From Pelomyxa schiedti (lineage: Eukaryota; Protista; Evosea): a stretch of 38,708 bases of DNA. The stretch lies in NCBI GenBank assembly GCA_020536535.1, contig JAHLWZ010000955.1, forward strand, positions 1-38,708, in the 5' to 3' direction. The notes beneath the pieces are model-generated. The model worked only from the letters and a program-made list of their open reading frames with translations. It ran no database searches and was not told the DNA's origin. Each line of letters opens with the position of its first letter. Position 1 is the stretch's first letter. A program made the translations under genes and the position numbers. Of this stretch, positions 1 through 38,708 are shown in pieces.

Positions 1-116
1 TTTGTTTGTTTGTTTGTTTGTTTGTTTGTTTTTTTTTTTTTTTTTTTGTTTGTTTGTTTGTTTGTTTGTTTGTTTGTTTGTTTGTTTGTTTGTTTGTTTG
101 TTTGTTTGTTTGTTTG
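1..116. repeat. (TTTG)n microsatellite with an internal poly-T run, most likely intronic in the LRR gene
   Basis: Directly visible tandem TTTG units from base 1 to 116, followed by an AG acceptor at 151-152. Confidence 0.95.
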
Positions 117-152
117 CCCCCATCACCTTGTGGTTGTGCGACTCAAAATAAG

Positions 153-2201
153 GGACCTTGAAGAGACTGACATGGTTGGCACTATTCCTACTACGGTGGG
201 CTACTTGCAGAATGCTTCATACATGTAGTTTCGTTGTGCAATTATCCCTCGTTTACCTTCCTATTTCAGATATTTGAACACCAACAAGTTGACTTCAACC
301 ATACCCTCCGAACTTGGGAACTCGTTCAGCCTCACCCACTTGTACCTTCCCCACTCCCTATTAAACATATTCTGGGAGCATGGTGATTAAGCATCAGTGT
401 GGTAGGGGACTGTCTAATAATCTTCTGAGTGGTACAATACCCAGTGTACTAGGCAATCTGATCCACCTCTCAGAATTGTACAACTCCCTTATTTTTTTTT
501 TTACTCCTCTCAAGCAACCAAAAGGAGCCTAAATTCAAATATCTTGTCAGGAACTATCCCCTCCTCCCTGAGTAAACTTACATTTGTACAAACCTTGTAA
601 GCATCTCATCCAATATCTCTCCATTTATTGATTCGTTATCCAAGCGCTTTAGATTCAAACAAGCTACAAGGCACATTGCCTGAAATGCCGGATTCTAATT
701 GGCTCATTTCTTAGTAGTTATTACTTCGTGGTTTTTTTTTTCTGACAAGAAAATTAGTGAGGTTGCAAACAACCAACTAACAGGTCCTTTGCCCAATTTT
801 TTATCCAGCCTGACATACCTGGTGTCTGTGTGTGTATTCTGTTTAATTATTCAGGGACTAAGTTCTTTTAAGCGCTGTGCAGTATAACAATTTAACTGGG
901 ACCTTCCCACAAGAGTTGTGCCAATCCTTGAGGCTTCAGGCTTTGTACTTCCCCTACACAAGCTTTTTTTATTTGCTTATTTTTTCCTTAAAAAAGAGTC
1001 CTATCCAGTAATTCATTTTATGGCTCAATACCCGAATGCATTGGCGCAATGGCCAATCTGAGAACTTTGTTTGTGACCCTACTACCTTGATAAATCTAAC
1101 CTGTTAACAGGACCCTCAGCACAAATTATTTTGATGGTTCACTTCCTAGCACTAGCTGGCTCTACCACACTTCGATACTTGTCTGCTTTGCCTTCTTTTT
1201 TCTCCAAACCCTTATTGCCCTTAATTTCAAGGTATCTTGATCACAACAACTTAGTCGGTAGTATTCCAGATTCATTTGGAAATTTTCCAGCTGTTGAGCA
1301 AATGTATTCACTCTGTAAATCGCTCTTCTAAATAGGAACTTTACTTATCACATAGAAATCTGAGTAACAACCAACTCAGTGGCACAATACCATCCCAGTT
1401 AGCGGCGTTACCTCATATCTACGTCCTGTAAACGTCTTCCGATTTGCAATTTATTGACCCTGACGTTAAGAGATTTATCAGAAAATGATTTGTCTGGGTC
1501 TCTTCCAACCGAATTGATGGCCCTGTCATTACTTTCCGAGCTGTGTGTTGCTTTTGGTAGCCTATGAGTCAACTTATGAAATCCCACAGCTATCTTAATG
1601 GAAACCAACTTTCTGGGGAGCTCCCCGTTGATTTGCCTTACCGGGCGGTGTATTTGTATTCCTCTCATCCCGCCATTTCCACTAATAAACTTGCATAGAG
1701 ATCTCTCAGAGAACCTGTTTACTGGCTCTCTCCCAGCATCTTTATCAACTTGCAGTACCCTACTTGAACTGTAATGTCGGTTAGAATTCCGAGTTACCTC
1801 ATTTTCAACGCAGGGATCTGCATGGCAATGAGTTTACCGGCACTATTCCCTCTATCACTACACTTTATCTCGCAACATTGTACGTCTCCAATAATAACCC
1901 TTCTATCGAAACTGATCAGTGGAAAGAGACCTCAGTGATAACTACTTTGTGGGCCCACACCCTAACATAACTACTTTCAGTTCCTACTTCGACTGGTGTG
2001 TGTCTCAGTCGGGTATTCAAAATCAAGATTCTCACGTTTCTTTGCAGCAACCTTGCTAATAATTGCATTGACTGTGATGAAAACAACACCTGCAACTGCT
2101 GTGCTCAACGGAGTGACTGCACCTCATCCTCTCTTGCCCTTCCCCTCCTTCCCTCTCTTTGGCTCACTTTCGTTTTTACATTCCTCATTTCCAGAATGTG
2201 A
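153..2201 (+). CDS. Extracellular plant-type leucine-rich repeat protein, probably GPI-anchored (5' part lies outside the window)
   Basis: 16 LRR exons (153-224, 270-341, 406-477, 525-596, 645-713, 758-829, 873-944, 997-1068, 1111-1180, 1232-1303, 1356-1427, 1471-1542, 1590-1649, 1699-1770, 1814-1879, 1927-1995), each encoding LxxNxLxGxIPxxLxxLxxL. The last exon, 2048-2201, has a Cys-rich cap (NCIDCDENNTCNCC) and a hydrophobic tail ending at TGA. All introns are GT-AG. Confidence 0.92.
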
Positions 2202-2318
2202 GTGACACTAAACCCCACAACCTCCTTGTAACACAATACAATCCATCCCCAAGACGGGAGGAACACCCTATTCATCACCATTCTTTATTCTTCTTTTCAC
2301 AATTGTTACAAAAGGGTG

Positions 2319-5300
2319 TCACACAAGAAGCTCCTTAGATATCACAGTGGGAGGGGGTTTGAGGCCAGCAGTCCATGAGGACAGAGCCCCTAAAGCGGCG
2401 CTAGCCCACGACTCCACAGAATCGTCGTGGGTGTTGACAACTGGTGGAACAACGTCGGGTATTTGTGGGTATGCAGAGGGTGTTGTCGACGAGGTGGAAT
2501 TCCATTTGGATACTTCTTGGGAGGTGCTCTGAATTTCACGCTCTAGGTTGTGCTGGGCCTTGTTGAGGGCTCTCTCGATGGCTCGTTGTTGATGTTGCAG
2601 GTCCTTTTCCATCTGCCTCTGGTAGTTCTCAAATTCTTTTTGCCGGGACGCGAATTCCGCGTTCCACGATTCCAGTGGCGCGGTATCGACGGTTTCCCAA
2701 TTGCTTGTATCTTCTACCTGCATTTTGTGTGCTCTGGGCGGTAGTCTTGGGGCTTGTTTATTTGGGTGGCTTGTGAGATATAGAGAAGATTTGGTTAGGA
2801 ATGTACCTTCTGGCGTTATAAACAGGCGTTTTTGTTGGTATGCTATTTCGGCTGCTTCTTCGGCACTTTTTGCTTCCTTGAATGCTTTTGCTCTGGTGGC
2901 GTGTTTAGAGGAACCAACATGCTTCTGCCAAAGGGTTTCAGGAATTTCAGTATGGCAAGGTTCACACATCAACTGTGAGATAGAATTGGAATGCAACAAA
3001 AAAAGAATTGTAATAGATACTTTCTTCTCGCGCTTGGCAGTAACTCGCTTGTCAAGTGCTTGTGGGCGTTGTGGTAAAAGACGTCGTGAAGTGGAAACAA
3101 CTCCATTTGTGCCAAAAAGCATCTCTCTCTCCCTGGATGGAGTGTTTACTACTAAAAATGGAATGATGTTATCAAACCAGTTTGCTCTTCTATCGCGAAG
3201 TACTAAGCGAACATGCATCAAAATCCAGCCAATAAGAAAGAAAACTGGTGAAACACACAAATGAATTGCAATGAGGATGTTATTTGTCGGGTCATCAATA
3301 ACAGTTACGGCAATGGCAAAGGCATTGGTCCAGAAGACTACACAGAATAATCCCACCCTTATCTGATTTATTCTGCAAGTGGGTTAGAAAAAGCAAAAGA
3401 ATATTGGGATAAACGTTTTATTCCAGTAAGGAGGGTAAACGAGTAAACTAATTGCACTAAATCCCGACATGACAGTTAGGCATGCAGCGAGAGGAATCAA
3501 AAGCTTAGTTTGTCCCTCAAGCATAACAGTTATGGCGGTACTGAGAAAGCTAATGACAAGTAGGGGTCTGTTAAATTTTTGACTCTGACGTGAAAAAACC
3601 TAGTCAAGAATAAGGCGGATTACGTTAAGCTGTGCAGTGATGTGTACATTTGTGTACGTCACATCCGGCTTATCTTGCGACCAGTCTTTCCATAAATATA
3701 CAGCAACACGGTCCAGACCGCCGTCAACATATGACATACGAAGGGCTGACAAAAAATATGGTAGAATCGTAAGACAGGATAGTGCAAATAATGCACTGTG
3801 AATTGATCCCCAACAATCCATGTCAGGGTAGCCTGTAACTCCATCACTGCCATTATTATCCTCCATGTTATCAGAGTAGCAATGAAATACTTCGATAAGA
3901 CTTCGGCAAGCAGGGATAAAGCAAACTGGAATAAATTAGTGGAGACTTCACATTTTCGGGAGAACTTGTTGACATCAGCCAGCATATCATTTTATAGAAG
4001 GGCCAAACATTGTGAATTTTTGAATCCTCTGGAGCACCCACTATTTTGTAGGAACTCAGTAGAAGAAATACAAAAAGCCATGCAAAGCCTGCCGATAACC
4101 CATATTGAGCATAGTATTGTGTTGTATCAGAGAAGGGTAAGAAGTCCCAATTAAACTGATGAGAGTTGTTAAAGAATGAATTCAAAAAGGAAGGAAACCT
4201 GAAAGGGGCTCAAAATTTTTCTAGCAGGGTGCTTTGTAGGCCACGGAATACCGCAACTGAAAGAGAAAGCAGCCAGTTGCAAGAATTCCACAATCAATAC
4301 AACAAGACCAACGAAAAAGTCAAACCATGGGGATAACTCATGGTAAAGCCTTGTTGTAGTGCCACCATAAACCTGAAAACGGTGAGTTCGAGCTTAAATT
4401 TGTAGAATTACTCTTAGTAGTTTTCCGTCTTTGAGACGCCATCGTCGAACAGTTCTATCTCTACCACCAGAAAAAACGGAAACGTCGTCCACTGTCATTC
4501 TTCAAACACAGTGAACCAATTGAGAAGAAAGGAGGAGAAACCTGTTTATGTGATCAGTGTGGCCATCATACGCCCACAGTTGCTTTCCAGAATCAGCTTC
4601 ATAGCATCTAACAACCTACAAAACAAGTTGTAAATAAGTTTGAGGATGTACAACTACCTTATCCTTTCCAGCACTAGCAATATAATTATCAACAGCAGCA
4701 CAAGCTCGGACAGTGCTGAGGGAGCTCCTATACACTCGCACTAAAGAGCCAGTATCAACAGCATACCTCCCTACAGTTTTATCTCGAGATCCTGTACTCA
4801 TCTTCTGAATAAAGAAAGCCACATGTAAGAAGAGTTTACCAGTGTAGACAGAGGAACCAAAGGTTGTCATCATGTTAATTGCATTATCATGGGGAGGTAA
4901 CGTATATAAAGCTGTGAGTCTCAAACCATCCCAGACTCGTAAGTTTCCTGAGGCATCCCCAGAAACAACGAAGGATTGACCTGCCTTGTACACTGAAACT
5001 ACAGCGTTGATAGGGCTCATATGGCCATACAAGGTGCAAATAGGCTCTGTTTTTCCAAAGTGCCAAACCTACATAGGGGTGACTAAAGATAGGCCTTCCT
5101 ACAAACAAAAGACCATAAGAGCACCGTCAGCTGATCCTGACCATATGGTGTCTGACAATTCGACAGCAGTGAGGCAATTGATATAGTCAGAGGCCCCTTT
5201 GTGGGTTACAGGAGACTGTGAAGAGAGAAGAGGCCATTCATAGACATCTTTTCCTGCCCCACTGATAACGCAAAACTCTGTCAATATTTAGCTTTGAAAG

Positions 5301-8300
5301 GTTTTTTGGCCAAAATTCGGTATACCGCAAAGCTTCATACAGTTAACAATGTCCTCGTGAGGAAAGTCTTGAATAAATTGACCAGTTCGTGTATCCCAAA
5401 CTTTGACTGTCTGCATTTTCGTAAATAACTATTTTCTGCTTGTTCTCTTACTTTATCAATACTTGCGGAATACAGTCTTGCTTTCGTTGCAGCAAGTTGG
5501 GTGACCTAAAGTTTGAAATTTGAGCCTAACTTATGGTTAAAAAAAAAATATACCTGATCTTTGTGTCCAGAAAAGAGCCTAGAACAAACCCCGGAATCGA
5601 TATACCACTGCCTAATGACTGTATCCCTTCCCGCGGAATATAGAAATGGCTCACAAACACAAATTGCCCAAATCTTAAATTTGAGTTAAAAAATGTTGTG
5701 CTTTTTCCAAGGAAGAGGTTCACCGTATCTGTATGCTGTACAGGAGTGACGTCAATTTTCATAAGTGGGAAGCAGCAGCAACAACATAATCTCGCAGTCT
5801 TGCGTTTCTACACAAGGATTAGTCTGGTAAGGAAGGAGACAGGTACTTGAGATTCACGAGATGCCCTCAGAGGACTCAATACGTCAGTTGGGATAGAGTT
5901 TGAACTCATGCTTATCTCATAGAACCAGGCATTGTGAAGTTGTGCAAAGGCGGTTGCCTCTTCCTTCGAAACTTCACGTTTGCCCTCTTGGTCGGCATTG
6001 CTTCCAATAAAAATTAAAAGCGGTTGCTGACCTGCAGTATTTAGTTGATCAAATTGTTGGTTGTTCAATCTGTGCCTTTCTTTGGAAGATTTTTATATAA
6101 GGTAAGCATATAGTCAGGAAGGATAGCGAAAGATCTTCGAGATACAATACTGAAAACAACAAAAATAGCGTCTATGTGTGATAAAAGCTTGGCTGCATTT
6201 TCATCTAACTAAAATTGTGATTAAGTGTGCTGGAAATTGGATGGTGTACAAAATCTTTGCCACCAGGGGTATCTGTGATCCTACCCCCATTGGATGTCAT
6301 GAAAGTTTGAGCTGAGAGAAAGATGAACATCAAGTAAGAGCTTACTATAAAACACGAACCTTGCAAGGTTTTTGTATAATCATTTGTAAATCCCTTTTGC
6401 TGATATAGATTCACAAAGCAGCTTAGGTCTTATGGTCAGAAAAGAGGAGGGTGAGGAAAGGCTAACGTTTTTCCAACTCCACATGGGCCAATAACCAGAA
6501 CATTATCAGATAACTTGATGGATATCAGAGAATAATTTCCTAGGGCCAACCTTTTTGTATTCATCTCCTCGTGGAACCAATCTCACAAAACCGCCTGCGT
6601 AAGAATTTGGATTTTTCTTTTGTATCTAAATCGAAATCAGATAAATTTTAAAACGTCAATAAGCATAGTATACTTTTATCTGGACTTGACCACGTTGTTG
6701 CTTGAGTACCAACTCTGCTACAGCAAGAAACATTTCTTCTACGTTGAGGGCCGTCTTAGCTGAGGTCTTTTTAAAATCACGATTAAAAATGAGGGGAGTA
6801 ATGAAAAGTTAACCTCAAAAAACGGTAGTTTTTGAGACCGGGCAGAATCGGATCCCTCTTGAGTTGCTACCTTTCTTTGAGTAAATCTAAGGTGAAAGGA
6901 GAGGGCAAACTTTGCGGGAGCTCTCCAAGTCACATTTATTTCCAACAATGACACCAGGAACCCAATCTAAATAACGTCATGCTTTGTGAGGCCATAATAT
7001 TTTACCTGAGTCCTTAACTCTCTTGACTTGCTCCAAGAAGTTAGAAAGCTCATCATATGAATTTCTTGATGTCACATCGTAGACAAAGATAAAACCTTGG
7101 CCGGTTCTCATATACTGGTCTCTCATCGCTGACTTTAAGTAACAGTTACGGAAGTATTAATGTTCCGGAATCATACATATTCCTAGTATAAAAAAGATGG
7201 AGAGGGAAGCTTGTGAGATTTGGGGCAAAAAGAGAAGAGTACTTCTTGTCCAGCAGTATCTATTGTGAATAGGTTAAAGTTGAGCAGGGGGAATAAATCA
7301 TACCAAGGATATCTAAGGTTATGGTTTGCCCGTTAAGTGAAATCTGTTTTCTCTTTGAAGTTTAAGAGACCAATTTGACACTGATGGTATTACTTACATA
7401 AGAGTCCTCTTAGGGTGAATTAATTGAAGAGTTTGTTTCTTTATCAATTTTGAGAGAGGGAAGGAAACAAACCGATTGTTGGATCATACCTTTAAGAGTA
7501 AGTGCGACAGGAAATGATTTTGAATAACATACTCATTGATGAAGTGCTTTTGTATAAATTGAATTGTCAGTGCTCTTTTTTTTTTTTTTTTTTTTTTTGA
7601 AAAAGGAAATTAGAAAGAGAGAGTGGCAGCAGATGAATACGATTTTCCCACGCCTCCTCCACCAACAATGACAAGTTTAACTTCGGTTTGTGCACCACTC
7701 GTGTAATATGAGTTTACTTGTTGCGATGGCTGATCAGAGTCACAGCAGCAACAACAACAACAGCAACAACAACAGCCATTACTGTCTTTATGTGTAGCTA
7801 CTTTCTTTGGCACTTATTAAACATAATGGAGACAAGAAAGAAAATAACTGGAACATAGCCAGTGTGTAGCATCAACAAGGCTTTTCCAATATCAACTAGG
7901 CACTCACTGACACCCTTTTCTGAGAAAGTGGAAATTTCTCGGAATGGAAGATTTTTACGAGCAGCAAGTAATTGGAAATCAAAAGGACTAATCTGTTTCC
8001 TTTTAAGAGATCACCCTAAAAGTTACACATACCATGCGCTCAGACTCATCCAAGTCCGATTTTGTTCCCACAAGGTAACGCACATATTTGCCTGTAATAT
8101 TGATGTGTTACAAATTGTTGTTGGAAAAACTTCACAACCTCCTTGTATATAATCCACATGCTCAACAATGGAACATATTTCATCCAAGTCATCAGAATTA
8201 TCAAGAGCGGCAACAAAAATTACAGCATCAGCATTGCAGAGGACTTCATCCTGCTTTCGTGTCTTGTTTGCATTATTACCAGGAAGAAGGGAACTAGAGT

Positions 8301-8578
8301 GTACTTGGTGAGGACTACAATCACAAAAATCAAAATTCACTGTTCTGCCATCAATTTCAGTAGTAGCAGTCTAATGTAAAAGTTAAGTGAAGTGGTGGAG
8401 GAAAAAAAACCATACGTAGTGACCTGTACCTGGAAAGAGTTTGAGCCACGAATAAAAAGGGAGGAAAAAAAACTCTACCACGGGAGTACAACTGTGGGAG
8501 GTCTTTGTGCATAAAATAATAACAAAGTGTTGATTTGCCACAGCCACTTGGACCAATAACTGCCACAGTGCACTCCAT
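2319..8578 (-). CDS. Multidomain protein: 3 Ras-like GTPase domains + 8 WD40 repeats + ~8 TM helices + C2H2 zinc finger (~38 introns)
   Basis: Manual splicing gives a continuous frame from ATG 8578 ([16 protein letters not shown]) to TGA 2319 (KELLV*). Inter-domain junctions are in frame: QVQIK|IQKKNP...YKK|[16 protein letters not shown]; RESQ|[27 protein letters not shown]|IWAICV; GKLLR|VYGG...[14 protein letters not shown]. Confidence 0.8.
2901..2966 (-). other. Matrin/U1-type C2H2 zinc finger of the multidomain gene
   Basis: [22 protein letters not shown] = C-x2-C-x11-H-x5-H. Confidence 0.7.
3200..4330 (-). other. Multi-pass membrane domain (~8 TM) of the multidomain gene, resembling the N-terminal TM region of protist TmcB/TmcC-like proteins
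   Basis: Eight hydrophobic segments; motifs [32 protein letters not shown] and [15 protein letters not shown]. The family resemblance is from memory. Confidence 0.65.
4412..5740 (-). other. WD40 beta-propeller (8 repeats) of the multidomain gene
   Basis: Repeats include [62 protein letters not shown] and [21 protein letters not shown]. Confidence 0.92.
5847..6512 (-). other. Degenerate Ras-like domain 3 of the multidomain gene
   Basis: G1 GPCGVGKT; G2-like YTKT; G3 DTPG; G4 degenerate SNAD; then [18 protein letters not shown]. Confidence 0.8.
6674..7690 (-). other. Canonical Ras domain 2 of the multidomain gene
   Basis: Spliced sequence [71 protein letters not shown] matches the Ras subfamily consensus, including the effector loop. 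Confidence 0.95.
7742..7774 (-). repeat. Coding (TGY)11 repeat: poly-cysteine linker between Ras domains 1 and 2
   Basis: Mixed TGT/TGC codons in frame with the downstream [13 protein letters not shown]. Confidence 0.8.
7860..8578 (-). other. Degenerate Ras-like domain 1 of the multidomain gene
   Basis: G1 GPSGCGKS; G3 degenerate (DCSP instead of DxxG); G4 TKSD; G5-like EIST. Confidence 0.75.
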
Positions 8579-8787
8579 TTATGATTTATCACTACAACAG
8601 ACGAACCGTCGTAATCCGCAACAATTTTTTTTTTTTGTTTTTGCTGTTATTTTGCTGCAGGTGCGGTTTTTAATGTCGTTGTTCAAAGAATCGTTCTTCA
8701 AACTGATTGGTGCCGGTTTTCAAGTTTCTAAGAAACAGTCAATGAACGCCATCGGATTGGCGAACTTGGCAATGGGTGACCATCAAA

Positions 8788-9921
8788 TTACAGAAGAAAT
8801 CCCAAAGTGAGAAGTGAGAGTGGCGCCGGGGTTGTGGTCTGAATTGCACAGTACGAACAGATCTGTGGACCAGTTGGGGACATGCACGAAACACAAGAAG
8901 CACTGCCACATTCTGGGCATGTGTGGACAGGCCGTGGTGGCTTGGGTGCTGTTGGGGTTGGTGATGAAACTGGTGAGGGCCTTTCCAGGGGTGGAAGAGG
9001 CTGTTCATCCTTACGAAGCCACTTTTTGCAGTAGGAACACGCCTGGCCCTTGAGGGATGCAGCACGCCATTGGTCATATTTGAGCTGCCGCAGAGCTGCG
9101 TACCAGGTAGATTCGGCATCTTCGGGAAGAGCTACTAGAACAGTCAGGAGTTGCTGTGGAAGTGTGATTCCGAGACTGTTGGGTTTGATGTGTTTGTTGA
9201 GGCTGAAGACAGAGAGGCGTGGGTCCGAAGGGAGTGCGAAGAGTCCCACAATGCTGGGTGTGGGTGGTAGCGGAGGGGTGGATTTGAAGGAGAAGAAGGA
9301 GGTGAGTGTGGGTGGATCGGCTGATTTTGGTTGAACAAAGACAATGGTATCCGGGAATAAGTACGCATTCACGGCTGGTGAGGGGGAGGAGGATGGAGGC
9401 CAAATTGGCTTCTCTCTGTGATTCTGTATTAAGTAGGTGGCCCCAGTGGATCGAGCTAATATTTGTGCCCCAATCCTTATCGCCATTGCATTACGTGATG
9501 CCAGTGATAACTTGACCCTCATTTTGGCACACCTATAAAACCAGTAATTGGAAACCCAATGTCATAGGCACATCGAACAACCACCAATACTATGTAACAT
9601 AACACCCACTATTGAAAATCGACACACACGCACCCACATGAAAAGTTCCGCAACCACAGCCGTGGTGAGGGTGGACTCGATGCCGGCCGCAAGCGCCTGG
9701 TTGCACCCGCGGGCGCCTACGCCGAGTGCACGACGCAGCTGAATCCTCATCGCGTCGCCTGCTACGTTGATGCAGCACTGCCGTAAACGCCGGCACACCA
9801 TCGGAACTGTGATCATGAAGTCCAGGGGTGCGATGTATCCCATAATGATCCCAACAATATGGTCAGGCAGAACCCCAAACCAATCAACCGCCGTTTCCGT
9901 TGTGGCAGGGGAAGACGCCAT
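8788..9921 (-). CDS. F-box + PH-like + FYVE-like zinc finger protein (one intron)
   Basis: N-terminal F-box-like segment WFGVLPDHIVGIIMGYI..VPMVCRRL. PH-like segment (AYLFPDTIVFV..ESTWYAAL). Eight-Cys finger CSYC..HTCPECGSASCVSC..ICSYC. Confidence 0.65.
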
Positions 9922-10234
9922 TTTGTGTGATGGGCTTTTTTCCGGGTTCTGATTTGGATGCCACCTACTTGATGGGAGCAACACAGTCGCAGCATGGTAC
10001 TTTCCAGTAGACACATGGTCTCAGTTTGAGAGGGCTGATGTAGCAAAAACACTGTTTTTCTGGTTATGATGGGGGTAAGGATAGAAATAGAACTTTAGAT
10101 GATTACTATGATGCGCAAGAACACCGACATCAATGGTCGCGCCGAGAACGCAACGAAATCCACGACGGCGTAGCCGAACGTCGTTCACACCACATCCAAA
10201 AGATTGTTGATTTTAGTGATTCCTTTGCTGGAGC

Positions 10235-12844
10235 TCAAGTGAGGGACACGCCGTAGAGGCCGAGGTAAGACTCCACTTGTTTGGGAATTGCAGCAAGAAC
10301 CTGTGCCCTCAGTACCTTCTTCTTTATCTTTCCACCTTGTGTGCAGTCACTCAGCTTCCCCACCTTTTGTTTTGAGTGTGAGGTTAGTGTTATTGTTGTG
10401 TTTGCAGGGGAAAAACCTGGACAATGTCACGTGCAGCCTTCACTGTCCCGCCATCGGGTGTGGTGAATGTGAGGGGCACTGTGTGAGAGTCGAGCTGGAA
10501 CAAGTAGTGAAAGTCTGTTTCGGGGCCAACTCCAACAAGAACAATGGATATCGGGAGGGCACTGGCTCGAATTATTGATTTGTGGGTATCTGTTTGTTGT
10601 TGTTTTGTTTAGTTTTGATTAGTTTGTTGTTCCCTGTGCGTTTGAAAAAAGTGTCTGTGCTTCTCCTTCATACAGGATACTGGCCATTGTTTGTTGTCGA
10701 AACGGTTACTTACAATCAATGGTGAATTCATCTCCTGCAACGAATATGCATAGGACCATGTACTCTTGTGGAAGCTTGTTGAGGGGTGCCCCTTGACCTT
10801 TCAACTCAAGGACATCACATGCATGGTTGATTGCCTGACACAGAAAGTTACAGTCCGTGACGCTGCAGAGATATATACCTGATAAAAGTCGTGGCCAATG
10901 AAGTGCCTATTTTTTGCTCTCCACGTGGTCTCCCCTGAATCAATACTCTCCATTTTGATATGATACATGGTGGGAAGCATGTTGTTATAGGATCTGAGTG
11001 CTCCCTTGACACCTTTTTTGCAGGCACCATCATATTTGCCGATCCCAACGACAGGAGTATACTCGTCAGTACCATAGCAAAACCTATCAGTGCATGAAAG
11101 GAAGGAGTGATATTTGTTTGACGGAGGAACAAAACTAAAAAAAAAAACATGCGCACATGTGTATTATCTCGTCGCTCGTGTAAGATTTCAGAACCTTTCC
11201 GAACGCTCTAATGCATGTCTCATACTGCCAAATGGAAATGGAAAACGTTAGGGAAATGGCGCAGAGTTGAGTGGGGAAAGTTAACTTGGTACTCGCCGAT
11301 TATTTTGCATGCCTCAAGCTGGTCGTTTCCAACCAAAACTTGGTCCAACACCAGCCAGGGGGAAATTTTCAGGCCGAGGCTGAGCGACTGCAAGAATGTT
11401 ACGGGGGGCCAGATGTGGGGATATGTTCTTTCAGAGTTGGTGACAATCGGATGCGACTGAAGCGATTCAACTTCCTTGGCCACCAGATGCCGACGCAGTA
11501 CTTTCTTGGTGAATGTGACGGTTACCTTTGTTTCATTACACTTCGGCCATTGTGGAAGGGAATAATAAGCATACAGTTCCAGTGGGAGTAACAGGACAAA
11601 TCTTTGTTGTAACTCCAGGGAGTATATTGGCCATTTCAAGGATGTCAAAGGGGAATTCACAACTTCCAAGAGAAACATCTCTGAACGTGTTATGATCGTA
11701 AAGACGAATTGAACCACCAGAGACTTCATTTTAGGTATGTGAATCAAAAGGATAATGTGAAATGCAACAACACTCTGGGCCAGTGACATCAACAGGTTTC
11801 CACTCTGGATTCAAAGTCTTTTTTATATATTCACTCTTGTGTATAACCGTGTGACGCCCAATTTCCCACACTGTGAAGAGAATTAATTGTGGGTTTGACG
11901 ACAAAGGACTTCACCAAAATAGGGATCTGATGTTCCTCCTCTGTCAGCAGCACGCAGATTTGACGCACTGATTTTAAAAAGCATTTTAAATTTATTGTTC
12001 CTTTATCAATTGTCAGTAGAACAAACTGGGGAAAAGACTACCAGACAGGGTTTGTGTAGATCTCCCTGATAACAAGCTGGTCCCCAACAATAGGAGGAAT
12101 AAAAGAGACACCAGGAGGAGCAATATGTGGCATGAGGTCCAAAGCACGCACAAAAAGCTTTCCAGGCATCAAAGGTGGTTGCTGCTTCACGGTGATTACT
12201 TTTCCTGATCTTTTTGTCACTTGAACCATTGGAAGAGGGCTGTCCAAGTGCTTGATCGTGCACCCAAAAAAAAAAAACCAGTCAAAATGAGGCATAGTGA
12301 CAATCAAGAAGAGATGAAACTTGCCTCATGGAGGTCAAGGAACTGAGGTGCACATCCCGTTCGGCTCTGAATGAAACCCAACTTGACCAACTTAGCAAGT
12401 TTAATCTTTGTCTCCCAAAATCGCGGTTGGCCTTCAAACAACACACGCAGGATGAACTTTTTGCTGTCCACGAAACTATACTGCACCGCAACCGGAACAG
12501 AGAAAGACGTCACCAGGGCGGGGTTGAACGAATCTGCCGCAGTTGCTTCACCATGAGGGCTGGCACTTAGAGACGGTGTGGTTGGTGTGATCCATTCTGT
12601 CTGGCCAACAACCAGAGGTGGCCCTGGGTTCTTCTTCCCACTTTTCACAGAGACAACCACCTGCCGTGCATCATTATCTCACAAGAAAGCGCACAGAGGG
12701 AGTGATTATGCTAAAAAAACAAAAAAAGGGAGAGTGCAATGAATGGGGGTAAAAGCCAACCTGACACCGAGCGTGTACGTTGTAGGCGGAGAAAAACAAG
12801 TGCAGGGGCACCCCTGTGCTCATTGTGGCTGTTGTTGCACTCAT
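10235..12844 (-). CDS. Divergent copine-family protein (C2-C2-vWA)
   Basis: C2A (LHLFFSAYN..VGQTEWI..FNP). C2B (ISASNLRAADRGGTSDPYF..HKSEYIKKTLNPEW..LYDHN). vWA part (YETCIRAFGKVLKSY; SIIRASALPISIVLVGVG; AARDIVQ; VLAAIPKQVESYL) follows the copine consensus. Confidence 0.88.
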
Positions 12845-13064
12845 CCTCTATTTTTCGAGTTCTTTCTTTCCGGATAAAAAAAAAGCCGTTAAAGAGGCAT
12901 TCTGTTCAAGTTTGGCTTGTGTTCATCAGAACACCGGACGGAACGTGATGTGCTTCTCGACTTTTTTCCCTGAAGGCAACCGACAGTACTATCTGAACCC
13001 CAAATGGAGGCAGACGCACCCCCGCAAAAAACACATACACAGTAATTAATATAAATTGTGGGCC

Positions 13065-14523
13065 TCACTCCCAGCTTGGTGTATAGGCCAAGATGGAAAC
13101 AATTCCGGTTTGGAACCAGTTGATACTTGCTGGATTGCTTCCAGACATGAAGTTTATCCAGCCACTTTTGTCATGCTTGGCATAGTGCTCAGTCCCAAGT
13201 GTGGTGATTCGAAGCCATATTGTGTGCCGGACATTTCCTTCAATATAGCGAGTCACTACGTGGTGCCGTTGCATGTTACAGGCCTGCATTGCTCTTCCAC
13301 CTGGGAATAGTGGTGCAAAGTTTATTAAGTGATTTGACTTTGTGTATTTGGTGTACAGACCAGCAGAAATTAACATCTGAGCCTGTCTGTCAGCGACATC
13401 AGAACCTGATAGGGATACACTGCCACGGAACATAAGTACAGATATATATATGCCTTGGAAATGAATTGTTAAACTCGGAAAACTATGGCGACATAAGAGT
13501 GTGTTGTGAATAACCTGCCGAGAGCAAGATAGAGTCATTTCTAACCCATGCAGGACGATGTCTTTTCTGAGGGAACACAACAAGTTCAGTATCACCAACA
13601 GGCGTTCTTGGTGCAGGGGTCACGCTGCAAGAACGATGCTCACCTGGTGTGGAGGCTGCACTGCAACAACTTTGTCGGACTTGGGCGGGAGTCGCGCTGC
13701 AAGAGCTCTGCCCAAACGGGAGATCATCAGGGAGTTCTCCATACTGGAATGTCGTGGTAGTGGTGGTAGTGGTTGTTGTGGTTGTGGTGGTTTGTTGTAC
13801 AAAAGGCCCAGTGCCAATGGGACTTGGTGTTTTTGAGCTGTCGCCACTCTTTCTCCTGGCTAGGAATGTTACAAAGTGCATGCCCCACATTATGGCATAC
13901 ATTTTGGCCTTGATTTGAGTTCAAATGTTGGGCTGAACAATTTCAAACCAGGGTTATTTTTCATGTCTGCAGAGATGAGAATTGAGCCTCCCAAGTGTTG
14001 CCTTTAAGGGTGTTACAAAAAATATTTTGACAAACCAGCCACAGAAGACTTGAGTGTTGGATGAACTCACTTTGAAGAACTGCACAGGGCCTTTACTTCA
14101 AAAACAAACTGCTCAATTTGGAGGTTATCCTGTGTGAAGGAGCGCTTATCTCTACATGTGATTTTGACCACATTTCCATTCTGTTTGTTGCACTTTGTGC
14201 ATGATACAGCTTTTTTTTTTTGAAATTATAACAGTAAGGAGGCAGATTAAAGATACAAAAGGTGGTCATACATGAGCCGTCTTTGCTCAGCCGCACATTG
14301 GCGGAAACAAACATTTTCTCCACATCAGAGTTGGTCAGCCTGTGCTCGGCACGCCACCCACTGCAACAAGTTACAGTCATCTAATGAAACGGTACAGTGA
14401 GGGAGCTAGTTACATTTCACGAAAAAGGCTTACAGTCGTGGTCCTATTGAAGACCATCTGCAGTGTTTTGAGGCCAATGTAGGGCTTGGCTCGAAGCAAC
14501 TCTATCTGATGCCCCTCGTTCAT
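13065..14523 (-). CDS. Putative CudA-like transcriptional regulator with Thr-rich linker
   Basis: Spliced N-terminal domain VSCTKC..FVFEVKALCSSSKQHLGG..FELKSR recalls the amoebozoan CudA core (from memory). It is followed by poly-Thr and a separate C-terminal domain. Confidence 0.5.
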
Positions 14524-14862
14524 CGTTTAGGGACCTCCACGGCGTTTTCGGCTTTCAGCGCAGCCCAATGCAGTATGACCCTACCTAAATGAAAACTGCG
14601 CAGGATCAAACAAATGAAACGTTGTCTTTTTGGGGAATTCTCTCAAGTGATTCGGCTGTCCTTCGCGTTACGTGAGATCGATCACCTTGCCTGGCATTGT
14701 CCATTTCCCGAAGGAATCAGACCAACAACTCCCAATTACACTAAGAACGAAGAGTGGACGTTCACCCACATGCCCTGAGTTTGGCCAGACATTCAGATTG
14801 GCCAGTGGGACAGCTCAGAGTTGTTCAGTCATAGAATTGTGAAGTTAACAGATTTTACACAC

Positions 14863-17728
14863 ATGAAGGCTTTCCTAGACGAACACGTGGGTGGGTTGTG
14901 GCCGGAACCAAGCGCCGATGACGACAACGAAGCAGTGACGGAGTTGTGTCGGAGTAAGTTGAGATCTGCCACGGAGGCAGCGAGGTCACGGGAGCCCGGG
15001 GGTGTTTTTGTGCCTGTGCAGTTGCCCATGGTTACATTGGCAAAGGAGAAGGTGCTACTTTTGGGTTACTGATTGATTGAATGGAACTGATTGTTGTTTT
15101 GAGTGCAGGCAGAAGCTGTGAGGGTCGAATGTGAATCATCACGCGGTTTTGTGAAGACTGCAGCGCAGCAACTGAATTCTTGCATGCAATCCCAGCAGGA
15201 GATAAACGAAGTTAGATTGGTTGTGGATCAACTGCGCACTCAGTATGCGTTGGTTGAGTACTTTCAGGTATTTTTAGTGAATCAGGTCGTATGATTTGAC
15301 CGTCACAGGAATTCCACAACATTGCTAAACTCACTCGAGCTGCAGAGGATGCCATTTCTGCCCGTGACTTCTCAGCAGCTACTTCGATTGTCAATCAACT
15401 CAGTCAGGCAATTGTTTCCACTAAAAATCCGGACTGCAAGAGATTTTTGATTATAGCAAGACTCAAGCATGCTCAGATTTCCACTAAACTATGTGAAACT
15501 GCAGTCATGTGCTTGAAGGCGGGTATGTTCCCACTTCATGAAACACCCACTGAGGGCAACTTTCAGCACTGAAGAATATGAATTGGCCCATGGGGAGGAT
15601 GGGGCTTGGCATGAGTAAAGAGGCTCTCGATACTGACAAGCTAAATGAATTCAAAAAAGCCTTTACTTCTCTAAACGCTCTTAATCTTTCAGGTCTCTAC
15701 CCTATAATAATAAGATCCACTGAGTTTGATTAGGGAACATAAACCCAAAAACTTCTTCTGACCCTCGTTCTTTGGCTGGATTTCAAATCATGTGCCTTAT
15801 GTTAGCTAAGCGGTTCAGGTACCATTTTGGTGTGAACCAACGTGACAAGCCGTCATGTCAGGCATTCAAACCGGAGTGGTATTTAACGCACATTCTTAAC
15901 CTAGTAGAAGACCGTGCGTAACTTCCTTATGAAACCCATCACTAACAAACTCTCAATAGAGGCACCTTTTTTTACGAACCATGTACAAGAACTCATAGGT
16001 CCTACCTACAACGCCCTGGAAGGGTTGATTGCTTTATTGGTCTTGGAAGCAAGTAGTAGAATCAAGGCAGATATCATGCTAGTGAAGGCGAACACAAACT
16101 GGGTAGGATTAATGTTACTAATCAATCAGTCGCTCTAATCTTATTTTAACACAGGGAACGAAGCAGCAAGCTGCAGTGCTGCTGGGGATGATGTCTAAGA
16201 TATTTGCATTCGAGAACGACTTGCTTTCCCGATATAACTACCCTTCCTCTTCCTGGGGTCCTACCTGTACTGAGGCTATTGAACGAGATTCCCAGACTTT
16301 GAATTTTTGGTTGCAGGTTCGTTTGCTTTATTTTTCGCGAGATAAACCGTTTTCTAGATGGAGAGAGAGACCTCAGATTCTCAGGTCACAGAGATAACTC
16401 AAGCACCAAATGCATGGGAACTGTGGCCAGGTACAGGAGGTGTTTCACATGTAGGTAGACTTTCACCCAAAGACAACAAACCAAGAAATAAAATCATATT
16501 GAAACCAGATTTCTCCACATTTGAAGAGATATCACATATGGATCCCCTCAAACCGACAGTTTCCGCTCGTCAAATTTGCGAATTGCTCCTTGCCTTTACC
16601 TCCCGCATAGAACACGCAGACATTAGTGCAAATCGGGAACAGTTTATTGCCCAAGTTATCATTCCCGTATTACAGAGATACTTGCATGACATTACTGTGT
16701 GTAGAGGACCTGGGAGGGTGCCAGTTGTTGCCTCTTTATCGGCTTCATCATCAATTTTATTGGGGGATGGGGTCATGGGTATTGCACCTAAATCGGCTGC
16801 AAGAGTTGGGGAGCAGGAGGGTGCAGTACTGGGTGACCTATGGACACACTGTGCCCTTGTAAACTCTTGTAACTATTGCGTATATGCAATGGAGGACTGG
16901 TCAAGTTACTGGGTCTTCCTAGATATGGCACCACAATCACGAAAAGTAGTAAGTGCGGTACGTAACTCGAGTTGTGACATTTGAGTAGACAACACCGGCA
17001 TCAGAAGACTCTATTTTTGCCTCTGTGACAAATCAGTATCTCAGAATGCGAAAAGATTTGCTGAAACGAGTTATATCCAAGATACAAGATGGAATCCCTC
17101 CATTAATGGAATTGTATTTTAGGCACATGGTACTTGTTTGGTGGATTTTTCCCCTCACTGACACTAATTTTTCTTTTTTTCTAAAAAAAAAAAAACAAGC
17201 AATGGAGAGGTTATACTGATACAGTGCAGCAAGTAGCTCCAAACACTTCCCCAGTAATTTGTGAAATAATGAGAAACATTTCCATCCGGTTGGAAGTGGC
17301 ACGGTGTGCCCTTGCACAGAACCTATTCCAAAAAGCATGGCCAAGTGTCTTGCAGTCACTGAACAATCTGGTGAGCAATGCTTTCTTTTCTGAAAATGAT
17401 GGACTAAGGGTTCTTTTCCTGCCAGATATTCGGGAAAGTATTGACCTATTGCCAAACGCTTTCCATGAGCGACGACGACGGGAAGCAATTCACGCACGAC
17501 ATGGAGTGCGTCCTCTCGCCATTCGCACTCTACACAAGCAACCCCATGAACATCACTAAAGAGGTAAAAGACACGTGCACCATTCTGTCAGCACCCACAG
17601 TAGACCTCTTTCCGCCCAACTCATCACCCGACGTATCTGCAATCACGGCTCTTACCAAAGCCCTCCGGCTCTCCAAGCTCGGTCCCGAGAACGTCAAGAA
17701 GATTCTTTCTGTTCGCTCGCTCTCCTGA
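14863..17728 (+). CDS. RINT1: RINT1/TIP20-family ER tethering complex subunit
   Basis: Signature KRFRYHFG..KPEWYLTHIL, upstream MNWP motif, later LVNSCNYC..MEDW and GKQFTHDM. The start codon is uncertain. Confidence 0.85.
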
Positions 17729-17822
17729 TGCCCTTCTCTTCTAGGGCGGATCTCAAAAAAAATTTTTTTTGTTTCTTTTTAGACAAAGGAAAAAAAACTT
17801 TCATCACAGCAGTCGAGTAGTG

Positions 17823-18288
17823 ATGTCTGCGTCAGGTGCCTCCGGGTTAAAATTCAAAAACATGGACGTGGTCCAGATCACTCGCGTTGCGATGGACAAA
17901 ATCTGTGTTGGCTCCAAATGTGCGTAGTTAATTTGAATCCATAATACGGTCGTGTTTCTACGTTGTTTGTCTGTAATTAATTAATGTTACTTGTCTGTTT
18001 CCTTCTTAATGGAACCACTACACAACAGGTGCATTATGCTGCACTTTATTTTCCATATGGGGAGTTGGAATGCTAGTAGTGTTGGCAGCCAAGCTAGATT
18101 ACCGGGGTGTATCACTGATGGAAATTTCGGATATTGACTCTGCCAGAACTAACATGTACATTGCCGCTGCATGCTATGGAATCTTCGTTGTTTTTTGTGG
18201 ACTGCGGTTCGCGTACTTGCTCATGAAAGGCTATGCACAATCACGAGCAGCAGCGGCCGCGGCTGGCAGCAGCTCCTCGGTGTTATGA
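17823..18288 (+). CDS. RNASEK: Ribonuclease kappa / V-ATPase subunit f family (2 TM)
   Basis: Two exons splice to ICVGSKCALCCTLFSIWGVGMLVVL..NMYIAAACYGIFVVFC, matching the family pattern CGPK..C...S.WG..ML / N..IAA..Y. Confidence 0.8.
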
Positions 18289-18596
18289 GCTCATCTATCT
18301 ATTTCCACCTATGCACCCCAACTTGTGAATCAAGATAACCTGTTTCTGTCTTTCTTAAGAGTCTATAGACAGGGAGAAGGATGGAACAGTAATCCTCTCG
18401 TCAATTTCATGAATGCGTATTTGTTCTTGGTTGTTTTAAGCTATCTCAGTCCCAGCTTTACACGGACGAGTGTACTAGTCTATTGCTCGAGGATAGTACG
18501 TTCTCTAGTTACTCAGTTGGTGAAAGCGCCCGGTAACTCAAAGCAGGACCATTACCGGCACTGAATTGCCAAACAAACGGGGAATGCAAAATTTTT

Positions 18597-20769
18597 TTAT
18601 TTTACTTTGATGAAATCGACGTCGTAGTAGAGGGCTGGTATTTGGAAACTTAATATGTTCCCTTGTGTGTCAGCCTTGAAGAATAACCAGTTACCCATTC
18701 CGGACCCAAACTCAATTTCCATGCAGCCGGCTGTGGGTGAGAACTTACACAGGTTAGTTTACGGTGTGATTCGAGGTGGGATACAGCATATTCAATAATC
18801 TGGAAAGTAAGATCGCCTTGATAGGACATAACGTATTCACTTTGGGGGTGATTACTTGATGGGTAAAAAAAAAGGGTATTACCTTGTTGTGACTCCAGGG
18901 AATTTTGACACAAGCATTCCTTCTTTGGGTTAGAACACGGTTTCCATTGAATGACTAAAACCAGTTCGCTGAGATATCATCAATGTCAGGACACTTCCTT
19001 CCATCATGTAGGCACCAACAAATTTTTCAGGGTTTGGTGGTGCCTGGGGAGATGGTTGCTTTTTCTGGAGGTAGGAGACAAATTCCGGAACGAAGATATC
19101 AGATACAACAACTTGGTATTCAGTCTGATCAATAGCTGTAAGAATTAGTGCAACTAAACGGTCAACATTTTGCATACACCCGGCTCCGTTGATGAAAATG
19201 GAGATACCAAGCTGTAATTCAGGAATAAATGTCATTATGCTTCCATAGCCCTGTATATTTCCGCACTTCGTAACAAGGAGATGGTCATTGTAATAATAGT
19301 TCTCCCAAGGCATGCCTGATACAACTAAGAAGCAAAGAAAAGGTATGTTAGAATACCAAAACCACTCTTCCCTTCTGGGTTCCATTGGGAAGGATGTAAC
19401 CATTCTCTTACAGTTTCTCCATCCAAAACCATACCATCACTGGGAGAGTATGAATCATACCAACGAAGGAAGAATTTGAGATATTTGGCAAAGTCGGCTT
19501 AGAAAAATGTAAGCCCGCGTGAAAACAATAAAAGAAAGAACCAGACGAAGAGTACATCTGTCCACTGGGTGCTGCCCAGTTTAAGTTGGAAAGGGGTGCT
19601 GCATAACCCCTGGCCATCCGAGAAATGACATCCTGTAACTGATCAGCATCATTTTTTTAGTGAACAGAAAGCATACATCGGTGAATTCAAATCCTGTTGA
19701 AGTCATTCCAAGTGGTGTCAAAATACTTTGGGTTACATAATCTTCATAAGACATTCCAAATGTTGTCTCCAGGAGGCGGCCTGAGAAATCGTTGATACCA
19801 CTGCCGAAGCACAGAATCGAAGGAAGTCTAACCAATAAGGCCAAAGCCAAGGTTTGAGTATGATGGCCGAGTCCCGGGCGGCATGATTAGAGGCATCAGC
19901 TTTACTCTAAATCGTATTTCTATCAACACAACGAGGAAACAAAATGCACCTTTCAAGAATGGTTGCTGTGTCTTCAGTGCATAGTTCATTGGAAGTTGTA
20001 GGCGAGCACGGAATTTCGCGGGGAAGCCCCCCAACTTGTGATGCCACTTGTCTAGAACCAAATGGGCTCATTTTATTAAATTGAGGTAGGTTCAAACCTC
20101 CAAGTCGGTCCGCCCCTGGTAGTCTCCCACTGGTTTGGCATATAGAATTCAGGAAACATTTCAGAAATGGGCTGATTCAGGGATGTGATTTTCCCAGCCT
20201 CATGTTGCTGGAGCATACTCAAGACTGCAAACGTTTTACTCATTGAAGCAATCCTTCCACCAGAGTCAGAATTTTGCAGTGGCTATAACAAGGAAAAAGC
20301 CACAAGACACGTACCTGTAAATGGTGTCAGCAGTTGGGACCATTGTATTCTCAGCATCAGTGAATCCAAATGCCCCAAACCACAAGTCCACGTCACGATA
20401 CACAATCTGAACCACAACTGACGAATGGTTGTTAGCCAGCCTGGTCATTTCAAGCTCAGCCTCCATTGCCTCCAAACTCAGCCTCAGGCTCTCGTCCTCG
20501 GCTGTGACATTCTCAACCGGGAACAGTCTCCACGGGCACCTTATCACCCGTCATCACTCAAGAAATTCGAAGGACAAAAACGACCCCAGAGAGGATTTGA
20601 TTGTGTTTGTTACGCACGTCCAATAGTCCCCAGTTGTGAGGGAATAGACGGCCTCGTCGAGTGCCCTGAGGCTCCTGCTTGTTGTTGCTGTCACAGTGGT
20701 GCTGAGAGCAACAATTACCAGGAAGACAACAAACCGGGCGGGAAAGTGGTTACTTGTTGGGAAGTGCAT
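18597..20769 (-). CDS. Secreted serine beta-lactamase/PBP-like hydrolase (class C / LACTBL1-like)
   Basis: Signal peptide; YRIASMSK (SxxK); GGLPRE; PGTRPSYSNLGF (YxN); ILTPLGMTSTGF; PSGQMYSS; TKCG triad. Confidence 0.88.
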
Positions 20770-20899
20770 TGGTTTGTTGTTACTGGTGGGTGGGCGCAAA
20801 AGAGGTTTATTTGTTTGTGCTTTTGGTATCCGAGATGATTCCTTGAAGAGACTTATATATCTGTGCAAGCGAATCGCACAATTCCCCAAAGGAACATCA

Positions 20900-22153
20900 T
20901 CACGGGTCACCAGAATGGCGAAGAAGGGGTTGCGTGATGCAAGTGGGCCCTGCTCTAATGTTAGCTGCAACAATTGGGGTTTTGGGAGGTGCTACTTACC
21001 ACCACATCCCTTGATACATATTTCGTTGCCCTTGAATGTGTGTACAGTGCAGCCAGCAGCTTCCAGGCGTTGTTTGACAATATTGTTTCCCTAAGTAGTT
21101 TCAGGGGAAAAAGAAACAGTTAAAATTTACCTCTAGCATGAGACATACTCGTGGTTTTATAGCAAGGACATTACATATGGAGTTATCTTGTTGAGTGAGA
21201 GGGAAAAAGTACCAAGTCATCATACCAGCATCAAATTCACTTGAAGAAACTTCCACGAAATTGATGCCTCGTCTAGTCAACTCTTGGAGGAAACAAACTG
21301 GCAGTAATGACTTGTTTACGAGGGCAAGATTTGGTGCTAACAGAGATATGACTGAAAGCAAATGTAGTAATTCCGAGGGGCCCTGCGAAAAGTTACCGGT
21401 TTTGTGAAACAATGCAAGTACCCTATAATGTGGAAGCTGCACAGGAATAACCGTGACACCAATTGCTCCCATAATGATTGTCATTTGACGAAGACCTTCC
21501 ATATTGGAACGATAGGTGAGCCCAACAGCAAGTGTACTTATGATAGATAAGAAGGGGGTGTTTGTTGGAGAGTTTACTTTTGGTCTAGCCAGAACATATC
21601 GCCCCCCTCCAGAGTTCCCTCTCCACTAATTTCCCCAAGGATAGGAATACCCAAGGATACCAAGTGTGCCCGAGCAGCAACAGGCTCACCTCGCCGCTGT
21701 GGCTTACCCATATTCAATATAACAGCACCGTGGTTCGTCATTAACTGTGGAACAAACAACAATAAGGAAAAGCAGGGGAAAAAAACTAATGTGAGTCACA
21801 CAATTGAATCATAGCTGTACAGAGAGTCCATTGTTGTGTTAGGATGTGCGGGTAAGATTTCAACAGAAACCCCATGTGATTCTAATGCCCTTATAAAATT
21901 ATCGTATTCACGTACTGCTTCGTTCTGCAGACCAAGTGTAAAGTGCCAAAATATCATATTCATGAGCGTGCGCTTATATTACAAAACAAACTAAACGCAC
22001 CAGGTCAGGGGGACCCAAAAATGCCAGGTCAGCCCATTGTCTCTGGATCGTTTCGGAGTCCTTGAACGCATTTCTTGGTGTCTTCAACAGCACTCGGCCA
22101 AGTCTGTGGCACGTCGATTGACCCCCAAACGTGCGCCCGCTCGTCGTGGTCAT
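20900..22153 (-). CDS. Amidinotransferase / DDAH / arginine deiminase superfamily (pentein) enzyme
   Basis: Spliced motifs MGKPQRRGE, TLEGGD, LLHLLSVIS, CNVLAI and C-terminal KGCGGPTCITQPLLR with the catalytic Cys; about 7 introns. Confidence 0.9.
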
Positions 22154-22374
22154 CCGCGGATATTGATTGAGATCTTCACATTTATGGGTAGACAGAAGCC
22201 AAAGGTAAACTCGGAAGAGTTCTGCCTTCCGTGTGGAAACTCTTCAGTGCTGTCAACGGTGAGAATAGACCAAGTTTCTTGGAGTCGCGGCGAGTTTTTT
22301 TGTTCCATTTTTTGTTTTCTTAAATTGATGGAAAAAAATGTGTTGAAAAAAAAAAAGTGAAGGTGCAGGTACAC

Positions 22375-23581
22375 ATGACTGAAGACTTGGAGCTAGCGAT
22401 AAAATTGTTTGTGGAGGAGTTCAAGGAGGCCCCTGATGTGTCGGCTGACCTTATCAATGTTGTAACAAGTGAGCTAGATGCTCTTGTGCTTGGAGAGAGG
22501 AATAAAAGTGAAGCCCAGAGGCTGCATGACATGTGGCAGCAAGAACAAAGTGACCACGACATTGCTCTTTCATTTTCATCAGATCAGGTGACAAGCGACT
22601 TCCTCACTGCTGCACGCCTGTATGCAGGGGAGGATGCTGACCGGCACATGGCCAGACAGCTTAATAATGAACCACAGTTTGACGACCCATATGCTCGTCA
22701 GGCTAGAGATGTACTCACTGCTAGAGAAATTCCGAGAGGTGCGGAGGGTACTGCTCCTACAAGGCAGCCACAACTGCGCATTGAAGGAACATGCGCGTCT
22801 TGTTTAGAAAAACGTGAGGTGGCTTACCGTGCTGCATGTAACTGTAACTATTGCTCTGTATGTTTGAGTCGGCTCTACAGGTGCTCTCTATATCTCTTTC
22901 TGATGCCTCACAAACAACAATCTAGAACGGCAATTAATGACATCTCGCTCATACCAGTTCGTTGCCACACACAAAACTTCCCATCTGAAATTGCAGAGTA
23001 AGCACTTTCTCCTCATTTCATTGATGATAAAGCACAGACGAGTTCTGAGTGAACCACTGCTGAGCGAATACAAACGCCGAGTTGCCCAAAACGAAGAAGC
23101 AATACGCAACAAGGCAGGAGCACTGGCTCACACGCAAGAAATGCTGGTAGCTGGTGAGATAGATATATCCCTTCGAGGGAAGAAGTGGCAGACTTGTTCA
23201 GGGTGTGGGAATGTTGTTTTAATCTCGACTGGCTGCAACCACATGACGTGCATTTGCAGGTATGAAAAGTTTTGGGAATTCCATGGACTTACTCAATATC
23301 ACAGGCACCAATTTTGTTTGGTTTGTGGCATTGCGTGGAAGAACTGCGAATGCCCCCAATGGGCAGAGGAAAACTTGGTTGTTGAGCAGCAAGAAAGACC
23401 CGCATTCGCCCCATTCATTAGGCGCCTTGGGCGCGAAAACCGCGAGTGCGACCACCTGTTTGTCTACCACCCCGGAAGAGGGGAATGCGCCACGTGTCAT
23501 TGGACCACTGACCTCTACTTTTTCCAATGTCGCCACTGCGGCCTCATCACATGCCGCATGTGCCGTGATAATAGAACATAG
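22375..23581 (+). CDS. RBR-like E3 ubiquitin ligase (RING1 + RING2/Rcat + C-terminal Zn finger), IBR domain absent
   Basis: RING1 CASC..CNCNYCSVC..PVRC; RING2 WQTCSGC..GCNHMTCICRHQFCLVCG..WKNCEC; tail ECDH..CATC..CRHC..CRMCRDNR; 3 short introns. Confidence 0.85.
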
Positions 23582-23858
23582 TTTCCACTGATTCACCTCA
23601 AATGCCCAGAGAACTGTAGGGCCGCAACAGTACAACAAACACTGCGGTACAGAATCGAAAAAGTTCGCTTCCCAAAACCCAGTTTTTCCGATTCCAATTC
23701 GTGTCGTTTGGTGTTAGCCACATCGCGTAAATACTCGATGAACCCCAAAGGTTGAAGAAATGCAATATCTTATTGGCGCCGGATCAAGTCAAGTCACCGC
23801 CAGGCCCATTATCAACTAAAAACAACTATAACTACTCGTTTTACGGCGGTACGTACAC

Positions 23859-26223
23859 ATGACAGATACGAAAGAACCCATCTCGCCACCATCGTCCTCG
23901 TCCTCGTCCTTCTCGTCGGATGGGATCGTGATGGTCAAGTCCCCTTGTTTTGATGAGGGCGATATCTCACCTCAAGGGAATACCAAAGAGGAACGTAGTG
24001 ATGGTGGCGATGCCAAGGCAGAGGAAGGGCACGTGACTATCAGATTGGTGCTCTTGATGTTGGAAATGTGCTTGTTGACTCTGTCTGCACTATTCATTGA
24101 GACTATGTTGGTGTGGTCACTTTTCACTGTTTGGGAGTTTATTTTTTGTCCCCCACTCCCCCCCAATTTAATGGAAATAAAACCCTAAAATCTCAGGTTC
24201 CTGTTTTACCAACAATATACGAGTCGTTCCCTGGTCAGTCTGTGTGGATCCCTTGGCTACTTTCATCATATATGATCACAGGAGGTTTTGGCAATATCTC
24301 CCCTCGGTTCTTCGTTTCTAACAAGGTATTTGATAGGTGTAACTACACCCATTTTTAGTGCCATGTCTACAAAATTTGGCCTAAAAGTATCTCTTGAATT
24401 GTGTTTGCTCTTTTATATCCTTGGTGAGTTCTACCAATATGTGTATGCCCTTCACTTATGACAGGTTCCATTGGCTGCAGTCTAGCCTTCTTTTCTGATA
24501 ATATTGGAATCCTTATTGCTTTCAGAGCGGTTCAAGGGCTGGGAATGGTACTTCAAGTATATTTGATATTGATTAATTATCTTCCAAGGCTTGCTATATT
24601 TTGTGTTTTGCATTGATAAATGCCTTATTTCCAAAGCGTCTAGTCAATGTTGCAGTGAGTACTGTATTTCATTACTTTATGAACATCCTAATATACTTAT
24701 AGCTTGGACTGATAAGCATTATGTTCCCTCTGGGATCGTCAATAGGACTAATAGGTGGTGGTGCCGCACTGGAGTACCTTGAGTTTTCTTATGAAGGCAG
24801 AAATGTCAGCTGGGCCCCTTTATTTTGGATTTCGACACCAATAGTTATGCTGATGGCTGTATGTTTTATTTTCACTATCCAGGATCCACCTGTGGGCGAT
24901 AAAACCAAGAAAATTGATATTATTGGTAACTCTTATATGGTGAACTTTTTTTTGACAACTTCAGGTGGTGTGTTGCTTTGTATGTGTGTTGGAACCTTCC
25001 TTGTTGGCATTACATTTGGCGACTCGGTAATTTCTACTGAGCAGAAAACCTTCATATACAATTATAATTCACACACGATGCAGGAGGGATGGGATAAGGA
25101 TCTCACAATTATTCTCTTGGTGTTTTCTGTGGTGTTGTTGGGAATGTTTCTTCTATGGGAGTTCGTCTTTGAGAAAGCTCATGCTATAGTTCCTTTAAAC
25201 CTCATGACCAACAGGTAAGTTTCGTTTCTTTTATTTTTGTGTAACCAAACCAGAGCACTGCTTCTCCTTTGCATAATCATAATGACTGTTGGATACAATC
25301 TCTTTTCTCTTTACCAAGTATCCTTAGCATCTCTTCGTGCTTGCTTACTTAATGTAGACATTGCCGTTTTACCTTGAAGATCCCTCTGGTCCATTCCAGA
25401 TCACCAACTCACTTTACGTTGGGTTATTACTCTTCCCCCAAGCACTCCCTGATATTGTGGTCTCCCCATTGAGTGCTCTCGTTGCTAAGTTTTTAGGTTA
25501 ACTTTACTGTTCATTTATTTCATCATAATAAATTAAAAAAGGAGCACCAAACATCATGTCGCTATCTTATTGTATTTATGTTCTGTCAATGGTCCTGCTG
25601 TACTTCTTCCATGATACTGTCCTTAAGGTACCACATCTCTTCATTTTTGATAATTTAACACAACCAAAGATGATCATTGTGTTGTTCATTTCGGGTATCG
25701 GTGCAGCCGGAGTTCTGGCCCTCATTATGATTGTTATCTCAGCTAATACAGACGTTAATACTTTTGCCACTGCTGCAGGTTTTCTCTTACTTTGCTTGAT
25801 TAAGTTAAACCTTGGTAGGTGTAAACACACTTTTTCGCATTGTTGGGGGGTCAATTGGCCCTATTGTATCCAATATATTTATCAATGATGATACCTCTGG
25901 GAGTAGTGCCAGTGGCAGTAATTCTACTGTTCCTGTATCGGTAACATTCTGCATCACTCAGAACAACAACCCAAATAAGACACCACTGACAACCTACCCA
26001 GGGAGAATGGGAAGGCGAGCAAGGATTCCTTACCGCGTGGCTTATTTCCACCCTCATACTATCCATTGGTTGTGTGCTCTCCTTTTTCCTCCCAGGACAA
26101 CTAGACAATTTCCACAAATGTGCACAGTGCCTAAACAAGCCCTCCAAACACAACAAATCAACAGGAACCAAGCACAGCACAACACCAACACAGCAAACAC
26201 CCCTGCTCTCGGCAGCTTCTTGA
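23859..26223 (+). CDS. MFS transporter, DHA2-like drug/H+ antiporter type
   Basis: ETMLVPVLPTI, WLLSSYMITG, LIAFRAVQGLG, IDIIGG, GVNTLFRIVGGSIGP; many TM segments; stop at 26221-26223. Confidence 0.88.
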
Positions 26224-26391
26224 AGTGCTATTTCTGGCAAAAACGAAAAAAAAATCAACGCGATTCTTGTTACGCAGTGTCACACAGACCAAAAACAAAA
26301 AAAAAAAGTATCACACGAACGTACTTGACGGAACGCACGTCATACGAATTAATTCCGTCAAAGCTAAGATCCTTGCAGCTATAGAACCGAG

Positions 26392-27924
26392 ATGTGGAAG
26401 TGGTGGAGCGTTATCTTCTCTTTGACGATGGTGGCGGGGCGGGGCTACTATCAAAGCAGCGCCATTACGGGGATGTTCTTGCGCGATTTTTTGTACCTGT
26501 CTGAATCGGCATCTTCGGCCATCGTGAACGTGCTGATGGCGTTTGGCCTGCTTTGCGGGCTTTTCGGTGGAGCGCTGGCTGACACTTTCTTTGGCCTCTT
26601 TGATATCATATGGGCTGGATCTGTTATAGGCCTTCTCGCCATTTTGTTGTTGTTTACCTCTTGTATGTAGCATGTTCTTCTGTTTTGGGTATTCATTTTT
26701 TAAAACAACTTAGGCCTAATGTGCAGCGGAATACACACTCTCTACGTTGTCCTTAGTGTTACCGCTTTATTCATTATGGGGATGTCGGGTCTCATGTTTC
26801 CTTGTATTACTGCGTTTGTGGGTGAGCAGTTTGGTGCTACCTTCTCAAATACCAAGGCCTCGCTCAGCTCCGCATACAATTGGTTCTATACGTCCTTACA
26901 AATTGGTTCCTTGAGTGCTGCCCTGGCCTTACCAATATTACTGGATTCCATTTCTTCTGCTGCTGCATACGGCACTATGTTGCTCGTATTTGGATTTGTT
27001 GTTATCCTGTTTTTCTCCATGTCCAAGTCTTACTACAGAGCACCACCTAAACGAGAGACCTATCCCGTAGCAGGAAAAATCATATGGGCAGCACTGAAGA
27101 GGTGCAACTGTTCGTCATCTGGGTCCTGCCTTGATAGTGCCAAAAAGTACCACGACCCAGTCCAAGTTGAGGAAGTGAAGTCCGCACTTGATGTTTTGAG
27201 TGTCTTATATGTAATGCCACTTTTCTGGGGTGTTTTCTTTCAGATATACTCCATTTGGATCTTTCAGGCATCAAGTACAGTTTTCATCTGCAAATCCAGT
27301 ATCTTATTCGTTTGTTAGAAATGGACTGTCAATTTGGTTCCTGGACTTTACCATACAGCCAAGTGGCAATATTGAACCCAGCGTTTGATATCATATTGAT
27401 AATACTATTTGATAGACTTCTGTGGCCATTTTGCAGGCGCCTGGGGCTTCCCTTGAAGCCGTTACGAAAAATTGGTGTTGGTTTTATTTTTACTATTGCC
27501 GCGCTTCTGATTGCCGGATCTGTGGAACTCTCTATGGAGAACAGTGATAACCTAGTGAGTATTCTCTGGATTTTGCCACAGTTCTTTGTCATATCACTCG
27601 CCGAAATCCTGTTGGCTGTCACTGTGGGTTCTAATCTTTTAGTCTTGTGATTATTTAACTTTCATCCAGGCCTATGAAATAGCCTATACCCAAGCCCCTG
27701 ACTCAATGAAAGGGTTCGTGACTGCTATGTGGGAGTTCACACTGGCCATTGGAAATGTAATCACTGCACTTCTGGTGTTAATGCCGTGGACAAGCTCTAC
27801 AAATTCCTTCATTCTCGCTGGAATAATCTGCTTTGCCATGATTCTTTACCTTCTGCTGTCCTGGAGATACAGCAAAATACTGGCGAGGAAGGAAAAACTT
27901 ATCGCGGGAATGGTTAATCCATGA
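26392..27924 (+). CDS. POT/PTR (SLC15/NPF) family transporter
   Basis: FGGALADTFFG, AFVGEQF, YNWFY, PLFWGVFFQ..WIFQA..MD, PLRKIGVG, SILWILPQF, YEIAYTQAPDSMKG. Confidence 0.92.
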
Positions 27925-28068
27925 CAATGATTTATTTTCTTTATGTCCTTTTTTCTTTTTCTTTTTCTTTTTTTCTCTTTTTCATCATTTTCATATCATT
28001 TTTTTACCTTACACTAAAAAAAACCAGGAACTAGACAAACGCAAAAAAAATACGGAATCAAATTTTTC

Positions 28069-29550
28069 TTAATTCAAACTAAGAGTGACAGCAGTTGCTG
28101 TGTAGGTCACCTTGAATGTGAACAGGCTGCTTGGGGTGATACTTACACTTGAGAAAGTTCCTGACACTGAGGAGGCTGTCAGCAGTGTGTATACTCCTGA
28201 GGAGGCAGTTGTCACATCAATTACAAGGGCACCACCAATAGTTGCTGTACTAGAGCATGCTACAGCAGCACTAACATCTGCTAAGTACAACTCGCCCTTT
28301 GCAGAGAGTGACCCAATCTTGGAAGCGTCATTCACAGCCCAGGTACTCCCACTTGACACAACAACATCAACTGCAGTTGAGGAGGATGACCCAGCCCACT
28401 CACCACCATCCTCAACGTAAATATCCAGTGTTGAAGTCCCTGATGTAGAGACACTGCCAGCGACGGATGTTGCACTTCCAGTTATAGTTATGGTGCAAAG
28501 AGCGCCATTGACAATTGTGGCAAGCACCCCCTTTGCGGATGTAATAGAAGCACCATCCTCAATAGTGATTAGGGAAGGATTGGCGTACCCCCCACCATCA
28601 ACGTAAAATCCATCCCCAGCTGTGCATGTAGCCTTCGTTCCCGTGGTGAGAGTCACATTGGCAGCTGTTGTTTCGACTTGGGGCATGCTATTGTAAAGCT
28701 TGAAGCAGTGGTCATAGCCAGACATAACTACATTCTTCAGCCATATTATATTGCTACCATCCATGGCACTTGATTCGCAACCCTACAAAAAGTTGAGGTC
28801 AGCAACTTTGTACCACGAGGAGAAACATACATAGGCATATATCTCCGCATCTTGAACCTCAATGCGGCCTGTGCTCATTATGCCTGGTGATCCGCCACCA
28901 TGTGTAATGTAAGTGCCTCCGTTAACAAGAACCGTGCCGCCACCCGTATCAGTGCTTAGAGCCCCACTGTGAACACCCATAGTCTCGATATAAGCATCAG
29001 TAACAGAGATGTATCCCGCGGCGGTAGCATCAACTCCGTGAGCACTGTCTCCATAGCAGTACATCGTCAGATTGGACACAGTCACTGAGGAGCCGGTGCC
29101 GGTAGAAAATATTCCATTTGCCCCCTCACCCGTTGTTGTTATAATCAATCCAGTAGCTACAATCACTCCTCCGGCAGTGGCAATAACCCCTTTTTTATGT
29201 TAGATGAAAATAACCAACCTGTTCTTGAATTTTTTTAAAAGCAAAACATTTTTTCCTGGAATACCTCCGTCAAGTCCATAGGACTGGCTTTCCGAGACAT
29301 CAGAAGTGTTGCCCGTTGTGTAGACGTTACACTGGGTCATAACGAGGGAGGCTTTGTTGCTCACCCAGACACCTGACATGTCGGATGCTGCGCTAGTGAG
29401 TGATCGCCCGGTCATGGAATCGCTTCCACTGCTCAGCTCGTACACGCCCTGGTATGGAACATCTGTTTCACCCCCGGAGCCTGGTTGTGAGCCTGGTGGC
29501 TGTGCCCCGACGAGGGCAAATGCCAGTACGACGAGTACAAGGCCTCTCAT
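28069..29550 (-). CDS. Secreted pertactin/autotransporter-passenger-like beta-helix protein (adhesin-like)
   Basis: Signal peptide MRGLVLVVLAFALVGA; repeats ITTTGEGANGIFS, GDSAHGVDA, SGALSTDTGGGTV, GSPGIMSTG; STWAV; 2 introns. Confidence 0.75.
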
Positions 29551-29873
29551 GCGTTTGTTTGGTTGCGGAAATTTTTTTTTTGTATTGTATTGTGCCACTA
29601 CAAAGAGGCACACATTTAAACGGAACCGTACTTGAAATTCTTGAAAAAGAGTTAGGTTGATTTTAGAGATATCTGACACTGGAACGACCGTATTATCCAG
29701 GAAACTTGAGTTTTGGGGTTCTGTGACTTCAGCCGACCGTCACAAACGCGAGTTTTTTCCCCGTTCGGAAACTCGGTGAACTTTGGAAACAAACACCAGG
29801 ACGAAAAGCCACTGAATTTAAGGGCCTCACAAAACTCAAGTTCGAAGCCAGACCAACCAAACAAACAAACAAC
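29551..29873. promoter_or_regulatory. Probable bidirectional promoter containing a perfect 13-bp inverted repeat
   Basis: 323 bp lie between the divergent ATGs. AACTTGAGTTTTG at 29703-29715 has its reverse complement CAAAACTCAAGTT at 29830-29842. Confidence 0.55.
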
Positions 29874-32012
29874 ATGCCTCAGGGCACACACATCGAGCGC
29901 GTCGTTATCGCACCTCTTGTAGCTCTATCTCTGCTCATCACTGTGGCATGGGGCAACAGCCTCACACAGGGATATGACAACAGCCGAAACGTGAAGGCAG
30001 CCCCCGTGGTGGGTGCGCCGACGTCGTACACTACGTATTTGTGCGGGGGAGTGCCTGTGGATTCTGACAACGTGGCGTCCTGCACCCAGACCGTGACTAC
30101 AGTTACCACCAAGGCTATTGGTGTTATTGGATCCATGAATCAGTTGGTACAGACTGATGACAGGGACGACTACGCCTACCGCCCTGGGTATGGTTTTTTT
30201 TTTTTTTTCTGTCGCCTCCTTTTTTTTTTTTTGAATAACTGTTCGTCAGGTACTATATTGACTCTACAGGTGGTGTGCAGGATTACTCTGTTTTTGACGT
30301 TGATGATATTGGCACAACATTCAAGATGCACTCGGAGTTTAGTGGATTTAACTCTATCATGCTGAACTCTGTTACATCATACACCATTGAGGACTCAGTG
30401 ATAGAGGATGTGACGGATGCTGATGGCAAAGACACCTGCGATTTCTCGGGGCTGGGAGCTGCCGTTGCAGTGTTTGGGGGAACCAAGCTCACCATCTTCA
30501 ACACGACTATCTATGTACAAGGTGTCTCCAAACTAGGCGTAATGGTTGATTCAGCCTGTGAAGTGACAATCGAGTCCAGCAAGGTCACCAGCTATGGCGG
30601 AACCCTCTACAGCGATTACCAAAATATGGCTTGGCCCGCGTACATGGTATCTCCACCGTGGGTCCTAGGTAATGCGCTTTTCCCTTAAAATCGTCTGACA
30701 TTGATTCCCAAGGAATCATGGGAACCAGCAGATGCACAAGCTTGTACGGAAACTATGCCACAATGCATGTCATCGACTCTGACATGGCTGCCGCACAGTG
30801 GGCCGTTTTGTCCACAGATTCTTGTTCGAAGCCAATGCTGAATGTCGTAAACAGCAAGATTTCTCACTTGGGAGCCGACTACCCACTCCAACAACCGAAT
30901 TCAGATGGAACCGTTCTTTATCAAACTCCAAATCCTTACACAAATCGATCTGGCTATGGTACATACATCATTGGAGACGCTAAGATGTACTGGTATGGTG
31001 TAACTGCGGACGTTGGCACTTATATGGGTATTTTTACTGGCGGAACATCCACCTGGACGAGTTTGACTGCGGGAGAAACTTACACTCTGTATGATGCTTA
31101 CGGTTCTGCATCAAGAACGTACACTGCTACGGAATCCAAAGTCACCACCATTAACTCTGATACATTCGGCTTCATGGCGCACCAAGGCAGCAGCAACACT
31201 GCAGTGATTGAGAAAGGAACAGTTGTTAACTCCGGGTGGACAGGAATTTTGGTGAAGACTGGATGCTCAGCATCCTTCTCGGTAACCTCTGGTTCGGTTA
31301 TCACACCTGGAAACGGCATTCTGTTACAGGTCAGTAAACAAATAAACTATTCTGGAAATGAATCTCACTACTGACAGGTACTGGATAACGATGATACCAC
31401 TACTGGAGTTGCAGACCCATCCACTACGACGTTCAACACTAATCATACAGAGGCGGCCGGTTGGCCAACGGCAACATCCACCGGTTCCAGCAACACAGTG
31501 TCACTCACCCTCGATGATGTAACCCTCAGCGGCGATATTTACAACGGCGCAGGGTATTACGGGCAACAAGCACCCACACTCAAGGTAACACTTAGCACCG
31601 GGGCAACATTGAATGCAGCCATCGCCGCTACTGCAACAATTCATGTTACTTATGAAGGAAACGTAGCAATCTCCCAAGCTAAAGTGTGTACTCTTTCTAA
31701 ATTGCTGAAGGAAGCTATTTTCACCACCGGATATAGGTGAAAGCAAGTGAGGATTGGCTTGCTTATCAGAATACTTTCTTCACAATCAGTGAGTACTTTG
31801 ACCTCGGCCAGGTTGCCAACAAGTTGTACTACAATACACACAACAAAGTAGCTGTCACAGTGAACTCGGGCTGCACGTGGGTGGTAACGGCTGAGAGCCT
31901 GCTCACGTCACTCACAAACAAAGGAACTATCTACGGAACCATTACCACCAACAGTGATGGCACCATCTCTGTTGTTCCAAGTTCGACAGTCATGGCCAGA
32001 GGGTCATGGTAA
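29874..32012 (+). CDS. Secreted beta-helix protein of a bacterial-type family
   Basis: Signal peptide; motifs DFSGLGAAV, PPWVLGIMGTSRCT, WAVLSTD, SGYGTYIIG, ILLQVLDNDD, LSGDIYNG, WVVTAESLLTSLT; 4 introns. Confidence 0.7.
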
Positions 32013-32070
32013 TTTATTGACAAAAAAAAGAAGGAAATAAAAAAAAAAAGAGAAACCCAACTTTTTGTTT

Positions 32071-35000
32071 TTAGGTGAGAACAGCAGAAAAAGCGGGGTG
32101 GGCGTCCAGCTTGGTTGTTACCATGAAAGGAATTGTTGAGGGATTATCAAAGGGGAAGATGGACCTGAGCACGCGGTTTGATGGGAAATGACCTTGATAG
32201 GGCTGGCACAGCTCTGTTTGGGGTATTAGAGTGAATTGAATTTGATTTTTGGTAAATAGAAGAAGATTGGTATTGGAAGGGAGGGGACCATATTTAGAGA
32301 GCTGCAATTCCTTTCGCGTTGTCTTAGTGGCAGTTTTCTTGGATGTAACTACAACATTGTCGAGGTTTTCATGCCACTCACCTGTGTTTAGTTGGAATTG
32401 ACTCTGTAGGTTGTTATATGAGTAGAAGAAAAACCTTTTTCCAGCATGGACATGTAATCGGATATTCCCGTGTGTTTCACCTTCAACTGCAATGATATAT
32501 CGTTGTCTTCCAAGGGGACAAGGAAGTCGTCGGAAGTGAATGTCTAAAATAACCAAAAAGTAAAACAAGGAACGCACATGAATGGACTTAGACTTACCCT
32601 TTTCAAGTAGTGTTTAGCAAGAGCCTCCCAGTCATTTACTGGGATGTTAAGAGATTTCCAGTACAACTCGGGGGAAGTAAAGAAAACGTACAGGTGTGCA
32701 GGAACAAATTCACTGAGGAATCTCTGTGAAAGACCATTAGTTTTAGTGCTTGTTAGTAGCCGAACTTACAGCAGAAATTGCAATAGTTTGTTGTAAATCT
32801 GCCTTGGAGAGTTTAATTTTATCCAAATCTCGTCCGATTACAGGGAGAGCGGTAATCCTAGCCTTGACTAACTTTTCAAGTGCTTCTGTATGATGATTGA
32901 CGTTCTCGGCGACTTGGCGCCAGGGCGGGTGTTGCTGATTCATAGATAAACCATAAGGGACAATAACGCTATTCATGAACTGCTCCAAAACGCGCGTCGG
33001 TTCTCTAGGTAGAGGTTAAACAACCCCTTAATAGTAGGAACCTTATGCGATCAGTCCAGAATTTTTTAAACATAGTAAGTTCCTCCAGTTCCATCGTGAG
33101 GTGTAGTGCAAGTAAAGCATTTTGAGGGGATATCTTCGACTGAAGTGAGAAGAGAAAACAACCTTCAAGGAAACCTGGAAGAATAGTGTGGATGAAAGTC
33201 CCTGTAGAAAAGTTGGTTGCAAGTTAAGAATACGGATAACTACCGGGCCAGCAATCCTGCGTGCAATGAAGGTATCTGCAGCTGGAACTCGGGCAACACA
33301 GCCAATTACTGTGTGAAACATGATGAAGTCGTAAAGGCTATGCATTTTTAGGCACAGTACAGCCCACATCATGATTAATATCGAGAGGGGTGGATGCACC
33401 AGGAACGCCATGAAAAAGGCTAGAAGTAACTGCCCCAACCCAGTAACAAGTATTGCCCAGAAAAATCGAAATATAGGAACCGCCTGTGTATCAAGCCTAC
33501 AAGGTCATTACTTTGGCACTCCTGGAGAACGCATACGGAGATAAGAAGTCATAGATAAACATTTCAAAAAAGTAAACAGTCAAAACTGCAAAGGGCACGT
33601 AGACCAAAGCAGTGATGACAAGTAAAAGGGAGAAAAGAATGTTCATAAGTGTGAGAATTGGCTGGAAAGGAACCAGTATTAATGTTCCCAAGAAACCCTA
33701 CTCCAACTTTAGTTTGGGAATCGCCAAGTAAATACTTACCTTGAAAACATAATTTATTATGACATTGAAAAAGCGGGAAACATTTTTCCCAAGGAGTCCA
33801 TAGTCAGGTGCACTTTCGAACCTGTGTCTTGAGGTTGCCACCTGGATGCTATTGAGAAAACTGCATGATAGAGACGACAGTAACATGGTTCCATATCGAC
33901 GCTATCCTAGTCACATAGGTGGATCCACGATCGGAAACTTCTACTTTGCCAGTATGAGAATTAAATTCTATAAACAATTAATGAAAAAAAGAAATGGAAA
34001 GGAACAGACGAAAATGTGAGGGAAATTCGGAGGTTCTAAATTGAGCTTGAATCCCCAAAGGTCCTCTCCATAAGTTTACAACCAAAAAGCCATAATATGT
34101 GTTGGCAATCCAACAGCAAATTCTTCTCCAAAAGCATACGAGACGCCACCCTGGGTACGTCGTTCGAACTTTAGATGTGCGCCATGTCTCACAGGTGAAG
34201 TACCCATTCTGGCCCTATACATACAGATATAAGTAGTACACATAAAAGTAGCTGCCAATACTTCTTTAATTTTCCAGTTGCGTGGACACCATATCTTTGA
34301 GCGGAAGGTGGCTTTTGAACGTGCCTTCCTCAGAGTCCGAAGTTGTAACTCCAGTTTTGGTTGAATTTCTTTATAAAACTGGGCCTCCCGTTCCATGAGC
34401 CATATCTGTAGTGGACATTTTACGGAATCGTGTCGAAGTTGATCGAGAATTGTGTTGAAGTCATCATCCCTTTTCATATTTAGAAGACCTGGCGCTAATT
34501 GTAAAGACCTACATATGTTCCTTGTCGTATCTATTCATTGCTTTGTTTATTTGATCGTTTCTCCAATCAGTAATTCTTGACTTTATGCTATGAGCTGCAA
34601 TCATCTTGGAAAGTGTCTCCGCGCGAAATGCTTCCCGTTGTTCCTGCATGGATTGAGGATTAAAATAAGGCCAAGATAAAGCACACTTCAAATATAGCAC
34701 TCTGTGTGTAAATTTTAAGAGCACACTGGAAATGGCTGAGTAAGATAGGAACGATATTTGGGAACTATCATTGGTGAACTGGGGAATGGTACAGGAAAAA
34801 ACAACATGAGAATGAATAACATCTGATGCTTCAACTATGTTAGATAGTAATCGGCGGTTAAACTCCTGACAAAGAAGGATTAGTCCTTTTTATAGCTCCT
34901 TAGAATGCTTACAACGGCATATTTATCAGCCAATAAATCTGGAGTAAGGGATGCCAGAGACATTGGGTCAGTTTGTTGGAGGTGCTTGTAAAACTCATGC

Positions 35001-36691
35001 TGTTCAGTGCACCACTGGTCCTCAGTCCGTTTCAGAATATCTTCAAGCATCTTCCAGAAGGCAGCAACATTTTCTTCACTTTTTTGGTTGCTTCCGGTAT
35101 GCTTGATATGCATCAAATCGTAGAGACGCAAGTCCAGTTGTTCACTTTAAAGTGTTAGAGGAACTGGGGGAATTCGGCTACCTATCGTGGTGAAGGACAA
35201 GTGGCTCCCCCTTCTTAGGTAAAGGAAGGTATTCTTTCAAAACCCAGCGTTTCCGATAGGATGAGATGATCGATCCATGTGAGAATTTCTACATGTCAAT
35301 TGGAAGAAACCCATGAAGTGGGAAGAGGAACTACTTACTGAGAAGACTTTCTTCATAGTCCTTACACCAATAAAAATATCTAGAAGCCACTTGATCCCCC
35401 AGAACAAACTATAAAGCGTCAACAGTAGAAAATTGGCTAATTTGGGAAAACTTACTGCAAAAATCCCTGTTTTACACTGACATACCGACCAATAAATCGA
35501 TTTGGGAAAGATATAATAAATTGTGAAAGTGCCACTGCTGCATAGCCCACAAAGCTGTCCCAAATGCGCTCCGTACCCGTTTGGAGAACAGATGAGAGGT
35601 GCCACACATGCTCCTGACCTTCGAAGTTCACACTTTGAACAGAAAACTCTCCCCTCTTTCGAATCTGTCGCCTTTGTTCCAGGGAAAGCTGCATTTTATT
35701 AACTAAAGTCTCATATGTTTGAGGGAAAAACCTTTTTCCGTTTGCCACCAGCTGTGGCTATGCTCAACAAGTCATCTTGCTCAGGTTTATGAACCAATTC
35801 CTCACCAGCAGCAAATACAGAGCCAAATGACATATGGGAAATGATGGACTCTGGTTTAGATTCAGCAGCTGATTCAAGGACAGGATTCTCTGACGAACCC
35901 TCAGCCCTATGCTTGGAGCTTTTTTTGTCGTGATCAGATGACACAGGGATCAACGGCTCAGGCTCTATTTCATCCACTTTCACTATCCCAGCTCCGCTCT
36001 CAGAAGACTTTGTAGTCGTAGAAGTAGTAGTTGTCGTGGTGGTCGTAGTTGTAGCAGTTGCAGTAGCAGTAGCAGTAACGTTTGCAGCACTACTATCAGC
36101 CTCAGTTGCTATCGCCGACGTCATAACCGGCTCCGGGTCAGTTTTAGCTGCAGCCAGTACCAAATTCCTAGCTGCAGTATCGTCAGTGTCCTTGCACGCC
36201 GCTGTGCCATCAGCCGCGATCGACGACGACGAAGCCGAGGTCGAGGTGCTGTTATACGTCGGTGTCTGGGCTTTTTTCATCCTGCCGCTACCAGGACTCA
36301 ACAAGCTCGCGGTCTCGTCGACGTCTTCGTCGCCCGCCCCGTCGTCTGACGACGACGAAGATGACTCGTCGTCGCTACCTCCCTTGCGGGCCTTGCGCTT
36401 AGCGGGACCCCCTGGCTTCGTGTGTTCTTTGTTCCCCGTTGTTGTTGTTGGAGTGTTGCGGACTACCACGGGATGGGGCGAAGTCGACAGGAAGGCGGAA
36501 GGGGGCAGCGTGAGGGGAAATGTATTCCATACGAAGACTTCTTCTTCTAGGGCGCTGCCGACCGCCTCGAACAAGTCTCGGTGACGACCGTCGAGGTTCT
36601 TGGGCTTCTTCTTGGGACGAAGGGGTACTCTTGCTGTTGTGGGAGCTGTTGCTTCCGCGCTCTCTTTCGCCTTACTGGCGCTCGTTGTCAT
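32071..36691 (-). CDS. Large uncharacterised multi-pass membrane protein with low-complexity N-terminal region
   Basis: Long first exon (VFVWNTFPLTLP followed by Ser/Thr/Ala-rich sequence), then many short exons with TM segments and the motifs RHRFESAPDYGLLGK and PAADTFIARRIAGP. Function not recognised. Confidence 0.7.
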
Positions 36692-36805
36692 TACTGCTGC
36701 GTTGTGTTGGTTTGAAAGGTCCTTTTTTTTGTGAACGTTTCGAAGGTCGTTTTTTTTCCCTCCAGTTCCAGCTGCCGCGAAAGGAAGGTTGGGTTTTTTT
36801 TAATT

Positions 36806-38708
36806 TCACACTACGCGAAAAAGAAAGGAAAGTACAAGTATCAGCACAAAAAGCAAGACTGCAACAATTCCAACTGGCAGGAGGTTGTTGCACCGTTTGC
36901 GACGCAGATACAGAGTAATGGTCACACATATGGGAGGAAGGCAGGCAAGTAGAAGCGGAGGGTGTGACGATAATTCTAGCTGCGATTGGGTGAGGGAGGT
37001 ACATTGTATGTGAAAATGTGGCTTACTAGTTGAATGTCCTGTGCCGGAGTGAAAACAAAGAAATTCACCTCGGAACTCAGGTTGGTGCCGTCGATGAAGT
37101 GAATGCCTTGCAGCGTCACTTCATACTTGCATTATTATAAACGGTAAAAAGGATAGAACGGGAGGCACACCAAACAGTTATGTATCAGGCTTTCCAGTGG
37201 TTCCACCAGTATTGTGTGCGTCCATTCGTGGAGAGCTTGGGGAAGAATTCGCACTTCAGCGGTTGAGTTGCGTAGCTTAGGAAGGTCCAGTGCTGCTATG
37301 TTACATATGGGCCCAGAAACGTAGTTGCCAAAGCAACAACTGTTTTCGAAATCCACTGTGCAATCCAGTATTTTGTACATGTGAACAGTCTGGTTTGTCA
37401 CGCTTTCATTGTGAACGCCTATTGCAAGGTAAATGAACAGCGAACTTCCTGGCGTTTCTAGTTCCACAGTCCTACGAGTAGCATGGGAACTCAGAAAACT
37501 AAGTGACTAAAAGTGAGCACACGAAAGCTGAGAACAGTTCCGGGGAATACTAGTAATAACTAAATCCGTAGCGGGAGAAAAGGAACCTTGAAGGAGTTGG
37601 CCAAAAGGTATCAGTGTCCATATGTACCATCTACTCTCTTTTTAAAAGAGCTGAAGTAACTTACAGTCGCATTTATCTCACTTCTTAGACTCCCTGGTTC
37701 CCGGAAATCGAGGAGGGAATGTGTCAGTGCTGGATTCCACCACTAAATTTTGTTGGGATATACACATTGGGAACTCCTTACACACACGTATCAGTGAGCC
37801 AACTACCGAATCAGAAATGTACTTTGTTATCTTCGACCAATGAAGAATCACTTTGAGACTAAGGAGTACAGTATCTGGGTTTGGAACTGCAGAATGGAGA
37901 CTCCCATACACATGGAGGATGTCACTAAGAGGCAACGAGTGTGTATTGTCCTTCAGTATCAAAGTTCCTTGATTCTGAATAAAGATATCCACTTGAAAAT
38001 CCAAAATTGGGCCCTTGTAAACTCAGAAAAGCATTCAAAAGTCATGAAACCTACGTGTCCAAACTTTTCAGCAAACACGGAATCAAAGAATTCATCCTCT
38101 AGACCATGACAAGCAACCCCAAAAAGAAAGCCAGTCAGAATGTTTGTGTGCAGTGTATCACTGGAATTTCTTTCCCTCAGTAATTGTATGTAACTTATGA
38201 ATGCTTGCACAAATGGTTCCCAATGAGCAATTTCACCCCATTCACCATCCCATTGTGGAACATAACCTAATAAGTGGGTAGAAGACAAAAACGCACATTG
38301 GTGATCTCATACCAGAATCTGGAAAAACAGCACCAAGCATAACTGGCTCAATATTGAACAACAACAAAGTCTTCAATTCCTGGTCCTCCAATATCTCAAT
38401 GGCCTACAGCACAAGGTAAATAGGTTTTTCCAGGGTTGATAACAACATACAAAATAAAACTAAAAAGTCCGACCCGAGTGAATACGCGTATTCACCAACA
38501 TAAACACATCCGCTGCAGACGACCACAACTACCCAACTTGGCGTATGACCCACTGATGGGTGAATCCCCCATGTCCGCAGACCCACATTTGGGACTGCCC
38601 AAACTTTTTCGGTGTGCACACGATCAAAAAACGAGCGTTTTTCTGGGAAAACAGTGTGCACACAGTTTGCAGCACGCCAACGGCCAACAGACACACCAAT
38701 GTGCTTCC
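36806..38708 (-). CDS. Zn-dependent phospholipase C / GPI-PLD-like protein with probable C-terminal membrane anchor (start just outside the window)
   Basis: Spliced signal peptide ..LVCLLAVGVLQT|SQMWVCG, then HGGFTHQW, GAVFPDSGY, GEIAHWEPF, GFLFGVACHGLEDEFFD (Zn-ligand pattern). Hydrophobic tail GIVAVLLFVLILVLSFLF. The 3' end is uncertain. Confidence 0.75.

What the first reader, a model, noticed from the sequence alone, without database searches (positions are those of the whole stretch)
2319..8578. Single-polypeptide signalling machine: triple Ras + WD40 propeller + 8-TM domain + zinc finger
Seen: with about 38 short introns removed, one frame runs from ATG 8578 to TGA 2319. There is no stop or intergenic gap between the Ras1, Ras2, Ras3, WD40, TM and ZnF parts. 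Topology is self-consistent: the GTPases and propeller are cytosolic, the C..CW loop after TM3 is external, and an even TM count returns the ZnF to the cytosol. Known: multi-GTPase polypeptides exist (Miro, EngA/Der, GIMAP8), but I know none that joins a canonical Ras to a WD40 propeller and a polytopic membrane domain. Inference: this may be a membrane sensor with a built-in GTPase switch and a G-beta-like scaffold, analogous to a fused receptor plus G protein.
Basis: partly seen in the sequence, partly recalled or inferred. Interest (0 to 1): 0.92.

Follow-up and report, generated by a model that had tools for sequence, protein, structure and literature searches.

The report
Multi-GTPase, WD40, eight-helix membrane protein
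This amoeba gene is an unusual member of an ancient, apparently undescribed eukaryotic protein family that joins a small GTPase switch (normally Rac, here Ras flanked by two decayed GTPase domains) to a WD40 propeller and an eight-helix membrane domain that loosely resembles fungal putative calcium-channel proteins.

Summary
The gene is real. In Pelomyxa schiedti, 40 exons and 39 short introns give one 1,491-aa frame, and the window reproduces the deposited model KAH3743898.1 ('Rac1 protein') exactly. It is not unique. The core, Rac–WD40–8TM–C2H2 finger, recurs in two Pelomyxa paralogues, Mastigamoeba, Capsaspora, Salpingoeca and Diphylleia, partly as transcript-derived or uninterrupted ORFs. 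Foraminifera carry versions with 2–4 G domains, some including a canonical Ras; these probably arose independently (p-AU 0.034). Only the middle G domain here is an intact Ras; the outer two are degenerate. The propeller is eight-bladed (Fbw7-like), not G-beta. The membrane domain is not GPCR-like and has no Pfam or PDB match; its nearest named predicted fold is PF06011 (fungal Flc/Pkd2/spray, TM-score 0.58). Most likely it is a membrane-tethered GTPase switch that uses ordinary GEFs, GAPs and effectors, with its output changed from Rac to Ras in this copy. No RNA contig crosses an inter-domain splice, and the G1–G2 joint is the weakest. I found no paper describing the family, and the scan had not found it on other DNA.

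The parts
2319..8578 (-). Whole gene, 40 exons and 39 introns, 1,491 aa (deposited as KAH3743898.1 'Rac1 protein', Pelomyxa schiedti)
7858..8578 (-). G1: degenerate Ras-superfamily G domain (aa 1-166). P-loop intact; switch II reads DCSPHQ in place of DTAGQE; G4 reads TKSD. Closest to G2 and shares its intron positions. Probable pseudo-GTPase.
7805..7848 (-). G1-G2 joining intron of the deposited model (44 nt). Weakest junction: low splice-site score and several in-frame alternatives; retention gives a stop at about 7800.
7742..7774 (-). Run of 11 Cys after G1: an expanded form of the Cys cluster that follows G domains across the family; candidate palmitoylation site (inferred)
6704..7687 (-). 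G2: canonical Ras domain (aa 209-372) with all G boxes and the Ras effector loop, no CaaX; 65% identical to stand-alone Pelomyxa Ras
   Evidence: five of its introns supported by an RNA contig
6511..6703 (-). Basic linker G2-G3 with two introns (6673-6626, 6550-6514) with strong donor sites; an in-frame ATG at 6564 could start a shorter gene
5859..6510 (-). G3: degenerate G domain (aa 409-566) in the position of the family's Rac. P-loop, Thr35 and DxxG kept; Gln61 and the NKxD lysine lost.
5769..5807 (-). Polybasic + Cys5 linker, homologous in place and make-up to the post-Rac linker of the paralogues
4361..5738 (-). Eight WD40 repeats (aa 594-918), predicted eight-bladed propeller running straight into TM1
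3204..4345 (-). Eight-helix membrane domain (aa 924-1246). Conserved Cys pair in the TM3-TM4 loop and a conserved cytosolic R...W..D.PD...H..S loop. No Pfam or PDB match; nearest named predicted fold PF06011.
   Evidence: two introns RNA-confirmed
2901..2966 (-). C2H2 zinc finger (C-x2-C-x12-H-x5-H), conserved across most of the family; only weak, sub-threshold likeness to zf-met/JAZ/UBZ fingers
2499..2663 (-). Predicted coiled-coil tail (from sequence pattern only), followed by a low-complexity end
   Evidence: sequence; weak Pfam coiled-coil hits

Best explanation
One polypeptide of an ancient eukaryotic family whose fixed core is an eight-bladed WD40 propeller sitting directly on an eight-helix membrane domain of PF06011-like fold, followed by a zinc finger, and whose N-terminal cytosolic module is a small GTPase. 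Shown: the architecture, its conservation, and intact Rac switch regions in the family. Inferred mechanism: the membrane domain and palmitoylatable Cys clusters replace the CaaX anchor and fix the switch to one membrane site. The GTPase is cycled by the cell's ordinary GEFs and GAPs and signals to ordinary effectors. The propeller holds the adjacent G domain and recruits partners, coupling the switch to whatever the membrane domain does (by fold analogy, stretch- or lipid-dependent Ca2+ or solute flux). In this Pelomyxa copy a canonical Ras was added upstream and took over the switching. The propeller-adjacent domain (G3) and G1 decayed into pseudo-GTPase scaffolds, so the output changed from Rac-type to Ras-type effectors.
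For: Core conserved in two paralogues with shared introns at domain joints. Also in Mastigamoeba, Capsaspora, Salpingoeca and Diphylleia, including transcript-derived proteins and uninterrupted ORFs on single contigs. Family Rac switch I/II is 10-13/13 and 16-19/19 identical to stand-alone Rac, as expected if it binds common partners rather than only an internal one. G2 has no CaaX, unlike most of the stand-alone Pelomyxa Ras genes read. The active GTPase is exchangeable (Rac in most members; Ras here and in Bolivina; both in Nonionella), while all four multi-G proteins keep a decayed G domain next to the propeller. TM model pLDDT 90 with eight long helices; Atlas TM-score 0.58 over 255 residues to the PF06011 spray/Flc/Pkd2 cluster. 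S. pombe Pkd2 passes Ca2+ on membrane stretch in vitro (PMC9727806).
Against: No functional data exist for any member. The PF06011 link is model-to-model, moderate (TM-score 0.58, rmsd 4.4; feature score 0.88, a lead only) and has no sequence-level support. A shared fold does not show channel activity. No model of GTPase-propeller contacts was obtained (single-sequence model pLDDT 40). No RNA contig crosses an inter-domain splice. G3's origin is unresolved: sequence leans to Rac (48 vs 38-42 bits), intron positions lean to G2.
Confidence: 0.5

Rival explanations
1. The GTPase is the input, not the output: its nucleotide state gates a channel or transporter formed by the eight-helix domain through the propeller (FeoB-like logic in a eukaryote). 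Adding Ras puts the pore under Ras-GEF control.
For: Fold kinship to PF06011 proteins reported to carry Ca2+. The propeller runs into TM1 without a linker, and a G domain is always kept next to it. Conserved switch regions fit regulation by common GEFs just as well.
Against: No pore or transport evidence; no match to any solved channel or transporter. The active GTPase can sit one domain away from the propeller and can be swapped, which is awkward for tight allosteric gating.
Confidence: 0.25
2. One reading: a receptor fused to its own G protein. The membrane domain senses an outside ligand and activates the GTPase in cis through a G-beta-like propeller.
For: All parts lie on one chain. An outer loop has a conserved Cys pair and, in this copy, an N-glycosylation sequon.
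Against: Not a GPCR fold; eight-bladed Fbw7-like propeller rather than G-beta; very small outer loops and no ectodomain; switch regions show no sign of co-evolving with a private activator; no GEF-like domain.
Confidence: 0.13
3. The N-terminal part is a gene-model fusion: G1 and/or G2 are separate neighbouring genes, and the real family member starts at G3 (ATG 6564) or at G2.
For: No RNA contig across the joints; an unspliced contig covers 7613-7845. The G1-G2 splice scores are low and ambiguous, and 33 in-frame splice paths exist between G2 and G3, so an open path alone is cheap. In-frame ATG at 6564.
Against: G2 has no own in-frame ATG and no CaaX. The G2-G3 donors score above the gene's mean (7.7 and 8.0 against 4.9). 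Only about 90 nt would separate the genes, against about 185-210 nt seen upstream of this gene and of paralogue C853. The transcript-assisted deposited model joins all parts. A family-type Cys cluster lies in frame between G1 and G2. Transcriptome-derived foraminiferan proteins have the same collinear layout. The unspliced contig also retains an undoubted Ras intron, so it is DNA or pre-mRNA.
Confidence: 0.12

Closest known systems
Miro and RhoBTB (multidomain Ras-superfamily GTPases; from my own knowledge)
   Same: G domain(s) built into a larger chain without CaaX. Miro has two G domains, one divergent, and a membrane anchor.
   Different: Miro has EF hands and one tail helix; RhoBTB has BTB domains and no TM. 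Neither has a WD40 propeller or a polytopic domain, and their switch regions are divergent, whereas here they are canonical Rac or Ras.
Roco proteins (LRRK2, Dictyostelium Roco; from my own knowledge)
   Same: A G domain and a WD40 propeller in one chain
   Different: No COR, kinase or LRR domain here. G2 and the family Rac score far higher on Ras (PF00071) than on Roc (PF08477). Rocos are soluble.
PF06011 'TRP-like' proteins: S. pombe Pkd2/Trp663/Trp1322, yeast Flc, Aspergillus TrpR, Neurospora spray
   Same: Nearest named predicted fold for the membrane domain (TM-score 0.58, 255 residues; feature score 0.88)
   Different: Those have an outer lipid-binding Ig-like domain and nine helices (bioRxiv 2022.08.11.503631). 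Here there are eight helices with a cytosolic N-terminus carrying GTPase and propeller, and no Pfam sequence match.
Heterotrimeric G protein + GPCR
   Same: Membrane protein, GTPase and WD40 propeller act in one unit
   Different: Eight helices of non-GPCR fold, an eight-bladed propeller and a small GTPase rather than G-alpha, all on one chain
FeoB (bacterial G domain fused to a polytopic transporter; from my own knowledge)
   Same: GTPase covalently joined to a polytopic membrane domain
   Different: Different GTPase class, unrelated membrane fold (no hit), no propeller
Unnamed database relatives: KAH3745933.1, KAH3758879.1 (P. schiedti), m51a1_g9363 (Mastigamoeba), XP_004346649.1 (Capsaspora), EukProt Salpingoeca kvevrii, Diphylleia, Nonionella, Bolivina
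   Same: Same WD40-8TM core, most with the same zinc finger
   Different: Most have one intact Rac; foraminiferan ones have 2-4 G domains and no finger; this copy has decayed-Ras-decayed. All are annotated only as 'Rac1 protein' or not at all.

Membership tests
Ras subfamily GTPase (G2) | Intact G1-G5 boxes and Ras effector loop | tested here: met
   247 bits on Ras profile against 77 on Rac; 65% identity to stand-alone Pelomyxa Ras
Ras subfamily GTPase (G2) | C-terminal CaaX box | tested here: not met
   No CaaX after G2 whether the next intron is spliced or kept; most stand-alone Pelomyxa Ras genes read have one
Active small GTPase (G1, G3) | DxxGQ switch II and NKxD | tested here: not met
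   G1 lacks Gly60/Gln61; G3 lacks Gln61 and the NKxD lysine. Nucleotide binding itself was not testable.
Rho/Rac family (family's usual G domain) | Rac switch I and II sequence | tested here: met
   10-13/13 and 16-19/19 identical to stand-alone Rac in ten relatives
Rho/Rac family (family's usual G domain) | Rho insert helix and CaaX (PMC7600811) | tested here: not met
   insert absent in the four family Rac domains aligned (both Pelomyxa paralogues, Diphylleia, Capsaspora); no terminal CaaX
G-beta | Seven-bladed propeller matching the G-beta model | tested here: not met
   Eight repeats; best PDB matches eight-bladed; PF25391 at 56 bits against cut-off 150 in the paralogue
GPCR | Seven-helix GPCR fold | tested here: not met
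   Eight helices; Foldseek TM-scores about 0.14-0.16 to A2A and Smoothened; no whole-domain match by VIA-align
PF06011 TRP-like (Flc/Pkd2) | Sequence match to PF06011 | tested here: not met
   0 of 38 TM domains at E<=0.05
PF06011 TRP-like (Flc/Pkd2) | Shared membrane fold | tested here: inconclusive
   Atlas TM-score 0.58 by query, rmsd 4.4, predicted against predicted; features 0.88
PF06011 TRP-like (Flc/Pkd2) | Outer N-terminal lipid-binding (TRP_N) domain | tested here: not met
   WD40 propeller precedes TM1 directly; no TRP_N among the Pfam hits shown
PF06011 TRP-like (Flc/Pkd2) | Ca2+ permeation or stretch activation | not testable with these tools
   needs reconstitution
Roco | Roc-COR tandem | tested here: not met
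   No COR hit among Pfam domains shown for the window protein or relatives
U1/matrin/JAZ or UBZ zinc finger | Pfam/PDB match above threshold | tested here: inconclusive
   Only weak hits: zf-met E 0.095, AKAP95 E 0.003, RAD18 UBZ E 0.014

The most novel reading that the evidence does not exclude
An ancestral eukaryotic, single-chain mechano- or lipid-sensing device: a Pkd2/Flc-like membrane domain is allosterically coupled through an eight-bladed propeller to a built-in Rac switch, linking membrane tension or Ca2+ flux directly to actin control. It was kept in amoebae, choanoflagellates, filastereans, CRuMs and foraminifera, is not seen in animals, fungi or plants in these searches, and was re-wired to Ras at least twice by GTPase-domain swapping.
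Probability: 0.25. Interest if true: 0.92.

Novelty: new variant of a known kind. Interest (0 to 1): 0.72.

Why it matters
Rac and Ras are textbook lipid-anchored monomers. A family in which an unmodified Rac or Ras switch is covalently built onto a polytopic membrane protein, conserved in Amoebozoa, Holozoa (including a choanoflagellate and Capsaspora), CRuMs and Rhizaria, would have been part of the early eukaryotic signalling toolkit. It has gone unnoticed because databases call it 'Rac1 protein'. It offers a way to test what the poorly understood PF06011-like membrane fold does, since it comes with a built-in biochemical read-out (GTP loading). Capsaspora is a transfectable host for that test (own knowledge). 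The repeated Rac-to-Ras exchange, with decay of the propeller-adjacent domain, is a natural experiment in re-wiring signalling output.

Tried and rejected
Exons and natural open frames were searched by reference, and the joined step was left out. The deposited protein (P0165) came back from a search with another query; it was used only by id in local scripts, one cluster look-up and one pairwise comparison. Folding and fold searches used the paralogue P0001. Led nowhere: single-sequence fold of the whole paralogue (pLDDT 40); Pfam on TM exons and on 38 TM domains; PDB by sequence and by fold; PF06011 scan of the genome (control did not ring, uninformative); contig look-up of the Diphylleia protein. 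Paper searches by architecture, organism and accession found no description. A Rho-evolution review has no mention of WD40 or Capsaspora, and a second item sought by a PubMed id from memory is not held; paywalled literature was not covered. Trees could not place G1 or G3 (branches about 5), and the Ras-only tree cannot tell whether G2 and the foraminiferan Ras share an origin (p-AU 0.5).

Full report
Source. The window is contig C955 of a 52,367,397-base assembly in 5,337 pieces. These figures match the Pelomyxa schiedti single-cell genome (52.4 Mb, 5,337 scaffolds; 1.59% GC-AG introns; genes predicted with Augustus and improved with PASA/EVM using transcript data; PMC8887013).

Observation. 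From three-frame translations I built a model of 40 exons and 39 introns of 37-66 nt that reads without a stop from ATG 8578 to TGA 2319 (1,485 aa). A search with a foraminiferan Ras domain as query returned a 1,491-aa protein from a 38,708-base contig, KAH3743898.1 'Rac1 protein'. It differs from my model only in one acceptor and one donor, and the window reproduces it exactly with introns 8304-8263 and 7848-7805. This model is not independent of the DNA, but it was made with transcript help. One single-cell RNA run has seven contigs on the gene. They confirm five introns directly and two more by length sum, show one Ras intron retained, and cross none of the inter-domain joints. A splice matrix trained on the gene's other introns rates the G2-G3 donors high (7.7 and 8.0; leave-one-out mean 4.9) and the G1-G2 joint low and ambiguous.

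The core is a family. Single TM exons found two more loci in the genome. Both encode one canonical Rac, a basic Cys-rich linker, WD40 repeats, the same membrane domain and the same zinc finger. They share intron positions with the window gene at the linker-WD40 and WD40-TM joints. A profile of that exon region found 35 representatives among 1.8 billion proteins, and a family alignment found full-length members: Mastigamoeba m51a1_g9363, Capsaspora XP_004346649.1, Salpingoeca kvevrii, Diphylleia rotans and metagenomic proteins. A TM-domain fragment comes from Syssomonas. The Diphylleia and Salpingoeca proteins come from transcript assemblies, and three others are uninterrupted ORFs on single contigs. 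The Rac-WD40-TM fusion therefore does not depend on splice guesses.

Multi-GTPase versions exist elsewhere. Nonionella stella has a 1,820-aa protein with decayed G, Rac, canonical Ras, decayed G, WD40 and TM, and a second with Rac plus decayed G. Bolivina argentea has Ras plus decayed G. The first aligns collinearly with the window protein. On a WD40+TM tree the window gene sits with archamoebae (97/98), and a clade of window plus foraminifera is rejected at p-AU 0.034. The Ras-only tree is uninformative. Independent recruitment of Ras is therefore favoured (my estimate about 75%) but not proven; a short likeness in the post-Ras linker keeps shared ancestry open.

The three G domains. G2 is a canonical Ras (247 against 77 bits on Ras and Rac profiles), 65% identical to stand-alone Pelomyxa Ras, most of which end in CaaX while G2 does not. 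G1 keeps the P-loop but lacks the switch-II Gly and Gln. It is closest to G2 and shares intron positions with it. G3 keeps the P-loop, Thr35 and DxxG but lacks Gln61 and the NKxD lysine. G3 sits where the family's Rac sits, is followed by the family's basic Cys linker and leans to Rac by sequence (48 against 38-42 bits). Its intron positions, however, resemble those of G2, so its origin is unresolved. The family's Rac domains keep switch I and II almost unchanged but lack the Rho insert.

Mechanism. Shown: the parts, their order and their conservation. Inferred: the unchanged switch regions, the missing CaaX and the exchangeability of the active GTPase argue for a switch tethered to a specific membrane site and served by common GEFs, GAPs and effectors. 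The constant presence of a G domain next to the propeller, which has decayed in all four proteins that have another GTPase upstream, argues for a structural docking role there. In this copy the output would be Ras-type. I put this at 0.5. Gating of a pore by the GTPase (0.25), a cis-activated receptor-GTPase (0.13) and a gene-model fusion of the N-terminal domains (0.12) remain. That the whole is one polypeptide I put at about 0.85-0.9.

Novelty. The parts are known kinds, and multidomain small GTPases are a known kind (Miro, RhoBTB, Roco; FeoB in bacteria; own knowledge). I found no paper on this combination or its accessions, with the limit that subscription journals were not searched. Earlier scan notes on this same stretch agree on pseudo-GTPases and Cys tails; no note on other DNA describes the family. 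Verdict: real, an apparently undescribed ancient family, with this gene as a Ras-swapped variant. Interest 0.72.

Noticed in passing
window 1-2205 (+): Leucine-rich-repeat gene with roughly one repeat per exon, converging tail-to-tail with this gene (about 113 nt between stops)
   Followed up: no
window 8788-about 10000 (-): Upstream gene(s) with an F-box-like motif and Cys-rich zinc-finger-like C-terminus, ending 210 nt before ATG 8578
   Followed up: no
window 7133-7176: This intron, next to a 6-nt micro-exon (7177-7182), is retained in the RNA contig in which five upstream introns are spliced
   Followed up: partly
L008/L009 (G000:C853 43801-48132) and L010/L011 (G000:C731 about 30982-35480): Single-Rac paralogues; their Rac domains lack the Rho insert helix, as do the Diphylleia and Capsaspora domains aligned
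   Followed up: yes
G000:C731 37439-38714: Rab-like small GTPase exons just downstream of the paralogue, apparently separate genes
   Followed up: no
L013, L014, L015: Three stand-alone Ras genes on different contigs with identical G-domain protein sequence and the same four intron positions
   Followed up: no
window 6550-6700 vs P0047 (Nonionella): The basic linker after the Ras domain shows a short likeness between the Pelomyxa and foraminiferan proteins, although the WD40+TM tree separates them
   Followed up: partly
P0029 and Atlas clusters: The eight-helix domain seems to occur in other eukaryotic proteins without GTPase or WD40 (oomycete, Preaxostyla and other unnamed clusters): an unnamed, wider membrane-domain family
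   Followed up: partly
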